Part shown: positions 1 to 64,000 of the stretch, piece after piece
Numbering within the stretch: the stretch's first letter is position 1
How the letters are laid out: each line of letters begins with the position of its first letter
NCBI GenBank assembly: GCA_964525455.1
Contig: CAZGHP010000001.1
Coordinates: 74,739 to 138,738, forward strand
DNA: 64,000 bases
Source: an uncultured Candidatus Saccharibacteria bacterium
GTDB taxonomy: Bacteria; Patescibacteriota; SICC01
Direction: 5' to 3'
The notes under the pieces: model-generated
Seen by the model: the letters and a program-made list of their open reading frames with translations, nothing else
Database searches by the model: none
Told to the model about the DNA's origin: nothing
Translations under genes and position numbers: made by a program

Positions 1-2
1 CG

Positions 3-674
3 CCGGCGGGCGCGGACCGTTACCTCGAGACCCGACCGGCACTGGTCTCCAAATCGTTCATCCAGCGCGAGTGCGCCGCCGCGGTGGATGAGGGACAGCT
101 GCAGGGCTGCTACACCGGCGACCATATCTACCTGATCGACTTACCGCAGCAGGCGATCCGTCCGGAAGTGTCGGTGACGGCGGCGCACGAGATGCTACAT
201 GCGGTCTGGGAGCGGCTTCCCGGAAAGGAGCGGGAGGCGGTGACGCGGCTGCTCGAGAATGCGGCCGGGGAAAACGGGGCATTGCGGGAACGGGTAGGAT
301 CCTACTCGGACGAGACCAGGATCAACGAACTGCATTCGATCGCCGGTACCGAGTTTCCGGGCCTGGAGGCGGATCTCGAACGGCACTATGACCGCTTCCT
401 GCGGAACCGGCCGGTGATCGTACAGCGTCACCTGGCCTACGAGCGCATACTGGACGGCCTGAAAGCGGAGATCGATAGGCTCAAGGCCGAGCTTGACCGG
501 CTCGGTGCGCAGGCGGATACGCGGCTTGCCGCCGGAGATATCGCGGGCTACAACGGCCTGGTGGGGCCATACAATGCGTTGGTCGCGGAAGCGAACGAGA
601 AGGTGCGCCGGTACAATGATCTCACCGCCCATACTCGCCCTGGCGACCGGCAGCGCACGGTCGAGGGACGGTGA
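3..674 (+). CDS. hypothetical HExxH-motif protein (possible zinc-metallopeptidase-like) with C-terminal coiled coil; 5' end probably runs off the window
   Basis: Frame of ORF 84..674 has no stop back to position 3; HEMLH motif; heptad-like C-terminal half (LKAEIDRLKAELDRL). Confidence 0.45.
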   Translation, partial: PAGADRYLETRPALVSKSFIQRECAAAVDEGQLQGCYTGDHIYLIDLPQQAIRPEVSVTAAHEMLHAVWERLPGKEREAVTRLLENAAGENGALRERVGSYSDETRINELHSIAGTEFPGLEADLERHYDRFLRNRPVIVQRHLAYERILDGLKAEIDRLKAELDRLGAQADTRLAAGDIAGYNGLVGPYNALVAEANEKVRRYNDLTAHTRPGDRQRTVEGR

Positions 675-691
675 GTTAGAATAGGATTCGT

Positions 692-763
692 GCGGGTGTC
701 GTATAACGGCTATTACACCAGCCTTCCAAGCTGGTAATGGGGGTTCGACCCCCCCCACCCGCT
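692..763 (+). tRNA. tRNA-Gly (anticodon TCC)
   Basis: Cloverleaf: acceptor GCGGGTG/CACCCGC, anticodon stem CCAGC/GCTGG with loop CTTCCAA, T-arm GGGGG-TTCGACC-CCCCC. Confidence 0.85.
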
Positions 764-821
764 CAGTGTGGCCTCCGTGTCGGTCAAATTGGCACTTTAT
801 CAGCTGCTTTTTCAGTTGATC

Positions 822-1490
822 ATGATATACAGCAACCATAAGAAATTGATAGGCCGCATACGAAATCGAATATTCGGTACTTCCAGAGCGGTGCTAGCAT
901 CCTTCCTGGTGATCGCTTGCGTCTTCTTGCTGCACACGGTGAAGGTGCAGGGGTCCCCGTTGTCTCTCCCGGCGGCGACGCCCACCCCGCCCGATCCGCG
1001 ATTCGAGCTGTTCAAGGGAACGTGTACCACGTATGGCCCCGCCTACAAGGGTTCCGCTATGGATGCGGAAAAACGGAAGAAGGTGTTCGGCCGGCCGGAC
1101 GATCCGTCGAACCTGGTGGATATCTCATTTTTCGACTACGCGGTGCAGGTGCATAAGAAGGTGGCGCCGTGCCTTACGGCGGTCGAGCGTGACCTCAAGG
1201 CGCAGGATACCTCATATGTCATCGAGGAAATCGGCGCGTATCGGCCTGAGCGGGAGGACCGTCCCTATTGGTTCCACCAGTACGGTGGCGCGGTGGACAT
1301 CAATCCCTCCACGAATCCGCAGTGCCTGGAAACGCGGATCGGTGTCGATCCCCTGAGCCGGTGTGCCGAAGACAAGCCGTACGACCTGCCGAAGGAGTGG
1401 GTCGAGACGTTCGAACGGTACGGATTCTACTGGGGCGGGCATTTCAGCAGGACGAAGGACTACATGCACTTCGAGTGGCACGGCGAGTAG
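822..1490 (+). CDS. secreted peptidase M15 family (VanY-like D-Ala-D-Ala carboxypeptidase/L-Ala-D-Glu peptidase type)
   Basis: ORF 768..1490; ATG at 822 gives signal/TM anchor; C-terminal GGAVDINP and YGFYWGGHFSRTKDYMHFEWHG match LAS/M15 zinc-binding motifs (H..D, HFE). Confidence 0.7.
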   Translation: MIYSNHKKLIGRIRNRIFGTSRAVLASFLVIACVFLLHTVKVQGSPLSLPAATPTPPDPRFELFKGTCTTYGPAYKGSAMDAEKRKKVFGRPDDPSNLVDISFFDYAVQVHKKVAPCLTAVERDLKAQDTSYVIEEIGAYRPEREDRPYWFHQYGGAVDINPSTNPQCLETRIGVDPLSRCAEDKPYDLPKEWVETFERYGFYWGGHFSRTKDYMHFEWHGE

Positions 1491-1796
1491 GCCCCAATAG
1501 GGGCGCGTACCTGCGCCATTTAGGTACATGAACACAAGATCCCGCTAGAGACGTCCTGGCAGCGCTTGCAGTTGCCAATACAGCCAACGGCGGAAGCGCA
1601 CGAGCCGTCACGGCATAAGCCTTGATCTAGGTATTGACAGATATGCGTGAAAAGGCGCATAGTGACGGGCTGTTCTTTCATAGTCCTTCGCCTGTCGTGC
1701 TGAGGCGCAGCCCCCTAGCTCCGATTTCTTCGCCTATTGGCCCTCGGAGTTACGGGCTGCAATCCGCAGTCCACGACAACGCAAGGAGGTTTCCAC

Positions 1797-2018
1797 ATGA
1801 CCCGCTTGTGGGGCATGATCCGGGCGTTTGCGCCGCGGCGCATTCTGCTCAGCACGCCGATCACCGATGCGGAGGCGATGGTTGCTCAGGCTCACCGGGA
1901 TATGGTCTCATTGAGCCGCAAGAGAAACCCCACGTTTCCCTTCAGAAACTTCGGCTACCTGCTGCCCGAGCCAGTCGAGCCGGACTTCATCCGGGAAGTA
2001 CCGCGCCGGGACACGTAA
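1797..2018 (+). CDS. small hypothetical protein (73 aa)
   Basis: ATG at 1797 preceded by consensus RBS AAGGAGG (1783-1789) with 7-nt spacer; in frame with ORF 1737..2018. Confidence 0.45.
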   Translation: MTRLWGMIRAFAPRRILLSTPITDAEAMVAQAHRDMVSLSRKRNPTFPFRNFGYLLPEPVEPDFIREVPRRDT

Positions 2019-2228
2019 CGCAGCTGCACTATGGACGGAGGAGAGAGCATCAGTTTCGACTGAATCCGCGATTTCCTCCGTCCTCCCCAACTCGATTTCG
2101 CTCACTGGTCAAGCAGCCGCAGGCTGTCTTTTCCCCCGCACCACCTTTCGGTTGATTGGCCGGGTCCTGTGCACCGTTCCGCCGCCTTCCCGCGGCGCTT
2201 TTCGGTTGTCCCGGTACCCCTCAACTCA

Positions 2229-2257
2229 TTGACTTAGGCGCGAAAACGTGTTAGTAT
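2229..2257 (+). promoter_or_regulatory. sigma70-like promoter (TTGACT-17nt-TAGTAT) upstream of 2315 CDS
   Basis: TTGACT at 2229-2234, TAGTAT at 2252-2257, 17-nt spacer, in AT-rich intergenic tract. Confidence 0.45.
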
Positions 2258-2314
2258 TCTCTAATTTTCCACAAAAGCGACACGCCGTGTCCCGCGTGCT
2301 GAAAAGAAACAAAC

Positions 2315-2662
2315 ATGATCTCAACCGTTTACCAGGGCGTCTTCGAAACCGGATACGACATCACGTTCCGCGACCGGCTACCGACGTTCGGGCACAAAGA
2401 CGCCAAGGCCAACGGCTACATCGATCCCGCCAACGACCGCATCGTGATCAGACGTGGTCTCTCCCCCAACGACCGGGCCCTCACGCTGCTCCACGAGATC
2501 GTCCACGACTGCTATCCTGAGTGGAGTGAAGCAGACGTCGAATCGTGCGCGCAGTTCGTCTACCAACGGCTCTCGAGAGAAGACCGCGGGATCGTCCAGT
2601 TCCTCGCGACGGACCCGGACGGGACCGGCGCCGCGGCCGGCAGTGAAGACGCCGGAGCCTGA
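2315..2662 (+). CDS. small HExxH-motif protein (putative zinc metallopeptidase-like, SprT/ImmA-like fold possible)
   Basis: ORF with ATG start; motif LLHEIVHD; 115 aa. Confidence 0.5.
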   Translation: MISTVYQGVFETGYDITFRDRLPTFGHKDAKANGYIDPANDRIVIRRGLSPNDRALTLLHEIVHDCYPEWSEADVESCAQFVYQRLSREDRGIVQFLATDPDGTGAAAGSEDAGA

Positions 2663-3014
2663 ACCGCGCCGCCCCACCGGCGCGTTCGACCAGCAGCTTC
2701 CGATCGTGGTCCTGCTGGTGATCATCGACGTGGCGCTGCTCGCGCTCGCGCTCTACTTCATCCAAGAAGGCATGGCACAGCGCGCCAATCCCGATGTCCG
2801 TTTCTTCGTCCGCTTCCCGGCCGAGCTCCTGCCGCTGGCCTATGTCGCCGCGCTGCTGTTGCTACCGAACTTCGCGGTCACGGGACTCGCGCTCGCGCGG
2901 AACCTCTACCGCCGCCGCTGGCCGTGGGTGACGACGTTCGTCTCAGCGATACTGCTCGCGGTCATCACCGCGGTCGTCGGCTGGGACGGCGTCGTGACGA
3001 TCATCAGTCCGTAG
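2643..3014 (+). CDS. small integral membrane protein (3-4 TM helices)
   Basis: GTG at 2643 in frame of ORF 2454..3014, overlapping upstream stop by 20 nt; hydrophobic helices IVVLLVIIDVALLALALYF, LAYVAALLLLPNFAVTGLALA, FVSAILLAVITAVVGW. Confidence 0.5.
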   Translation: MKTPEPEPRRPTGAFDQQLPIVVLLVIIDVALLALALYFIQEGMAQRANPDVRFFVRFPAELLPLAYVAALLLLPNFAVTGLALARNLYRRRWPWVTTFVSAILLAVITAVVGWDGVVTIISP

Positions 3015-3071
3015 GTCCCAGGCCTTCCGTCGAGTGGCCGCCTGACCTCCGAACCGGCACAATGAGGCTGC

Positions 3072-3144
3072 GCCCCGGTAGCTCAACGGATAGAGCAGCG
3101 CCCTTCTAAGGCGAAGGTTGTAGGTTCGATTCCTACCCGGGGCA
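3072..3144 (+). tRNA. tRNA-Arg (anticodon TCT)
   Basis: Acceptor GCCCCGG/CCGGGGC, D-arm GCTC..GAGC, anticodon loop CTTCTAA, T-arm GTAGG-TTCGATT-CCTAC. Confidence 0.8.
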
Positions 3145-3224
3145 CAGAAGCGTCCGTCGTCCGCGTTACTACTCCGCGCGGATTCCGGCATAATGAACAA
3201 TGCCGTTGCGATATGCAACGCATG

Positions 3225-3302
3225 GTGGCTGTAGCTCAGTCTGGTTAGAGCGCCAGTTTGTGGTACTGGAGGTCGTGGGTTCGAGCCCCATCAGCCACCC
3301 CA
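3225..3302 (+). tRNA. tRNA-His (anticodon GTG) with G-1 and encoded CCA
   Basis: G-1 plus acceptor GTGGCTG/CAGCCAC, anticodon stem CCAGT/ACTGG loop TTGTGGT, T-loop TTCGAGC, discriminator C then CCA. Confidence 0.85.
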
Positions 3303-3327
3303 AAGTAAGTAACCATACTAATCATCT

Positions 3328-3846
3328 ATGAAATACGCCGTTATTTCAGACAGCCACGACAACTTCTACAATCTCGACCAAGCCGTTAAGCGGATTCTAG
3401 AAGAAGGAATCAAGACCTGCTTTCATTTAGGTGACTACTGTGCCCCGGGTTTCGTGAAGGCGATGACTGACTATGCTGACCTCCGGTGGATTTGTGTTTG
3501 GGGAAATGTCGATGGAGCCAAAGCAAAAACCCTATTGCAGTTCGGATCTCGGGAAAACTTTGACATAGTTGACGAATCTTTTCGGGAATATGAAGCATCC
3601 GAGGGTCTGATTTTCATCACTCATTTTCCGCTTCTCGCTCAGAATGCGGCTGCGTCAGGAAAGTACAGAGCCGCGTTCTATGGCGACAACCACACCAAGC
3701 ACTCAGAAGTGGTGGGAGATACTTTGCTGGCTAATCCCGGCGAACTAGCTGGCTTCAAGAGTGGTCAGCCAAGCTTCGGGATTTATGACTCGGAAACCAA
3801 CGAGTTCCAAATCGTTGACTTGGATGACTTCCGAGTCACCAAATAG
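3328..3846 (+). CDS. metallophosphoesterase (YfcE/MJ0936-like calcineurin-family phosphodiesterase)
   Basis: N-terminal ISDSHDN and HLGDY, later GNVD and FYGDNH motifs; markedly lower GC than flanks. Confidence 0.7.
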   Translation: MKYAVISDSHDNFYNLDQAVKRILEEGIKTCFHLGDYCAPGFVKAMTDYADLRWICVWGNVDGAKAKTLLQFGSRENFDIVDESFREYEASEGLIFITHFPLLAQNAAASGKYRAAFYGDNHTKHSEVVGDTLLANPGELAGFKSGQPSFGIYDSETNEFQIVDLDDFRVTK

Positions 3847-3912
3847 GGGATTCACCGTGTGTAACCCTGAGCCTATCCCGGTATCGGGCGGCATGCTACC
3901 CTCAAGGCAAGC

Positions 3913-4500
3913 ATGGATATCAAAAGAATCTTCCTCGTCTCGTTGATCGGGTCGTTGAGCGTCAGCGCCCTCATCGGCATCATGATTTTCCTGGTCGGCG
4001 ACTTCGACGAGCTGCAGGTCCGGGTATTGCTCACGACGCTGATGTTCGGCCTGTACAGCCTGACCGGCCTGTGCTCCGCCACGCTTTATGAAAAAGGCCG
4101 GTACCAGACATATGCCGCGGCCGCGATCGGCACCTCGGTCGCCGCCTTCGTCCTCGGCCTGATCAGTATCTGGGGCAGCGACCCCGGCGAGGGGCTCCTC
4201 AAGCTGACCCTTGCTTCCCTGGTGGCCGCCGTCGGGATGGCGCATGCCGCCCTGCTCCTGCGTATCGCGCCGAAGAACCCGGCGGTGCGGTGGTCGCTCA
4301 CGCTTACCAACGCATGCATCGCGATCGTCGCGGCGATGCTCATCCTACTGATCCTGGATACTGAGATCGGAGAGGCAGATTCCTACTTCCGGCTGCTCGG
4401 CGTATTCGCGATCCTGGACGTGCTGGGAACGGTGGTGACGCCGCTGCTTCAGAAATTCGGCTCGGCGGCGGACCTGCCGTCCGGGGACGATAGCGTCTAA
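3913..4500 (+). CDS. hypothetical integral membrane protein
   Basis: 195-aa ORF with 5-6 predicted TM helices. Confidence 0.5.
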   Translation: MDIKRIFLVSLIGSLSVSALIGIMIFLVGDFDELQVRVLLTTLMFGLYSLTGLCSATLYEKGRYQTYAAAAIGTSVAAFVLGLISIWGSDPGEGLLKLTLASLVAAVGMAHAALLLRIAPKNPAVRWSLTLTNACIAIVAAMLILLILDTEIGEADSYFRLLGVFAILDVLGTVVTPLLQKFGSAADLPSGDDSV

Positions 4501-4507
4501 TCGGCAC

Positions 4508-5200
4508 ATGACCCGCGCCCTGCTCTTCGGACTGATCGCTTCCAGCGCACTGGTCGCCGGCAGCCTGATCGGTACGCATTGGCGGGTTCCGAAGCGATTG
4601 CTCGCCGTCATGCTGGCGTTCGCCGGCGGGGCGCTGATCGCGGCCCTGTCCTATGAATTGTTCGACGAAGCCTTCCGCCAGGGCGGGGCGGTCACGGCCG
4701 GCGGAGCGCTCCTGGCCGGTGCCGCGGCCTTCATCGCCCTGGACGAGCTGCTCCTGGACCGGTTCCGGAAACTTGCGACCGGCCTGGCCCTGCTGGTGGC
4801 GGTCACGCTGGACGGCATTCCGGAGAATCTCGCGCTCGGTACCACCTTGGTGACCGACGCAGGGTCCCTGGCCCTGCTGGTGGCGATCTTCGTTTCGAAC
4901 TTCCCGGAAGCGTTGGTCGGTGCCTCGAAGATGCGCCAAAAAGGGCAGTCGGTGCGGGCGATCAACCTGATCTGGCTGGCGACGGCGGTGCTTCTGGCAG
5001 GGGCGGTCGCCGGCGGCGCCTCGTTATTCGCGGCCTCACCTCCCGGGACGCTTTCGATGGCACTCGGATTCGCCGCGGGGGCCGTCCTGGCTTCGCTGGC
5101 CGACACCGTGATGCCGGAAGCCTACCGCGACGGTGGTCCGCTCGTGGCGTTCGCGACGGTGGCCGGTTTCTTCGTATCGTTCATGCTGAATACGATATGA
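4508..5200 (+). CDS. ZIP-family (ZupT-like) divalent metal transporter
   Basis: Multi-TM protein with paired GIPENLALG / NFPEALVG motifs resembling the HNxPEG signature of ZIP transporters. Confidence 0.5.
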   Translation: MTRALLFGLIASSALVAGSLIGTHWRVPKRLLAVMLAFAGGALIAALSYELFDEAFRQGGAVTAGGALLAGAAAFIALDELLLDRFRKLATGLALLVAVTLDGIPENLALGTTLVTDAGSLALLVAIFVSNFPEALVGASKMRQKGQSVRAINLIWLATAVLLAGAVAGGASLFAASPPGTLSMALGFAAGAVLASLADTVMPEAYRDGGPLVAFATVAGFFVSFMLNTI

Positions 5201-5207
5201 TGCGAAC

Positions 5208-6113
5208 GTGCCGAAAAAAACACAACCGGCGATCCGCACCCGCGGGCTGACCAAGTATTACGGCAAGACCCGCGGCATCGAGAAACTTGACCTCACGGTG
5301 GAGCGGGGCGAAGTCTTCGGGTTCCTCGGGCCGAACGGCGCCGGCAAAAGCACCACGATCAACCTGTTGATGGGTTTTCGGCGGCCGACCGCCGGCACCG
5401 CACGCGTGCTCGGGATCCCGGCCGGCCCGGACGCGGTCACCGTCCGCCGCCGGATCGGGTACATGCCGGGTGAACTGGCGCTCTACGAGAACATGCGGGT
5501 CCGGGATTTCCTGGCCTACTGCGGGAATCTCCGCGGCGGCGTGGATAAGGATTATGTGAACGAGCTGGCCGAACGGTTCACGCTCGACACCAGCAAGAAG
5601 ATCAAGGACCTTTCGAAAGGTAACAAGCAGAAGGTCGCGCTCGTGCAGGCCTGGATGCACCGGCCCGACCTGCTGATCCTCGACGAGCCGACCAGCGGCC
5701 TCGATCCGATCGTGCAGCAGGAGTTCCACGAACTGGTGCACGAATCCAAGAAGCGTGGCGTGACCGTGTTCCTCTCGTCGCACGTGCTGTCGGAAGTCGA
5801 GCACATCTGCGACCGTGCGGCGATCATCAAGGAGGGCCGCCTGGTGGCACTCGAGAGGCTGGCTTCGCTCCGCAAGCGGGCGCTCCGGCACATCGAGGTC
5901 GTATTCGCGAAGCGACCACCCAAGCACGTCCTCGCATCCCTGGCCGGCGTGAGCAAACGCAGGCTCGACGGCCGCACGCTCCGCTGCAACATCCATGGTC
6001 CGATGGATCCGCTGGTCCGGGCGCTGGGAAGGCACCGGGTGGAAAACCTGGTGATCGAGCCGGCCAGTCTCGAGGAGCTGTTCTTCGAGGAGTACGACGA
6101 GGGTGCGCCATGA
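5208..6113 (+). CDS. ABC transporter ATP-binding protein
   Basis: Walker A GPNGAGKST, signature LSKGNKQKVAL, Walker B LLILDEPTSGLD. Confidence 0.85.
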   Translation: MPKKTQPAIRTRGLTKYYGKTRGIEKLDLTVERGEVFGFLGPNGAGKSTTINLLMGFRRPTAGTARVLGIPAGPDAVTVRRRIGYMPGELALYENMRVRDFLAYCGNLRGGVDKDYVNELAERFTLDTSKKIKDLSKGNKQKVALVQAWMHRPDLLILDEPTSGLDPIVQQEFHELVHESKKRGVTVFLSSHVLSEVEHICDRAAIIKEGRLVALERLASLRKRALRHIEVVFAKRPPKHVLASLAGVSKRRLDGRTLRCNIHGPMDPLVRALGRHRVENLVIEPASLEELFFEEYDEGAP

Positions 6114-6907
6114 TGTCCCGCGGCATCATGCGGAAGGCCCTCCGTGATTATCGGAAGAGCATGTTCTGGTGGTCGCTGGGAAGTTTCGCGTTGATCCTGT
6201 TCGTGGTCGCGCTGTACCCGACGTTCAAGGATACGACCAGCCTGACCCAGCTCTACCAGTCGTCCGAAGAAATCGTGGCGCTGGTCGGACAGCAGGACAT
6301 CACCACGCCGGTCGGGTTCCTGACCCAGGAAATCTTCTCGATCATGGCGCCGCTGTTCCTGATCATTTACGGGATCAGCTTGGGGGCGGGCTCGATCGCC
6401 GGGGAAGAAGGCCGCCGGACGCTGCCGCTCCTATTGGCCAATCCGGTTTCGCGCGGCCGGATCGTATACGAGAAGTATGCCGCCATGAAAGTCGCCTTGC
6501 TGGTGATCGCGGTAGTTGTCTTCGTGAGTATCGCCGTACTGGCCCCGCTGTTCGAGATGGACAACCTGGACCTGGCCAAGCTGGCGACGGCCTCCTTCAT
6601 GACATTCCTGATCGGCCTGGCGTTCGCATCGATCGCGTTCCTCGTCGGAGCGCTGTCCGGCAACCGGGCCGCCGCGACCGGCATCGCCAGTGCCCTGGGG
6701 CTCGGCATGTACCTGCTGTACGTGATGGAGCAGTTGGTCGATTCGCTCGAGCCGTACCGATGGCTGAGCCTGTTCCATTACTTCGAGCCGGGTACCGTCC
6801 TGGCGGAGTTCCCGTCCGCGGAGAACGTGCTCGTGCTGGGGGCGGTCTCCATCGTCGGATTCGGCTTGTCGCTCCTCGTGTTCCGCGGCCGCGACGTGCG
6901 GGCTTGA
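6110..6907 (+). CDS. ABC-2 family transporter permease
   Basis: Start ATG overlaps upstream stop (ATGA coupling); 6 TM helices typical of ABC-2 permeases. Confidence 0.7.
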   Translation: MMSRGIMRKALRDYRKSMFWWSLGSFALILFVVALYPTFKDTTSLTQLYQSSEEIVALVGQQDITTPVGFLTQEIFSIMAPLFLIIYGISLGAGSIAGEEGRRTLPLLLANPVSRGRIVYEKYAAMKVALLVIAVVVFVSIAVLAPLFEMDNLDLAKLATASFMTFLIGLAFASIAFLVGALSGNRAAATGIASALGLGMYLLYVMEQLVDSLEPYRWLSLFHYFEPGTVLAEFPSAENVLVLGAVSIVGFGLSLLVFRGRDVRA

Positions 6908-6932
6908 GCGGAAACAGTATAATTCCACGTAC

Positions 6933-7006
6933 GCGCCCGTAGCTCAGCGGATTAGAGCACCTGGCTTCGGACCAGGGGGTCGGAGGTTCGAATCCTTCCG
7001 GGCGCG
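6933..7006 (+). tRNA. tRNA-Arg (anticodon TCG)
   Basis: Acceptor GCGCCCG/CGGGCGC, anticodon stem CCTGG/CCAGG loop CTTCGGA, T-arm GGAGG-TTCGAAT-CCTTC. Confidence 0.8.
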
Positions 7007-7033
7007 CAGGCAGGACGGGCTATACTGGAACAC

Positions 7034-8008
7034 ATGAAAGTAGTTGTCCTCGGCGGCGGCCGTTCGAGCGAGCACGAGGTCTCGTTGTCTTCGGCGAAAG
7101 CGGTGCGGGACGGGCTCCGCGAGGCCGGCCACGAGGTCCATTACGTCGAGATCGGCAAGGATGGCACCTGGAGCCATGGGGACAAGGAGGTAGCCCTGCA
7201 TCCCGGCAGGGGGTTGCTCGATGCGGAGGTCGTCTTCCCGGTACTGCACGGTCCGTACGGCGAGGACGGCACGCTCCAGGGCATGCTCGAACTGCTGGAT
7301 GTCGCGTACGTCGGCAGCGGATCGCACGCCTCCGCGGTGTGCATGGACAAGGCGGTATTCAAGGAGTGGATGGCACACCACGATATCCCGCAGGTACGCT
7401 ACGTGACGCTTCGGCATCCGGTCGAGGCGGACGACCGGCAGCGGATCGCGGAGCTCGGGTGGCCGGTCTTCGTGAAGCCGTCGCGACTCGGTTCGTCGGT
7501 GGGCATCGGCAAGGCCGGCTCATCCGAGGAGCTCGAAACGGCGCTCACGGAAGCCTTCCGTCACGACTCGGTCGTGCTGGTCGAGGCGGCGTCGCCGGGC
7601 CGCGAGGTCGAAGTGGCGGTACTGGGCACGAAGGAGCTGGTCACCTCGCCGCCGGGCGAGATCATCCTGCAGGGTGCGGACTGGTATGACTACGAGGCGA
7701 AGTACACGGAGGGCGGGATGCGGCTGCAGGTGCCGGCCGGGCTTACCAAGGACCAGACGGCCGGGGTGCAGGACCTTGCCGCCCGCGTCTTCCGCGTGAC
7801 CGGCAGCAGCGGCATGGCCCGGATCGACTTCTTCGTCGAGGACGGCCGGGTGCTCGTCAGCGAAAGCAACACGATCCCCGGCTTCACGGCTACGAGCGTC
7901 TACCCCAAGCTGATGGAGGCGGCTGGCGTCGGGTTCGCCGATCTGCTCAACCGGCTGCTCGAGGACGCCCGGGCGGATTACGCGCACTATAGACAGCGGG
8001 AGCACTAG
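7034..8008 (+). CDS. ddl: D-alanine--D-alanine ligase
   Basis: N-terminal KVVVLGGGRSSEHEVSLSSA, ATP-grasp motifs; 324 aa. Confidence 0.9.
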   Translation: MKVVVLGGGRSSEHEVSLSSAKAVRDGLREAGHEVHYVEIGKDGTWSHGDKEVALHPGRGLLDAEVVFPVLHGPYGEDGTLQGMLELLDVAYVGSGSHASAVCMDKAVFKEWMAHHDIPQVRYVTLRHPVEADDRQRIAELGWPVFVKPSRLGSSVGIGKAGSSEELETALTEAFRHDSVVLVEAASPGREVEVAVLGTKELVTSPPGEIILQGADWYDYEAKYTEGGMRLQVPAGLTKDQTAGVQDLAARVFRVTGSSGMARIDFFVEDGRVLVSESNTIPGFTATSVYPKLMEAAGVGFADLLNRLLEDARADYAHYRQREH

Positions 8009-8026
8009 GCTTTATGCTAGCCTGCC

Positions 8027-9115
8027 ATGCATCATCGTACCGAGCACGAACCGGTCGATTTCCATGAACCCATCCCGACGGAGGGACTGGAGGTCGAAGG
8101 CTGGAAAGAGATACCGGTCCAGGAGAACGGCGAGCCGCTCGTCGCGCTCGGGCCGTTCAGCGGCGGTCCCTACGACCGCCTGCTGACGGATTCCCTGTAC
8201 TGGAGGGAGCGAGACAATTCCCCGTATGAACGAGGTGCTCTCGAGGGCAGCCTGCTTGGCGTCTATGCCAGGCAAGGCGTCGCGGATCGCCTGGTGCAGG
8301 CGGAGGCGTCATTGCCGCCAGGACACCATCTTGCCGTATGGGACGCCCAGCGCACGCTGGAACTCCAGGGTTCGCTCTACGAAGCGTTCTACCAGGAGCT
8401 CCACCGGCTGCATCCGGACTGGCCCGAAACCCGGTTGGCGGAACACACGCAGCGGTACGTCTCCCTTCCTTCGACCGATCCCGATCGTCCTTCCCCGCAC
8501 AACACCGGCGGTGCGGTGGACGTGGACATCTTCCGGCTTCCGGAAACGGTCGAGGGCCGTGTCCAGGAGACCGATAGCCGCATCAGGACGATCGGCGAAG
8601 ATCCGGACCATGCCTCAGAAGTGTATGAGTTGGAGATGGAACGGTTGGCCATGCTGACCCGGCATGCCGAACCGCTCGGTTTCGGAACGTTACGCGACCA
8701 CGGGGATGCTCCCGCGGCAGCGGACTACTTCGAACGGCTCGCGGCCGAGCGACCGCTGGACGGCGCCGAGACCCAGGCCCGGGACAATCGGCGATTGCTC
8801 TATAACGTTATGAAAGCGGCAGGTATGCAGCCGTTCCAAAGTGAGTGGTGGCATTACAACGCGCCGGAAAGCCAGATGGGAGCCCGGGTGGCCGGCCGGC
8901 CGGTCGCTGGGTACGGGGCGGTGGAGCTGACTCCCGACCTCCAGGAGTATGAAGCGATGCGTCGCGGCCATCTGGTGGGTACCGTCCGCTTGCTCCAAGG
9001 TGGCGGGAAGCTGCAATCTCCCCAACTCCGCTTCCTGCACGAGGTAAGCAAGCGGACCGGCGATCTTCGCAAGACCTCGCTTCCCAAAGCGGAAAAGATC
9101 CGTCCGGCTGCCTAG
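8027..9115 (+). CDS. D-Ala-D-Ala dipeptidase-like M15 peptidase (VanX/DdpX-like) with N- and C-terminal extensions
   Basis: SPHNTGGAVDVDI (SxHxxGxAVD) and EWWHY motifs of VanX-type zinc dipeptidases; 362 aa, longer than canonical VanX. Confidence 0.65.
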   Translation: MHHRTEHEPVDFHEPIPTEGLEVEGWKEIPVQENGEPLVALGPFSGGPYDRLLTDSLYWRERDNSPYERGALEGSLLGVYARQGVADRLVQAEASLPPGHHLAVWDAQRTLELQGSLYEAFYQELHRLHPDWPETRLAEHTQRYVSLPSTDPDRPSPHNTGGAVDVDIFRLPETVEGRVQETDSRIRTIGEDPDHASEVYELEMERLAMLTRHAEPLGFGTLRDHGDAPAAADYFERLAAERPLDGAETQARDNRRLLYNVMKAAGMQPFQSEWWHYNAPESQMGARVAGRPVAGYGAVELTPDLQEYEAMRRGHLVGTVRLLQGGGKLQSPQLRFLHEVSKRTGDLRKTSLPKAEKIRPAA

Positions 9116-17454: not shown

Positions 17455-18069
17455 ATGAAGAATCGACCTGCCCTCTATATTGTCCTCGGCTTTGTGATCG
17501 GAATGACCCTGAGCGGAGTTTTCGCTACCATCGCGGTTAACAGCGAGAATAACGGAATGATGGGAATGATGGGAATGCAGCGGGGGAGTATGGCTTCCGA
17601 CCGGCACTTCATCGAACAGATGATCCCGCACCACGACGATGCGGTGAAGATGGCTCGGGTGGCACAGACCCGGGCGGAGCACCCCCAAATCAAGAATCTA
17701 GCCGACGATATCGAGATCACGCAAACGAAAGAAATCGAAGAAATGCGGGAATGGTACCGAGATTGGTACGGAAAGGATCCGGCTACCGGTGGCGTGAGCG
17801 ACCATCACGACATGTCTGGAATGCAAAACGGAATGATGGGCAACTCCAAGGATTTAGAATCTCTTGAGGACGCCAAGCCGTTCGACAAGGCGTTCATCGA
17901 GCAGATGATCCCGCACCACCAAATGGCGGTGATGATGGCCCAGATGGTGCAGCAGACTGCGCGACATGATGAAGTGCGCCAGCTTGCCGGCGACATCATC
18001 GAGGCGCAGAACCGGGAAATCGACCAGATGCGTCAGTGGTACCGAACATGGTACGGGTCAGGAGTATAA
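17455..18069 (+). CDS. DUF305 family protein (metal/copper-homeostasis associated)
   Basis: Two repeats of MIPHH(D/Q)xAVxMA motif typical of DUF305; N-terminal TM anchor; TACAAT box 7 nt upstream. Confidence 0.7.
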
Positions 18070-18121
18070 GCGTGAGCGGCCACAACAGCCACTAGGTCGA
18101 ACCGCCTCACCCCCACCACCT

Positions 18122-20191
18122 ATGCTCTACCGTTGCCCGATGCATCCCGATCAGCAGTCGGAGAAGCCGGGGCTGTGTCTAATATGTGGCATGGACCTGG
18201 AACCGGTAATTACCGGCGAGCAGGCTGGACATGCAGCGCAAGAGCGAGACTCGATGATTCGCCGCCGCAAGGTCCGGTTTTCCAGTTCGGCACTTCTGAC
18301 GCTGGTGGTGATTATATTGTCATTACCGTTTGAGTTGCCGGGCAAACACTACCTGATGCTGGTTTTGACGGCAGTTGTGGTTTTTGGGATCGGGCGAGAA
18401 TTCTTCATCGCGGGTATCCCGGCGTTCGTGAAGAGGGCTCGCCCGAATATGGACACTCTAATTGCCATTGGCACCTCAACCGCTTTACTTTTCAGCGCCT
18501 ACGTCACGTTTACCGGAGGTGAGGCTGTCTACTATGAAGTAGCGGCGGCGATTGTGACGCTAATTCTGCTCGGCCGTTATCTCGAAGCACTCTCCAAGAA
18601 GCGTGCCGGGGATGCCATTACCAAGCTCTTAGAGCTGGGCGCGAAGAAGGCGCGGGTGGTCCGTGATGGCACGGAGACAGAGGTCGATGTGGCAGAAGTC
18701 GTGAAGGGTGATATAGTCCGCGTTCGTCCAGGCGAGAAAATTCCCATCGATGGCATTATTGTCGAAGGGACGTCAGCGATCGACGAATCTTTAGTGACCG
18801 GTGAAAGTATCCCAGTCGAGAAAACTGTCGGGGATGCCGTAATCGGTGCCAGCATCAACCAGGAGGGTTCGTTACTCGTTAGGGTCGAGAAAGTCGGCAT
18901 CGAGACGGTTTTAGCCCAAATCGTGAAGATGGTAGAGGCGGCCCAGACCAGCCAAGCTCCGATTGAGCGGTTGGTTGATACCGTATCTCGCTACTTTGTC
19001 TGGGCAGTACTGGCCCTGGCGGTGCTAACGCTCGTCTTATGGCTGATGGTCGGGAACGTTCCGCTGGCGACCGCCTTCATCTATATGGTTTCGGTGTTGA
19101 TCATCGCCTGTCCCTGTGCACTCGGTTTGGCAACGCCGATGTCGGTGATGGTAGGCACCGGCAAGGGAGCGGAGCTTGGCATCATTATCAAGAAGGCCGA
19201 GGTGCTTGAGAAATCGAAACAGATTACGGCAATTGTCTTCGACAAGACCGGAACGATTACGGTCGGCAAGCCGAAGGTGACCGCAGTGAAAATCAGGCGA
19301 GGGTCGAAGCGGGACGCCCTGGCATATGCCGGAGGCCTCGAATCGCATTCTGAACATCCGTTAGCCCGAGCGATTACCGAGTATGCGAAAAGAAAGAAAG
19401 TCCGGCTGCCGGACGTCACCGGGTTCAAGGCCGTGGTGGGGCAAGGAGTTATCGGCCACATCAAACGAGCTGAATACTTCGTGGGCAGTACCAAGCTGGC
19501 TACGGCGCGGAAGGTACTGGATGATGAGGCTCGAACAGAAATCACCGCGATGGAAGCTGACGGCATGACGGTACTGGTGCTCGGGGATACCAAGGGCATC
19601 ATCGCCGCATTCGGGGTCAAGGATACTCCGCGTCCAGAATCGAAGACGGTCGTGGCGGACCTTACCCGTCGCGGCCTGCACCTCGTTATGCTCACTGGCG
19701 ACAACCGGACGGTAGCCAGGGTAATTGCCGGTGAAGTCGGCATCGAGCACGTCGAGGCGGAAGTCGCGCCCGAAGATAAAGTGCGGGTGATTACCGAACT
19801 TCAGGAAAAAGGATACTTCGTGGCGATGGTCGGTGACGGTATTAACGACGCCCCGGCGTTGACGCAGGCGGACGTCGGCATTGCGATTGGGACCGGCACC
19901 GATGTGGCTATCGAATCAGGGGACATGGTGCTCGTACGAGGAGACATCCGTAAAGCGGCGACGGCAATCAAGTTGTCACAAAAGACCTTCACCAATATAA
20001 AGCAGAATCTTTTCTGGGCATTTTTCTACAATGCCGCTCTCATACCAGTAGCTATGATCGGTAAGATCAACCCGATCCTGGCGGCTGGTGCGATGGCATT
20101 CTCATCAGTAAGCGTGGTTTTGAACGCCGCCCGTCTAAAGCGTCTCCGCATTAGCGAAGACAAGATTGGGGACCACATTGAACCTTCCTAA
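18122..20191 (+). CDS. copA: copper-translocating P1B-type ATPase
   Basis: N-terminal CPMHP...[10 protein letters not shown] metal-binding motif, transduction CPC ([11 protein letters not shown]), DKTGTIT phosphorylation site, [13 protein letters not shown] at 18122 in frame with ORF 17966..20191. Confidence 0.85.
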
Positions 20192-20263
20192 AGTTCTCTA
20201 CCGCGTTTGTTGGGTTATCTTAGCGGCTATACTTATTTATGCATTAATACAAGGGTTAACATC

Positions 20264-20464
20264 ATGAACGCACTTCGTACCGCAAAGTATTCTGAATGGC
20301 TGGCATCCCTATTTGGGGCATGCTTTGTCTCCTTTGGTCTCGGAGCCTGGTTTGGGGAATCGTTCTCAGATCCGCTACTCGCGGTCATTGTGGTAGTCGG
20401 AATCGTGATGCATTCCTGGGGAATGTACCGAATCAACAAGCGCAATGCTGAGCAAGTTAGATAA
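20264..20464 (+). CDS. small membrane protein (2 TM), copper-module associated
   Basis: ATG at 20264 in frame with ORF 20207..20464; hydrophobic helices. Confidence 0.4.
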   Translation: MNALRTAKYSEWLASLFGACFVSFGLGAWFGESFSDPLLAVIVVVGIVMHSWGMYRINKRNAEQVR

Positions 20465-20557
20465 ATAAACTAAATCAGACACTGTACCGGTTCGGAATCA
20501 CTCAACCCACACCTACGAGTTCTGAGATTTTGGTTCGAACATAGAGACACTGAAATC

Positions 20558-20598
20558 CCTCAACGGTCTTGCTGGGGTGGTACCCAACCCGAGAGCTG
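20558..20598 (+). repeat. short island repeat, copy 3 (right boundary of low-GC island)
   Basis: CCCTCAACGGTCTTG...GGTACCCAACCCGAGAGCTGAG. Confidence 0.5.
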
Positions 20599-20692
20599 AG
20601 CAGAGTAGCTTTACGTCTTCCGGATCGACCTCGGGTAGTTTCTCCGCACCCCACATGGCGCTTCGTGCCGTGCCTCCCTATACTGGGTCGTT

Positions 20693-21058
20693 ATGGCATC
20701 GGGTAACACAGTGGAGCAGGCCGACGTACGGGCCGAATTGGATCGGGAAACCGCACGGTTCCTCGGCTCCGGCCGTGCCGGATCCCGCGCGGAAGCCGAA
20801 GCGGCGGCCATCCGGGAAATGGCGCTGGAACGTCGCATGCGTATCCTCGGCGGCAGGGACCTGCGTGCCGACACCGCGAAGCTCTTCGGCGTTCCGCCCG
20901 AGGAGGTGTCCGACTGCGAACTGCGCCAGATCAACGACATCATGCAGGCCCGCATAGACCGTCTGGCGGTGGGTGAAACTACGGCCGCGGATCTTTTGTG
21001 GACGGAAGCCCGCCGGGAGGCCGGGCACCGGGCGGCCCGACGGAAGGCGGCACGATGA
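20693..21058 (+). CDS. hypothetical protein (121 aa)
   Basis: ATG 8 nt after TATACT box; overlaps next gene by ATGA. Confidence 0.45.
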   Translation: MASGNTVEQADVRAELDRETARFLGSGRAGSRAEAEAAAIREMALERRMRILGGRDLRADTAKLFGVPPEEVSDCELRQINDIMQARIDRLAVGETTAADLLWTEARREAGHRAARRKAAR

Positions 21059-21606
21059 CCGGCCGGAAAAGTCCCGACCGCACGTCACGCCCCGGCCCGG
21101 AGCAGGGTGGTTCGCTGACCGAGGTCATGCGGACCTTCCCCTGGCTGTCGCTGGACCAGGCCGATGCCGAATCGAAGCGCCGGGCCGCCCTGCACGGGCT
21201 GAAGCCCAAGCCGCCGGGTACGGAGATCGAACACGCGGATACGCTTCCGTTCGAGGCGGTGGCGATCACCGACTGCACGGACATAGCGTGGCGGGACGGG
21301 GATATCCCGTACGCAGGGTCCCTGGACGCACGGTGGGCGAATCCCGACCGCCGCAAGCCCGACCTCTTGCGTCTCAAGGTGCGGAGACAGGGGAAGGACG
21401 GCGCACCGCTGCTTGAACCCCCGCCGGTCGTGTGGGAGAACGACCCGGCCCTCGCGCTTTTCGAGAATCGCGAACGGCTGCATGAGCGGCTGCAAAGCTG
21501 CCGGACGCTCCTTGAGACCCCGCGTGGAGTCATCGATTCCGAGACGCGCGCCCAGGTCGAAGGGCAGTATGCCGCGCTCCAACGTGCGATCAAGGGAGAG
21601 TCGTAG
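21055..21606 (+). CDS. hypothetical protein (183 aa)
   Basis: ATG overlapping upstream stop (ATGA) in frame of ORF 20998..21606. Confidence 0.45.
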   Translation: MTGRKSPDRTSRPGPEQGGSLTEVMRTFPWLSLDQADAESKRRAALHGLKPKPPGTEIEHADTLPFEAVAITDCTDIAWRDGDIPYAGSLDARWANPDRRKPDLLRLKVRRQGKDGAPLLEPPPVVWENDPALALFENRERLHERLQSCRTLLETPRGVIDSETRAQVEGQYAALQRAIKGES

Positions 21607-21628
21607 GATTCCGGGTACTATTGGTACG

Positions 21629-22303
21629 ATGCGGCGTATCATCACCATCGACGGGCCGAACGCTTCCGGCAAAGGCAGCCTGGCGCGGACGCTATCGGGG
21701 CGTCTCGGTTGGCCGGTACTGGACACGGGCCTGATGTACCGTGCCACCGGCCTGGCGGTGACCGACCAGGGAGTGGATCCGGACGACGAGGCGGCGTGTC
21801 TCAAGGTCGTCGAACGGTTGTCGTTCACGATCGATCCGCCCGACCGCCTGCTGATCGGCGGCCGTCCCGCGGACGTCCGCACGCTCCGCAGCCATGAAGC
21901 CGGCGGCGCCGCGTCCCGGGTATCGGTGCACCGTGGTGTGCGGGACCATGTCCACCGGTTGCAGCGTGAATTCGCCGAGAGCGGGGAGGTGATCATCGAC
22001 GGCCGCGACGTGGGGACGGTCACGGTACCGGACGCCCGTTGCAAGTTCTTTCTCACCGCCAGTCCGGAGGTCCGCGCCACGCGGCGCGTGGCGGAGCTGG
22101 TACGCCGCGACATCACCGCCGATTACGAGCAGATCCTCGCGGATGTCCGGGATCGCGACGCTCGCGACACCAACCGCCTCCATGACCCGCTCCGTCCGGC
22201 GCCCGACGCGCTCGTGGTCGACACGACCGGCCTCACCCCGGACGAAGTGGTCGCGGCGGCGATGCGTCATATCGCCTCGAAAGGGCTCACGGCCGCCGGG
22301 TAA
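21629..22303 (+). CDS. cmk: cytidylate kinase
   Basis: IITIDGPNASGKGSLARTLSGRLGWPVLDTGLMYR; ATG at 21629 within ORF 21413..22303. Confidence 0.85.
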   Translation: MRRIITIDGPNASGKGSLARTLSGRLGWPVLDTGLMYRATGLAVTDQGVDPDDEAACLKVVERLSFTIDPPDRLLIGGRPADVRTLRSHEAGGAASRVSVHRGVRDHVHRLQREFAESGEVIIDGRDVGTVTVPDARCKFFLTASPEVRATRRVAELVRRDITADYEQILADVRDRDARDTNRLHDPLRPAPDALVVDTTGLTPDEVVAAAMRHIASKGLTAAG

Positions 22304-22446
22304 GGCACAACCGCTTTTTCGGTGGTTTGGTTTGCCCGTCGGAAAGGGTATCCTGATAGGTCGCACCTTCACATGTCCGGTTGGCAGGAACGGGTTATCG
22401 CGCACCGTTGATAATCCTGACTGCCAACCACCAGAGAAAGGAACGC

Positions 22447-22962
22447 ATGATACATCCAGACGTTGCCATTATCGTCGGGAGCGAGAGCGACCTGGACATC
22501 GTGGAGAAGTCGGCCATGACCGACGTCTTCGATGCCATCGGCGAGAGCTGGGCCGTTTCCGCCATCTCGGCGCATCGCAACCCGTTTGACCTCCAGGAGT
22601 ACGTCAAGGAGCAGTCGGCAGGGGTCTACATCGCTGTCGCTGGCCTGTCGGCGGCGCTGCCGGGAGCGATCGCGTCCAACCTGCTGGCTCAAGGCAAGGT
22701 CAGCACGCCCGTGATTGGGGTGGGCCTCTCCAGCAGCATCCTCGACGGCCTCGATGCATTGTTGGCGATCACTCGTATGCCGCCGGGAATCCCGGTGGCG
22801 TTCGCCGGACTGGACAAGCCGGGGCTCAAGAACGCCGGCTGGCTCGCCTGCCAGATGCTTCGGTTGAGCCCGACCCAAGACGTCCAGCTCCTAGAGCACT
22901 ACCGCAGTACCTCCAAACCCGCCCAAATCGACCTACTGACATCAAAGGAGTTGATTGCATGA
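22447..22962 (+). CDS. purE: N5-carboxyaminoimidazole ribonucleotide mutase
   Basis: VAIIVGSESD and PVIGVG motifs; RBS GAAAGGA before ATG 22447. Confidence 0.85.
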   Translation: MIHPDVAIIVGSESDLDIVEKSAMTDVFDAIGESWAVSAISAHRNPFDLQEYVKEQSAGVYIAVAGLSAALPGAIASNLLAQGKVSTPVIGVGLSSSILDGLDALLAITRMPPGIPVAFAGLDKPGLKNAGWLACQMLRLSPTQDVQLLEHYRSTSKPAQIDLLTSKELIA

Positions 22963-23852
22963 CGGATACGCAAGAGAGAGAGTTGGTTACCGAGGGCAAG
23001 ACCAAGAAAGTCTGGAGAGATCCGGATAATCCCAGCGCCGTGCTCCTCGAGGCCAAGGACGACATCACCGCCCATGACGGCTTGGGGCACGAGCAACTCG
23101 CCCGCAAGGCAGTGGCGTCGACTACGACGACCGGCGCGGCATTCGAGATCCTCGAGGATGCGGACATCCCGACCCATTACCTGGGTAGGGTGGACGACCG
23201 AACGTTCCGAGCCCACGCGGTCGAGATGATTCCCATCGAGGTCGTGATGCGGCGGCTGGCGACCGGCTCGTTCTTGAAGCGCCATCCGGACTTCGAGGAG
23301 GAGGACCGCTTCGAGCCGGTCCGGGTCGAGTTCTTCATGAAGAACGACACCCTGAGTCCGCCCGAGGCCGGTGCGGATACCAAGAACGACCCGCTCATGG
23401 TGGTGGATCCGGTCACGCTTCGGACGCTGCTGTTCAAGCCGAAGCGTCCGATGGGCGATCCGGGATCGTTCATCGGCGAGGAGGTCGGCCTGCCGTTCAG
23501 CCTGACCATGGATCAGGTCTTCGAGCTCCAACGGCTCGGGGGGTGGACATTCCTCACGCTCGAGCGGGCATTGGCGAGTGAGAACATCACGCTCGTCGAT
23601 CTCAAGATCGAGTGCGGGCTTACGTCCGACGGCCGGATCGTCGTTGCCGACGAGGTCAGCAACGACTCCTGGCGTATCTGGCTGGGAGGTAACAAGAAGG
23701 CCATGAAGGACAAGCAGCGGTTCCGCGACTGGATCGATTCCGGCGATTTCAGCGACAAGGAGGAGATGCTGGCGTCGTTCGACGAGGACTACACGTGGGT
23801 GGCCGGAGTCATGGAGCGCCTTGCACTCAAGTCCGCCGCAGGCACTCAGTAG
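22959..23852 (+). CDS. purC: phosphoribosylaminoimidazole-succinocarboxamide synthase
   Basis: EGKTKKVW N-terminus and SAICAR synthetase core; start overlaps purE stop (ATGA). Confidence 0.85.
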   Translation: MTDTQERELVTEGKTKKVWRDPDNPSAVLLEAKDDITAHDGLGHEQLARKAVASTTTTGAAFEILEDADIPTHYLGRVDDRTFRAHAVEMIPIEVVMRRLATGSFLKRHPDFEEEDRFEPVRVEFFMKNDTLSPPEAGADTKNDPLMVVDPVTLRTLLFKPKRPMGDPGSFIGEEVGLPFSLTMDQVFELQRLGGWTFLTLERALASENITLVDLKIECGLTSDGRIVVADEVSNDSWRIWLGGNKKAMKDKQRFRDWIDSGDFSDKEEMLASFDEDYTWVAGVMERLALKSAAGTQ

Positions 23853-24043
23853 CGTTACACCAAAAAACCACGGCAAGAACCAGGACATACCATCCTGCCT
23901 GCTTGCCCGCCGAGAATAGTTTCTGGTAACTCCAGTTTTCTACTCGGCACCCTCTCGCATAGCGACTGACGAGACCCGGGAAGTTCGGGTCGAAAGGGAA
24001 AGGGACCCGGCCGTCCGGTTGACGGCTTTGCTACGGTAAGGAT

Positions 24044-24568
24044 ATGGACCCGCACGAAGCGCACCGACATCTCGAGCCGGGGAACGATGCGTCGGAATAC
24101 GCCAAGCTGCTCGGCGTGATCGGCCTGATCGCGCTCGGCGCGCTCGGGATTTCCGGCGGTTTCGGCGCGTTCGACGGTATGGCGTTCATGCGCTGGTTCA
24201 TGGGGCTGTACCTGCTGGTCTTTGCGGCCTTCAAGCTCGCCGACCTGCCGGGATTCGTTTCCGCCTACATCGGTTACGACGTGATCGCCAAGCGTTTCCC
24301 GACCTACGCGGCGGTCTACCCCTTCATCGAGCTCACGCTGGGACTGTTGTTCGTCTTCTGGTTCGCGCCCGGGTTCACGCTGGTGGCGACCCTGGCGGTG
24401 ATGTCCGTCAGTTCGATCAGTGTGCTGCGGGAACTCTTCCGGGGCAGCAAGATCCGCTGCGCCTGCCTAGGGACGGTGGTGCGTCTGCCGTTGACGACCG
24501 TCAGCCTGGTCGAAGACCTCGGCATGGCCGGTATGGCCGCCGCGATGCTGGCACTCGGCGCGATGTGA
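24044..24568 (+). CDS. DoxX/MauE-family membrane protein
   Basis: 4-TM small membrane protein with FKLADLPGFVSAYIGY region typical of MauE/DoxX. Confidence 0.5.
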   Translation: MDPHEAHRHLEPGNDASEYAKLLGVIGLIALGALGISGGFGAFDGMAFMRWFMGLYLLVFAAFKLADLPGFVSAYIGYDVIAKRFPTYAAVYPFIELTLGLLFVFWFAPGFTLVATLAVMSVSSISVLRELFRGSKIRCACLGTVVRLPLTTVSLVEDLGMAGMAAAMLALGAM

Positions 24569-24583
24569 CCGCCGGGCGTTTCT

Positions 24584-24814
24584 TCACTTGCCGGGCTGCG
24601 GGACGGCTGTCTCAGGCACGAACGCTTCGAGCGGTACCCCGAGCGCCTTCGCGAGCTTGGCGATGGTCAGGATGCGCGGGTTCGCCGAGTGGCCGTACTC
24701 GATGGCGGCGATGGTGAACGGCGGCACGTCGCTCCGCCGAGCGAGCTCGTATCGCGTCAGGTCCGCACGACGGCGGTGGGCGCGGAGCAGCGATCCGATG
24801 GAACGGGAAGCCAT
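24584..24814 (-). CDS. XRE-family helix-turn-helix transcriptional regulator
   Basis: LTRYELARRSDVPPFTIAAIEYG HTH; 76 aa. Confidence 0.8.
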   Translation of the reverse strand: MASRSIGSLLRAHRRRADLTRYELARRSDVPPFTIAAIEYGHSANPRILTIAKLAKALGVPLEAFVPETAVPQPGK

Positions 24815-24820
24815 ACGACT

Positions 24821-24842
24821 ATCATGCTAGTACTAGCATGAT
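24821..24842. promoter_or_regulatory. 22-bp perfect palindrome ATCATGCTAGTACTAGCATGAT, candidate operator of the XRE regulator
   Basis: Perfect inverted repeat 7 bp upstream of XRE start codon (24814), between ackA stop and regulator start. Confidence 0.5.
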
Positions 24843-24857
24843 ATGCACGCAAGCGCT

Positions 24858-26039
24858 TCAGGTCCGCGTCATGACCGTGTGGGTCGCCCGTGCCATCTCG
24901 CTCAGCTCGTCGGTCGGGACGACGAAGACGCGGGCCTTGGTGCGCGAGACGCCGATCGGCGCGAAGGCCGTATCTACCCGGCGGTTCTTGGGCGGGTCTA
25001 TCCGGACGCCGAGGTAGCCGAGGTCACGGCAGATGCGTTTCCGCATCGGCGCCGAGCGTTCCCCGATCGTCCCGGTGAATACCAACAGGTCCAGTCCGCC
25101 CAGCGCGGCCGCGTAGGCGCCGATGTACTTCCGGACGCGGTACGCGTAAGTGTCGAGCGCGAGCCGTGCCCGTGCGTCACCCGTGCGTTCGCGGCGCAGC
25201 AGCTCGCGGATGTCATCGCTGCCGCCGAGCGCGAGCAGGCCGGAGTGGCGGTTGAGGTCGGTCTCGACCTGGCGCGCCGACCGTTCGGCGGCCATCTCCA
25301 GGAGAATGCCGGGGTCCACGTCACCGGCCCGGGTCGCCATGATCAGCCCTTCCATCGGCGTCGCGCCCATCGAGGTATCCACGCTCTTGCCGCGGCTGAG
25401 CGCGGTGACGCTGGCACCGCTACCGAGATGGCAGACGATCGTGCGTGCCGGCATCGTGCCAAGTCCGCGACGGAGCGTGCGGACCACCGACCCGACCGAG
25501 ATACCGTGGAAGCCGTAGCGGAACAGCCCGCGGCGTTCGGCATCCCCGGCGGGGATGGCGTATCGGCGCGCGGTCTCCGGCAGCGTCCGGTGGAACGCGC
25601 TGTCCGAGACGCCGACGATCGGCACGTCCGGGAGGATCTGCCGCGCGTGGTCGAGTTCCGCGAGCGCCGGACCGAGATGGAGCGGGCTCCGCTCATACGC
25701 GGTACGGAGCTGGCGTTCGTAGTGTTCGTCGATCACGCGGTCGCGGCGGAACGCCTCGCCGGAAGCGACGATCCGGAGTCCGATGGCAGCCACGTCCCCC
25801 ACGCCGCGGATCACCCCGGCGCGTTCGGCTTGGCCGAGGAACCAGTCGGTCGCGCGGGCGAAGACATCCTGCGACAACCGGTGGACCGACCGCGTGCCCG
25901 CGGCCTCCAGCGATGCGGTCAGGCCGTTACCCTCACGTTCCACATGCACGCAGGCGACCTGTCGTGCACCGCGGTACAGCGCCAGCTTCTTGGACGAGCT
26001 TCCCGGGTTGATGATCAGGACGGATCCGGCCATTGCCAC
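24858..26039 (-). CDS. ackA: acetate kinase
   Basis: VLIINPGSSSKKLALY N-terminus, ASKHA fold motifs. Confidence 0.9.
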   Translation of the reverse strand: MAMAGSVLIINPGSSSKKLALYRGARQVACVHVEREGNGLTASLEAAGTRSVHRLSQDVFARATDWFLGQAERAGVIRGVGDVAAIGLRIVASGEAFRRDRVIDEHYERQLRTAYERSPLHLGPALAELDHARQILPDVPIVGVSDSAFHRTLPETARRYAIPAGDAERRGLFRYGFHGISVGSVVRTLRRGLGTMPARTIVCHLGSGASVTALSRGKSVDTSMGATPMEGLIMATRAGDVDPGILLEMAAERSARQVETDLNRHSGLLALGGSDDIRELLRRERTGDARARLALDTYAYRVRKYIGAYAAALGGLDLLVFTGTIGERSAPMRKRICRDLGYLGVRIDPPKNRRVDTAFAPIGVSRTKARVFVVPTDELSEMARATHTVMTRT

Positions 26040-28375
26040 TCCTCGATTTCCTGCGGGTCGGTGCCGTGCCGCCTGATGTAGCCGCGTTCCGCGGCGAGCT
26101 TTCCGGCATACCGCTTGCGCAGCGCGTTCGCGGTGCGCCGGTCCAGGACGCCGTGGTCGGCGAGCCGCCCGAACGCTTCGATCGCCAGGTGGTAACGGTC
26201 GGTCTCGTTACGCACGTGCATGTCGAACGGCGTAGTGGTCGATCCGGACTCCTGGTAGCCGTGCACGGAGAAGCGCGGCCGCTGCCGCTCATAATCGAAC
26301 AGCACGGACTTGAGCGTCTCCGGGTAGCCGTGGAAGTTGAAGATTACCGGCCTGTCCTTGGTGAAGTGCCGCTGGAACGCGGCCTCGCCGATCCGTCTGC
26401 CGGCCGGGCCGAAGCCGCCGTCCGAGAGCGCCGTGATCGAGACGAACCGCAGCCGGGCCACCGGTACCTCGCCGCGGACGATCGCCAATGCCGCGAGCGC
26501 TTCCGTAGTGAGGTGGCCGCCGGTCGCGGAGAAGACGAGGTCGGGGCGGGAATCGGAAGCGAACTCCCATGTGGTCAGGCCGTTGGCCATCGCCCGTTTG
26601 GCCTCGGCGTACGGCAGCCAGACGTGCCGGTTCTTCTTGGCGACGACCAGCACGTTGATCCGGTCGGTCGAGGGGAGGCTGGTGTCGAGCGCGGCCAGGG
26701 CGGCGTTGCCGTCGGGCGGGAAGTAGACGGTGATGAAGTCGCCGTGCCGCTGCAGCATGTCGTCGATGAAACCGGGGTTCTGGTGGGAGAAGCCGTTGTG
26801 CTCCTGTCGCCAAGCGGACGACGTCAGGAGGTAGTTGAGCGAGGGGTTCGGCTTCCGCCAAGGGATCGTCCGGGCCACCTTCACGAACTTCGCGTACTGG
26901 TCGACCATACTGGTGACGATCTGGATGAACGCTTCGTACGAAGCGAACACGCCGTGCCGGCCGGTCAGGAGGTAGCCCTGCAGCATCCCCTGCAGCGAGT
27001 GCTCGGAAAGCATCTCCATCACCCGGCCGTCGGGAGCCATGTCCAGGTCGGTGGACTTGATCGGCCACTGCCAGGCGCGGGCGGTCTCGCCGAAGACGGC
27101 ATCGAGCCGGTTGGAGTAGGTCTCGTCGGGAGAAAAGAGGCGGAGGTTCCTGCTTCGGCGGTTCTTGGCAAAGGCTTCCTTGAGATAATCGCCGACGTAG
27201 CGCATCTCGCCGTCCGCGAGCTCACCGGGGTGGGCGGGCCGGACGGCCAATGAGGCGGGCTTTGGCAACTTGAGTGCGCGCCGTCGCGTGCCGTGTGTGT
27301 GCCGGCTCAGGCCCATGCGTGTGCCGCCGGCCGGGATCGTCGCGCGCACCGCTGGTACGAACCCGCGGCGCGGATCGAAGAGCTCATCGAACCGGTAGGA
27401 GCGGAGCCAGCGTTCGAGCGCGGCCAGGTGGACCCGGTTCTCCCGGACATCGGGAGCCACGACCTGGTGCGAGCGGAAGCTGCCTTCGATCGGTTCGCCG
27501 TCGAGCCGTTTGATGCCGGTCCAGCCCTTCGGGGTGCGGAGGATGATCATCGGCCAGGCCGGTCTCACGACGGCCCCCTTGGTGCCGCGGCGCGCGGTCC
27601 GCTGGACCTTCCGGATCTTCCGGTGGCTTTCCGTGAGCGCCTCGTGCATCCGGTCGTGCGGCCCCTCGCCGGCGCTGCCGCGGACGACGATCGGCTCGTA
27701 GCCGTAGCCGCGGAAAAGCCTCCGCAGCTCGGCATCCGACATCCGGCCGTAGATCGTGGGGCCGGAGATCTTGTACTCGTTGAGGTGGATGATCGGTAGT
27801 ACCGCCCCGCAGGTGGCCGGGTCGAGCAGCTTGTTGAGATGCCAGGCGGTGGCGGTGGGGCCGGTCTCCGCCTCGCCGTCACCGATCACCGCGGCGACGA
27901 TCAGGTCCGGGTTGTCGAGCGCGGCGCCGTAGGCGGTGGAGAGCGCGTAGCCGAGCTCGCCGCCTTCGAGGATCACGCCCGGCGTGCCGGGGTTGGAGTG
28001 GCTCGGGAATCCGTACGGCCAGCTGAACTGCCGCACGATGTAGCCGACGCCGGCGGCGTTCCGCTTCGCCTTCGGATAGAATCGCTCGAGCGAGCCTTCG
28101 AGGAACAGGTTGGCCTGCAGGGCGGCGTAGGCGTGGCCGGGACCCATCACGAACAGGACTTCCGGGCTTTCGCGGCGGATCAGTTCGTTGAGATGGGCGT
28201 AGATGAAGTTGATCCCCGGACTCGATCCCCAGTGGCCGAGCAGGCGCGGCTTGATGTCCTCGGGCACGAGCGGGCGATCGAGCAGGAAGTTGTCCTTCAG
28301 GTACACCTGGGCGGCGGCCAGGTAGTTGGCCGCACGGAGGTAGGCGTCGAGCTGTCGTTTCTGTTTCTGCTGCAT
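26015..28375 (-). CDS. xfp: xylulose-5-phosphate/fructose-6-phosphate phosphoketolase
   Basis: GHWGSSPGINFIYAHLNELIRR, 786 aa TPP enzyme; 3' end overlaps ackA start by 25 nt. Confidence 0.9.
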   Translation of the reverse strand: MQQKQKRQLDAYLRAANYLAAAQVYLKDNFLLDRPLVPEDIKPRLLGHWGSSPGINFIYAHLNELIRRESPEVLFVMGPGHAYAALQANLFLEGSLERFYPKAKRNAAGVGYIVRQFSWPYGFPSHSNPGTPGVILEGGELGYALSTAYGAALDNPDLIVAAVIGDGEAETGPTATAWHLNKLLDPATCGAVLPIIHLNEYKISGPTIYGRMSDAELRRLFRGYGYEPIVVRGSAGEGPHDRMHEALTESHRKIRKVQRTARRGTKGAVVRPAWPMIILRTPKGWTGIKRLDGEPIEGSFRSHQVVAPDVRENRVHLAALERWLRSYRFDELFDPRRGFVPAVRATIPAGGTRMGLSRHTHGTRRRALKLPKPASLAVRPAHPGELADGEMRYVGDYLKEAFAKNRRSRNLRLFSPDETYSNRLDAVFGETARAWQWPIKSTDLDMAPDGRVMEMLSEHSLQGMLQGYLLTGRHGVFASYEAFIQIVTSMVDQYAKFVKVARTIPWRKPNPSLNYLLTSSAWRQEHNGFSHQNPGFIDDMLQRHGDFITVYFPPDGNAALAALDTSLPSTDRINVLVVAKKNRHVWLPYAEAKRAMANGLTTWEFASDSRPDLVFSATGGHLTTEALAALAIVRGEVPVARLRFVSITALSDGGFGPAGRRIGEAAFQRHFTKDRPVIFNFHGYPETLKSVLFDYERQRPRFSVHGYQESGSTTTPFDMHVRNETDRYHLAIEAFGRLADHGVLDRRTANALRKRYAGKLAAERGYIRRHGTDPQEIEEWQWPDPS

Positions 28376-28533
28376 GGCTTAGGCGGTGTCCGGTTCCGGC
28401 AAAATTGTGTTATTAAAGCATATTTTTGCGGTTTTGTCAACGAGTCGAAGCGTTATATTGCAGAAATGTATCTTGCAAAAATACCCTTGTTAAGGTATTC
28501 TCTTATGCTTTGGAACATAAGCGCGGATAGTAT

Positions 28534-29571
28534 ATGGGATCAAGCACACACAGCGCCGAAAGAACCGGTACCCCGGAAGAGCAGAGTCGTCGCCTGGAGG
28601 CTCTCCACGCGCGTCGGGAGGAATGTTTATCCGAGCCTCTCCATTATGGGCAGCGTAGTCGCAACGCGCAGCTTCGTAAGATCGCGCTGGAAGCGTCGGA
28701 GCTTGATCGCGATTTTGCCATCGAGACGGCACTGACTATCGGTACCACTCCCTCCCGGGTAAGGGCCCTTGGCGAACTCGGGGAACGGCTTGGCGGCGAC
28801 GCGGTGATATTCCAAGTGGCTAATGAAGTTTCCAAGGAGGGCGGCATGTTTTATCAAGGCAGGGAGAAGGCCATTGGGGAGCTGGTCAGCACTATAGCCC
28901 GATTTTACCCACGTTATGCGACGGAGGTTGTGCATGATTCATGTCAAGAATGGGAGAAAGAACGTGCGCTTTGGAGAGTAGTGGAGGCGAGCGGTGACCT
29001 CGAGGCTGCTCAAGAACTGCGGCCGCTTCTCTTGGAAGGAGATGCTTGGGAGCGGCGGCACTTGAAAGATTTGGTCGAGTCGACTGCCGAAGCGCACCCT
29101 GAATTCGCCGCGGAAACGATACAGCTGATGGGAGACGGCGAAGACAAGGATCTCGCCAGGGAAGCGCTGGAACAGGCGAAGGCACGCCGGCAAGCATCGG
29201 AACCTTCCCCGACTCCCGCTCCCGACAAAACCTTTCCGCGCCTGAGTAGGTCGGAGCTCGGGCAATTGATTTGGCAGGCGAAGGAGCTGGAACAGGGCAC
29301 CTATCCTGCTTCCGCTACCGAAGCGGAATCCGTACCCGGTTCCATCATCGATACGGAATCCTTTTCGCGACTGAGCGAGAGCACCGCCCAACTGTATGTG
29401 GAAAGCCTCGTGCGGATTGGTGAGGAATTGCATGACTCCGCCGTGCTAGCAGAAGCGGCGTACCTAGCCGCACAGCTCGAAGAGGGCGAAACGAAAGACG
29501 GACTGCTGCTGCGGATTATCAAGACGGCGGATCCGGACACGCTCCGCAGCGCCATACAGCGACAGCGGTAA
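28534..29571 (+). CDS. hypothetical helical protein (345 aa)
   Basis: ORF after AT-rich divergent intergenic region. Confidence 0.45.
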   Translation: MGSSTHSAERTGTPEEQSRRLEALHARREECLSEPLHYGQRSRNAQLRKIALEASELDRDFAIETALTIGTTPSRVRALGELGERLGGDAVIFQVANEVSKEGGMFYQGREKAIGELVSTIARFYPRYATEVVHDSCQEWEKERALWRVVEASGDLEAAQELRPLLLEGDAWERRHLKDLVESTAEAHPEFAAETIQLMGDGEDKDLAREALEQAKARRQASEPSPTPAPDKTFPRLSRSELGQLIWQAKELEQGTYPASATEAESVPGSIIDTESFSRLSESTAQLYVESLVRIGEELHDSAVLAEAAYLAAQLEEGETKDGLLLRIIKTADPDTLRSAIQRQR

Positions 29572-29646
29572 CCCGCACGCCCTACCCCTTGGAGTAGCAA
29601 GGTCGCCCGCTTGCCGCCAGGTCGGTGCGAGCGATAATGACGTACC

Positions 29647-30396
29647 GTGTATCACACCGCCCGAATAATCCTATTCGCCGTCGTCTTGGCAGTCGCACTA
29701 CCGGCTTGGCCCACCCGTGCCGCCGCCGCGGAGGTCGTCCTCCCCGTCGAACGCTATTTCGAGCGGCAGACGCTCAAGGGATTCGACGTGCTGGTGGATC
29801 GGGCGTATCACGAACGCCACCGCGACCTCTTTCCGCACAACGGCTTCCGCAATCAATTCACGGGCATCCATGCCGGCGCGGACGTAGAGTTCGGTTCGGC
29901 GGCGGACGGCCGCCGTGACGTTCCCGTGAAAGCCGTAGCGGACGGCGAGATCATCTATGTCGGTGACGTACCCGGCTACGGCGGGCTGGTGATCGTCCGC
30001 CACCATGGGCCGGAGACGGTCACCTCGCTCTACGGCCACGTCCGGCTGCGCGACGCTCCGGTCCGGTCCGGCCAGCGGGTCGCGGCCGGCCAGACGATCG
30101 CGCTCCTAGGGAAGGGCTTTTCCGCCGAGACCAGCGGGGCACGCAAGCATCTGCACTTCGGTATCCATAAAGGTCCGGCGCTCGACGTCGCCGGCCACGA
30201 GCAGACGCGTGAGCGGCTGCTGGCCGAATGGTACAATCCGAACGACTGGCTGGTCCGGCACGGCGCCGCTCCGTCCCCGCGGCCGGCCGCGATTCCGGCG
30301 CCGAGCCCGTCACCCGAACCGGCCGTCGTGCCGGATACACCCAAAGAAACATGGTTCACCCGACTGATCGCCTGGTTCCGCGACTTCACCGCATAG
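29647..30396 (+). CDS. M23 family metallopeptidase (LytM-like) with signal peptide
   Basis: HAGADVEF...VVADGEIIYVG...GYGGLVIVRHHG...LYGHV...HLHFGIHKG M23 signature. Confidence 0.8.
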   Translation: MYHTARIILFAVVLAVALPAWPTRAAAAEVVLPVERYFERQTLKGFDVLVDRAYHERHRDLFPHNGFRNQFTGIHAGADVEFGSAADGRRDVPVKAVADGEIIYVGDVPGYGGLVIVRHHGPETVTSLYGHVRLRDAPVRSGQRVAAGQTIALLGKGFSAETSGARKHLHFGIHKGPALDVAGHEQTRERLLAEWYNPNDWLVRHGAAPSPRPAAIPAPSPSPEPAVVPDTPKETWFTRLIAWFRDFTA

Positions 30397-30405
30397 GGAG
30401 AAGGC

Positions 30406-31350
30406 GTGCTTAAGCGCCGCCGCCGCGTCGCGTTGATGCTGGCGATGGTAGCGCTGATCGCCGCCGGGGCGGGACTCTTCTTCATCGTCGGGACGACGGC
30501 CAGCCGCGTGGCCCAGGACCAACTCAAGGGCCTGGACGCGAACCCGAGCGCCGCGCCGGGCGGATCGCTGTTCGCGCCGCTGGCCGGCCGGACGCTGTCG
30601 GCGGACGCGCTCGAGCCGGTCGCCGACGGATTCGACCAGCCGCACGGTCTCGGGTTCTTCGACGGCAAGCTGTACGTTTCCGACTGGGGCGACGACAAGA
30701 TCTATGCCGTGGATCCGGACACCGGTCACAAACGCCTCCTGGCGGACGAGCTCGGCGGCGCCCACGACATGGTCATGGACGGCGACGGGTGGATCGTCAC
30801 GCCGCTGTTCGAGGAAGGCCGCGTGGTGCGGATCAATCCGGACAGCGGAGAGGTCCGCGAGCTGGCGGACGGGCTGGCCGGACCGAACGGCATCGTCCGC
30901 GCCCGCGACGGCAACTTCTATGTCTCGAACAACCGCGACGGCACGGTGATCAAGCTCACGCCGGAGGGCAAGACGCGCGTGGTCGCCACCGGATTGAAGG
31001 AGCCGGCCGGGATCGTGGTGGACAATGACAACATCATCCGCGTGGCCCAGTTCGCGGACCGCGCGGCCGCGGTCGTCCAGATCTTCGATAACGGCAAGCA
31101 GTCCACGGTGGTCGAAGGCCTGGCCGACGCGGAGAGCCTCCTCTATGACGACCGCAAGAACCTCCTGATCAGCCATACCGTGGACGGCCATGGTGCCCTG
31201 ACGCTCTTTACGGCGACGGGCGAGCGATCGCGGGTATTGCTGACCGGCCTGCCGGGGCCGTTGGTCGGTCCGGTCACCGACGGAACCTATCTCTATCTCC
31301 AGAGCGCGGCGGCGGGGCAATCCACCGTCTACCGCATCGCGCTGCCGTGA
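30406..31350 (+). CDS. SMP-30/gluconolactonase/LRE-like beta-propeller protein, membrane anchored
   Basis: Repeated GLxxPxGIV...DGxxYVSD blades; N-terminal TM. Confidence 0.55.
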   Translation: MLKRRRRVALMLAMVALIAAGAGLFFIVGTTASRVAQDQLKGLDANPSAAPGGSLFAPLAGRTLSADALEPVADGFDQPHGLGFFDGKLYVSDWGDDKIYAVDPDTGHKRLLADELGGAHDMVMDGDGWIVTPLFEEGRVVRINPDSGEVRELADGLAGPNGIVRARDGNFYVSNNRDGTVIKLTPEGKTRVVATGLKEPAGIVVDNDNIIRVAQFADRAAAVVQIFDNGKQSTVVEGLADAESLLYDDRKNLLISHTVDGHGALTLFTATGERSRVLLTGLPGPLVGPVTDGTYLYLQSAAAGQSTVYRIALP

Positions 31351-31411
31351 CCGGGCGTAGACCGCCCCGCCCGTGCCGCGGTACGCTGGTACAGCCATAA
31401 ACACCGGCCAC

Positions 31412-31483
31412 GGCCCTATCGTCTAGTGGTTAGGACGCCAGGTTTTCATCCTGGAAACCGGGGTTCGATTCCCCGTAGGGCCG
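31412..31483 (+). tRNA. tRNA-Glu (anticodon TTC)
   Basis: Acceptor GGCCCTA/TAGGGCC, anticodon stem CCAGG/CCTGG loop TTTTCAT, T-arm CGGGG-TTCGATT-CCCCG. Confidence 0.85.
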
Positions 31484-31568
31484 CGAGGAACCTCTGGAAA
31501 TTGACCCCGCCCCACCCGAGGCGGTACCGTTAATCCCGTATGCACTGCTGTATGTACCGGGGGCGCCG

Positions 31569-32261
31569 ATGATCAAGATGGTGCACGTCAAGAAAGCGTA
31601 CCCGAAAGGGAATGTCGCGCTGGAAGACGTCAATCTGTCCATCAACCCCAACGAGTTCGTCTCGCTGGTGGGGGCTTCGGGTGCCGGCAAGAGCACGTTG
31701 GTGCGGATGCTGATCGCCGAGGAACGGCCGACGGAGGGTAAGATATTCGTCAACGACCGCGATATCTCGCATCTTTCGCACAAGCAGGTGCCGTTCTACC
31801 GCCGGAAGATCGGCGTGGTGTTCCAGGATTTCAAGCTGCTCGACCACAAGACCGTTTCCGAGAACGTGGCGTTCGCGATGGAGGTTTCCGGCATGAAGAG
31901 CATCGAGATCAAGAAAAGCGTCCCGAAGATCCTGAAGATGGTCGGGCTCTTGGAGAAAGCCGACCGGTTCCCGCACCAGCTCTCCGGCGGGGAGATCCAG
32001 CGGACGGCGATCGCCCGGGCGCTGGTGCACCAGCCGAAGCTCCTGATCGCCGACGAACCGACCGGCAACCTCGATCCCGTGAACGCGTGGGAGATCATCC
32101 AGCTCCTGCTCAAGATCAACCAGTTCGGGACCACTGTGATCCTCGCGACACACAACCGCGAGGTGGTGGATGCGCTCAAGAAACGCGTACTCACGCTTGA
32201 GGACGGCCAGGTCGTCCGCGACCAGAAGGTCGGCAAATACGCGCTGAGGAAGGAAAAATGA
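31569..32261 (+). CDS. ftsE: cell division ATP-binding protein FtsE
   Basis: Walker A GASGAGKST, LSGGEIQRTAIARA, LLIADEPTGNLD. Confidence 0.85.
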   Translation: MIKMVHVKKAYPKGNVALEDVNLSINPNEFVSLVGASGAGKSTLVRMLIAEERPTEGKIFVNDRDISHLSHKQVPFYRRKIGVVFQDFKLLDHKTVSENVAFAMEVSGMKSIEIKKSVPKILKMVGLLEKADRFPHQLSGGEIQRTAIARALVHQPKLLIADEPTGNLDPVNAWEIIQLLLKINQFGTTVILATHNREVVDALKKRVLTLEDGQVVRDQKVGKYALRKEK

Positions 32262-33175
32262 GCCTGCTCGTCACCGGCCCGCGGCTGTTCAAGTCCGCAT
32301 TCACCAGCTTCTACCGGAACGGCTGGCTCTCCGTGGCCGCCACCGGCATCGTCACGTTCTCGCTGGTGCTGGTCTCGATCTTCGCGCTGCTGCTGCTGCT
32401 TGGCACCAACGTGATCACCGCGATCCAGGAGAAGATCGACGTCGAGGTGTTCTTCAACGACGACGCCAAGGTGGCCGACATCCTCACGCTGAAGGAACAG
32501 GTGGAGAAGCACCCGAACGCGGGACGGGTCACCTACGTCTCGAAAGCGCAGGCGCTGGAGATATACAAAGGCCAGTCGGAACGCAACCAGCGCCTGGTCG
32601 AGCAGATCTCCGAGGAAGACAACCCGCTGCCGGCCAGTATCCAGATCAAGGCCCAGGATCCGGATGATCTCGATGCGTTCAACCCGGTGCTGGAATCGGA
32701 CTTCGCGGAGCCGCTGATCGCCAGCCGCTCCGACAAAGAGAACAGAGAAATTATTCAGCGCCTGCAGCGGATCGTGAGCTTCATCCGGAGCGTCGGCCTG
32801 TTCATTTCCCTCGTGGTACTCACGTTCGCGGTGCTCGTGGTGTTCAACACCATCCGGATCGCGATCTTCTCGCGGCGCGAGGAAATCGAGATCATGCGGC
32901 TGGTGGGCGCGTCCAATGCGTATATTCGCGGGCCGTTCGTGCTCGAAGGGGCGCTCTACGGCCTGGTCGGAACCCTGATCGCGCTGCTCGTGGTCTACTT
33001 GATCGTCCTGGCGTTCGGCCCGGCGCTTTCGAGCTACCTGCGCGACATCAACGAAGACGTGCCTGCCTATTTCCGCGCGAACCTGCCGCTGATCGTGGCG
33101 ATCCAACTGGCGACGGGTATCGGCGTGGGCGTGTTCTCCAGCTATATCGCGATCCGGCGCCACCTGCGCGCCTAG
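32258..33175 (+). CDS. ftsX: cell division permease FtsX
   Basis: ATGA overlap with ftsE; 4-TM FtsX topology with large extracellular loop. Confidence 0.8.
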   Translation: MSLLVTGPRLFKSAFTSFYRNGWLSVAATGIVTFSLVLVSIFALLLLLGTNVITAIQEKIDVEVFFNDDAKVADILTLKEQVEKHPNAGRVTYVSKAQALEIYKGQSERNQRLVEQISEEDNPLPASIQIKAQDPDDLDAFNPVLESDFAEPLIASRSDKENREIIQRLQRIVSFIRSVGLFISLVVLTFAVLVVFNTIRIAIFSRREEIEIMRLVGASNAYIRGPFVLEGALYGLVGTLIALLVVYLIVLAFGPALSSYLRDINEDVPAYFRANLPLIVAIQLATGIGVGVFSSYIAIRRHLRA

Positions 33176-33313
33176 GCACGGCTCAGGCGTGGATATGGTC
33201 GCGCTTGACAAGCCAGGATGGGGCCAGCGAGGCCGCCCGCAGTGTGGACGGGCCGCCCGGGAATGACTTCGTGATTTTATAAAACACTCTCCGTTAAGCA
33301 AAAAACATGCTTT

Positions 33314-33341
33314 TTGACAGGCGCTGGAGACTCCCTATAAT
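33314..33341 (+). promoter_or_regulatory. consensus sigma70-type promoter TTGACA-16nt-TATAAT
   Basis: TTGACA 33314-33319, TATAAT 33336-33341, upstream of PcsB-like gene. Confidence 0.5.
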
Positions 33342-33386
33342 AACTCCCGTTATCCAGAAAACACCCCACGCGGAATCCTACACAGA

Positions 33387-34352
33387 ATGAGCATCCGATC
33401 ACGACGCACCCTTACGGCTTTTGTTGCTGCCACGACGCTGGTGGCGGGAATCGTCACCGTCGCGCCGACTCCCGGCTACGCCGAAGAGTCCGACACCAGG
33501 GATTCGACGATCGCGAAGATCGACGCGAATCTCAACTCCCTGAATACGCAGGCCGAAGAGCTCGGCGGGCAGGTCACGGGTCTGAATGCCGAGATCGGCG
33601 AGCTTGAGGCGGAGTACCAGAAGCTCGTTCCGGAAAAGGAGCGCAAGCAGGCGCTGCTCAACGAGACGATCAAGGAATCGTATGTTACCGGCGACGAAAG
33701 CGCGGTCGAGGTGCTTGCCTCCGAGGCGACATTCTCCGAAGTCGTCAGTAAGCAGCATTACCATGAGGAGATCCAAGTAAAGACGGATCGGGCCGCGCAG
33801 GAACTTGAAGAAATAACGCAGCAGATCGAAGAGAAGCTGGGAGCGGCCAAGGAGAAGCGTCAGGGACTGCTCACGCTGAAGGGCCAGCTCGATGAGCGTA
33901 TCGCCACTGCCGAGGCTCAGGAAGAGGCCAAGCGGGCTGCGGAAGCGCTCTCCGAGGAGCAGTTCCAGCAGGCGCAGGAAGCCAATACGCAAACGCAGGC
34001 CGAGGGTATCGCCCAATCCAGCCCCAGCAGCAGCCCGGGCAGCGGCTCCCCGCAGCAGATTTCCGGGGGCAACAACCCGTATCCGTGGGGTCAGTGCACC
34101 TGGTATGTCTATCAGGCGACCGGCCGTGGGCAGAACGGCAACGCCGGATCCTGGGGCGGCGGCTCCAGCGGCGGCCCCGGCTCCATCCTGATCATGCCTC
34201 CGGGTGTCAATGGGGCAGGTTCTGCCGGGCATGTCGGAGTGGTCGTCAGTGTCAGCGGGAGCGGTGTCACCATCCGCGATTCGAACTGGTTCGGTCTCGG
34301 GGTAATCAGCACCCACACCGTACCCAAGAGTTCTTCCTACCGTTACTTCTGA
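33387..34352 (+). CDS. PcsB-like secreted peptidoglycan hydrolase: N-terminal coiled coil + C-terminal CHAP domain
   Basis: Signal peptide, long coiled coil (LNAEIGELEAEYQKL...), C-terminal NPYPWGQCTWYV...GHVGVV CHAP Cys/His; immediately after ftsEX. Confidence 0.7.
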   Translation: MSIRSRRTLTAFVAATTLVAGIVTVAPTPGYAEESDTRDSTIAKIDANLNSLNTQAEELGGQVTGLNAEIGELEAEYQKLVPEKERKQALLNETIKESYVTGDESAVEVLASEATFSEVVSKQHYHEEIQVKTDRAAQELEEITQQIEEKLGAAKEKRQGLLTLKGQLDERIATAEAQEEAKRAAEALSEEQFQQAQEANTQTQAEGIAQSSPSSSPGSGSPQQISGGNNPYPWGQCTWYVYQATGRGQNGNAGSWGGGSSGGPGSILIMPPGVNGAGSAGHVGVVVSVSGSGVTIRDSNWFGLGVISTHTVPKSSSYRYF

Positions 34353-34457
34353 TATCCCTCTTGCGTCCTTGAACGCCCCTATACGGGGGCGTTTTTGCAT
34401 GCCGCTGTGCGTTTCATGCGTAAGAAGAGGGTTATTTTTCCTTTATTGACTAAAAAT

Positions 34458-34485
34458 TTGACTAAACGGGACAAGTCCGTATAAT
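34458..34485 (+). promoter_or_regulatory. sigma70-type promoter TTGACT-16nt-TATAAT
   Basis: TTGACT 34458-34463, TATAAT 34480-34485; RBS AAAGGAAGG before ATG 34527. Confidence 0.45.
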
Positions 34486-34526
34486 TCCGCAGGTTGTAGC
34501 AAAAAAGGAAGGATTTTCCCAAAGCC

Positions 34527-35066
34527 ATGAGAAAAAACAGCTCCGGCTTTTTTATTTTGTCTCGAATTCGTTTTTTGGCCGCTTTGGCGGTCCTGGTCTT
34601 GGGTGTGCTCGCGGCCCAGTTTCATCCGGGTCACAGCCTGGGCGCCCAGAGCGCCCCGCTGGCGCACGGTTCCCAGGCAGACGTGCTCAAGCTGATACAA
34701 GCGGAGCGCTCCCTCGTAGCCACCCCTGAGCCCTCGCCGCCACCGGCTGCGCCCGAGTCGCGTGCGGCGAAGAAAGCGCCTCAGAAGGCTCCTATACGCC
34801 CTGAGCTGGTAGGCACGGCCGGCTACGCCGTGGCAGGCGGTAACTGCGTGGCTGAGCCCGGTATCAACAACCCCGGCTATGGGAACCCGTCCGACTGGCC
34901 GGTGACCTCACAGGTGCCCCGGGTCGGCGCCACGGCGGTGTTCACCTGGAACCACGTAGGCGTCGTGACCGGTATCTGGCGGAACGGCGACATCGAGGTC
35001 CGGCACCAGAACTACTGGGGCGGGCAGCACCGCTTCCCGCGCAGCATGATCCGCGGGTTCCGCTGA
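34527..35066 (+). CDS. secreted CHAP-domain peptidase
   Basis: Signal peptide; GGNCVAEP ... NHVGVVTG CHAP Cys/His motifs. Confidence 0.6.
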   Translation: MRKNSSGFFILSRIRFLAALAVLVLGVLAAQFHPGHSLGAQSAPLAHGSQADVLKLIQAERSLVATPEPSPPPAAPESRAAKKAPQKAPIRPELVGTAGYAVAGGNCVAEPGINNPGYGNPSDWPVTSQVPRVGATAVFTWNHVGVVTGIWRNGDIEVRHQNYWGGQHRFPRSMIRGFR

Positions 35067-35072
35067 CACTCG

Positions 35073-36278
35073 TCATCCGGGCGTTTCCCGCTGCAGCCGC
35101 AGGTCCTGCCCGAACGCGATCGCGTCGTTCGCCACGCCCTCGCTGCCGAGCATGCCGGCCGGGATCACCGTGAACTCGCCCCAGCGGTCGTTCGCCCGGT
35201 CCACGCCCTCCGACAGGCGCGTACGCCGCCGGACGGGGTCGAACAGCGAAGGCTGCTCCGGATCGGCCGCACGCAGGGCATGGGTGGTCACGGCGAGCTT
35301 GCGGAGCGGCGCTGTCGGTGGTTCGGCCGTGAGCAGTCGCCAGGCATGGGCGAAGAGGTCGTGGTGCCGGTCGGTCGGGGTGAGACGGGCGCCAGCCGTC
35401 CAGCGGTCCCACTCCGCGGTCGGGCCGGATATCGTGAGCGCCCCGGCGCGCCAGCCGTCCCGGCGGAGCCGTCGGGCGACCCGGTGGCAGAGCTTGTGTA
35501 ACAGCGGCTTCAGCCGCGCCGGGTCCGCGGTCGCTCGCGGCAGCACGGAGGAGTGGCCGAGCGTCTTCGTCCCCCAGTCCTGGCGGTCGATCGCATAGCC
35601 GTGCACCCGGAGGTGCCAGTAGTAACCGACGATGCCGAGCCGTCGCTTGAGCTCCCAGGGCGGGAGGTCGTACAGGTCGAGCGGCGAGGCGACACCGGCC
35701 AGTTGGAACCGCGCGGCCAGCCGGTGCGCGATACCGCAGAGATCGGTCAGCTTGAGCTCGTCGAGCACCGCCCGGAGGTTCTCGTGGGTGATCTCGAAGA
35801 GGCCGTCGGGCTTCCGGAAGTCGGACGCCGTCTTCGCGAGCAGCCAGTTCGGGCCGATACCCACGGAGGACGAGAGCCACTCGCCGACCTCGCGCCGGAT
35901 CCGGCGCTTGATCTCGGCGCCGATCTCACGGGCACGCATGGCTTCCGCGGGCTCCAGCCAGAGCGCGACCTCGTCCACCGAGCGTGGTTTCAGTTCGCCG
36001 CGATAGTCGTTCATGATCTTCCGGAACCGGCGGTGCACCGTCCGGTACCGCTGCGGTCGCGGCGGCAGGATCGTGATCTCCGGGATCAGCCGCCGGGCCT
36101 CGCCGACCTTGGTGCCGGTCTTCACGCCGTACCGCTTCGCCTCGATGGAGGCGGCGACGATCGTCCCGCCCGGCGAATCCACCGGGGCGACACCCACCGG
36201 CCGGCCGCGCAGCGACGGCCAGGCCTGCTGCTCGACCGTCGCGAAGAACGAGTCCATGTCGAGATGGAGGACGGTCAT
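35073..36278 (-). CDS. dinB: DNA polymerase IV (Y-family)
   Basis: MTVLHLDMDSFFATVEQ N-terminus; ATG at 36278 (RBS GGGGGA) within longer stop-free ORF 35073..36671. Confidence 0.85.
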   Translation of the reverse strand: MTVLHLDMDSFFATVEQQAWPSLRGRPVGVAPVDSPGGTIVAASIEAKRYGVKTGTKVGEARRLIPEITILPPRPQRYRTVHRRFRKIMNDYRGELKPRSVDEVALWLEPAEAMRAREIGAEIKRRIRREVGEWLSSSVGIGPNWLLAKTASDFRKPDGLFEITHENLRAVLDELKLTDLCGIAHRLAARFQLAGVASPLDLYDLPPWELKRRLGIVGYYWHLRVHGYAIDRQDWGTKTLGHSSVLPRATADPARLKPLLHKLCHRVARRLRRDGWRAGALTISGPTAEWDRWTAGARLTPTDRHHDLFAHAWRLLTAEPPTAPLRKLAVTTHALRAADPEQPSLFDPVRRRTRLSEGVDRANDRWGEFTVIPAGMLGSEGVANDAIAFGQDLRLQRETPG

Positions 36279-36286
36279 CGTTCCCC

Positions 36287-36541
36287 CTACGCCACCCCGA
36301 AGCCGACTTCCTCCAGCGTCCAGGACAGTCGTTGCTGAGAATAGGACAGTACGCAGTCGCCGGCATCGGTGGTGACGGCGTAGTAGTGGAGCGTGTCGGT
36401 GCCTTTCGGCTCGGCGTGGTGGAGGTTCAGCTTCTGGATCCAGTAACGGCGTCCTTGCCAGCGCAGTAGCACGGGCAGCGCCCGGCCGCCTTCGAACTTG
36501 GCCAGCACGGTCACGCGTTCCTGTAGTTCGGTTCCACCCAT
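36287..36541 (-). CDS. small hypothetical protein (84 aa) co-transcribed upstream of dinB
   Basis: Ends 9 nt before dinB start; preceded by palindrome. Confidence 0.4.
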   Translation of the reverse strand: MGGTELQERVTVLAKFEGGRALPVLLRWQGRRYWIQKLNLHHAEPKGTDTLHYYAVTTDAGDCVLSYSQQRLSWTLEEVGFGVA

Positions 36542-36552
36542 GGCAGGAGTGA

Positions 36553-36574
36553 ATAGTATACGTTTGTATACTAT
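36553..36574. promoter_or_regulatory. inverted repeat ATAGTATAC-GTTT-GTATACTAT, candidate SOS/LexA-type operator
   Basis: 9-bp perfect arms with 4-nt spacer in divergent intergenic region upstream of small-ORF/dinB operon. Confidence 0.4.
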
Positions 36575-36585
36575 CGGGCAAGCAG

Positions 36586-37806
36586 GTGAGCGAAGAGGCG
36601 CCTGATCCCTCCGGTGGCGCCCCGTTTTTCCGGTACAATGGCTCCGTGCCGGAAAAGAAACGCCGTTTCAAAGGAAATCACCGCAAGATCCTGCTCGCCG
36701 TAGCGGCGGGAATCCTGGTCTACGCGCTTGGGTTCTACGCCGGCAAATACGGTATCCCGCCCCGGCAATACGCGGCGGGCGACACCGGCCGGCTCGCCGA
36801 TTACACCGAGTTCTATGAGGCCAAGCAATTGGTCGAGGACCGCTACGTCGGGAACGTCGACGCCCAGAAGTTGATAGACGCGGCGACCGACGGCCTGGTG
36901 AACGGCCTGGACGATCCGTACAGCGATTACCTTACCGCGCCGGAGGTGCGGGAGCTTGAGGATTCGCTCTCCGGGGAGCTTGAGGGTATCGGTATCGAGA
37001 TCGGCGTGCGTGACGAACAGGCCGTGGTGATCGCCCCGCTGCCGGACTCGCCGGCGGAACGCGCCGGCATCAAGGCCGGGGACCGCGTGGTCGCGGTCGG
37101 GGACCGGCCGACGGTCGGCCTGACGGTCGACGAAGTCGCCGACCGGATCCGCGGTACGGCCGGCACCGAGGTACGGGTCACGGTGCAGACGCCCGGGCAG
37201 CGGCCGCGGGAGCTCACCATCACGCGGGAGAAGTTGAAGGCCCCGTCGGTCAGCGTCCGGTTCGAGGGCGCCGTGGCCGTGCTGGAAATCTCCCGCTTCG
37301 GCGATGAGACCACGGCGGACCTCAAGCGGGCGGCGGATCGGATCCTGGCCCGCGACCCGCGGGGCATCGTACTGGACTTGCGGGGCAACCCGGGCGGTTT
37401 CCTTGATGGCGCGGTGGATGCCGCCTCCGTGTTCCTCAAGGACGGCGTGGTGGTCAAGGAACGCTTCAAGGACAAGACCGAGGAACGTTCCGTCTCGAAC
37501 GACGGCCGCTTGGCCGGTATCCCGGTGGTCGTGCTGACGAACGAGGGGACCGCCAGTGCCGCGGAAATCCTCGCCGGGGCGCTCCGCGACAACCGTGACG
37601 TCAGGCTGGTCGGCGAACAGACGTTCGGCAAGGGTTCGGTGCAGGACCTGATCGGCCTGGAAGACGGCGCGGTCCTCAAGCTCACCATCGCCGAGTGGCT
37701 GACACCGAACGGCCAGTCGCTTTCGAAACACGGCCTTAAACCGGATATCACCGTGTCCTCCAAGGACCCGGCCGCCCAGCTCCGCCGGGCGATTGAGGCG
37801 CTGTAG
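36586..37806 (+). CDS. C-terminal processing peptidase (S41, Ctp/Prc-like) with PDZ domain
   Basis: PDZ GIGIEIG..VVIAPLPDSPAERAGIKAGDRVVAV; LDLRGNPGG S41 motif; start uncertain (GTG 36586 or GTG 36643). Confidence 0.8.
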   Translation: MSEEAPDPSGGAPFFRYNGSVPEKKRRFKGNHRKILLAVAAGILVYALGFYAGKYGIPPRQYAAGDTGRLADYTEFYEAKQLVEDRYVGNVDAQKLIDAATDGLVNGLDDPYSDYLTAPEVRELEDSLSGELEGIGIEIGVRDEQAVVIAPLPDSPAERAGIKAGDRVVAVGDRPTVGLTVDEVADRIRGTAGTEVRVTVQTPGQRPRELTITREKLKAPSVSVRFEGAVAVLEISRFGDETTADLKRAADRILARDPRGIVLDLRGNPGGFLDGAVDAASVFLKDGVVVKERFKDKTEERSVSNDGRLAGIPVVVLTNEGTASAAEILAGALRDNRDVRLVGEQTFGKGSVQDLIGLEDGAVLKLTIAEWLTPNGQSLSKHGLKPDITVSSKDPAAQLRRAIEAL

Positions 37807-37845
37807 ACTGGTTTCCGGACGCGGGAACCGGTAGCATGGGGCGGT

Positions 37846-38346
37846 ATGAAGCGCAGCCATCGGCAGCTCCCGGTCATTTTGCATGAGGACCTCGACGGCG
37901 TCGGGTTCGCCGGCGAACTTGTCCGTGTGCGGGCCGGTTTCGCCCGGAATTTCCTGCTCCCGAAGGAACTTGCCGTAGTCGCGACGACCGCCCGGGTCGC
38001 CGAGCGCGAAAAGGACATCGCCACGGCCGAAGCGCGGCGGGCGAAGGAGACGGCCGATCGCGAGGAACTGGCTGGCGCGCTCGCCGAGACTCCGGTCGCA
38101 CTCACCCTCAAGGTCGGTCCCGGTGGCCAGGTATTCGGTTCGGTCCCGGCCACGGAATTCGCGAAAGCGGTCAAGGAACAACGCAAGCTGACGGTCGACC
38201 CCAAGCAGCTCTCAGGACTTCCCCTGGCATCGCTCGGGCCGGCCCAGGTGTCTGTTAAACTGGGACTTGGCGTAACGGCGTTGATTCCCGCGACGGTCAC
38301 GGGGGTAAAGGCCGCGAAGAACGCCCCGCAACCGACCACCGCCTGA
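37846..38346 (+). CDS. rplI: 50S ribosomal protein L9
   Basis: LPVILHEDL...GFARNFLLPKELA N-domain. Confidence 0.8.
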   Translation: MKRSHRQLPVILHEDLDGVGFAGELVRVRAGFARNFLLPKELAVVATTARVAEREKDIATAEARRAKETADREELAGALAETPVALTLKVGPGGQVFGSVPATEFAKAVKEQRKLTVDPKQLSGLPLASLGPAQVSVKLGLGVTALIPATVTGVKAAKNAPQPTTA

Positions 38347-38412
38347 TGACTACTTTCCAAGCCCTCCGCCACCTGACGGGGGAGGAGTCTCTCCGCGCGA
38401 GGGAGGTTCAGG

Positions 38413-40080
38413 GTGGCTAAGGCACCGGCTCGCCAGCCGCGGACCAAGTTCATCTTTGTGACCGGTGGCGTGGTCAGTTCGCTCGGCAAGGGCGTGACCA
38501 CGGCGGCGCTCGGGCGGCTGCTCAAGGGCCGCGGCGTGAAGGTCTCGATCCTCAAGATCGACCCGTACATCAACGTCGACCCCGGCACGATGAATCCCTA
38601 CGAACACGGCGAAGTGTTCGTGACCGCCGACGGTGCGGAGACCGACCAGGACCTCGGCCATTACGAGCGGTTCGTCGACGAGGAGCTGGTCCGCGAATCG
38701 AACTTCACCACCGGCCAGGTCTACCAATCGTTGATCGAGGCGGAACGGCGCGGCGATTACCTTGGCAAGACCGTCGAGGAGGTGCCGCACGTGACCGACG
38801 AGATCATCCGGCGGTTGACCGCGGCGGCGGAAAAGACCGGTGCCGAGGTACTGTTGGTCGAACTCGGCTCGACGATCGGCGACATCAAGGGCATGGTGTT
38901 CCTGGAGGCGTTCCGGCAGCTGCGGAACCGCCTGGGCCGGGACAACGTCCTCTCTGTCCACGTGACGCTGTTGCCGCACCTCGGGACCACCAAGGAGCTC
39001 AAGACACGACCAGCGCAGTACAGCGTGCGGGAGCTTCGGAGCTACGGCCTGCCGACGCAGGTGTTGGTGGCCCGCGCCGACCAGCCGATCACGGAAGAGA
39101 TCCTCGACAAGCTTGCCGCCACCTGTGACGTCGACCGCCGCGCGGTGATCCCGATGACCACGACCAAGAACATCTACGACGTGCCGGTGCGGTTCGAGCA
39201 GCGCGGGCTCGGCCAGTACATCGACGACGTACTCGGCCTGGGCGGCACCGAATCCGACCTGCAGGGATGGGCCGCGATGGTGGACCGGACCGAGCGGCTG
39301 AAGCGTGAGGACGTCCTGGAGATCGCGATCGTCGGGAAGTACGTGGAGTTGAACGACGCATACATCTCCGTGTCCGAGGCCGTGAAGGCGGCGGCGCTGG
39401 AGCAGCCGCCGGCAGGCCGCGGCGTGACGATCCGCTGGGTGAATTCCGGCGATATCGAGAAGGAGGGCCCGCGCCTGCTCGACGGCGTGGACGGCGTGGT
39501 GGTGCCCGGCGGGTTCGGCGACCGTGGCATCGAAGGCAAGATCATGACCGCCCACTGGTGCCGGGAGAACCAGGTGCCGTACCTCGGCCTGTGTCTTGGC
39601 ATGCAGATCCTGACGATCGAGTTCGCACGGCACGTGCTCGGCGACGACGCGGCGCATTCCGCCGAATTCGCCCCGAACGCGGAACATAAGGTGATCGACC
39701 TGATGGAATCACAGAAGTCGGTCTACGTGAAAGGCGGTACCATGCGGCTCGGGAATTATCCGTGCAAACTGGCCGCGGGTTCGCTGGCCCGGCAGGCGTA
39801 CGACGCGGAGGAAATCACCGAACGGCACCGCCATCGGTACGAATTCAACAACGAATACCGCGACCAGCTCTCGCAGGCGGGCTTGCGGATCGCCGGCACT
39901 ACGCCGGACGACGTGCTGGTGGAGATCGTCGAGATCGAGGATCATCCGTTCATGGTCGGCAGCCAATTCCACCCGGAATTCAGGTCGCGGCCCGACCGCG
40001 CGCACCCGTTGTTCGCGGCGTTCGTGGGAGCGGTCGCGGGGGTTACGCAAAAAAAGCCGGCACGGGCGAAAAGCGCCTGA
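38413..40080 (+). CDS. pyrG: CTP synthase
   Basis: KFIFVTGGVVSSLGKG, GLCLGMQ glutaminase motif; RBS GGGAGG. Confidence 0.9.
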   Translation: MAKAPARQPRTKFIFVTGGVVSSLGKGVTTAALGRLLKGRGVKVSILKIDPYINVDPGTMNPYEHGEVFVTADGAETDQDLGHYERFVDEELVRESNFTTGQVYQSLIEAERRGDYLGKTVEEVPHVTDEIIRRLTAAAEKTGAEVLLVELGSTIGDIKGMVFLEAFRQLRNRLGRDNVLSVHVTLLPHLGTTKELKTRPAQYSVRELRSYGLPTQVLVARADQPITEEILDKLAATCDVDRRAVIPMTTTKNIYDVPVRFEQRGLGQYIDDVLGLGGTESDLQGWAAMVDRTERLKREDVLEIAIVGKYVELNDAYISVSEAVKAAALEQPPAGRGVTIRWVNSGDIEKEGPRLLDGVDGVVVPGGFGDRGIEGKIMTAHWCRENQVPYLGLCLGMQILTIEFARHVLGDDAAHSAEFAPNAEHKVIDLMESQKSVYVKGGTMRLGNYPCKLAAGSLARQAYDAEEITERHRHRYEFNNEYRDQLSQAGLRIAGTTPDDVLVEIVEIEDHPFMVGSQFHPEFRSRPDRAHPLFAAFVGAVAGVTQKKPARAKSA

Positions 40081-40085
40081 CCGGG

Positions 40086-40361
40086 CTACGCTTCGACCGA
40101 GACCGTGGTCTTCCGGACGCGGGCTCCGGTGAACGTGGTCTTCTGACGCTTGCCGTACTTCACCCTGCCGGTGGCGGTGGCGAACAGCGTATCGTCCTTG
40201 CCGCGGCCGACGTTCACGCCGGCCTGCATCCAAGAGCCGCGCTGCCGTACGAGGATCGCGCCGGCATGGACCTGTTGGCCGTCGCCTACTTTCACGCCAA
40301 GCCGCTGGGCGTTCGAATCGCGCCCCAGTTTGGTAGTGCCGCCAGCTTTAGTATGTGCCAT
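40086..40361 (-). CDS. rpmA: 50S ribosomal protein L27
   Basis: [24 protein letters not shown]. Confidence 0.85.
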
Positions 40362-40364
40362 GTG

Positions 40365-41576
40365 TCAGGTTCTCTGGAAAATGAATAGTTCGTGGATGAC
40401 CCGCTGTTTCGGCCGGGCGACGTCGATCGAGCCGCGGTCGGTGAGCTCCGGATAGGAATGTCCCTGCGGAGTGGGTCGGATTACAGTGTAACCAAGGCGG
40501 GAAATCCGTTCAACGTCCAGGAGGCGGCGCGGCTTCCGCGATCCGGGCGTCCGCCAGGCCGGAAGCGTGATCACGAGCCGCGATCCGGGCATCAGGAACG
40601 CGGCGGCGCGTTGCAGGAACTTGCCGATCAGTGTCTCGACGAACTTCGCTTCGTGCTCCATGTCGGCGGCATCCGCCCCCTGCTTGAGCGGGCTGCCGAG
40701 GTAGCCTTCCGTGGCGAGCGCCGCGACCCGGCCGGCAGGCAGGGCGGTCGTGGCATCATGGGTGGCCACCTCCGTCTTCGGGAGTCCCGGATGCTGTTCC
40801 GCGAGCCAGCGGAGGTTCCGTTGTGCGGCCTGCACGGCATCGGCCGTGATGTCGGAACCGAACGTCCGGTGGCCGAGCATGGCCGACTCCATCAACAGGT
40901 TCCCGTTACCGCAGAACGGGTCGTAGACGGCGAGTTTCGTGTCGCCGCGGGTCGCCAGGTTGACCATCGTGCGGGCGAGCTGCGGCGGGAGCATCCCGCG
41001 CCGCGCGTCCGCCGCGGGCTTGTCGTAATCACGCGCGCCGAAACCCTCGAAATCATAGACCCAGACGGTCCGGCCGCTTCGGTACCCCTCCGGCGTCTCG
41101 AACACGCAGAAGTCGGCGCCCGGGCTGATCAATCCGTTATGGCGGACCTGCACGGCGGACAGTTCGCCGTCCGGGAAGCGCCCGGAGCGGCCCTTCGGCC
41201 GTCCGACGAACCGCGCCGGCACGCCGCGTTCCTTGAGATGCCGCTTGAGAGCGGTGGCCAGTGGCGTGGCATGGTCGCTGGCGTACGAACTTACGCCGAA
41301 GGCGAGCTTGCCGTCGGCCGGCACGTCCGGGATCTCGGCCTGCAGGGCGGTAGTCGCGTCGGGGTACGTTCGGGCGGAGAGCCGGACCAGTTTGGTGACC
41401 GCTCCTGTCCGCTCCGCCAGCGCCGGGTCGAATCCAGCGAGTTCCATGGCGTACTTCCCGAGCGGACTGATCGTGAAGCCATGCGTTTCCGACAACGCGA
41501 CCAGTTCCGCGGTGGAAAGCGCCGGGTTGCGGCCGAAGATAGCGGCGTAGTTCGGTTGGGTCATGCTACGATGCAT
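40365..41576 (-). CDS. THUMP-domain class I SAM-dependent RNA methyltransferase (Trm11/RlmL-like, UPF0020)
   Basis: VYDPFCGNGNLLMESA motif I; N-terminal THUMP-like region. Confidence 0.6.
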   Translation of the reverse strand: MHRSMTQPNYAAIFGRNPALSTAELVALSETHGFTISPLGKYAMELAGFDPALAERTGAVTKLVRLSARTYPDATTALQAEIPDVPADGKLAFGVSSYASDHATPLATALKRHLKERGVPARFVGRPKGRSGRFPDGELSAVQVRHNGLISPGADFCVFETPEGYRSGRTVWVYDFEGFGARDYDKPAADARRGMLPPQLARTMVNLATRGDTKLAVYDPFCGNGNLLMESAMLGHRTFGSDITADAVQAAQRNLRWLAEQHPGLPKTEVATHDATTALPAGRVAALATEGYLGSPLKQGADAADMEHEAKFVETLIGKFLQRAAAFLMPGSRLVITLPAWRTPGSRKPRRLLDVERISRLGYTVIRPTPQGHSYPELTDRGSIDVARPKQRVIHELFIFQRT

Positions 41577-41611
41577 GGTAACAGGGCGGCTGGATAAAAG
41601 CGCGTAAAAAC

Positions 41612-42250
41612 ATGAAAACCATCAAGCTGAGCAGCCATAATCTTGAGGAAGCCGTCGCTACGGCGGTCGAGTTCCTGATCGAGGGCGGCGTAGTATTGCT
41701 TCCCACCGAGACCAGCTACGGCTTGGCGGCCGACGCGGCGCGGGAGGAGGCGGTGGCGGCGGTGCTCCGGCTCAAGCAGGATACCTCGGGGAAACCGCTG
41801 GCGGTGATCACGGACGGCCGCCGACAGGCGGAGGCGATCGCGGCGTTCAATCCGGCCGCCGTCCGGCTGTGGGACCGGTTCCTGCCGGGCCCCCTGACGC
41901 TGGTACTGCCGGTATCCTTGGGCGCCGGGCTGGTGCCGCAGTGCGTGGGCAAGGAACGGACGGTCGGCGTCCGGTACCCCGACTACCCGTTCGCCGTGCA
42001 GGTGGCCGAACGCTTGGAGCGGCCGTATGCGGCGACCAGTGCGAATCTCTCCGGACGGCCGCCGGCGTACAGCGTGGAAGAATTCCTCGGCTCCTTGCCC
42101 GAAGAGGCCGGGCTGCCGCACCTGGTGGTCGACGCCGGCACGCTCCCGATCCGGCCGGTCTCGACGGTGGTCAGTGTCATCGACGGCGTGGAGGTGCTTC
42201 GTGAAGGCGCGATCGCACGAGCGGAAATCGAGTCGGTGCTTGCGGACTGA
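41612..42250 (+). CDS. tsaC: L-threonylcarbamoyladenylate synthase (YrdC/Sua5 family)
   Basis: VVLLPTETSYGLAADA, 212 aa. Confidence 0.8.
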   Translation: MKTIKLSSHNLEEAVATAVEFLIEGGVVLLPTETSYGLAADAAREEAVAAVLRLKQDTSGKPLAVITDGRRQAEAIAAFNPAAVRLWDRFLPGPLTLVLPVSLGAGLVPQCVGKERTVGVRYPDYPFAVQVAERLERPYAATSANLSGRPPAYSVEEFLGSLPEEAGLPHLVVDAGTLPIRPVSTVVSVIDGVEVLREGAIARAEIESVLAD

Positions 42251-42278
42251 GCGAGCGGACATACGGTAAGCTGGGGTC

Positions 42279-43514
42279 ATGAGCCTTAAGCAACGGGATT
42301 CCGACCTTTTCTCCGCGATCGAGCGCGAAGCCAAGCGCCAGCGCGATGGCCTGGAGCTGATCGCCTCTGAGAACTACGTCTCGCAAGCGGTCCTGGAGGC
42401 GACCGGATCGATCCTTGCCAATAAGTACGCCGAAGGCTATCCGGGTAAGCGGTACTACGGCGGGTGCCAGTTCGTGGACGAAGTCGAAGAACTGGCCCGC
42501 GAGCGGGCGAAAGAGCTGTTCGGCGTAAAATTCGTGAACGTCCAGCCGCACTCCGGTGCACAGGCGAACATGGGAGTCTATCTGGCACTGGTCGAACCGG
42601 GCGACACGATCATGGGTCAATCGCTGGCCGAGGGTGGTCACCTTACCCACGGCTCGCCGGTGAACTTTTCCGGGAAATTCTACAACGTGGTGCCGTACGG
42701 ACTCGACTCCGAGACTGAACGGGTAGACATGGAGCGGGTCGCCGCGCTGGCCAAGGAGCATCGTCCCAAGCTGATCATGGCCGGCTACTCGGCCTATTCG
42801 CACGCATTGGACTGGGCGAAGTTCCGGGAAATCGCGGATTCAGTCGGGGCATACCTAGTGACTGACATCGCCCATATCGCCGGTCTGGTGGCGGCGGGCG
42901 AATATCCCGGTCCGGTCGGCCAGGCGCATGTAATCACGACTACGACCCACAAGACGCTGCGCGGTCCGAACGGCGGGATGATCATGACCGACGACAAGGA
43001 ACTGGCGGAGAAGATCGACAAGGCGGTATTTCCCGGGATGCAGGGAAGGCCATTGATGCACGCGATCGCCGCCAAGGCGGTCTGTTTCGGTGAGGCCCTA
43101 CGGCCGGAATTCAAGGGATATGCCAAACAGGTGATCAGGAACGCCCAAGCACTGGCGGAACAGCTTACATCCGACGGTTTCAGGCTTGTCTCCGGCGGTA
43201 CCGACAACCACCTGATGTTGGTCGACCTCCGGCCATTCGGCGTGACCGGTAAAGTGGCGGAGGAAACGCTCGACGCGGCCGGAATTACGCTGAACAAGAA
43301 CGCGATTCCGAACGATCCGGAAAGTCCGTTCGTAACCAGCGGCGTGCGGATCGGGACGCCGGCGGTGACGACACGGGGGATGCAGGAGGCTGAGATGCGG
43401 AAGATCGGAGAACTAATTACCCGGACGCTCAGGGGAGCTCAAGATGAAAGCGTGCAGAATGCCGTCCGCAAAGAAGTTCGCGAGCTGACTGGCCGGTTCC
43501 CGCTACCTGCCTGA
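42279..43514 (+). CDS. glyA: serine hydroxymethyltransferase
   Basis: [14 protein letters not shown] lysine region [10 protein letters not shown]. Confidence 0.9.
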
Positions 43515-43621
43515 CGTGTCACAGGGCCGTGGCCAGACACCCGACACTTTCAGTTACCCAGTAATAGCCGGGGGAGGGTATGCGGCGCTCCTGTTTTTCG
43601 TATAACCGCTAAAATGGACCA

Positions 43622-45832
43622 GTGACCCTCCTCGACGAACTCAACGAAGACCAACGGAAGGCCGCCGCGACCACGGACGGCCCGGTGCTGATCCTGGCCG
43701 GCGCCGGTTCCGGCAAGACCCGGGCGCTGACGTACCGGGTAGCGCACCTGATCCAGGAGAAAGGCGTGCCCGCGGCGGCGATTCTCGCGGTGACGTTCAC
43801 TAACAAGGCCGCCGGTGAGATGAAGGAGCGGGTCCGCGACATCCTCAAGACGCACGGCCAAGGGCGCGCCGACCTCCCGATGGTTGGCACGTTCCATGCG
43901 GTCTGCGTGCGGATCCTCCGCGCGGACGGCGCGCAGATCGGCCTGGCGCCCGGCTTCACCATCTACGATGCCCACGACTCCCAGGTGGCGGTGAAGACGG
44001 TGATGGATTACCTCCAGATTTCCCAGAAGCAGTACAACCCCGGGTTCGTGCGGCACGCGATTTCCGCGGCCAAGAACGAACTGGTGGATGCCGCGAAGTA
44101 CGGCGAACTCGCGCAAGGCGAACCGCAGGCGACCATCGCCGCGATCTACCGCGAGTACCAGAAACTGCTCAGGCGGAACGACGCCCTCGACTTTGACGAC
44201 CTGCTCGTCGAGGCCGCACGCCTCTTCTCGACCAAGCCGGAGGTGCTTGCAAAGTACCAACGCCGCTGGCGCTACGTGATGGTGGACGAGTACCAGGACA
44301 CCAACCACGTGCAGTACGTGCTCACGAGCCTGCTCGCCAAGGCGCACCGCAACCTCTGTGTGGTCGGCGATCCGGACCAGGGTATCTATTCCTGGCGGGG
44401 TGCCGACATCCGGAACATCCTGCAGTTCGAAGAGGACTATCCCGACGCGACGGTCGTGAAGCTCGAGCGCAACTACCGCTCAACCCAAAACATCCTCGAT
44501 GCCGCCCAGGCGGTAATCGAGAAGAACAGCAGCCGGAAGGAAAAGGCGCTGTGGACGGAGGCCGGCCCGGGCGAGAAGCTCCGGCTCTTCGAGGCGCGCA
44601 ACGAACGGGACGAAGCGGACCAGATCGTGAAGGAGATCCGCCGGTTGCGGGCGGAGGGGTTCGCCTTACGTGACTTCGCGGTATTGTATCGGACCAACGC
44701 CCAGAGCCGCGTCGTGGAGGAACGGTTAATCGCGGCCTCCTTGCCGTACCGCGTGGTCGGTGGCGTCCGGTTCTACGAGCGGAAGGAGATCAAGGACGTG
44801 CTGGCGTATCTGCGGGCGTTGCAGAACCCGAACGACACGCTCAGCTGGAGACGGATCATCAACGTGCCGACCCGCGGGATCGGCGACAAGGCGCTGGCAG
44901 TGTTGCTGGAGACGGCCGATCGGCAGGGCCTTTCGCTGAAGGCCGTGGTCGAGCGGGCCGGTGAGCTCGGTGAGCTGGCACCGGGAAGCCGCAAGGCCGT
45001 CGAGCGGTTCGCCGGACTCCACGCGAAACTACGAAAATTGGTCGAGGACGGCGGTACGGTGGATGAGCTGGTCGTCGCGGTACTCAAGGAAACCGGCTAC
45101 GCCGAGTGGATCGACGACGGGACCGTCGAGGCGGCGGCACGGCTCGAGAACCTCAAGGAGCTTTCTACCGCCGCCAAACGCTACGATCACCTCAAGGGTG
45201 AGGAAGGACTTTCCGTATTCCTAGAGGATGTCTCGCTGATCACCGACGTGGACCAGTACGACCAGCAGGCGGACAGCGTCACCCTGATGACGCTACATGC
45301 GGCCAAAGGGCTGGAGTTCCCGGTGGTGATGATCGTCGGGTTGGAAGAAGGGATCTTCCCGCACTCGCGGAGCTTGCTCGAAGCGAGTGAGATGGAAGAG
45401 GAGCGCCGGCTGGCGTACGTCGGCATGACCCGGGCGATGCAGCGGCTTTACTTGTTGCACGCGTCCTCGCGGGTGCTCTACGGCAACATCCAGTCCAACC
45501 TGCCGTCGCGGTTCTTGGCGGAGATTCCCGAGCACCTCCTAGAGATGATCGGCACCCCGACCGGTACGCCCCGACAGGACCGGGGTGGCTGGTCGCTGCA
45601 GGGTACCGGCTTGCCGGGAACCGGGGTACCGGCGGGCCCGGCGGACACTCCGCATCCTGCCGACGAGTTCAACCAGGAGCCGGTCTACCTGGAGGCCGGC
45701 GACATCGTCGTGCATCCCAAGTTCGGGCGCGGGACGGTACGGGAGGTCGGTGACACGGTCCTCACGGTGGACTTCGACGGTTCGGTGAAGAAGCTTTCCT
45801 CGGCGTTCGCGGGGATGCTGAAGAAAGCGTAA
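43622..45832 (+). CDS. pcrA: ATP-dependent DNA helicase PcrA/UvrD
   Basis: LILAGAGSGKTRALTYR, VDEYQDTN, full set of SF1 motifs. Confidence 0.9.
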   Translation: MTLLDELNEDQRKAAATTDGPVLILAGAGSGKTRALTYRVAHLIQEKGVPAAAILAVTFTNKAAGEMKERVRDILKTHGQGRADLPMVGTFHAVCVRILRADGAQIGLAPGFTIYDAHDSQVAVKTVMDYLQISQKQYNPGFVRHAISAAKNELVDAAKYGELAQGEPQATIAAIYREYQKLLRRNDALDFDDLLVEAARLFSTKPEVLAKYQRRWRYVMVDEYQDTNHVQYVLTSLLAKAHRNLCVVGDPDQGIYSWRGADIRNILQFEEDYPDATVVKLERNYRSTQNILDAAQAVIEKNSSRKEKALWTEAGPGEKLRLFEARNERDEADQIVKEIRRLRAEGFALRDFAVLYRTNAQSRVVEERLIAASLPYRVVGGVRFYERKEIKDVLAYLRALQNPNDTLSWRRIINVPTRGIGDKALAVLLETADRQGLSLKAVVERAGELGELAPGSRKAVERFAGLHAKLRKLVEDGGTVDELVVAVLKETGYAEWIDDGTVEAAARLENLKELSTAAKRYDHLKGEEGLSVFLEDVSLITDVDQYDQQADSVTLMTLHAAKGLEFPVVMIVGLEEGIFPHSRSLLEASEMEEERRLAYVGMTRAMQRLYLLHASSRVLYGNIQSNLPSRFLAEIPEHLLEMIGTPTGTPRQDRGGWSLQGTGLPGTGVPAGPADTPHPADEFNQEPVYLEAGDIVVHPKFGRGTVREVGDTVLTVDFDGSVKKLSSAFAGMLKKA

Positions 45833-45837
45833 GGGCC

Positions 45838-46635
45838 GTGGAACGGATCCACGCCCGGAAGTCGCTCGGCCAGCATTGGCTGGCGGATCCCGCGGTCGTC
45901 CGTGACGTACTGGATGCCGCTGCGTTGACCGGCGCGGAGACCGTGGTCGAGGTCGGACCGGGGCCGGGAGTGCTCACGCCGGGCCTGTGTGAGCGTGCCA
46001 AGCGGGTGATCGCGATCGAGCTCGACGAACGGCTGATTCCGAAGCTCAAGGAACATACCGCGCAGTGCGGAAACCTGGAGATCCGGCAAGGCGACATCCT
46101 CCAGACTGACCTCGCGGAACTGCCACGGCCGTACCAAGTCGTGGCGAACGTGCCGTACTACATCACCTCGAAGATCATCCGGCACTTCCTCGGATCGCCA
46201 GCCCGCCCGGAAACGATGACGCTCACCGTCCAGGCTGAGGTCGCGGAGCGTATCTGTGCCGCCCCGCCGAAGATGAGCGTCCTGGCGGTGTCCGTACAAC
46301 TCTACGGCAGGCCGCGAATCGCCGGACGGATCCCGGCCGCCGCCTTCTCCCCGCCGCCGGAAGTGGACTCGGCGATCCTACGCGTCGATGGCATCGGCAA
46401 GGACCTGGAAACGACGCTTGGCGGCGTCTCGGAAGCGGCGCTCTTCGCCGTGGTCCGGGCCGGTTTCGCCGAAAAACGAAAGCAGGTCCACAACAGCCTG
46501 GCGCGGAACCTGGACCTATCCCACGAGCAGTCCGCGGTGCTGCTGGAACGCGCCGGCATCAGCCCGACACGGCGGGCGGAGACCCTGACGATCGCGGAGT
46601 GGACGACGCTGGCCCGCCAGGCTACTCGACGGTGA
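45838..46635 (+). CDS. rsmA: 16S rRNA (adenine1518/1519-N6)-dimethyltransferase
   Basis: SLGQHWL, VVEVGPGPGVLT, NVPY motif. Confidence 0.85.
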   Translation: MERIHARKSLGQHWLADPAVVRDVLDAAALTGAETVVEVGPGPGVLTPGLCERAKRVIAIELDERLIPKLKEHTAQCGNLEIRQGDILQTDLAELPRPYQVVANVPYYITSKIIRHFLGSPARPETMTLTVQAEVAERICAAPPKMSVLAVSVQLYGRPRIAGRIPAAAFSPPPEVDSAILRVDGIGKDLETTLGGVSEAALFAVVRAGFAEKRKQVHNSLARNLDLSHEQSAVLLERAGISPTRRAETLTIAEWTTLARQATRR

Positions 46636-48463
46636 CGCTCTTGGCGAGGTTTCGCGGCATGTCCACGTTCTTACCGCGGGATACGGCCATCTCGTAAGCG
46701 AGCAATTGGAGCGGGATCGCCAGCGTGAACGGCTCCAGGACTTCGTGTGTCTTCGGTACTTCGATGACGGCACCCGCCAGGGCGTCCAGCTCCCGGTTAC
46801 CCGCGGTCGTGACGGCTAACACCGACCCCTCCCGGGCGCGTACCTCTTCCAGGTTCGACTTCGTCTTCTCATAGAGCGCGTTCCGCGGCGCCAGGAATAC
46901 CGCGAGCAGGCTCGGATCCACCAACGCGATCGGACCGTGCTTCATCTCGCCGGCGGGATACGCCTCCGCGTGCACGTACGAAATCTCCTTGAGCTTGATC
47001 GCACCCTCGAGTGCCATCGGATATGCCGAACCGCGGCCGAGATAAAGGGCATTCTCGATCCGGTCGTACTGCTTTACCGCCTCAGCCACTGCCGCCCGTT
47101 CCTTCACCTGGGCGGCCAGGATCTCCGGCAGCCGTCCGGCTTCGTCCACGAGCGCGCGGCCTTCCTCCTCCGACAGGTCCCGGGTCCGGCCGACCTGGAC
47201 AGCCAGCAGCAATAGGGCGCCGAGCATGTTCATAAAGGCCTTGGTGGATGCCACTCCGATTTCCGGCCCGGCGTGCAGGTACGTTCCACCGTCCGCGACC
47301 TCGCGGGCAATGGTCGAGCCCACTACGTTGATCATGCCGACGGTCCGCGCCCCTTTCGCCTTGGCCTCCCGGATCGCCGCCAACGTGTCGGCCGTCTCTC
47401 CGGATTGTGAGATCGCGATGCAAAGCGTCCGCGGGCCGACGATCGGGTTGCGGTAACGCCACTCGCTGGCGACCACCGCGGTCGCCGGGATCCGCGCCAA
47501 CCGTTCCAGCCAGTACGCACCGACCTGTCCGGCGTAAAGCGCCGTGCCGCAGCCGATCAGGACCACCTGGTCGATCTCCCGCAGTTCGCTGTCGGTCAGG
47601 CCGATGCCGCCGAGCTTGGCGGAACCGGCATCCGGGCGGAACCGGCCGCGGAACACGTCACGGAGCGCCTCCGGCTGCTCGTGGATCTCTTTCAGCATGA
47701 AATGGGCGAAACCGCGCTTCTGCACGTCGTCCACTCTCCCGCTGATCTTGGTGATCCGGCGGCTGACCGGGCCGCCCTCAAGCGTCTCCAGCTTCACGGC
47801 ATCGGCGGTGATCTCCGCGAGTTCGTCATCCTCAAGGTAGACCACCCGACGGGTCCGGCCGAGCAACGCCGAGGTGTCCGAGGCGACCAGGTGTTCGGTA
47901 TCGCCATAACCGATCACCAGAGGGCTTCCGCGCCGGGCGGCTACAAGCATGTCCGGGTAGTCGGCCGAAAGGACGACGATTCCGAACGTACCGCGGACCT
48001 CACGCAACGCCGCGCGTACTCCGGCGACCAGGGGCCGCTTGGCCTTTTTCGACACGGCCCGCCCGACTTCCCGCGCGACCAGATGCGTAAGCACCTCCGT
48101 ATCGGTCTCGCTGGTGAAAACCGCGCCCCCGGCTTCCAGCAGCTCCCGCAGCGAACGGTAGTTCTCGATGATCCCGTTGTGTACCAGGGCGAGCCGGCCG
48201 GCGACATGCGGATGGGCATTGGCCTCGCTCGGTACCCCGTGCGTGGCCCAGCGGGTGTGGGCGATGCCGACGGTGGCCTGTGACGCGAGAAGCTTCGCTT
48301 CCAGCTCGGCCACCTTGCCGACCGACTTCGTCACCTGTAGCGAGTCGCCACCCAGTTCAGCGATGCCGGCCGAATCGTACCCGCGGTATTCCAGGCGCTT
48401 CAATCCTCCGATCAGCACCGGGCGCGCTGCGTCACGTCCCACGTAACCGGCGATACCGCACAT
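46622..48463 (-). CDS. glmS: glutamine--fructose-6-phosphate aminotransferase
   Basis: MCGIAGYVG N-terminus at ATG 48463 within longer ORF; SIS domains; ends VTVE. Confidence 0.9.
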   Translation of the reverse strand: MCGIAGYVGRDAARPVLIGGLKRLEYRGYDSAGIAELGGDSLQVTKSVGKVAELEAKLLASQATVGIAHTRWATHGVPSEANAHPHVAGRLALVHNGIIENYRSLRELLEAGGAVFTSETDTEVLTHLVAREVGRAVSKKAKRPLVAGVRAALREVRGTFGIVVLSADYPDMLVAARRGSPLVIGYGDTEHLVASDTSALLGRTRRVVYLEDDELAEITADAVKLETLEGGPVSRRITKISGRVDDVQKRGFAHFMLKEIHEQPEALRDVFRGRFRPDAGSAKLGGIGLTDSELREIDQVVLIGCGTALYAGQVGAYWLERLARIPATAVVASEWRYRNPIVGPRTLCIAISQSGETADTLAAIREAKAKGARTVGMINVVGSTIAREVADGGTYLHAGPEIGVASTKAFMNMLGALLLLAVQVGRTRDLSEEEGRALVDEAGRLPEILAAQVKERAAVAEAVKQYDRIENALYLGRGSAYPMALEGAIKLKEISYVHAEAYPAGEMKHGPIALVDPSLLAVFLAPRNALYEKTKSNLEEVRAREGSVLAVTTAGNRELDALAGAVIEVPKTHEVLEPFTLAIPLQLLAYEMAVSRGKNVDMPRNLAKSVTVE

Positions 48464-48499
48464 GCCGACAGTATAGCGCGTGCGTCGTACACTGGATGC

Positions 48500-49192
48500 A
48501 TGCCAGCCAAGGTTACCGCTACGCCGGGGACAGACCGCAAGCCGGTATTGGTGTTCGTGCCGGGCCTTGGCGCGGATGGGTCGGTGTACGCACCGCTCCT
48601 GAACGCGCTCCGTGGCGACTTCGACGTGCGTTCGGCCGACCACTCGCTCAGATTTCCACTGGACGGCCTTTCCTGGGACTTTTTCTTCGAATCGATCGAC
48701 CGGGCACTAGGCGGCGAACCGGGATATCTGGTGGGTCACTCGATGGGTGGGGCGATCGCGCTCAGGTACGCTGCCCGTCATCCGGAACGGGTCCGGAGGG
48801 TCGTGACCGTTGCGCCGGTCCTGTTCCCGTTCCAGCGGGAGCGCCACCGCGCCCGGGAACGTACCCGCAATGCCCTGCTCGCCCTTACGGGCGGGCATCC
48901 GCTGCACGTTCTCCATGCCCTGCGTACGATCCGACGGCGGACTGCCGGCGGCCGAGCCCGGAAGCTGTATGACTTCGTGGACACGATCGACCTCAGTACG
49001 GACCTTCCCCGGCTGCGCCAGGCCACGATCCTGTTTCCCGAGCAAGAAGAGATCATCCCACACGCCCACGGGAGACGCGTGCCGATGGAATTCCCAAACG
49101 TGGTGGTGAAGCGGGTGCCAGGCAGCCATCACGCCGTCGCCCTGGCACCGCGCAAGCTCCTGCCGCTCATTCGGGAGGAACTCCATGATTGA
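48500..49192 (+). CDS. alpha/beta-fold hydrolase
   Basis: VLVFVPGLGADG and nucleophile elbow GHSMGG. Confidence 0.7.
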   Translation: MPAKVTATPGTDRKPVLVFVPGLGADGSVYAPLLNALRGDFDVRSADHSLRFPLDGLSWDFFFESIDRALGGEPGYLVGHSMGGAIALRYAARHPERVRRVVTVAPVLFPFQRERHRARERTRNALLALTGGHPLHVLHALRTIRRRTAGGRARKLYDFVDTIDLSTDLPRLRQATILFPEQEEIIPHAHGRRVPMEFPNVVVKRVPGSHHAVALAPRKLLPLIREELHD

Positions 49193-49871
49193 GTCGGCAG
49201 ACCGGCAGCCGGGAACGTTATTCGTCGTCGCGACGCCAATCGGTAATCTCAGCGACATCACGTTCCGGGCGATCGAGACGCTCCGGCGGGTCACCGTCAT
49301 TCTCGCCGAAGATACGCGGACGACCAGGAAACTCCTCACCCGGTACGACATCAGGACGCCGGTCCGGACATACCATCAGCACACCCGGGGCCGTACGGAG
49401 GATGGGATCGTCGCGGACCTGGCCGGCGGCCTCGACCTCGCGCTGGTGACCGACGCCGGCACCCCCGCGATCGCGGACCCGGGCGGGCGGCTGGTGGAGC
49501 TGGCACGGCGGAGCGGCGTACCGGTGGTGCCGATCCCCGGGGCGTCAGCGGTGACTACCGCGCTGTCCGCGGTCGGGCTCGGTGGCGACCAGTTCACATT
49601 CCTCGGCTTCCTGCCGAACAAGAAAGGCCGCCAGAAAAAATTGGACCAGCTTGGCGGCATGGTCTCGCCGGTCGTGCTGTACGAGTCCCCGCACCGGCTC
49701 GAGAAACTCCTTCGGGAGCTCACCCTGCGCCATCCCGAAGCGCAGATCTCCGTAGCCCGGGAGATCACCAAGAAGTTCGAGGATATCCGGGTCGGGACAC
49801 CGGCGGAACTCGCGGCACACTTCGCCACCCATCCGCCGAAAGGCGAGATCGTCGTCGTGGTCCGGCCGTAA
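49185..49871 (+). CDS. rsmI: 16S rRNA (cytidine1402-2'-O)-methyltransferase
   Basis: LFVVATPIGNLSDITFRAIETL...ILAEDTR. Confidence 0.8.
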   Translation: MIESADRQPGTLFVVATPIGNLSDITFRAIETLRRVTVILAEDTRTTRKLLTRYDIRTPVRTYHQHTRGRTEDGIVADLAGGLDLALVTDAGTPAIADPGGRLVELARRSGVPVVPIPGASAVTTALSAVGLGGDQFTFLGFLPNKKGRQKKLDQLGGMVSPVVLYESPHRLEKLLRELTLRHPEAQISVAREITKKFEDIRVGTPAELAAHFATHPPKGEIVVVVRP

Positions 49872-49887
49872 GTTCTCAATTGAGAAC
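49872..49887. promoter_or_regulatory. 16-bp perfect palindrome GTTCTCAATTGAGAAC between rsmI and metG
   Basis: Perfect inverted repeat directly after rsmI stop, 22 nt before metG ATG. Confidence 0.35.
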
Positions 49888-49908
49888 CCCGCTGTACAAT
49901 GGCTCCGT

Positions 49909-51441
49909 ATGGCGAAAATCCAACAAGCGCAGGGTAAGTTCTACGTCACGTCGTCGATTCCGTACGTGAATGCCGACCCGCACATCGGACACGCCACGGA
50001 AGCGGCACAGGCCGACGTGATTGCCCGCTGGCACCGGCTGCGCGGTGATGACACGTTCTTCCTGACCGGCACCGATGAGAACAGCCAGAAACTGATCAAG
50101 GCCGCGGAGCGGGAAGGAACGACGCCGCAACGGGTCGCCGACCGCTACGCCGAGCGATTCAGGAAGCTCGCGACCGCGCTCGACCTCTCGAACGATGACT
50201 TCATCCGCACGACCGACCAGCAGCGCCACTACCCGGCCGCCATCAAGGTCTGGCAACGGCTCGTCGAGCGGGACCTGATCTACAAGGGCACGTACCGCGG
50301 CCTCTACTGCGTCGATTGCGAGCATTATTACACCGAGGCGGAACTCAGGGACGGCAAATGTCCGATCCATGGCACGCCGCCCGAGCGGCTCGAGGAAGAG
50401 AATTACTTCTTCAAACTGTCGGCCTTCGGTGACCGGATCCGGAAGGTCATCGAATCCGGCGAATACGCGATCGAGCCAGCGTCCCGGCGGAACGAAGTGC
50501 TGGCGTTCCTGGACGGCGAACTCAGGGACATCAGCTTCTCCCGCCCGGCGAAGAAGCTGGAGATGGGTGTGCCGGTCCCGGGCGACGACTCGCAGCGGAT
50601 GTACGTCTGGTGCGACGCGCTGACCAATTATATTTCCGGTATCGGGTACGGCCGGGATGAGGCGAAGTATGACCGGTACTGGCCGGCGGATCTCCACGTC
50701 ATCGGCAAGGACATCTGGAAGTTCCATGCCGTCTACTGGCCGGCGATGCTGCTGGGTGCGGAGCTGCCGCTTCCGCTGAAGCTCTACATCCACGGCTTCT
50801 TCACCATCGACGGGCAGAAGATGAGCAAGTCGAAAGGTAACGTGATCGATCCGTTCGAGCTGGTGGAGCGGCACGGAGCGGACGCCGTCCGCTACTATCT
50901 CCTCCGCGCGCTTCCGTATGCCGGTGACGGCGATTTCTCGGAGCGCCATTTCACTGAACTGTACGATGCCGAGCTGGCCAACGACCTGGGCAACCTGGCA
51001 AGCCGCGTACTCACGTTGATCGAGAAGAAGTGCGGCGGCAAAATTCCAGCGGGTGCCGCCAATCCGAAGCTCAAGGAACACGTCGGCCAAGCGCATCACG
51101 AACTCGCCAACCTGCTCGATGCACCGAAGTTCGCGGAAGCGCTCGAGCACCTGAACGGACTGGTCTCGCAGGCGAACAAGTTCGTCGACAAGACCCAGCC
51201 GTTCAAGCAGGAAGGGCAACCGCTCGCCGATTCGCTCTATACGCTGACGCAGGTGCTCGGCCACCTCAGCCTGCTCTATGCGCCGTTCATTCCCGGCAAA
51301 GCCGGGGAGCTGCAGGCGCGGCTCGGGCTGGAATCGACCGGCTGGGATGCCGAGTCATTGCTTGAGTGGGAAAAGGTGCCGCCCGGTACCACGGTGAGCC
51401 GTGGTGACCCGCTCTTTCCGCGGCAGGCGAGCGGGCGATAG
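49909..51441 (+). CDS. metG: methionyl-tRNA synthetase (short form without C-terminal tRNA-binding domain)
   Basis: PYVNADPHIGHA (HIGH), KMSKS; 510 aa. Confidence 0.9.
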   Translation: MAKIQQAQGKFYVTSSIPYVNADPHIGHATEAAQADVIARWHRLRGDDTFFLTGTDENSQKLIKAAEREGTTPQRVADRYAERFRKLATALDLSNDDFIRTTDQQRHYPAAIKVWQRLVERDLIYKGTYRGLYCVDCEHYYTEAELRDGKCPIHGTPPERLEEENYFFKLSAFGDRIRKVIESGEYAIEPASRRNEVLAFLDGELRDISFSRPAKKLEMGVPVPGDDSQRMYVWCDALTNYISGIGYGRDEAKYDRYWPADLHVIGKDIWKFHAVYWPAMLLGAELPLPLKLYIHGFFTIDGQKMSKSKGNVIDPFELVERHGADAVRYYLLRALPYAGDGDFSERHFTELYDAELANDLGNLASRVLTLIEKKCGGKIPAGAANPKLKEHVGQAHHELANLLDAPKFAEALEHLNGLVSQANKFVDKTQPFKQEGQPLADSLYTLTQVLGHLSLLYAPFIPGKAGELQARLGLESTGWDAESLLEWEKVPPGTTVSRGDPLFPRQASGR

Positions 51442-51470
51442 CCTAAGATAAGAGCGAAAACAAACCCCCT

Positions 51471-52637
51471 ATGCTCGGACTTAAGGCCACCCATCTCCAC
51501 GCGCACTTCCATCTGCATGAGATCCGCCTTACGGAAGTCAGACGGCTCTACTGGTCGCACAGCCTCAAGCTGATCGCCTCCAACCTGGTGACCGTCTTCA
51601 TCCCGATCTACCTCCTGAACCTCGGGTACGACCTGGGTCAGATCGTCCTGTTCTACCTGCTGATGGCGGTGTTCTGGGGAGCGCTGCAGTATCCGATCCT
51701 GTGGTTCGGTAATCGCATCGGTGCCAACAAGTCGATGGCGATCAGTTTCTTCTTCCAGTTCGCCCAGTTGGTACTGCTGGCGACCTTGCCATCCGCCGGG
51801 TGGCCTCTGTGGCTGTTATCACTGTCGTGGGCGATATACGTCGCTGCCTATTATCCTTGCTTTCGGGCCAGTTTCGCAAAAGGCCTGGGAGGTAAGCATC
51901 CCGGCCGCTCCGTAGGCGTCGCCACTGCCCTCACGACCGTGGCATACGGGATCGCGCCGGCGGTGGGAGGGATCGTCGCGACGGTCTTCAGCATCACAGC
52001 CGTCTATGTAGCGGCGATGGCGATCCTGGTCCTGGCGGCGATCCCGCTGCTGAGCGGACCGGAGATCATCAAGAACGACCCCTTCAAGCTTTCCTCCCTG
52101 CGTCTGCGCCGGGTGGCGCGCGACTTCGTCGCCAACGCCGCCTCCGAGGTGGATGACGTCGCGCTCTCGATCGTCTGGCCGCTCCTGATATTCCTGATTA
52201 TTCCGACGTATGCGGGCGTCGGGATTCTGAGCTCCCTCGCCGTCATCAGCGGAATCGGTATCTCGTTGTACGTCGGCAAGCGCGAGGAGCGCCGCGGCGT
52301 CCACCATTATCTGAACCGAGGTGTCGCGGTGACAGCCGTTTCCAATGCCGGTCGCTTGGCGGCGGATACCGTCACCTCGATCGCTACCGTTAACATGTTC
52401 AGTGGACTGGGACACGCGCTGATGAACACCCCGTACGTGACCGAGTACTATCGGGAGGGCAACCGGGAACCGCGACTTGCATACATGTACGGCATGATGA
52501 TGGCCTGCGCCATCATGGACAGTCTGTTCTTTGGTCTGCTCTATGTACTGACCGGCGTAGTCGAGGACAAGACCGTGCTGATCGCCGGTCTTGCCCTGAT
52601 CGTGCCGGTTACGTGGGCGATCCGTTTAATCCGGTAA
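51471..52637 (+). CDS. MFS-type transporter (paralog 1) with His-rich N-terminus
   Basis: 12-TM profile; N-terminal HLHAHFHLHE; paralogous to next gene. Confidence 0.55.
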   Translation: MLGLKATHLHAHFHLHEIRLTEVRRLYWSHSLKLIASNLVTVFIPIYLLNLGYDLGQIVLFYLLMAVFWGALQYPILWFGNRIGANKSMAISFFFQFAQLVLLATLPSAGWPLWLLSLSWAIYVAAYYPCFRASFAKGLGGKHPGRSVGVATALTTVAYGIAPAVGGIVATVFSITAVYVAAMAILVLAAIPLLSGPEIIKNDPFKLSSLRLRRVARDFVANAASEVDDVALSIVWPLLIFLIIPTYAGVGILSSLAVISGIGISLYVGKREERRGVHHYLNRGVAVTAVSNAGRLAADTVTSIATVNMFSGLGHALMNTPYVTEYYREGNREPRLAYMYGMMMACAIMDSLFFGLLYVLTGVVEDKTVLIAGLALIVPVTWAIRLIR

Positions 52638-52652
52638 GGTGAAGGCAAATAC

Positions 52653-53801
52653 ATGCTCAATTTCGCCCACCACAGCCACTACCATACGCCCCGATTGACG
52701 GAACTCCGTCACCTTTATTGGTCCCACGGGATCGCCGCCCTCGGCGCCGCCTCGGTCCAGGTGCTGGCGCCCGTCTACCTGCTGAAGATCGGGTATTCGG
52801 TGGAGCAGGTCGTCCTCTTCTTCCTGCTCGCTTTCGCCGTGTCGGGTCCGCTGTATTTCCTCGCGGCGTGGTTGGTCAGCAAGGTCAACGCGAACCGGGT
52901 CATGGCATTGGCCGAAGTGAGCATGGCGCTCTTCCTGGCCAGCCTGTTCGTATTGCCGCTCCTGGACTGGCCGATCTGGTGGGCGGCGCTCTTCAAGGCC
53001 GCCGACCGGGCGCTCTATTGGCCGGCGTTCCACGCAAGCTTCTCCAAGTCCGAGGCTCACCGCCGCCGAGGCAGTCAGGTCGGATTGATGAACGCCCTGG
53101 TGATCGGAGCGCACGGCGTGGCACCCGCGGCCGGCGGCGTCATCGCGACGGTATTCGGGATCGGCTGGGTGTACGGCATCGCCGGCGGCCTGCTCTTATC
53201 CGCCGGACTGATCCTGTTCCGCTCCCCGAACGTCGTCAGGCACCGGCCCCTCAATCTTCGGCTCCTGCACCGCCGGATACTCCCCGACCTCGCGGCGAAC
53301 TTCTCGCAGAGCACTTTTTACGTCGTGGAGGGCGTGGTCTGGCCGATCCTGATCTTCCTGATCATTCCGACCTATGCCGGCGTCGGCGTCCTCAGCTCGG
53401 TGGCGGTACTCAGTGCCGCGGCGGTATCTTTGGCCGTCGGCCGGCGCGAGGACAAGCGGGGAGAGCGACGTTACCTGAAAGGGGGCGCCGTCGCCATGTC
53501 GGGCACGAACACGTTCCGCCTGCTGGCTTCGTCCACCAGCCACGTCGCCGGCGTGAATCTCATCAGCGGCCTGGGGCAATCACTGCTTACCACCGCGTAC
53601 CTCAGCCGGTACTACAAGCACGCCGACGAGGAGCCGCGCCTTGAGTATGTCCTGGCCATGGAAATCGCGCATGTGATCGGGCTCGTCTGTCAGTTGTCGC
53701 TCCTACTGCTCCTACTCCAGGCGATACCTGACAAGGACGCGCTGCTGGCGCTCGTGTTCCTCGGCGTACCGCTCAGCCTGGGAGTGCGATGGATCCGGTA
53801 G
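52653..53801 (+). CDS. MFS-type transporter (paralog 2) with His-rich N-terminus
   Basis: Shared RLTELRHLYWSH, IPTYAGVG(I/V)LSS blocks with upstream paralog. Confidence 0.55.
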   Translation: MLNFAHHSHYHTPRLTELRHLYWSHGIAALGAASVQVLAPVYLLKIGYSVEQVVLFFLLAFAVSGPLYFLAAWLVSKVNANRVMALAEVSMALFLASLFVLPLLDWPIWWAALFKAADRALYWPAFHASFSKSEAHRRRGSQVGLMNALVIGAHGVAPAAGGVIATVFGIGWVYGIAGGLLLSAGLILFRSPNVVRHRPLNLRLLHRRILPDLAANFSQSTFYVVEGVVWPILIFLIIPTYAGVGVLSSVAVLSAAAVSLAVGRREDKRGERRYLKGGAVAMSGTNTFRLLASSTSHVAGVNLISGLGQSLLTTAYLSRYYKHADEEPRLEYVLAMEIAHVIGLVCQLSLLLLLLQAIPDKDALLALVFLGVPLSLGVRWIR

Positions 53802-53808
53802 GGGCGGC

Positions 53809-54594
53809 ATGGCCGATTTGATCGACACCCACGCGCACCTCGACTTCGAACAGTTCGCCGGGGAAGAGGCGGCGGTACTGGAACGGGCGCGGGAGGCAGG
53901 GGTCACCCGGCTGGTTAACGTCGGCACCACGCTGGAGCGAAGCCGGCGTTCGGTGGAACTGGCCGGACGGTTCCCTGGCATCTGGGCGGCGGTCGGGATC
54001 CATCCGCACGAGGCGTTCGTCGTCACGCCCGAAGCCATAGCCGAGCTGCAAGGACTCGCCGGAAGTCCGCGTGTCGTGGCGGTCGGGGAGTGCGGCTTCG
54101 ACTTCCACTACGGCGATGGTCCGGACGAGGCCGCCCAGCGAGCGGCATTCGAAGCACAGGCCGGCGTGGCCGGAGCCGTCGGAAAGCCGCTGATCATCCA
54201 TTCCCGTGACGCGGAGCGGCTGACCGTCCGCGCACTCGCCGCAGCCCGGCGCGACCTGCCGGAACGTCCCGGCGTGGTACATTGCTTCACCGGATCACAG
54301 GAATTCGCGGATGAAGTACTGGCGCTGGGGTTCCTGATCTCATTCACCGCACCGATAACCTATCCGAAGAACGACGCGTTGCGTGCCGTCGCGAAGGCCG
54401 TACCGCTGGAGCGGATGATGGTGGAGACCGACGCGCCATTCCTGCCGCCGGCGGATCGCCGTGGCGAGCGGAACGAACCGGCTTTCGTGGTGGAGACGGC
54501 GCGAGACATCGCTGCCGTGAAGGGTGTTCCCTTCGAGGAGGTAGCGCGAGTAACTACCGCGAACGCCGAACGGCTGTTCGGACTCGACGGCTAG
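53809..54594 (+). CDS. tatD: TatD-family metal-dependent hydrolase/DNase
   Basis: LIDTHAHLDF, GECGFDFHY, HSRDAE, HCFTG. Confidence 0.85.
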   Translation: MADLIDTHAHLDFEQFAGEEAAVLERAREAGVTRLVNVGTTLERSRRSVELAGRFPGIWAAVGIHPHEAFVVTPEAIAELQGLAGSPRVVAVGECGFDFHYGDGPDEAAQRAAFEAQAGVAGAVGKPLIIHSRDAERLTVRALAAARRDLPERPGVVHCFTGSQEFADEVLALGFLISFTAPITYPKNDALRAVAKAVPLERMMVETDAPFLPPADRRGERNEPAFVVETARDIAAVKGVPFEEVARVTTANAERLFGLDG

Positions 54595-54659
54595 ACCGCA
54601 TTGACCCGTCCGGCACGCGTTGTCGCGCATCGCGACCGGCGGTACGATGGGGCCGGATC

Positions 54660-55868
54660 ATGCCAATACCGAAACGAAAACTGGCTTTGGGGGCGTTCCT
54701 CGCCGCGGTCGCGGCAGTAGCCGTCATCTGGCCGCAGGGCGCTTCCGCCGACCCGCTCGCCGACTTCGCTGAGAAGGAGAAGCGACTCAATGCGAAAGCG
54801 GCCCAGGTCGAGTCGCTCGAGGACAAGCTCACGCTGCTCGACGAGACGGTCGAGGCCAGGCTCGAAGCCTTGGCGGACATCCGGACCAAGATTACGGAAA
54901 TCCGCCGCGAACTGACCGAAGCCACCGACGCCCTGACGGCATTGTCCGATCGGCGTGACCATACGATGGGTTCGCTCGGCAAGGTCGTCCGGGTCGATTA
55001 CCTTGGCGGCTCACCGGGCGCGTGGGAGGTACTGGCCGGTCCGGGCAGCGCGTCGGGCTTGTTGACCGAACAGGCGGCGACCGGCTCACTCGGCGATTAC
55101 GCCCTGGCATTGGCTGACGATCTCGCAGAATCCGGCGAGAAGATCGAGCAGCAACGCCGGACCCTGCTTTCCCGCACGCGTCACCTGGAAGAGCTCGAGA
55201 CCGCGGCCGATCGCCACGTTCGCGAACTTAGTGCGGTCCGGGGAGTGAAGGCCGACCTGCTCCGGGCCACCCGTGGGGAAGAGGACCGTTTCCGCGGGCA
55301 GTATGAGACGGCTCGGGAAAAACTCGTCCAGCTCGGGATTTTCGGACGGTCCGGATGCAGCCGCGTCGGCGACGCGGTGCGGGATGACGTCCCCGGCTAC
55401 TTCAACCAGTGCGACAGCCGGTGGGCCGACGCGATGCTCGGTTTCAGCGACTCGACGATCGGCGACTTCGGCTGCGGGGTCGCTTCCGCAGCGATGGTGT
55501 TCGAGCGGCACGGGATCGACACGGATCCGATCCGCCTGAACGCGGCGCTCAAAGGGGTTGGTGCGTTCGATCGCGATTTGCTCTACTGGAGCAGCGTCCA
55601 TCGCGCTTCCGGAGGAGCGTTGGACCTCGTGAACAAGGATCCGAACGGCGGGGTGGACTGGAGCGTGATCGACCGGCAGATCTCCCGCGGCAACCCGGTG
55701 ATCGTCTGGGTCGACCGTCCGGGCCAGTACAACCACTACGTCGTACTCCTTGAGAAGAAGAACGGGCACTACATGATGCACGATTCGATCGAAGGTCCGA
55801 ACCGGCGGTTTGAGAATTACTACTCGACCGGCGCAGTGGTCCAATACATCGCGCTTGAGCCCGCCTAG
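54660..55868 (+). CDS. secreted coiled-coil protein with C-terminal peptidase C39-like (papain-fold cysteine peptidase) domain
   Basis: Signal peptide, coiled coil, then YFNQCDSRW...GDFGCGVASAAMVF ... YNHYVVLL consistent with C39_2-type Cys/His. Confidence 0.55.
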   Translation: MPIPKRKLALGAFLAAVAAVAVIWPQGASADPLADFAEKEKRLNAKAAQVESLEDKLTLLDETVEARLEALADIRTKITEIRRELTEATDALTALSDRRDHTMGSLGKVVRVDYLGGSPGAWEVLAGPGSASGLLTEQAATGSLGDYALALADDLAESGEKIEQQRRTLLSRTRHLEELETAADRHVRELSAVRGVKADLLRATRGEEDRFRGQYETAREKLVQLGIFGRSGCSRVGDAVRDDVPGYFNQCDSRWADAMLGFSDSTIGDFGCGVASAAMVFERHGIDTDPIRLNAALKGVGAFDRDLLYWSSVHRASGGALDLVNKDPNGGVDWSVIDRQISRGNPVIVWVDRPGQYNHYVVLLEKKNGHYMMHDSIEGPNRRFENYYSTGAVVQYIALEPA

Positions 55869-55906
55869 GGTGTCCGCCGGCGTAGCCGCCTGATACCATA
55901 CGGGTA

Positions 55907-56878
55907 ATGAGCGAGGTCGCCACCGAAATCTGCGGGGTGCGGTTCCCCTCGGCCGTGATGAACGCGGCCGGGGCGAAAGACGTGAGCGCCGACGACCTCG
56001 AGGCGCTTGGGCAAGCTGAAGCCGGGGCGATCGTCATCAAGACGACAACCGCTGCCTTCCGGGCGGGTAACGACTTGCCGCGCTGGCATGCGGACGCGCG
56101 GGGTAGTCTCAACTCGATGGGCCTGCCGAACCTCGGCATCGAGCGTTACCTCACGTTGATGCCAGTGCTGAAGCGGTGGAACAAGCCGCTGATCGCGTCG
56201 GTATCCGGGATCGGCGAAGGCGACAACGAAGAGATGATCGCGGCCTATGACAAGGCCGGCGTGGACATGATCGAGGTGAACCTGTCGTGTCCGAACCTTG
56301 CCGGTAAGGGCCAGCTCGGGTATGACTTCGCGGCTTCACGGAAGATGCTCGAAAGCTGCCGGGCCGTGACCAAGCTTCCGCTCGGCGTGAAGCTTCCGCC
56401 GTACTTCGACGGCAGCCAGTTTGAGGAAATGGCGCGGGTGCTGCGGGAGACGAACGTGGACTTCATCGTGACGATCAACTCGATCGGCAATGCGCTCGTG
56501 ATCGATCCGGAGAAGGAAGAGAAGGTGATCGCGCCGAACGGCGGGTTCGGCGGACTGGGGGGCGGCTACGTGAAGCCGACGGCGCTCGCCAACGTGCACA
56601 AGTTCCACCAATTGCTGGGGGGGGTCCCGATCATCGGGGTCGGCGGGGTGGCATCGGGGATGGACGCGTTCGAACATCTGTTGGCCGGGGCCAGTGCGGT
56701 CGGCGTGGGGACGGCACTGGTCAGCGAGGGCCCCGCCGTATTCACGCGCTTGAACCGGGAGCTGGCGGATGTGCTGAAAGGGCACGGTTACGCGGATCCG
56801 GCTGCAGCGCGCGGTAAGCTCAAGGACAAGGCCGGCGTGCCCGCCGACCAAGCACCCGCCGCATCCCGGACGCGGTAA
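55907..56878 (+). CDS. pyrD: dihydroorotate dehydrogenase (class 1)
   Basis: NAAG, SCPNLAGKG, GVGGVASGMDAFEHLLAGASAVGVGTAL. Confidence 0.8.
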   Translation: MSEVATEICGVRFPSAVMNAAGAKDVSADDLEALGQAEAGAIVIKTTTAAFRAGNDLPRWHADARGSLNSMGLPNLGIERYLTLMPVLKRWNKPLIASVSGIGEGDNEEMIAAYDKAGVDMIEVNLSCPNLAGKGQLGYDFAASRKMLESCRAVTKLPLGVKLPPYFDGSQFEEMARVLRETNVDFIVTINSIGNALVIDPEKEEKVIAPNGGFGGLGGGYVKPTALANVHKFHQLLGGVPIIGVGGVASGMDAFEHLLAGASAVGVGTALVSEGPAVFTRLNRELADVLKGHGYADPAAARGKLKDKAGVPADQAPAASRTR

Positions 56879-56887
56879 TATACAAAC

Positions 56888-57955
56888 GTGGATAAGCCCC
56901 AGAAAATCGTCGTCGGCATGAGCGGCGGAGTGGATTCCTCCGTGGCGGTGGCGTTGCTCAAGGAGCAGGGCCACGACGTGACCGGCGTCTACATGGAGAA
57001 CTGGACGGACGGCCGGTTCCAGAAAGGCTGCGCGCAATGGCCGAGGGACCGGCGCGACGCCGTACGGGTGGCGAAGGACCTCGGCATCCCGTTCAAGATC
57101 GTGAACTTCGAGGAGGGCTATAAGAAGTCCGTGCTGGACTACTTCTTCGCGGAGTACGCGGCCGGGCGGACGCCGAATCCGGACGTGCTCTGCAACCGCG
57201 AGATCAAGTTCGGGATGCTGCTGACCTGGGCCAAGGAGCATGGGTTCGAAGCCGTGGCGACCGGACACTATGCGCGGATCGAGCGTTGCGAGGACCACAC
57301 GCATCTCCGGAAGGGCCTGGATCCCGAGAAGGACCAGTCGTACTTCCTTTCCCAGCTTTCGCAAGAGCAATTGTGGCATGCGGAATTCCCGCTCGGTGAC
57401 TGGAAGAAACACGAAGTCCGGCGCAAGGCCGAGAAACTGGGTCTGCACGTGGCGGATAAACCCGACAGCCAAGGACTCTGTTTCGTCGGACAGATCGAGA
57501 TGAAGGAGTTCCTGGAGCAGAAGATCCCGGCCAAGCCGGGCGACGTGCGTACGCCGGACGGTGAGGTGGTCGGGCGGCACCAGGGCGCGGCGTTCTACAC
57601 CGTCGGTCAGCGGCGCGGCGTCGGAGTGGTGAAACAGGTCCCGATGTACGTATTACAGACCGACGTGGAGACGAACACGGTGACCGTCGGGTACGAACGC
57701 GACCTGTACAAGCAGAAGCTCGCGACGGAGCAGCCGCACTGGGTGATCGGCGAGGAGCCGGTCGAGCTCACGGCCGGCGAATGGCACTGCCAGGTGAGTA
57801 TCCGCTACCGGATGCAGCCGGAACCGGCGACGGTGCGTCGTTCGATGACGGGCCTGACTGTCGAGTTCGACGAGGAACAGCGCGGCCCCACGCCGGGCCA
57901 GTTCGCGGTGTTGTACGACGGTGATGAACTGATCGGCAGTGCCGTGATACGGTAG
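56888..57955 (+). CDS. mnmA: tRNA-specific 2-thiouridylase
   Basis: IVVGMSGGVDSSVAV PP-loop, 355 aa. Confidence 0.9.
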   Translation: MDKPQKIVVGMSGGVDSSVAVALLKEQGHDVTGVYMENWTDGRFQKGCAQWPRDRRDAVRVAKDLGIPFKIVNFEEGYKKSVLDYFFAEYAAGRTPNPDVLCNREIKFGMLLTWAKEHGFEAVATGHYARIERCEDHTHLRKGLDPEKDQSYFLSQLSQEQLWHAEFPLGDWKKHEVRRKAEKLGLHVADKPDSQGLCFVGQIEMKEFLEQKIPAKPGDVRTPDGEVVGRHQGAAFYTVGQRRGVGVVKQVPMYVLQTDVETNTVTVGYERDLYKQKLATEQPHWVIGEEPVELTAGEWHCQVSIRYRMQPEPATVRRSMTGLTVEFDEEQRGPTPGQFAVLYDGDELIGSAVIR

Positions 57956-57960
57956 GGGCG

Positions 57961-58284
57961 ATGGCGAAAAAGCACGAATGCAACTGCAAGGACTGTCCGC
58001 ATCAGCGGTCGGGCGGCGGCGGTTCGGGCTTCGCGCTCGGTGCGACGCTCGGTGCTGCCGCCGCCGCGTTTCTGGCGCCGGACAAGGGGGAGAAGACCCG
58101 CAGGCGAGCTAAGCAGAAGTTCGAACAGCTGACGCAGGGCCGGTCGGTGGACGACATCGTGGCGCAGGTCCGGAAAGCCGCGGACGGCGTGATCGCCGAC
58201 GTTAAGTCGGCCGCCGAAGAGGGCAAGCAGGAGGCCGCCAAGGAGCGGCGGCGGATCCTGAAGGACAGTCCCCGAAAGAAGTAA
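57961..58284 (+). CDS. YtxH-like small protein with N-terminal Cys motif
   Basis: GFALGATLGAAAAAFLAPDKGEKTRRR resembles YtxH/DUF948; N-terminal CNCKDCPH. Confidence 0.45.
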   Translation: MAKKHECNCKDCPHQRSGGGGSGFALGATLGAAAAAFLAPDKGEKTRRRAKQKFEQLTQGRSVDDIVAQVRKAADGVIADVKSAAEEGKQEAAKERRRILKDSPRKK

Positions 58285-58365
58285 CCAAACCGGTATGTGT
58301 CCCGGCCGGTCTTATTAAGAATCCATGGCTGATGCACATGGATCTCTGTTGACGTTGAGCCAAGC

Positions 58366-58779
58366 ATGAACCCAACTGACATACACAAGGCAGCCGGAAT
58401 CCTGATTCGCGGCCGCAGGCTACTAGTCGAGAGGTCGAAGGGAAAAAGTTTCTTTATTGCGCCGGGTGGAAAAATCAAGGCAGGCGAAACAGCTGTTGAA
58501 GCCCTGATTCGCGAACTCAAGGAAGAATTCGGCATTATCGTCAAAGCCGCGGACCTGGAGCAGTTCGGGACGTTCCATGCTGCCGCGGCAGGACAAGAGG
58601 ACCAGCAATTGCGAATGGATGTTTTCATCGTCGGGCAATGGCAGGGCGAACCTGCTGCAAACAGTGAAGTTGAGGAAATCAGGTGGATTTCCACCGCCCA
58701 AATCGAGGAGATTCCAGTCGGGTCGATATTTGCTCACGAGGTTCTGCCGCGACTCAAGCGGCAAGGCTTAGTAGACTGA
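58366..58779 (+). CDS. NUDIX hydrolase
   Basis: Nudix box GGKIKAGETAVEALIRELKEEFGI; lower GC than flanks. Confidence 0.75.
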   Translation: MNPTDIHKAAGILIRGRRLLVERSKGKSFFIAPGGKIKAGETAVEALIRELKEEFGIIVKAADLEQFGTFHAAAAGQEDQQLRMDVFIVGQWQGEPAANSEVEEIRWISTAQIEEIPVGSIFAHEVLPRLKRQGLVD

Positions 58780-58784
58780 TAACT

Positions 58785-60614
58785 ATGAAAGCCGCCGACA
58801 TCCGGAGCACGTTCCTGAAGTTCTTCGAGGAACGCGGCCATGCGATCGTCCCGAGCGCGCCGGTTGTCCCGCAGCATGACCCGACGGTGTTGTTCACGAC
58901 CGCCGGGATGCACCCGCTGGTGCCGTACCTGCTCGGCGAGCCGCATCCGGCCGGCAAGCGCCTGGCGAACACGCAGAAGTGCATTCGGACCAGCGACATC
59001 GACGAGGTCGGCGACGAATCGCACCTCACGTTCTTCGAGATGCTCGGCAACTGGTCCCTCGGCGACTACTTCAAGGAGGACGCGATCGCCTGGAGCTGGG
59101 AACTGCTGACGAAGGAATTTAAGCTCGATCCGGCGCGGATAGCGGTGAGCGTGTTCAAAGGGGACAAGGACGCGCCGAAGGACGAGGAAGCCGCGAAGCT
59201 CTGGAAGGCGCAGGGCGTCCCGGAGGATCGAATCTTCTACTACGACAAGGAGGACAACTGGTGGGGCCCGGCCGGCAAGACCGGTCCGTGCGGTCCGGAC
59301 ACGGAGATATTCTATTGGATCGGCGAAGGCAAGCCGGAGCTGAAGCCCGGTCCGGCCGAGGATGACCAGCGCTGGTTCGAGATCTGGAACAACGTCTTCA
59401 TGCAGCATGAGAAGACCAAGGACGGGACGTTCGAGCCGCTGGCACAGAAGAACGTGGACACCGGCATGGGTCTCGAACGGCTTGCGGTGATCCTGCAGAA
59501 GAAAAGAAACGTCTACGAAACCGATTTATTTTTTCCGATAATCGAAAAAATCAAAAAACTTTCCAACGTCGAAAAAAACGACAATGAAGACCTGGAGCGC
59601 GCCGAGCGGATCATTGCGGACCACCTGAAGGCTGCGACGTTCATGATCGCGGACGGCGTCCGTCCGTCGAACACGGACCAAGGTTATATTTTACGGCGGC
59701 TGATCCGGCGCACGATTCGGCAGGCGCGCTTGTTGAAGATAGAATATCCGTTCAGTGAAGCGGTCGCGAAGACGGTCGTTTCCGAGTTCAAGGACGCGTA
59801 TCCGGAACTGGACCGGGAAGCAAAGACGATTCGTGAGGAACTTCTAAAAGAGGAAGAAAAATTCCATAAGACTCTTACGGCCGGACTGAGAAAGTTTAGA
59901 AGAACCTTTTACGATTTAGATGATCCTGACTTTGACGTTGATAAACCAGTCATAACCCCTATCAAGCTCAATGGAAAAGAGCTTTTCGGACTTTATGAAA
60001 CCTATGGCTTTCCTTTCGAGTTAAGCATTGAAGAAATGAAGCGGGTTGGTGCAAAATTTTCAGAAAAAAAAATGTGGGAAGAATTTAAAACTGCTCGACA
60101 AGAGCACGAGAAACAATCCCGCTCCGGGGCTAAGCGGAAATTCGCGGGCGGACTGGCGGACCACTCCGAAAAGGTCGTCCGGCAGCACACGGCCACGCAC
60201 CTGCTGCTCGCCGCACTCCGCGACGTGCTCGGCGAGGACGTGAAGCAGCGGGGTAGCAACATCACCGCGGAGCGGCTTCGGTTCGACTTCTCGCATTCGG
60301 AAAAGCTCACTGAGGAGCAACTGAACCAAGCCGAGGCGTTGGTGAATGAGTGGATTCGCGAGGACTTGCCGGTCATCCGCAAGGAAATGTCGCGAGAGGA
60401 AGCCGAGCGGCTCGGCGCGCAGATGGAATTCGGGCACAAGTATCCGGACGTGGTCTCGGTCTACTTCGTCGGCGACCCGGAAAGCGCGCGGTCCATGGAA
60501 TTCTGCGGCGGTCCGCACGTGGAGCACACCGGCGAGATCGGCGAGTTCAAGATCAAGAAACAAGAGTCGGTCGGCGCCGGTGTACGGCGGATCAAGGCGG
60601 TCGTGAGCCCTTAA
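58785..60614 (+). CDS. alaS: alanyl-tRNA synthetase, short form lacking C-Ala domain
   Basis: MKAADIRSTFLKFFEERGH...; editing-domain HxxxH and CGGPHV motifs; stops after editing domain (609 aa); ATG 58785 in frame of ORF 58683..60614. Confidence 0.85.
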   Translation: MKAADIRSTFLKFFEERGHAIVPSAPVVPQHDPTVLFTTAGMHPLVPYLLGEPHPAGKRLANTQKCIRTSDIDEVGDESHLTFFEMLGNWSLGDYFKEDAIAWSWELLTKEFKLDPARIAVSVFKGDKDAPKDEEAAKLWKAQGVPEDRIFYYDKEDNWWGPAGKTGPCGPDTEIFYWIGEGKPELKPGPAEDDQRWFEIWNNVFMQHEKTKDGTFEPLAQKNVDTGMGLERLAVILQKKRNVYETDLFFPIIEKIKKLSNVEKNDNEDLERAERIIADHLKAATFMIADGVRPSNTDQGYILRRLIRRTIRQARLLKIEYPFSEAVAKTVVSEFKDAYPELDREAKTIREELLKEEEKFHKTLTAGLRKFRRTFYDLDDPDFDVDKPVITPIKLNGKELFGLYETYGFPFELSIEEMKRVGAKFSEKKMWEEFKTARQEHEKQSRSGAKRKFAGGLADHSEKVVRQHTATHLLLAALRDVLGEDVKQRGSNITAERLRFDFSHSEKLTEEQLNQAEALVNEWIREDLPVIRKEMSREEAERLGAQMEFGHKYPDVVSVYFVGDPESARSMEFCGGPHVEHTGEIGEFKIKKQESVGAGVRRIKAVVSP

Positions 60615-61048
60615 TCGTCGTGGAGGACAAACCGGCGGAACCGTCGCGTGGGAAACTGCTCCGCGGCTTTTTCATAAAGACGGCGCACCGCGAATGCTTT
60701 GGCCGCTTTGTCACGGTCGTCGTTGTGGCGGTGGACCAATCCCATCGACCGCTGGATTTCGGCGGCGCGGCCGTAGCTTTCGGTGTCGATTGCCAGTTGG
60801 CGTGCTTCTTCCAGCAGGTTAAGCGCTTCTTCAACCTGTCCGTCTTCTCCGGCGAACCGGCCCAGGGCAAATAACCCTTCAAGTCGGAATTCATCCGGTC
60901 GGCTATGCCAGGTTAATTCCAAAGCGATCTCCCTGGCCTGCTCGTGCTGGTGGTTATGCAATGCTATGCGCAATGCCTCAGTCCGCGAGTGCAGCTCCTG
61001 CTCGAGGGTTTCGGCCGAATGTTTGCCCGACTCGGGAAAATCGCCCAT
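60611..61048 (-). CDS. TPR-repeat protein
   Basis: Tandem helical repeats with TPR-like A/L/Y pattern. Confidence 0.5.
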   Translation of the reverse strand: MGDFPESGKHSAETLEQELHSRTEALRIALHNHQHEQAREIALELTWHSRPDEFRLEGLFALGRFAGEDGQVEEALNLLEEARQLAIDTESYGRAAEIQRSMGLVHRHNDDRDKAAKAFAVRRLYEKAAEQFPTRRFRRFVLHDD

Positions 61049-61172
61049 GACGAATCAGTATATATGTGGGCGCCGCGATGGTGCAATAAGCAGGCAGGTT
61101 GGCACCGCGCACTGACCGGAGCTCTCCCGCCCGCTACAATAGACAGGTGACAAATCGACACCACACTGCCTG

Positions 61173-62444
61173 ATGGGACTGCTCGACAAAGTCAGCTCCG
61201 TCTTCGCGGGTTCCAATCAGACCCCCTCGAATTACTTCATCGCGCTCGACATCGGTACCGAGTTCGTGAAGGCGCTGATCTGCGAGATTGCCGACGGTAA
61301 GGCGGTCGTGATCGGCTCCGGCCGACAACGGCAGCGCCTCGGCGACATGCAAGGTGGCGCGGTCACCGACATCGGCGGCGTGATCGAGAATTGCGAGAAG
61401 GCGTTGGAGCGCGCCCGGGAAATGGCCGGCGTGATGCCGGAGCAGGTCGTGATGGGCATCGCCGGCGAGCTCGTGAAAGGCGCCACCACTACCGTCCACT
61501 ACGAACGTGCCAAGCCGAACACCAAGATTGATCTCACCGAGCTCAAGAACATCGTGCACAAGGTGCAGTGGAAGGCCTTCGACCAGGTGCGCCAGCAACT
61601 CGCCTGGGAGACCGGCCATGCCGAGATCGACGTGAAGCTGGTGAACGCCGCGATCGTCGACGTACGGATCGACGGCTACCGCGTGACCAACCCCGTCGGA
61701 TTCCAAGGCAAGGACGTGACGATCGGCATCTTCAACGCGTTCGCGCCGCTCGTGCACCTGACCGCCCTACAGGCGATTCCCGAGGAGCTCGGCCTGGATC
61801 TCCTCTCGATCGCGGCGGAGCCGTACGCCGTCGCGCGCTGCCTCGGGATCGAGGACCAGACCGAGTTCTCCGCGGTCTTTATCGATATCGGCGGCGGCAC
61901 CACCGACGTAGCGGTGGTCCAGGGCGGCGGCGTGGTCGGTACCAAGATGTTCGCGCTCGGCGGCCGGACGTTCACCCGGCGGCTGGCGCAGTCGCTGAAC
62001 GCTCCGTTCGAGAAGGCCGAGGAAGTGAAGCTGGCCTACACCAGCAAGCTTCTCGATCAATCCTCGACCAAGCTGGTGAAGGAAGCGGTCGCGGCCGACG
62101 CGGATGTCTGGCTGTCCGGCGTGCAACTGACGCTCTCGGAATTCGGCAACCTCGACCTCCTGCCGGCCCGGATCCTGCTCTGCGGCGGCGGTTCGGAACT
62201 GCCGGAGATCTCGAAGGTGCTCGGCGGCGCCAAATGGTACAAGCAGCTGCCGTTCGCCAAGAAGCCGACGGTCGACTTCATCCGGCCGCAGGACATCCCG
62301 AACGTGAAGGACCAGACCCGGAGCCTCACGGGGCCGCAGGACGTGACCCCGATGGCGCTCGCCAACCTCGCTCTCGACCTCGCAGGTACCGAGGAGCTGC
62401 TACCATCGATATTGCGACGTGCCGTAAAAGCGATGACCACCTGA
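61173..62444 (+). CDS. ftsA: actin-like ATPase of FtsA/PilM family (probable cell division protein FtsA)
   Basis: IALDIGTEFVKALI phosphate-1, DIGGGTTD phosphate-2, LCGGGSELPEI adenosine motif. Confidence 0.65.
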   Translation: MGLLDKVSSVFAGSNQTPSNYFIALDIGTEFVKALICEIADGKAVVIGSGRQRQRLGDMQGGAVTDIGGVIENCEKALERAREMAGVMPEQVVMGIAGELVKGATTTVHYERAKPNTKIDLTELKNIVHKVQWKAFDQVRQQLAWETGHAEIDVKLVNAAIVDVRIDGYRVTNPVGFQGKDVTIGIFNAFAPLVHLTALQAIPEELGLDLLSIAAEPYAVARCLGIEDQTEFSAVFIDIGGGTTDVAVVQGGGVVGTKMFALGGRTFTRRLAQSLNAPFEKAEEVKLAYTSKLLDQSSTKLVKEAVAADADVWLSGVQLTLSEFGNLDLLPARILLCGGGSELPEISKVLGGAKWYKQLPFAKKPTVDFIRPQDIPNVKDQTRSLTGPQDVTPMALANLALDLAGTEELLPSILRRAVKAMTT

Positions 62445-62448
62445 ACAC

Positions 62449-64000: not shown

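Follow-up and report, generated by a model that had tools for sequence, protein, structure and literature searches.

Gene content of the locus

Four forward-strand genes form the core of the locus described here: ftsE, ftsX, a gene for a coiled-coil hydrolase with a C-terminal CHAP domain, and a shorter gene for a second CHAP-like protein (Table 1). They lie in a window of 64 kb, the whole stretch of DNA that was analysed, with a G+C content of 62%. The host is a high-GC, single-membrane Saccharimonadia bacterium of the CPR, known from metagenome assemblies alone. All four open reading frames reported by the first-pass annotation are present in the ORF list, and Pfam and NCBIfam bear out the order it gave, ftsE-ftsX followed by the coiled-coil CHAP gene, which starts 211 nt past ftsX.

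FtsE belongs to the FtsE equivalog family TIGR02673, with a score of 286.1 bits against a cut-off of 264.85. The ftsX gene overlaps ftsE by 4 nt, and its hydropathy profile shows four hydrophobic segments and a large extracellular domain at approximately residues 58-168. Both Pfam FtsX_ECD (PF18075; 4.1e-19, 69.4 bits, residues 61-142) and Pfam FtsX (PF02687; 5.8e-17, 62.3 bits) match above cut-off, and the PDB sequence matches are FtsX chains from solved FtsEX complexes. The lineage-specific FtsX models of NCBI are not reached (FtsX_Gpos, 222.1 against 225; FtsX_Gneg, 203.2 against 255; FtsX_actino, 145.5 against 250); such a near miss with FtsX_Gpos is to be expected, as this CPR lineage was not used in building any of these models.

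Two further peptidase genes flank this core. The downstream S41 protease is a conserved neighbour of the cluster of ftsEX and partner gene across CPR bacteria, with synteny in L001, L003, L005, and L013 to L018. The M23 peptidase upstream, which is secreted or anchored, neighbours ftsEX only among the closest relatives (L001 and L003 have it; L005 and L014 do not), and it probably stands outside the FtsEX module. It was considered as an EnvC-like partner and rejected, as it lacks a coiled coil, keeps its HxxxD and HxH catalytic motifs, and is missing from L005 and L014. Rfam, applied at gathering thresholds to the whole window, returned seven tRNAs only, with no riboswitch or other known RNA in the leaders or intergenic regions.

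Table 1 Features of the ftsEX locus and its flanks (window coordinates)
Feature	Position	Strand	Evidence
M23 peptidase, secreted or anchored, HxxxD and HxH motifs, no coiled coil	29647..30396	+	Pfam Peptidase_M23 9.1e-17; motifs from translation
ftsE, FtsEX ATPase, 230 aa	31569..32261	+	NCBIfam TIGR02673 FtsE equivalog; Pfam ABC_tran 2.5e-38
ftsX, membrane subunit, 305 aa	32258..33175	+	Pfam FtsX_ECD, FtsX; hydropathy
Distal TTGACAA box	33205..33211	+	Alignment A2, invariant columns 30-36, 7 orthologous intergenic regions
A/T-rich region upstream of -35, including conserved TAAGCA and T-run	33275..33313	+	Sequence; conserved columns in A2
Coiled-coil CHAP gene promoter, TTGACA-16-TATAAT (12/12)	33314..33341	+	Sequence and scan
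PcsB-like hydrolase, 321 aa	33387..34352	+	Pfam CHAP, alignment A1, AlphaFold2, Foldseek, profile vs PDB
Intrinsic terminator after coiled-coil CHAP gene, G+C-rich hairpin and TTTTT	34371..34397	+	RNA fold, sequence
Short CHAP gene promoter, TTGACT-16-TATAAT (11/12)	34458..34485	+	Sequence and scan
Minimal CHAP protein, 179 aa	34527..35066	+	Pfam CHAP sub-threshold; alignment of homologues
S41 C-terminal processing protease, PDZ and S41	36586..37806	+	Pfam Peptidase_S41 7.4e-49; NCBIfam prc 301.7 bits

The two CHAP proteins

The hydrolase is built from a signal peptide (approximately residues 1-32), a coiled-coil hairpin (38-209), a Ser/Pro/Gly linker (210-227), and a CHAP domain (228-321). 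The domains that the first-pass annotation had expected can be recognized by independent means. Pfam CHAP (PF05257) matches residues 229-300 at 46.8 bits against a cut-off of 26, and AlphaFold2 predicts helices at 38-100, 116-187, and 190-209 followed by a beta-rich domain (mean pLDDT 79.7, with the helices at about 90). The signal peptide is a heuristic call, made from the MSIRSRR N terminus, hydrophobic residues 7-29, and the motif GYA/EE. With export thus assigned, and with a long antiparallel coiled coil N-terminal to a hydrolase-type domain in the AlphaFold2 and Foldseek results, the protein has the architecture of the FtsEX-partner class. The catalytic residues are intact: Cys237, His282, and Asn300 are invariant in alignment A1, which has 21 invariant columns across 36 sequences of the family. 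Identity to the window protein averages 42% in the coiled-coil region and 63% in the CHAP domain. The hairpin of the terminator that follows the gene folds at -20.7 kcal/mol (z-score -4.07 against shuffles).

The shorter gene, also described in the first-pass annotation, encodes a hydrophobic helix (residues 6-35) that is either a signal peptide or a membrane anchor, a Pro-rich linker, and a C-terminal domain of about 88 aa, shorter than the CHAP domains of phage endolysins such as LysGH15, LysIME-EF1, and PlyGRCS. This minimal CHAP defines a separate family of just 95 clusters and represents a small gap in current domain libraries. Pfam CHAP (PF05257) scores the window protein at 23.9 bits, just below the cut-off of 26; none of its 48 homologues (0/48) carries a precomputed CHAP match, and Foldseek returns no match for it. 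Its Cys motif reads GGNCVNEPG, where canonical CHAP has GQCTWYV, and the helix that bears the Cys is shortened. These features would suit a non-enzyme, that is, a degenerate CHAP-like regulator, an inhibitor, or a structural wall protein. We regard this as unlikely, however, as Cys107, His143, and Asn162 are invariant in 48 minimal CHAP sequences, and His143 and Asn162 line up with their catalytic counterparts in canonical CHAP. In L009 and L013, moreover, the gene directly after ftsX encodes the minimal CHAP joined to this same coiled coil, and in L013 the minimal CHAP is the sole catalytic domain, so that an inactive domain would leave that module without an enzyme. The domain is joined to LysM in other proteins, and the two kinds of fusion link it with peptidoglycan and the FtsEX slot.

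Conserved consensus promoters

Both CHAP genes lie behind consensus promoters of their own. These had been proposed in the first-pass annotation and were found again by reading the sequence directly and then by scanning it. Their claimed rarity also holds, as TTGACN-N16-18-TATAAT occurs at these two sites only in the 64-kb window, where 0.01 are expected; none of 100 shuffles (0/100) contained at least two matches. For the hydrolase gene, the predicted transcription start at approximately 33348 gives a leader of about 39 nt. The hydrolase promoter is found with identical hexamers and spacing in L001, L003, L005, L007, L008, L009, L011, L012, L013, and L014, and equivalent consensus promoters follow ftsX in the distant CPR loci L015 and L016 (spacer 18 in both) and L017 (TTGACA-16-TAAAAT). 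In the case of the short gene, the orthologous promoters read TTGACA-16-TATAAT or TATACT (L001, L003, L007, L008, L009, L011, and L012), and the leader is conserved at 41-42 nt in those loci. The recurrence of both promoters in the orthologous place in the related loci examined, where the proteins are only 45-61% identical, shows that neither is a chance match. Their sequences predict strong sigma-70-type activity. Since the hydrolase gene has a promoter of its own, its position does not imply co-regulation with ftsEX. The leaders (approximately 39-42 nt) and the spacer between ftsX and the promoter fold no better than shuffles (z-scores 0.47 to 0.74).

Relationship to known FtsEX partners

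The hydrolase resembles PcsB specifically and not just in a generic way. Its top PDB sequence match is PcsB (4cgk; E 3.8e-7 with the single protein, 3.3e-13 with the family profile). PcsB also ranks first in Foldseek, where the next matches are the EnvC of FtsEX-EnvC complexes, Cg1735, and the RipC of the FtsEX/RipC complex of M. tuberculosis. The CHAP domain has 48% identity with that of a Lactococcus protein bearing Pfam CC_PcsB and CHAP. S. pneumoniae PcsB shares with the hydrolase a signal peptide, a multi-helix coiled coil, a flexible linker, and a C-terminal CHAP domain with a Cys-His triad, and FtsE and FtsX are present here as they are in the pneumococcal system. The differences lie in length (321 aa against 392 for PcsB), in an overall identity of only about 20%, and in the host, a CPR bacterium here and Lactobacillales in the case of the PcsB system. 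The window hydrolase has no match to Pfam CC_PcsB (PF24568) at E<0.01; the profile of its family can be aligned with the coiled coil of 4cgk, and a CPR protein that matches CC_PcsB shows homology to the family along its full length (99.2%). With 64.4 bits on the NCBIfam PcsB equivalog NF046104 against a cut-off of 450, the hydrolase is PcsB-like without being a strict PcsB orthologue.

The first-pass annotation had likened the locus to the streptococcal FtsEX-PcsB and mycobacterial FtsX-RipC modules in both protein type and gene order. The PDB and Foldseek matches support the first part of this parallel; the second part does not hold, because neither pcsB in S. pneumoniae nor ripC in M. tuberculosis is known to be adjacent to ftsEX, whereas the window hydrolase gene directly follows ftsX. 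The order instead mirrors the linked cluster of ftsE, ftsX, coiled-coil partner, and S41 protease in other CPR genomes.

Two other groups of FtsEX partners can be compared. In the FtsEX-EnvC systems of E. coli and V. cholerae (6tpi, 8tzl), as in the CPR loci L015 and L016, the partner gene occupies the slot next to ftsX and an S41 protease lies nearby, as is the case here, and EnvC chains rank high among the fold matches of the hydrolase. EnvC and the L015 and L016 proteins carry a LytM/M23 module, whereas the window hydrolase carries CHAP. EnvC is itself inactive and activates amidases; with its triad intact, the window hydrolase is, unlike EnvC, presumably an enzyme itself. The second group comprises RipC (8idc), Cg1735, and B. 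subtilis CwlO, which are of the same general type as the hydrolase in that they combine a coiled coil with a papain-like cysteine peptidase and are FtsX-gated. RipC and Cg1735 are found among its fold matches, but all three proteins carry NlpC/P60 instead of CHAP, and none of their genes is known to neighbour ftsEX in the model organisms. CwlO requires the cofactors SweCD (PMC6705773), and nothing comparable to them was seen here. A prophage endolysin origin was also considered and rejected. In contrast to phage endolysin CHAP proteins, those of the window sit in a chromosomal housekeeping context of conserved synteny, free of phage genes.

The slot after ftsX across CPR bacteria

Other CPR lineages share this cluster, which runs ftsE-ftsX-partner-S41 protease-L9, with the partner behind a consensus promoter. 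The order of ftsE, ftsX, and the coiled-coil CHAP gene is kept in all related loci examined, among which the hydrolases are only 45-61% identical. In other CPR lineages, the protein encoded between ftsX and the S41 protease combines CC_PcsB with either M23 or CHAP. The exception is the CPR relative L018, which has no partner gene after ftsX and shows that the linkage is not obligatory.

These data bear on whether the hydrolase works with FtsEX at all. It could be a housekeeping autolysin independent of FtsEX, with a coiled coil that serves dimerization or wall or membrane binding and a conserved neighbourhood in place of a complex. The promoter and terminator of its own, the gap to ftsX (up to 670 nt in L014), the missing partner in L018, and the faster evolution of the coiled coil relative to CHAP would all fit such a protein. 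We nevertheless judge it quite improbable. The PDB matches of the same architecture (PcsB, EnvC, and RipC) are FtsEX partners in the literature, and the coiled-coil gene remains linked to ftsX in lineages that share only about 40% identity in FtsX, with the coiled coil kept while the catalytic domain is exchanged (M23, CHAP, or minimal CHAP).

A proposed FtsEX-gated wall hydrolase

It is likely that the module is an FtsEX-gated cell-division wall-hydrolase system of Saccharimonadia. FtsE, as the cytoplasmic ATPase, and FtsX, as the four-helix membrane protein with a large extracellular domain, would together act as an ABC-type mechanotransmitter. The hydrolase, expressed from its own putatively strong promoter and ending at its own terminator, would be Sec-secreted and act as a CHAP cysteine peptidase or amidase. 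Its long antiparallel coiled coil may dock onto the extracellular domain of FtsX, by analogy with PcsB, EnvC, CwlO, and RipC; in the literature model for PcsB, the helical lobe of FtsX ECL1 is where the coiled coil binds (PMC6355983). ATP hydrolysis by FtsE could then free the CHAP domain from an auto-inhibited state, and FtsX would in this way activate the hydrolase. Such ATP-gated release would restrict the cutting of peptidoglycan to the division site. The second gene may supply the same pathway with a membrane-anchored or secreted minimal CHAP, and the S41 protease may be functionally tied to the module, for example by trimming or turning over both hydrolases.

Alternatively, both CHAP proteins could be highly secreted enzymes used against the cell wall of a host bacterium, as weapons or as aids to feeding, with the adjacency to ftsEX historical and not functional, a reading suggested by the independent, very strong-looking promoters, the heuristic export signals on both proteins, the lack of a coiled coil in the second protein, the LysM in some of its relatives, and the epibiotic parasitism of cultured Saccharibacteria (described in PMC8080830), but one that is very unlikely given that an FtsX-partner-type coiled coil is kept under selection (as the invariant columns of A1 indicate), coiled-coil hydrolases fill the slot after ftsX across CPR lineages, the fold matches are division hydrolases and FtsEX partners, and no secretion-system, pilus, or toxin genes are adjacent.

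Implications for CPR biology

CPR bacteria are ultrasmall and mostly uncultured, and how they build their envelopes and divide is poorly understood. The likely FtsEX-gated hydrolase is a concrete candidate for the last step of division in these organisms. It extends a well-known, essentially familiar division module to a new lineage and does not overturn existing ideas; the logic of FtsEX and a coiled-coil partner reaches the CPR, with the catalytic domains swapped. In the literature searched, FtsE and FtsX are no more than listed for Saccharimonadia (PMC12592800), and there was no report connecting Saccharibacteria with a CHAP-domain protein, or Patescibacteria with a PcsB-like FtsEX partner.

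More tentatively, and with somewhat less than even confidence, the slot after ftsX can be viewed as a cassette site. Each cassette would carry an FtsX-docking coiled coil, always a near-perfect consensus promoter, and a swappable head, which may be M23, C39-like, CHAP, or the minimal CHAP of about 88 residues, which is restricted to the lineage and escapes existing domain models. The second gene in the window would then be a free-standing minimal head in the same FtsEX pathway, perhaps with specificity for a different bond, and the invariant promoters would belong, together with the distal TTGACAA box, to one conserved regulatory unit. Candidate expression tools for Saccharibacteria are provided by the perfectly conserved consensus promoters; if the cassette site is real, these could be portable strong promoters for Saccharibacteria genetics.

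Elements upstream of the hydrolase promoter

The A/T-rich region immediately upstream of the -35 hexamer is possibly an UP element. The distal TTGACAA box was considered as a second sigma-70 promoter, and this was rejected on inspection, as no -10-like hexamer lies 16-18 nt downstream in the window, L001, or L005. Streptococcal pcsB is under WalRK regulation; WalR-type repeats (TGTWAH-N5-TGTWAH) were looked for upstream of the promoter, and none is visible in the aligned upstream regions. DnaA boxes were also considered: TTATCCACA adjoins the distal TTGACAA in L001, L011, and L005, and TTATCCAGA sits at the predicted transcription start in the window. They were dropped as a candidate because matches with at most one mismatch occur in the window at chance level (5 observed, 5.04 expected) and the motif is unconserved in L003 and L007.

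The FtsEX–hydrolase gene set

The window carries ftsE, ftsX and genes for a CHAP-domain protein and a shorter CHAP-like protein, all present in the ORF list where the first-pass annotation had placed them and all read in the same direction; the positions of these and other features are collected in the table below. The ftsE and ftsX genes overlap by 4 nt. FtsE scores 286 bits with the NCBI FtsE equivalog model, above its cut-off of 264.85. FtsX has four hydrophobic segments and a large loop at about residues 58–168 by hydropathy, and its PDB matches are FtsX chains from FtsEX complexes of known structure. The 84 nt that separate ftsE from an upstream tRNA-Glu(UUC) gene show a single promoter-like element, a weak TTGACC-18-TACCGT, so ftsEX may depend on read-through from the tRNA or be weakly expressed; both hydrolase genes, by contrast, have consensus promoters.

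Positions of features in the window and, where stated, in loci of distant CPR
Feature	Position	Strand	Basis or remark
ftsE	31569-32261	+	ORF list; NCBI equivalog model
ftsX	32258-33175	+	ORF list; Pfam FtsX_ECD + FtsX
Coiled-coil CHAP gene, 321 codons	33387-34352	+	ORF list; Pfam CHAP
Short CHAP gene, 179 codons	34527-35066	+	ORF list; sub-cut-off Pfam CHAP match
First promoter, TTGACA-16-TATAAT	33314-33341		Direct reading and scan
Second promoter, TTGACT-16-TATAAT	34458-34485		Direct reading and scan
Distal TTGACAA	33205-33211		Intergenic alignment
DnaA-box-like TTATCCAGA	33350-33358		
Hairpin and T-run	34371-34397		
tRNA-Glu(UUC) gene	31412-31484		
dinB-like gene	35073-36281	-	
84-aa ORF	36287-36541	-	No Pfam match
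345-aa ORF	28534-29571	+	No Pfam match
TTGACA-17-TTTAAT	28412-28440	-	
First gene after ftsX, L015	5960-7195		CC_PcsB-type coiled coil
First gene after ftsX, L016	6039-7232		CC_PcsB-type coiled coil

The putative coiled-coil CHAP hydrolase

The first hydrolase bears out the domain composition originally proposed for it. In an alignment of 36 members, a signal-peptide-like N terminus leads into a stretch of about 170 residues in which Glu, Ala, Gln and Leu abound and Pro occurs once. A Ser/Pro/Gly linker joins this stretch to a CHAP domain (Pfam, residues 229–300, scoring 46.8 bits where the cut-off is 26), and all 36 sequences keep its Cys237, His282 and Asn300. AlphaFold2, run on the same alignment, predicts helices at 38–100, 116–187 and 190–209 ahead of the CHAP domain, with a mean pLDDT of 79.7 and about 90 in the helices, in keeping with the coiled coil that had been claimed.

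The top PDB match by sequence is PcsB (4cgk), at E 3.8e-7 with the single protein as query and 3.3e-13 with the profile, and the alignment spans coiled coil and CHAP domain alike. A Lactococcus termiticola protein carrying Pfam CC_PcsB + CHAP shares 48% identity with it in the CHAP domain of the window protein. Foldseek likewise ranks PcsB first, then EnvC in the V. cholerae FtsEX–EnvC complex and EnvC in complex with the periplasmic domain of FtsX. Cg1735 comes lower in the list, as does RipC from the M. tuberculosis FtsEX/RipC complex; the TM-scores are low (0.2–0.4), as is to be expected of superpositions of long, flexible coiled coils. By these sequence measures the protein is nevertheless not a strict PcsB orthologue, because it reaches only 64 bits against the 450-bit cut-off of the PcsB equivalog model and has no Pfam CC_PcsB match at E<0.01. 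The coiled coil of the family profile also has a weak match (E 3.6e-4) in 7o97_A, the structure of a hypothetical protein of 93 residues from a different CPR lineage, Candidatus Giovannonibacteria; this match may reflect coiled-coil composition alone.

Promoters and intergenic elements

Both hydrolase promoters are real features. The pattern TTGACN-N16-18-TATAAT occurs twice in the 64-kb window, each time at a hydrolase gene, against an expectation of 0.01 at 62% G+C. In ten orthologous loci from related genomes (L001, L003, L005, L007, L008, L009, L011, L012, L013 and L014) the hexamers and 16-nt spacer of the first promoter are identical, although the coiled-coil CHAP proteins of the orthologous loci fetched are merely 45–61% identical to that of the window. 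The second promoter accompanies the second gene wherever that gene is present, with a conserved leader of 41–42 nt, and within the orthologous loci of 8–13 kb the hydrolase promoters are the sole matches of at least 11/12 on the gene strand. Transcription is predicted to start near 33348 for the first hydrolase gene and near 34492 for the second. The base-for-base conservation of the promoters over deep divergence is a modest extra of this module. The hairpin 3′ of the first hydrolase gene is G+C-rich and followed by a T-run (−20.7 kcal/mol, z −4.07); together with the gene's own promoter, it argues for a separate transcription unit, whose expression is probably high, judging strength from the match to consensus.

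When the intergenic regions are aligned, the invariant blocks are TTTTGACA, CCCTATAAT, a TAAGCA that precedes the −35 hexamer by about 20 nt, and a distal TTGACAA that precedes the hydrolase promoter by about 100 nt. The distal box is invariant in 7/7 aligned regions (the window, L001, L003, L005, L007, L008 and L011) and has no −10 hexamer at 16–18 nt; a regulator may bind there, or the box may serve another sigma factor as its −35 element. A DnaA-box-like TTATCCAGA lies at the predicted transcription start, and TTATCCACA, also resembling a DnaA box, lies beside the distal TTGACAA in L001, L011 and L005. DnaA boxes were rejected as an explanation, since the window has 5 near-matches where chance predicts 5.04, and the motif is unconserved in L003 and L007. 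The only other promoter match of at least 11/12 in the window, TTGACA-17-TTTAAT, faces a gene that is a phosphoketolase (XFP) in L001 and L003.

Conservation across the candidate phyla radiation

The organism belongs to the candidate phyla radiation (CPR) and has a high G+C content. Homologues of the first hydrolase come solely from metagenome-assembled genomes, labelled Patescibacteria group, Candidatus Saccharimonadia or uncultured Candidatus Saccharibacteria. FtsX is much better conserved than its presumed partner: proteins at least 60% identical to that of the window form a clade of about 46 clusters, beyond which identity is at most 45%. Members of this clade keep the order ftsE-ftsX-hydrolase-dinB(-)-small ORF(-)-S41 protease-L9; a short CHAP gene, where there is one, follows the coiled-coil hydrolase gene and precedes dinB in this order. 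Beyond the clade, CPR with FtsX 39–43% identical show prfB-ftsE-ftsX-partner-S41-L9.

The partner differs among four such distant loci. In L015 and L016 two partner genes follow ftsX, the first combining a CC_PcsB coiled coil with a weak Peptidase_C39_2-like region or an unrecognised C-terminal domain and the second being CC_PcsB+M23, so that one FtsEX would have two coiled-coil partners. L017 has a single CC_PcsB+CHAP partner, whose homology to the window family covers the full length (hhalign 99.2%), and in L018 a partner gene after ftsX is absent. A consensus promoter directly follows ftsX in L015 and L016 (TTGACA-18-TATAAT) and in L017 (TTGACA-16-TAAAAT). Taken together, gene order, partners and promoters indicate that the window holds one version of a CPR-wide cluster with a constant coiled coil and promoter and a variable catalytic head. 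EnvC-like M23 proteins, which occupy the slot after ftsX in many other bacteria, fill in other CPR the place held by the CHAP hydrolase here.

The dinB-like gene encodes a Y-family polymerase that probably begins at the MTVLHLDMDSFF methionine and is then 402 aa long; the conserved 84-aa ORF that precedes it may encode an accessory factor of the polymerase. In the clade, but not in other CPR, these two genes separate the S41 protease gene from the hydrolase genes. Farther upstream, the Glu/Ala/Leu-rich 345-aa ORF may be lineage-specific or spurious, because relatives have the phosphoketolase-M23 intergenic region there.

A minimal CHAP-like family

The second protein falls just below the Pfam CHAP cut-off (23.9 bits against 26). 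Among 48 homologues its C-terminal domain of about 88 aa, at residues 92–179, is almost invariant (consensus GYAxAGGNCVNEPGVNNPGYGNP...NHxGVVTGIW.NGD.EVRHQN...RFPRS), Cys107, His143 and Asn162 entirely so, and the His/Asn half matches the canonical CHAP domain of the first protein in hhalign (95%). AlphaFold2 models the domain with pLDDT >90; a Foldseek search with the model returned nothing significant. A profile search of 1.84 billion representatives found only 95 clusters, most of 140–260 aa, some with LysM and four of 327–346 aa. The N-terminal helix could be either a cleaved signal or a membrane anchor.

Fusions tie this gene to its neighbour. In L013 the sole gene after ftsX, behind the same promoter, joins the family's coiled coil to the minimal domain, and L009 has, in order, the promoter, coiled-coil+minimal-CHAP, coiled-coil+canonical-CHAP, a further promoter and a free-standing minimal-CHAP gene. 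These fusions suggest that the second gene of the window belongs to the same pathway as the first hydrolase. A narrow family that exchanges with canonical CHAP on the same coiled coil is again a modest extra.

Proposed mode of action

In the established model, the FtsE ATPase and FtsX gate the catalytic domain of a coiled-coil partner (PMC6355983; PMC7668044). FtsE and FtsX are merely listed as present in Saccharimonadia (PMC12592800), and in the literature searched no paper connected Saccharibacteria to a CHAP-domain protein or Patescibacteria to a PcsB-like partner of FtsEX. The architecture of the window module is that of FtsEX–PcsB, and the same mode of working is the best-supported reading and, by analogy, a probable one: cycles of the FtsE ATPase would move the FtsX extracellular domain, which would hold the partner's coiled coil, and the catalytic domain would be freed from auto-inhibition at the division site. 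Since its CHAP triad is intact, the first hydrolase is presumably the enzyme itself, like PcsB, rather than an activator like EnvC. The first-pass annotation was right about this architecture; its claim that the gene order mirrors that of streptococci and mycobacteria was loose, as their hydrolase genes are not known to be linked to ftsEX.

Three rival readings, each less probable, fit the conserved coiled coil and the linkage to ftsX less well. These are lysis directed at a host by an epibiont, an autolysin acting independently of FtsEX, and a non-enzymatic second protein. For an FtsEX-gated hydrolase, a separate promoter that looks strong from its consensus match would agree with control at the level of the protein rather than of transcription. 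Such a promoter likewise brings to mind Usp45 and other proteins of the PcsB family, which are abundant in culture supernatants.

Follow-up and report, generated by a model that had tools for sequence, protein, structure and literature searches.

The alaS gene at positions 58785..60614 of the window, the whole 64-kb stretch of DNA that was analysed, encodes an alanyl-tRNA synthetase (AlaRS) of the published small-AlaRS type and is an intragenic recombinational mosaic within its own clade, with different nearest relatives for different segments. Two of these segments, both AT-rich in codon usage, interrupt an otherwise GC-rich gene. The favoured reading, held with moderate confidence, combines an ordinary small AlaRS and a recombinational mosaic with AT-rich alleles introgressed from a more AT-rich background. 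The gene, its segments and its upstream neighbour are as follows.

58785..60614, + strand: alaS coding sequence, a small AlaRS of 609 aa plus stop (reading frame, Pfam, homologs, AlphaFold model and Foldseek).
58785..59501, + strand: catalytic (class II) domain segment, codons 1-239, GC3 0.88 (codon usage like that of the host), from the segmentation; aligns to residues 4 to ~236 of 1riq.
59502..59588, + strand: patch 1, AT-rich cassette, codons 240-268, GC3 0.41; first helix and loop of the tRNA-recognition domain.
59589..59816, + strand: middle of the tRNA-recognition domain, codons 269-344, GC3 0.78, with the PSN(296)TDQGY motif (segmentation; invariance of N296).
59817..60116, + strand: patch 2, AT-rich cassette, codons 345-444, GC3 0.34; C-terminal helical module of the aminoacylation region and start of the linker helix.
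59910..59972, + strand: insertion loop specific to the lineage, residues 376-396 of patch 2, within RTFYDLDDPDFDVDKPVITPIKLN (ortholog alignment).
60117..60611, + strand: linker and minimal AlaX-S-like editing domain, codons 445-609 of the segmentation, GC3 0.84, again with codon usage like that of the host (also PF07973 and conserved zinc residues).
60186-60200 and 60504-60518, + strand: intact zinc motifs of the editing domain, HxxxH and CxxxH, respectively (sequence).
58366..58779, + strand: NUDIX hydrolase gene (PF00293), GC3 0.58, occupying the variable low-GC cargo slot that immediately precedes alaS.

The alaS reading frame spans 58683..60614 (+). The ATG at 58785, whose equivalent is the start in all alaS orthologs compared, gives a protein of 609 aa with the C-terminus ...CGGPHVEHTGEIGEFKIKKQESVGAGVRRIKAVVSP, and the stop codon (60612-60614) directly follows the editing domain. 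Pfam detects PF01411 at residues 5-453 (profile positions 1-436 of 552, E = 1.9e-143) and PF07973 at residues 557-603 (E = 1.1e-16), with no C-Ala/DHHA1 domain in the 609 aa. The end of the PF01411 match at profile position 436 marks the absence of the cradle-loop barrel; in the AlphaFold model (mean pLDDT 84.5) the editing domain begins at residue 462, directly after one helix (427-453) and a short linker of low confidence. Residues 2-442 match the Aquifex aeolicus AlaRS 1riq (phmmer, E = 1e-95), and Foldseek aligns the model to AlaRS catalytic fragments (target TM 0.81-0.90) and to AlaX-S 1v7o/1wnu (target TM 0.81). The editing region also matches the archaeal AlaRS editing domains 2zze/3wqy; alignment of the window protein with archaeal AlaRS begins only at residue ~595, again in line with the missing barrel. 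The zinc-motif residues H468, H472, C574 and H578, as well as N296, are invariant in 58 homologs, while the D400-equivalent residue is E405 in the window protein, E or Q in the clade and D, Q or E elsewhere.

The enzyme thus comprises catalytic and tRNA-recognition (ATL) domains and an editing domain with HxxxH/CxxxH, and has neither C-Ala nor cradle-loop barrel, as defined for small AlaRS. Its sequence is a 100% match to P0001 and has thousands of homologs of ~600 aa, including those of CPR and DPANN, among which ~575-640 aa is the norm; the matches listed also come from Clostridia, Spirochaetes, Lentisphaeria and Chloroflexia MAGs. The preliminary description of a short alaS ending after the editing domain without C-Ala is therefore borne out by the reading frame and Pfam, but its view of this length as atypical is not, and the short form is the published small-AlaRS type that needs no special explanation. 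A separate C-Ala or AlaX gene, suggested there as worth a search, was not found within the 64-kb window: the C-terminus of a canonical AlaRS of 956 aa, used as a tblastn query, matched the editing part only, and neither a second alaS copy nor a tRNA-Ala gene was detected in the same stretch. The protein is presumably the sole and functional AlaRS of this GC-rich Patescibacteria lineage, with specific alanylation of tRNA-Ala (G3:U70) and editing activity predicted from residue conservation.

In 100-nt windows, GC falls to 0.35 at 59500-59599 and to 0.37-0.45 at 59850-60149, compared with 0.56-0.73 in the remainder of alaS and 0.62 in the 64-kb window overall. The patches initially placed at ~59480-59600 and ~59830-60120 were accurate within about 20 nt of the borders obtained by third-position segmentation, whose log-likelihood gain was 60.5 versus 13.2 +/- 2.3 (maximum 22) in 300 shuffles. 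From composition alone patch 1 is the weaker of the two (BIC 627 for four segments, 630 for five); the patch 2 break is very robust and patch 1 is backed by comparative data. The patches are real codon-usage breaks: after stratification by amino acid (Mantel-Haenszel), the odds ratio for GC-ending codons is 0.13 in patch 1 (p = 1e-7) and 0.09 in patch 2 (p = 2e-25). This result, together with the GC3 profiles, rules out amino-acid composition as the sole cause. The patch GC3 of 0.34-0.41 is atypical against 0.85 in host core genes and lies below both intergenic GC (0.52-0.58) and the window's low-GC island (0.42-0.46). First and second positions, and with them amino-acid usage, are AT-shifted as well (GC1 0.52 and GC2 0.29 versus 0.64 and 0.40). 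Third positions of patch 2 (A 0.36, T 0.30, C 0.16, G 0.18) resemble those of an ordinary low-GC genome, and the near equality of A and T at patch third positions excludes strand-biased deamination. Searches for a promoter-like site, a terminator or an Rfam family inside the patches gave nothing above chance level.

The dip is not intrinsic to AlaRS, because 20 unrelated high-GC3 small-AlaRS genes (~50% identical homologs among the matches listed in a GTDB genome scan, with no close relatives among those) remain flat there, with mean GC3 of 0.79-0.87 over both patch regions and none below 0.50. Within the 64-kb window alaS is the sole high-GC3 gene with a true internal dip; the only other candidate, dinB (35073-36671), proved to be an ORF wrongly extended at its 5' end. 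The core neighbours mnmA, ftsA, DHOdh, yceG and ruvX are uniform in six related loci which, with the dinB artefact, rules out a genome-wide habit of intragenic dips. Hypervariability alone is also rejected as the cause: windows with aa identity below 0.55 in BaseplateJ (n = 58) and yceG (n = 14) of the same genomes have a mean GC3 of 0.83, equal to that of conserved windows and with no correlation with conservation (rho 0.12 and 0.08), so divergence alone is no source of AT-richness.

The genomic setting of alaS is conserved in synteny among relatives. The cargo slot upstream of the gene holds different low-GC3 genes in loci L001, L002 and L005 and is empty in L004 and L006. This slot and a tRNA-Gln island indicate that the host genome takes up low-GC DNA.

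The comparison set consisted of eleven orthologs from a clade of 56-66% GC, 12 loci with the window counted. Sliding identity shows that no single relative is nearest to the window throughout alaS. The nearest one alternates among L001, L002, L004, L005 and L007 in the catalytic segment (58785..59501), and is L007 and L005, not L001, in the middle segment (59589..59816). In neighbour-joining (NJ) trees the window groups with L007 in patch 1 (bootstrap 100%) and with L001 in patch 2 (100%) and in the C-terminal segment (96%), and the segment trees are strongly incongruent. The PHI statistic, computed with our own implementation on 7 sequences, was 0.488 for the whole gene versus 0.531 +/- 0.0045 after permutation (0/1000), and remained significant without the patches (0.496 versus 0.532 +/- 0.006, 0/1000). 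Conserved parts of alaS share exact 40-62-nt matches with relatives; other relatives carry GC-rich alleles at both patch positions, and the patch partners L007 and L001 are themselves GC-rich mosaics. The preliminary description held that orthologs of the same composition throughout would speak against a mosaic; the orthologs instead differ from each other at exactly the patch positions.

Homologous recombination within the clade, which these results show, exchanges alaS segments; the crossovers fall where the sequence is highly conserved, around the motifs GMGLERL/NVYETDLF, RAERIIADHLKA, AYPEL..EAKTIREELL and KFAGGLADH. In the tRNA-recognition domain, two pieces that are self-contained in structure act as replaceable cassettes with very divergent alleles, and the window has AT-rich alleles at both of them, that of L007 type in patch 1 and that of L001 type in patch 2. 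The AT-rich codons of the two stretches are due to their being interchangeable segments that relatives have swapped.

Patch 1 covers helix 250-259 and a loop in the model. Its allele, including two small deletions, is common to the window and L007 (nt identity 0.78). Ortholog GC3 at this position spans 0.31-0.97, with 0.74-0.97 in L001, L002, L004 and L005.

Patch 2 comprises helix 346-375, loop 376-396 and helices 397-407, 411-420 and 427-453 of the model. Its allele is common to the window and L001 only (identity 0.81 aa, 0.76 nt); compared with the other in-clade alleles, which have GC3 of 0.41-0.77, its aa identity is 0.40-0.55. Overall, patch 2 alleles are star-like, with pairwise aa identity of 0.38-0.62 except for two pairs at 0.81, independent of the relatedness of the flanks, and the L005 allele is met again in P0013 and P0028, which are more distant. 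GC3 at patch 2 ranges from 0.34 to 0.77 among relatives (0.77 in L168, 0.70 in L004), and a mild dip or more is present in every clade member (12/12). Along alaS, GC3 and local conservation are correlated (Spearman 0.52 overall, 0.30 outside the patches). The 21-residue loop 376-396 is missing in L004, L005, L007, L168 and L169, is matched by a related longer loop in L006, has low model confidence (pLDDT ~59-66) and showed no similarity outside P0002/P0009. This loop is the only part of the patches that agrees with the earlier suggestion of lineage-specific insertions; the remainder consists of conserved helices, including the YETYGFP motif, that align to known AlaRS. Relaxed constraint on inserted linkers, also proposed, is therefore mostly wrong, and as a sole explanation relaxed constraint is refuted by the neighbouring genes, whose hypervariable parts still have GC3 of about 0.83.

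The AT-rich alleles may have a long history in a background richer in AT, either an unsampled relative or a mobile copy in the gene pool of the same clade, before being introgressed as blocks. A low-GC donor is only inferred, since none was found and the conserved parts of patch 2 are clade-like at the protein level. An exhaustive phmmer search of 1.84 billion representatives gave, outside the clade, at best 54% identity over 74 residues of patch 2; BLASTP with the whole patch gave no more than 46% outside the clade, compared with 0.38-0.62 among in-clade alleles. The best matches were 40-42% in JGI metagenomes, while IMG/VR gave at most 53% with the whole protein as query and 37% with the patch; a word-based search with a 217-aa query returned only fragments of up to 380 aa with identity up to 48%, and tblastn/blastp of all seven alleles against all collected sequences revealed no closer match. 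In conserved sub-segments of patch 2 the maximum identity is 0.86-0.88 within the clade versus 0.61-0.62 in outgroups. Of the signs of xenology from a distant donor, atypical composition is thus present and a closest relative outside the clade is absent. The original proposal of recombinational patching from a low-GC homolog therefore stands with respect to recombination, given the incongruent segment trees, the PHI result and the GC-rich alleles of relatives, and is not demonstrated with respect to the donor, none having been found in these searches and the conserved parts looking clade-internal at the protein level.

An AT-rich reservoir within the clade is likewise hypothetical, because all sampled in-clade loci and proteins are GC-rich: 12/12 loci have 56-66% GC, and the amino-acid composition of 28/28 proteins predicts 0.51-0.68 GC (calibration r = 0.87, residual sd 0.05). 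The spread of patch 2 GC3 in relatives is compatible with imports that differ in age. Long residence in GC-rich genomes should have ameliorated the copies in the window and L001; their synonymous sites are nearly saturated (49% differ), with symmetric S<->W differences (15 vs 18), yet both have GC3 of 0.34-0.35, which calls either for a separate and recent import of each or for AT-richness being maintained locally.

The alternative to introgression that deserves the most serious weight, although we consider it unlikely, is an origin in situ, in which old divergent native alleles were exchanged only as blocks and drifted to an AT-rich mutational equilibrium. Since whole-block exchange would form no heteroduplex with other alleles, the cassettes could escape a GC-enriching force such as GC-biased gene conversion (gBGC). 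Such an origin is consistent with alleles that are clade-like at the protein level and lack an outside donor in the databases searched, with the GC-richness of all sampled clade members and with the at least mild patch 2 dip in each of them. The saturated but equally AT-rich window and L001 copies with symmetric S<->W differences look as expected at local equilibrium, GC3 tracks local conservation within alaS, and published work connects recombination in bacteria with higher GC3 (Lassalle et al., 2015, PMC4450053). However, hypervariable windows of BaseplateJ and yceG show neither low GC3 nor a correlation with conservation, the patch GC3 of 0.34 is lower than intergenic GC, and equally divergent alleles in L168 and L004 are GC-rich. 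A further, doubtful reading is that the cassettes are long-lived, block-exchanged modules of the tRNA-recognition domain whose AT-rich codon usage is actively maintained in GC-rich genomes. Maintenance could come from balancing or diversifying selection on a surface module, for example in a conflict with a phage, toxin or partner-cell factor targeting AlaRS or recognition of the tRNA-Ala acceptor stem, or from selection for slow translation ahead of the editing domain; the patch would then be a functional, alaS-specific compositional island rather than a scar of import.

Selection on the codons themselves, for slower translation and co-translational folding or another alaS-specific function at the nucleic-acid level, appears quite doubtful. 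[quoted passage not shown] On the other hand, GC3 is not conserved by position (0.31-0.97 among orthologs in patch 1, 0.34-0.77 in patch 2), the dip is absent from the 20 unrelated GC-rich genes, pausing would not need the shift in GC1, GC2 and amino-acid usage, and neither a promoter-like site nor an Rfam family was found in either patch. Typical translational pause clusters are, moreover, far shorter than 100 codons. A chimeric assembly, in which strains or organisms from one sample were fused within alaS at k-mers they share, is conceivable for a metagenome-assembled genome with 40-62-nt exact matches to relatives in conserved alaS parts, but very improbable. Each AT-rich allele recurs, at 76-78% nt identity, in an assembly made independently from a different source, and therefore does not derive from the same reads; there too it is set in GC-rich alaS flanks (patch 2 in L001, patch 1 in L007), synteny around the gene is conserved, and an artefact would require four in-frame junctions preserving all conserved motifs. 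Scarcely credible is an origin of the patches in pure amino-acid composition, inserted low-complexity linkers or targeted hypermutation of the DGR type, in spite of their richness in K, E, N, F and I, the 21-residue loop in patch 2 and the fact that DGRs are common in CPR genomes. The composition-only reading is refuted by the strong difference in synonymous choice after amino-acid stratification, and linkers are contradicted by the alignment of most of both patches with conserved AlaRS helices. For a DGR, no template-like repeat was found, blastn (word size 7) of both patches against the 64-kb window giving only chance matches of up to 27 nt, and AlaRS is not a known type of DGR target.

The alaS mosaic is clear evidence that in these small-genome bacteria even a translation gene that is essential and single-copy is reshuffled by homologous recombination between lineages 15-30% apart in nucleotide sequence, and indicates that a tRNA-recognition sub-module tolerates wholesale replacement. 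Blocks that are AT-rich, clade-like, unameliorated and confined to alaS are of modest general interest for the evolution of bacterial base composition, and could be used as a natural test, on a small scale, of import with amelioration versus local escape from GC-enriching forces. In practice, orthologs should be compared before an intragenic GC dip of this kind is put down to misassembly or to a distant donor.

In architecture the window AlaRS is no different from the small-AlaRS subgroup (Alvarez-Carreno et al., bioRxiv 10.1101/2023.05.29.542759), described as consisting of catalytic, ATL/tRNA-recognition and editing domains only, without cradle-loop barrel and C-Ala, and as occurring in CPR, DPANN, Thermoplasmatota and Asgard. 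The domain set is exactly the same, and homologs of the window protein span the same taxa and several other bacterial groups; the intragenic compositional mosaic is a feature of the window gene, with no mention in the available part of that work. The C-terminal ~150 residues have the same fold and zinc motifs as AlaX-S (1v7o, 1wnu), which is free-standing, whereas the module of the window protein is fused. The mini-AlaRS of Tupanvirus and the mitochondrial AlaRS of Caenorhabditis elegans work without a functional C-Ala, indicating that its loss is compatible with specific charging of tRNA-Ala (PMC10036535, PMC8887476). Unlike the mini-AlaRS, which is without an editing domain as well, the window AlaRS keeps a minimal one with intact HxxxH/CxxxH, and the origins of the viral and mitochondrial forms are unrelated to it.

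The penA and pbp genes of Neisseria and Streptococcus are further examples of mosaic alleles. Intragenic recombination has also produced mosaic alleles in Campylobacter (PMC3139442), and the detection of mosaic genes has been described (PMC3241670). As in these cases, alaS consists of alternating blocks with different nearest relatives, has breakpoints in conserved stretches and includes some blocks that are divergent and of atypical composition. In the classic mosaics, however, the donor species are known and the selective agent, an antibiotic, is evident, whereas alaS is a housekeeping aminoacyl-tRNA synthetase gene with no sampled donor, and its AT-rich blocks combine clade-like protein with AT-rich codon usage. 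The association of recombination with GC3 and the gBGC hypothesis were addressed by comparing whole genes (Lassalle et al., 2015, PMC4450053). The prediction of gBGC that segments without ordinary homologous conversion should be AT-richer at synonymous sites fits the correlation of GC3 with conservation in alaS; unlike in that study, the units here are blocks of 90-300 nt, and other hypervariable segments of these genomes are not AT-rich.

The alaS gene of the window, and the domains of its product, are laid out as follows:

58683–60614, forward strand, alaS open reading frame, with an ATG at 58785 giving a 609-aa protein
Protein residues 5–453, AlaRS core (Pfam PF01411, profile positions 1–436 of 552)
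Protein residues 557–603, tRNA_SAD editing motif (Pfam PF07973)

The Pfam search of the protein revealed no domain beyond these two, and the CGGPHV motif stands just before the C-terminal end; the preliminary description had the frame ending right after the editing domain, as both the 609-aa open reading frame and the Pfam matches confirm. The equivalent Met is the start in all alaS orthologs. The best 120 of about 8000 scored homologs are all 574–673 aa long and carry the same two domains, the named entries among them being Patescibacteria/CPR groups. Residues 2–442 align with the Aquifex aeolicus AlaRS catalytic fragment 1riq (E = 1e-95), and residues 463–604 with the last part of archaeal AlaRS editing domains. 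An AlphaFold model built with 58 homologs as input (mean pLDDT 84.5) resembles AlaRS catalytic fragments (target TM 0.81–0.90), and over the C-terminal ~150 residues it matches AlaX-S, an editing protein that stands alone (target TM 0.81). The residues that bind zinc, H468, H472, C574 and H578, do not vary. Neither a separate C-Ala or AlaX gene nor another alaS lies in the 64-kb window.

A preprint describes small-AlaRS as comprising catalytic, ATL and editing parts without the cradle-loop barrel and C-Ala, and names CPR, DPANN, Thermoplasmatota and Asgard as its carriers (bioRxiv 10.1101/2023.05.29.542759). Work on the Tupanvirus mini-AlaRS shows an AlaRS able to function without C-Ala (PMC10036535). 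Every defining feature examined at the sequence and fold levels is present in the window protein, which on this basis is assigned to the small-AlaRS group already described. Its shortness is real, yet lineage-typical and previously described, and thus ordinary, because the homologs share the short form and the architecture has been published. Among the matches listed in a scan of species-representative genomes, the short form occurs in Patescibacteria, DPANN and other archaea. The listed GTDB representatives (loci L008–L087) with a small-AlaRS of ~600 aa also include MAGs labelled Methanomethylophilaceae, Clostridia/Christensenellales, Oscillospiraceae, Treponema/Sphaerochaeta, Lentisphaeria/Victivallales, Kiritimatiellae and Chloroflexia, at 49–54% identity, a range wider than the taxa named in the accessible preprint text.

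At 59500–59599 the GC of 100-nt windows is as low as 0.35, and across 59850–60149 it drops to 0.37–0.45, against 0.56–0.73 elsewhere in alaS and 0.62 in the whole window. Most of the drop is carried by third codon positions, and optimal segmentation of third-position GC (GC3) along the codons gave these borders:

Codons 1–239, first segment, GC3 0.88
Codons 240–268 (59502–59588), patch 1, GC3 0.41
Codons 269–344, segment between the patches, GC3 0.78
Codons 345–444 (59817–60116), patch 2, GC3 0.34
Codons 445–609, C-terminal segment, GC3 0.84

The likelihood gain of this segmentation was 60.5, compared with 13.2 +/- 2.3 in shuffles. A Mantel-Haenszel test stratified by amino acid puts the preference for GC-ending codons 8–11-fold lower in the patches (p = 1e-7 for patch 1 and 2e-25 for patch 2), which rejects a pure amino-acid-composition effect. 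The signal is far beyond chance and stronger in patch 2 than in patch 1. Since GC windows, segmentation and the stratified codon test agree, the two low-GC segments of the preliminary description are correct in presence and position.

By three controls, the compositional dip is special to alaS. Twenty unrelated small-AlaRS genes, chosen with GC3 of at least 0.74, have mean GC3 of 0.79–0.87 across both patch regions, and none of them falls below 0.50 there; therefore nothing inherent in this part of the gene produces the dip. Among ~48 frame-consistent open reading frames of the window, a genuine dip inside an otherwise GC3-rich gene occurs in alaS alone. In six orthologous loci, mnmA, ytxH, ftsA, the Baseplate_J-like gene, ruvX, yceG and DHOdh are uniformly GC3-rich, and alaS alone of the core genes has a strong internal dip, in relatives L001, L002, L006 and L007. 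In these same genomes, GC3 stays at 0.83 in the hypervariable stretches of BaseplateJ and yceG (58 and 14 windows, respectively, with aa identity below 0.55), so rapid divergence or relaxed constraint alone is not AT-enriching here. The dinB-like (IMS family) open reading frame (35073–36671, reverse strand) had been flagged as a second dipping gene owing to a spurious 5' extension of ~130 codons with wrong-frame composition; translation probably starts instead at the Met of MTVLHLDMDSFF, near 36281.

Eleven orthologs (64–85% protein identity, conserved synteny, loci of 56–66% GC) provided alaS DNA for comparison. Patch 1 is AT-rich only in the window, L007 and, partly, L006; its GC3 is 0.74–0.97 in L001, L002, L004 and L005. 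The window and L007 share this allele, including two small deletions, at a nucleotide identity of 0.78 versus 0.55–0.70 between the window and the others. The GC3 of patch 2 rises from 0.34 in the window through L001 (0.35), L002 (0.41), L007 (0.44), L006 (0.48), L170 (0.52), L172 (0.55), L169 (0.62), L005 (0.64), L171 (0.65) and L004 (0.70) to L168 (0.77), with flanks at 0.57–0.88, and at 0.67 or more in all but L172. Patch 2 alleles are star-like, with pairwise aa identities of 0.38–0.62 irrespective of flank relatedness; only window–L001 and L005–L168 (0.81 each) share alleles, and the more distant proteins P0013 and P0028 also carry that of L005.

The nearest relative of the window gene alternates along its length among L001, L002, L004, L005 and L007. 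Neighbour-joining trees group the window with L007 in patch 1 (100%) and with L001 in patch 2 (100%), the C-terminal segment (96%) and the N-terminal segment (56%). The PHI statistic was 0.488 against 0.531 +/- 0.0045 (0 of 1000 permutations) and stayed significant without the patches. Segment-tree incongruence, switching relatives and PHI therefore establish alaS as a recombinational mosaic within the clade, its patches being cassettes with multiple deeply divergent alleles; recombinational patching, as proposed in the preliminary description, is thereby supported. Compositional patching is recurrent in the clade beyond these two cassettes, since further lower-GC3 divergent blocks occur in L002 (region 6330–6390, alignment columns 111–130, GC3 0.45–0.55, aa identity 0.5 to the window) and L001 (columns 131–160, GC3 0.60–0.71).

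In the model, patch 1 makes up the tRNA-recognition domain's first helix and loop, and patch 2 a contiguous helical module (helices 346–375, a 21-residue loop, helices 397–407 and 411–420, and the start of the linker helix), a predicted layout that fits tolerance of block replacement. The loop (59910–59972) is the sole lineage-specific insertion, and the rest, YETYGFP motif included, lines up with conserved helices of AlaRS; the earlier suggestion of relaxed constraint on inserted linkers is thus mostly wrong. The exchangeable patch 2 cassette includes E405 (LYETYGFP, 59997–59999), equivalent to D400 of E. coli AlaRS, a G3:U70 contact. This position is E in 26 and Q in 2 of 28 clade members (L002 among the latter), and D in 58, Q in 19 and E in 10 other small-AlaRS. 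The 64-kb window holds no tRNA-Ala gene for comparison.

Low-GC DNA occurs elsewhere in the window. An island within 11993–15602 (12.1–15.6 kb, GC 0.44, GC3 0.42–0.46) that begins directly after tRNA-Gln(ctg) at 11993–12064 is probably an acquired restriction/defence island; the next ~5 kb, to ~21000, still have 0.49–0.57 GC. Directly upstream of alaS, the ytxH–alaS slot takes variable cargo; L004 and L006 have nothing in it, and every cargo gene there is AT-richer than its host.

12132–13988, island, Z1-domain/ResIII-type helicase
Between helicase and methyltransferase-like gene, island, 144-aa protein without assigned identity
14412–15602, island, DNA-methyltransferase-like protein
17966–20191, beyond the island, heavy-metal P-type ATPase, GC3 0.64
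58285–58784, window slot, NUDIX, GC3 0.58
L001 5378–5959, slot, 193-aa gene without assigned identity, GC3 0.38
L002 3019–5949, slot, AAA_17, Ham1 and a 571-aa gene, GC3 0.47–0.60
L005 4467–4955, slot, dCMP deaminase, GC3 0.48

Other acquired or mosaic genes are possibly the metallophosphoesterase gene just after the tRNA-Arg/tRNA-His pair (3328–3846, forward strand, GC3 depressed to 0.54) and the gene of a 345-aa protein without a Pfam match (28534–29571, forward strand, GC3 0.61, local minimum 0.33). The Baseplate_J-like gene (PF04865; 62451–64000, forward strand, running off the window end; L001 9172–11052) directly follows ftsA in every relative, with ruvX and yceG next; to find such a conserved neighbour beside a cell-division gene is unusual. 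Its product varies greatly (mean aa identity 0.61), yet the gene is GC3-rich throughout.

As to the origin of the AT-richness, the best explanation, somewhat more likely than not, is block-wise recombination, in which divergent cassettes would be exchanged and the AT-rich alleles would come from an unsampled AT-richer member, or a mobile copy, within the same clade's gene pool. Third positions of patch 2 (A 0.36, T 0.30, C 0.16, G 0.18, no strand bias) look like ordinary low-GC codon usage. The AT shift extends to first and second positions, and intergenic GC exceeds patch GC3. The genome visibly accepts low-GC DNA, in the tRNA-Gln island and the cargo slot, and hypervariable BaseplateJ and yceG stay GC3-rich. 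All these points favour foreign ancestry. Against simple import stand several others. No collection searched contained a donor: beyond the clade, patch 2 was matched at best with 54% identity over 74 residues and at most 46% over the whole patch by BLASTP, with 40–42% in JGI metagenomes, 37% in IMG/VR and at most 48%, in fragments only, in the last search. Conserved sub-segments of the patch 2 allele reach 0.86–0.88 within the clade versus 0.61–0.62 in outgroups, and all 28 in-clade proteins predict GC-rich genomes, the next outgroups 0.38–0.53. Xenology from a distant low-GC donor fails because the blocks are clade-like at the protein level; the low-GC homolog of the preliminary description is thus plausible as a source and unproven.

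A further point against simple import is that the window and L001 differ at 49% of synonymous third positions of patch 2, near saturation, yet both have GC3 of 0.34–0.35. This implies that either each copy was imported recently and separately from related AT-rich sources or the AT-richness is maintained locally. In-situ escape of the patches from a GC-enriching force such as gBGC (Lassalle et al., 2015, PMC4450053) is rather unlikely, and selected rare-codon stretches at domain boundaries are improbable. Assembly chimerism is scarcely credible, as each allele also occurs in an independent assembly at 76–78% nucleotide identity and a chimera would need four in-frame junctions. A diversity-generating retroelement (DGR) was rejected by the lack of a template repeat in the 64-kb window. 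An internal promoter or RNA element in the patches was also rejected. The one puzzle is that the cassettes, AT-rich and clade-like, have not ameliorated and occur in alaS alone; active maintenance of their AT-richness is quite unlikely and, if shown, would deserve more attention.

Compared with mosaic genes formed by intragenic homologous recombination or introgression, alaS shows the segment incongruence and PHI signal, while a donor is missing. As an evolutionary object it is a mosaic gene of a familiar kind.
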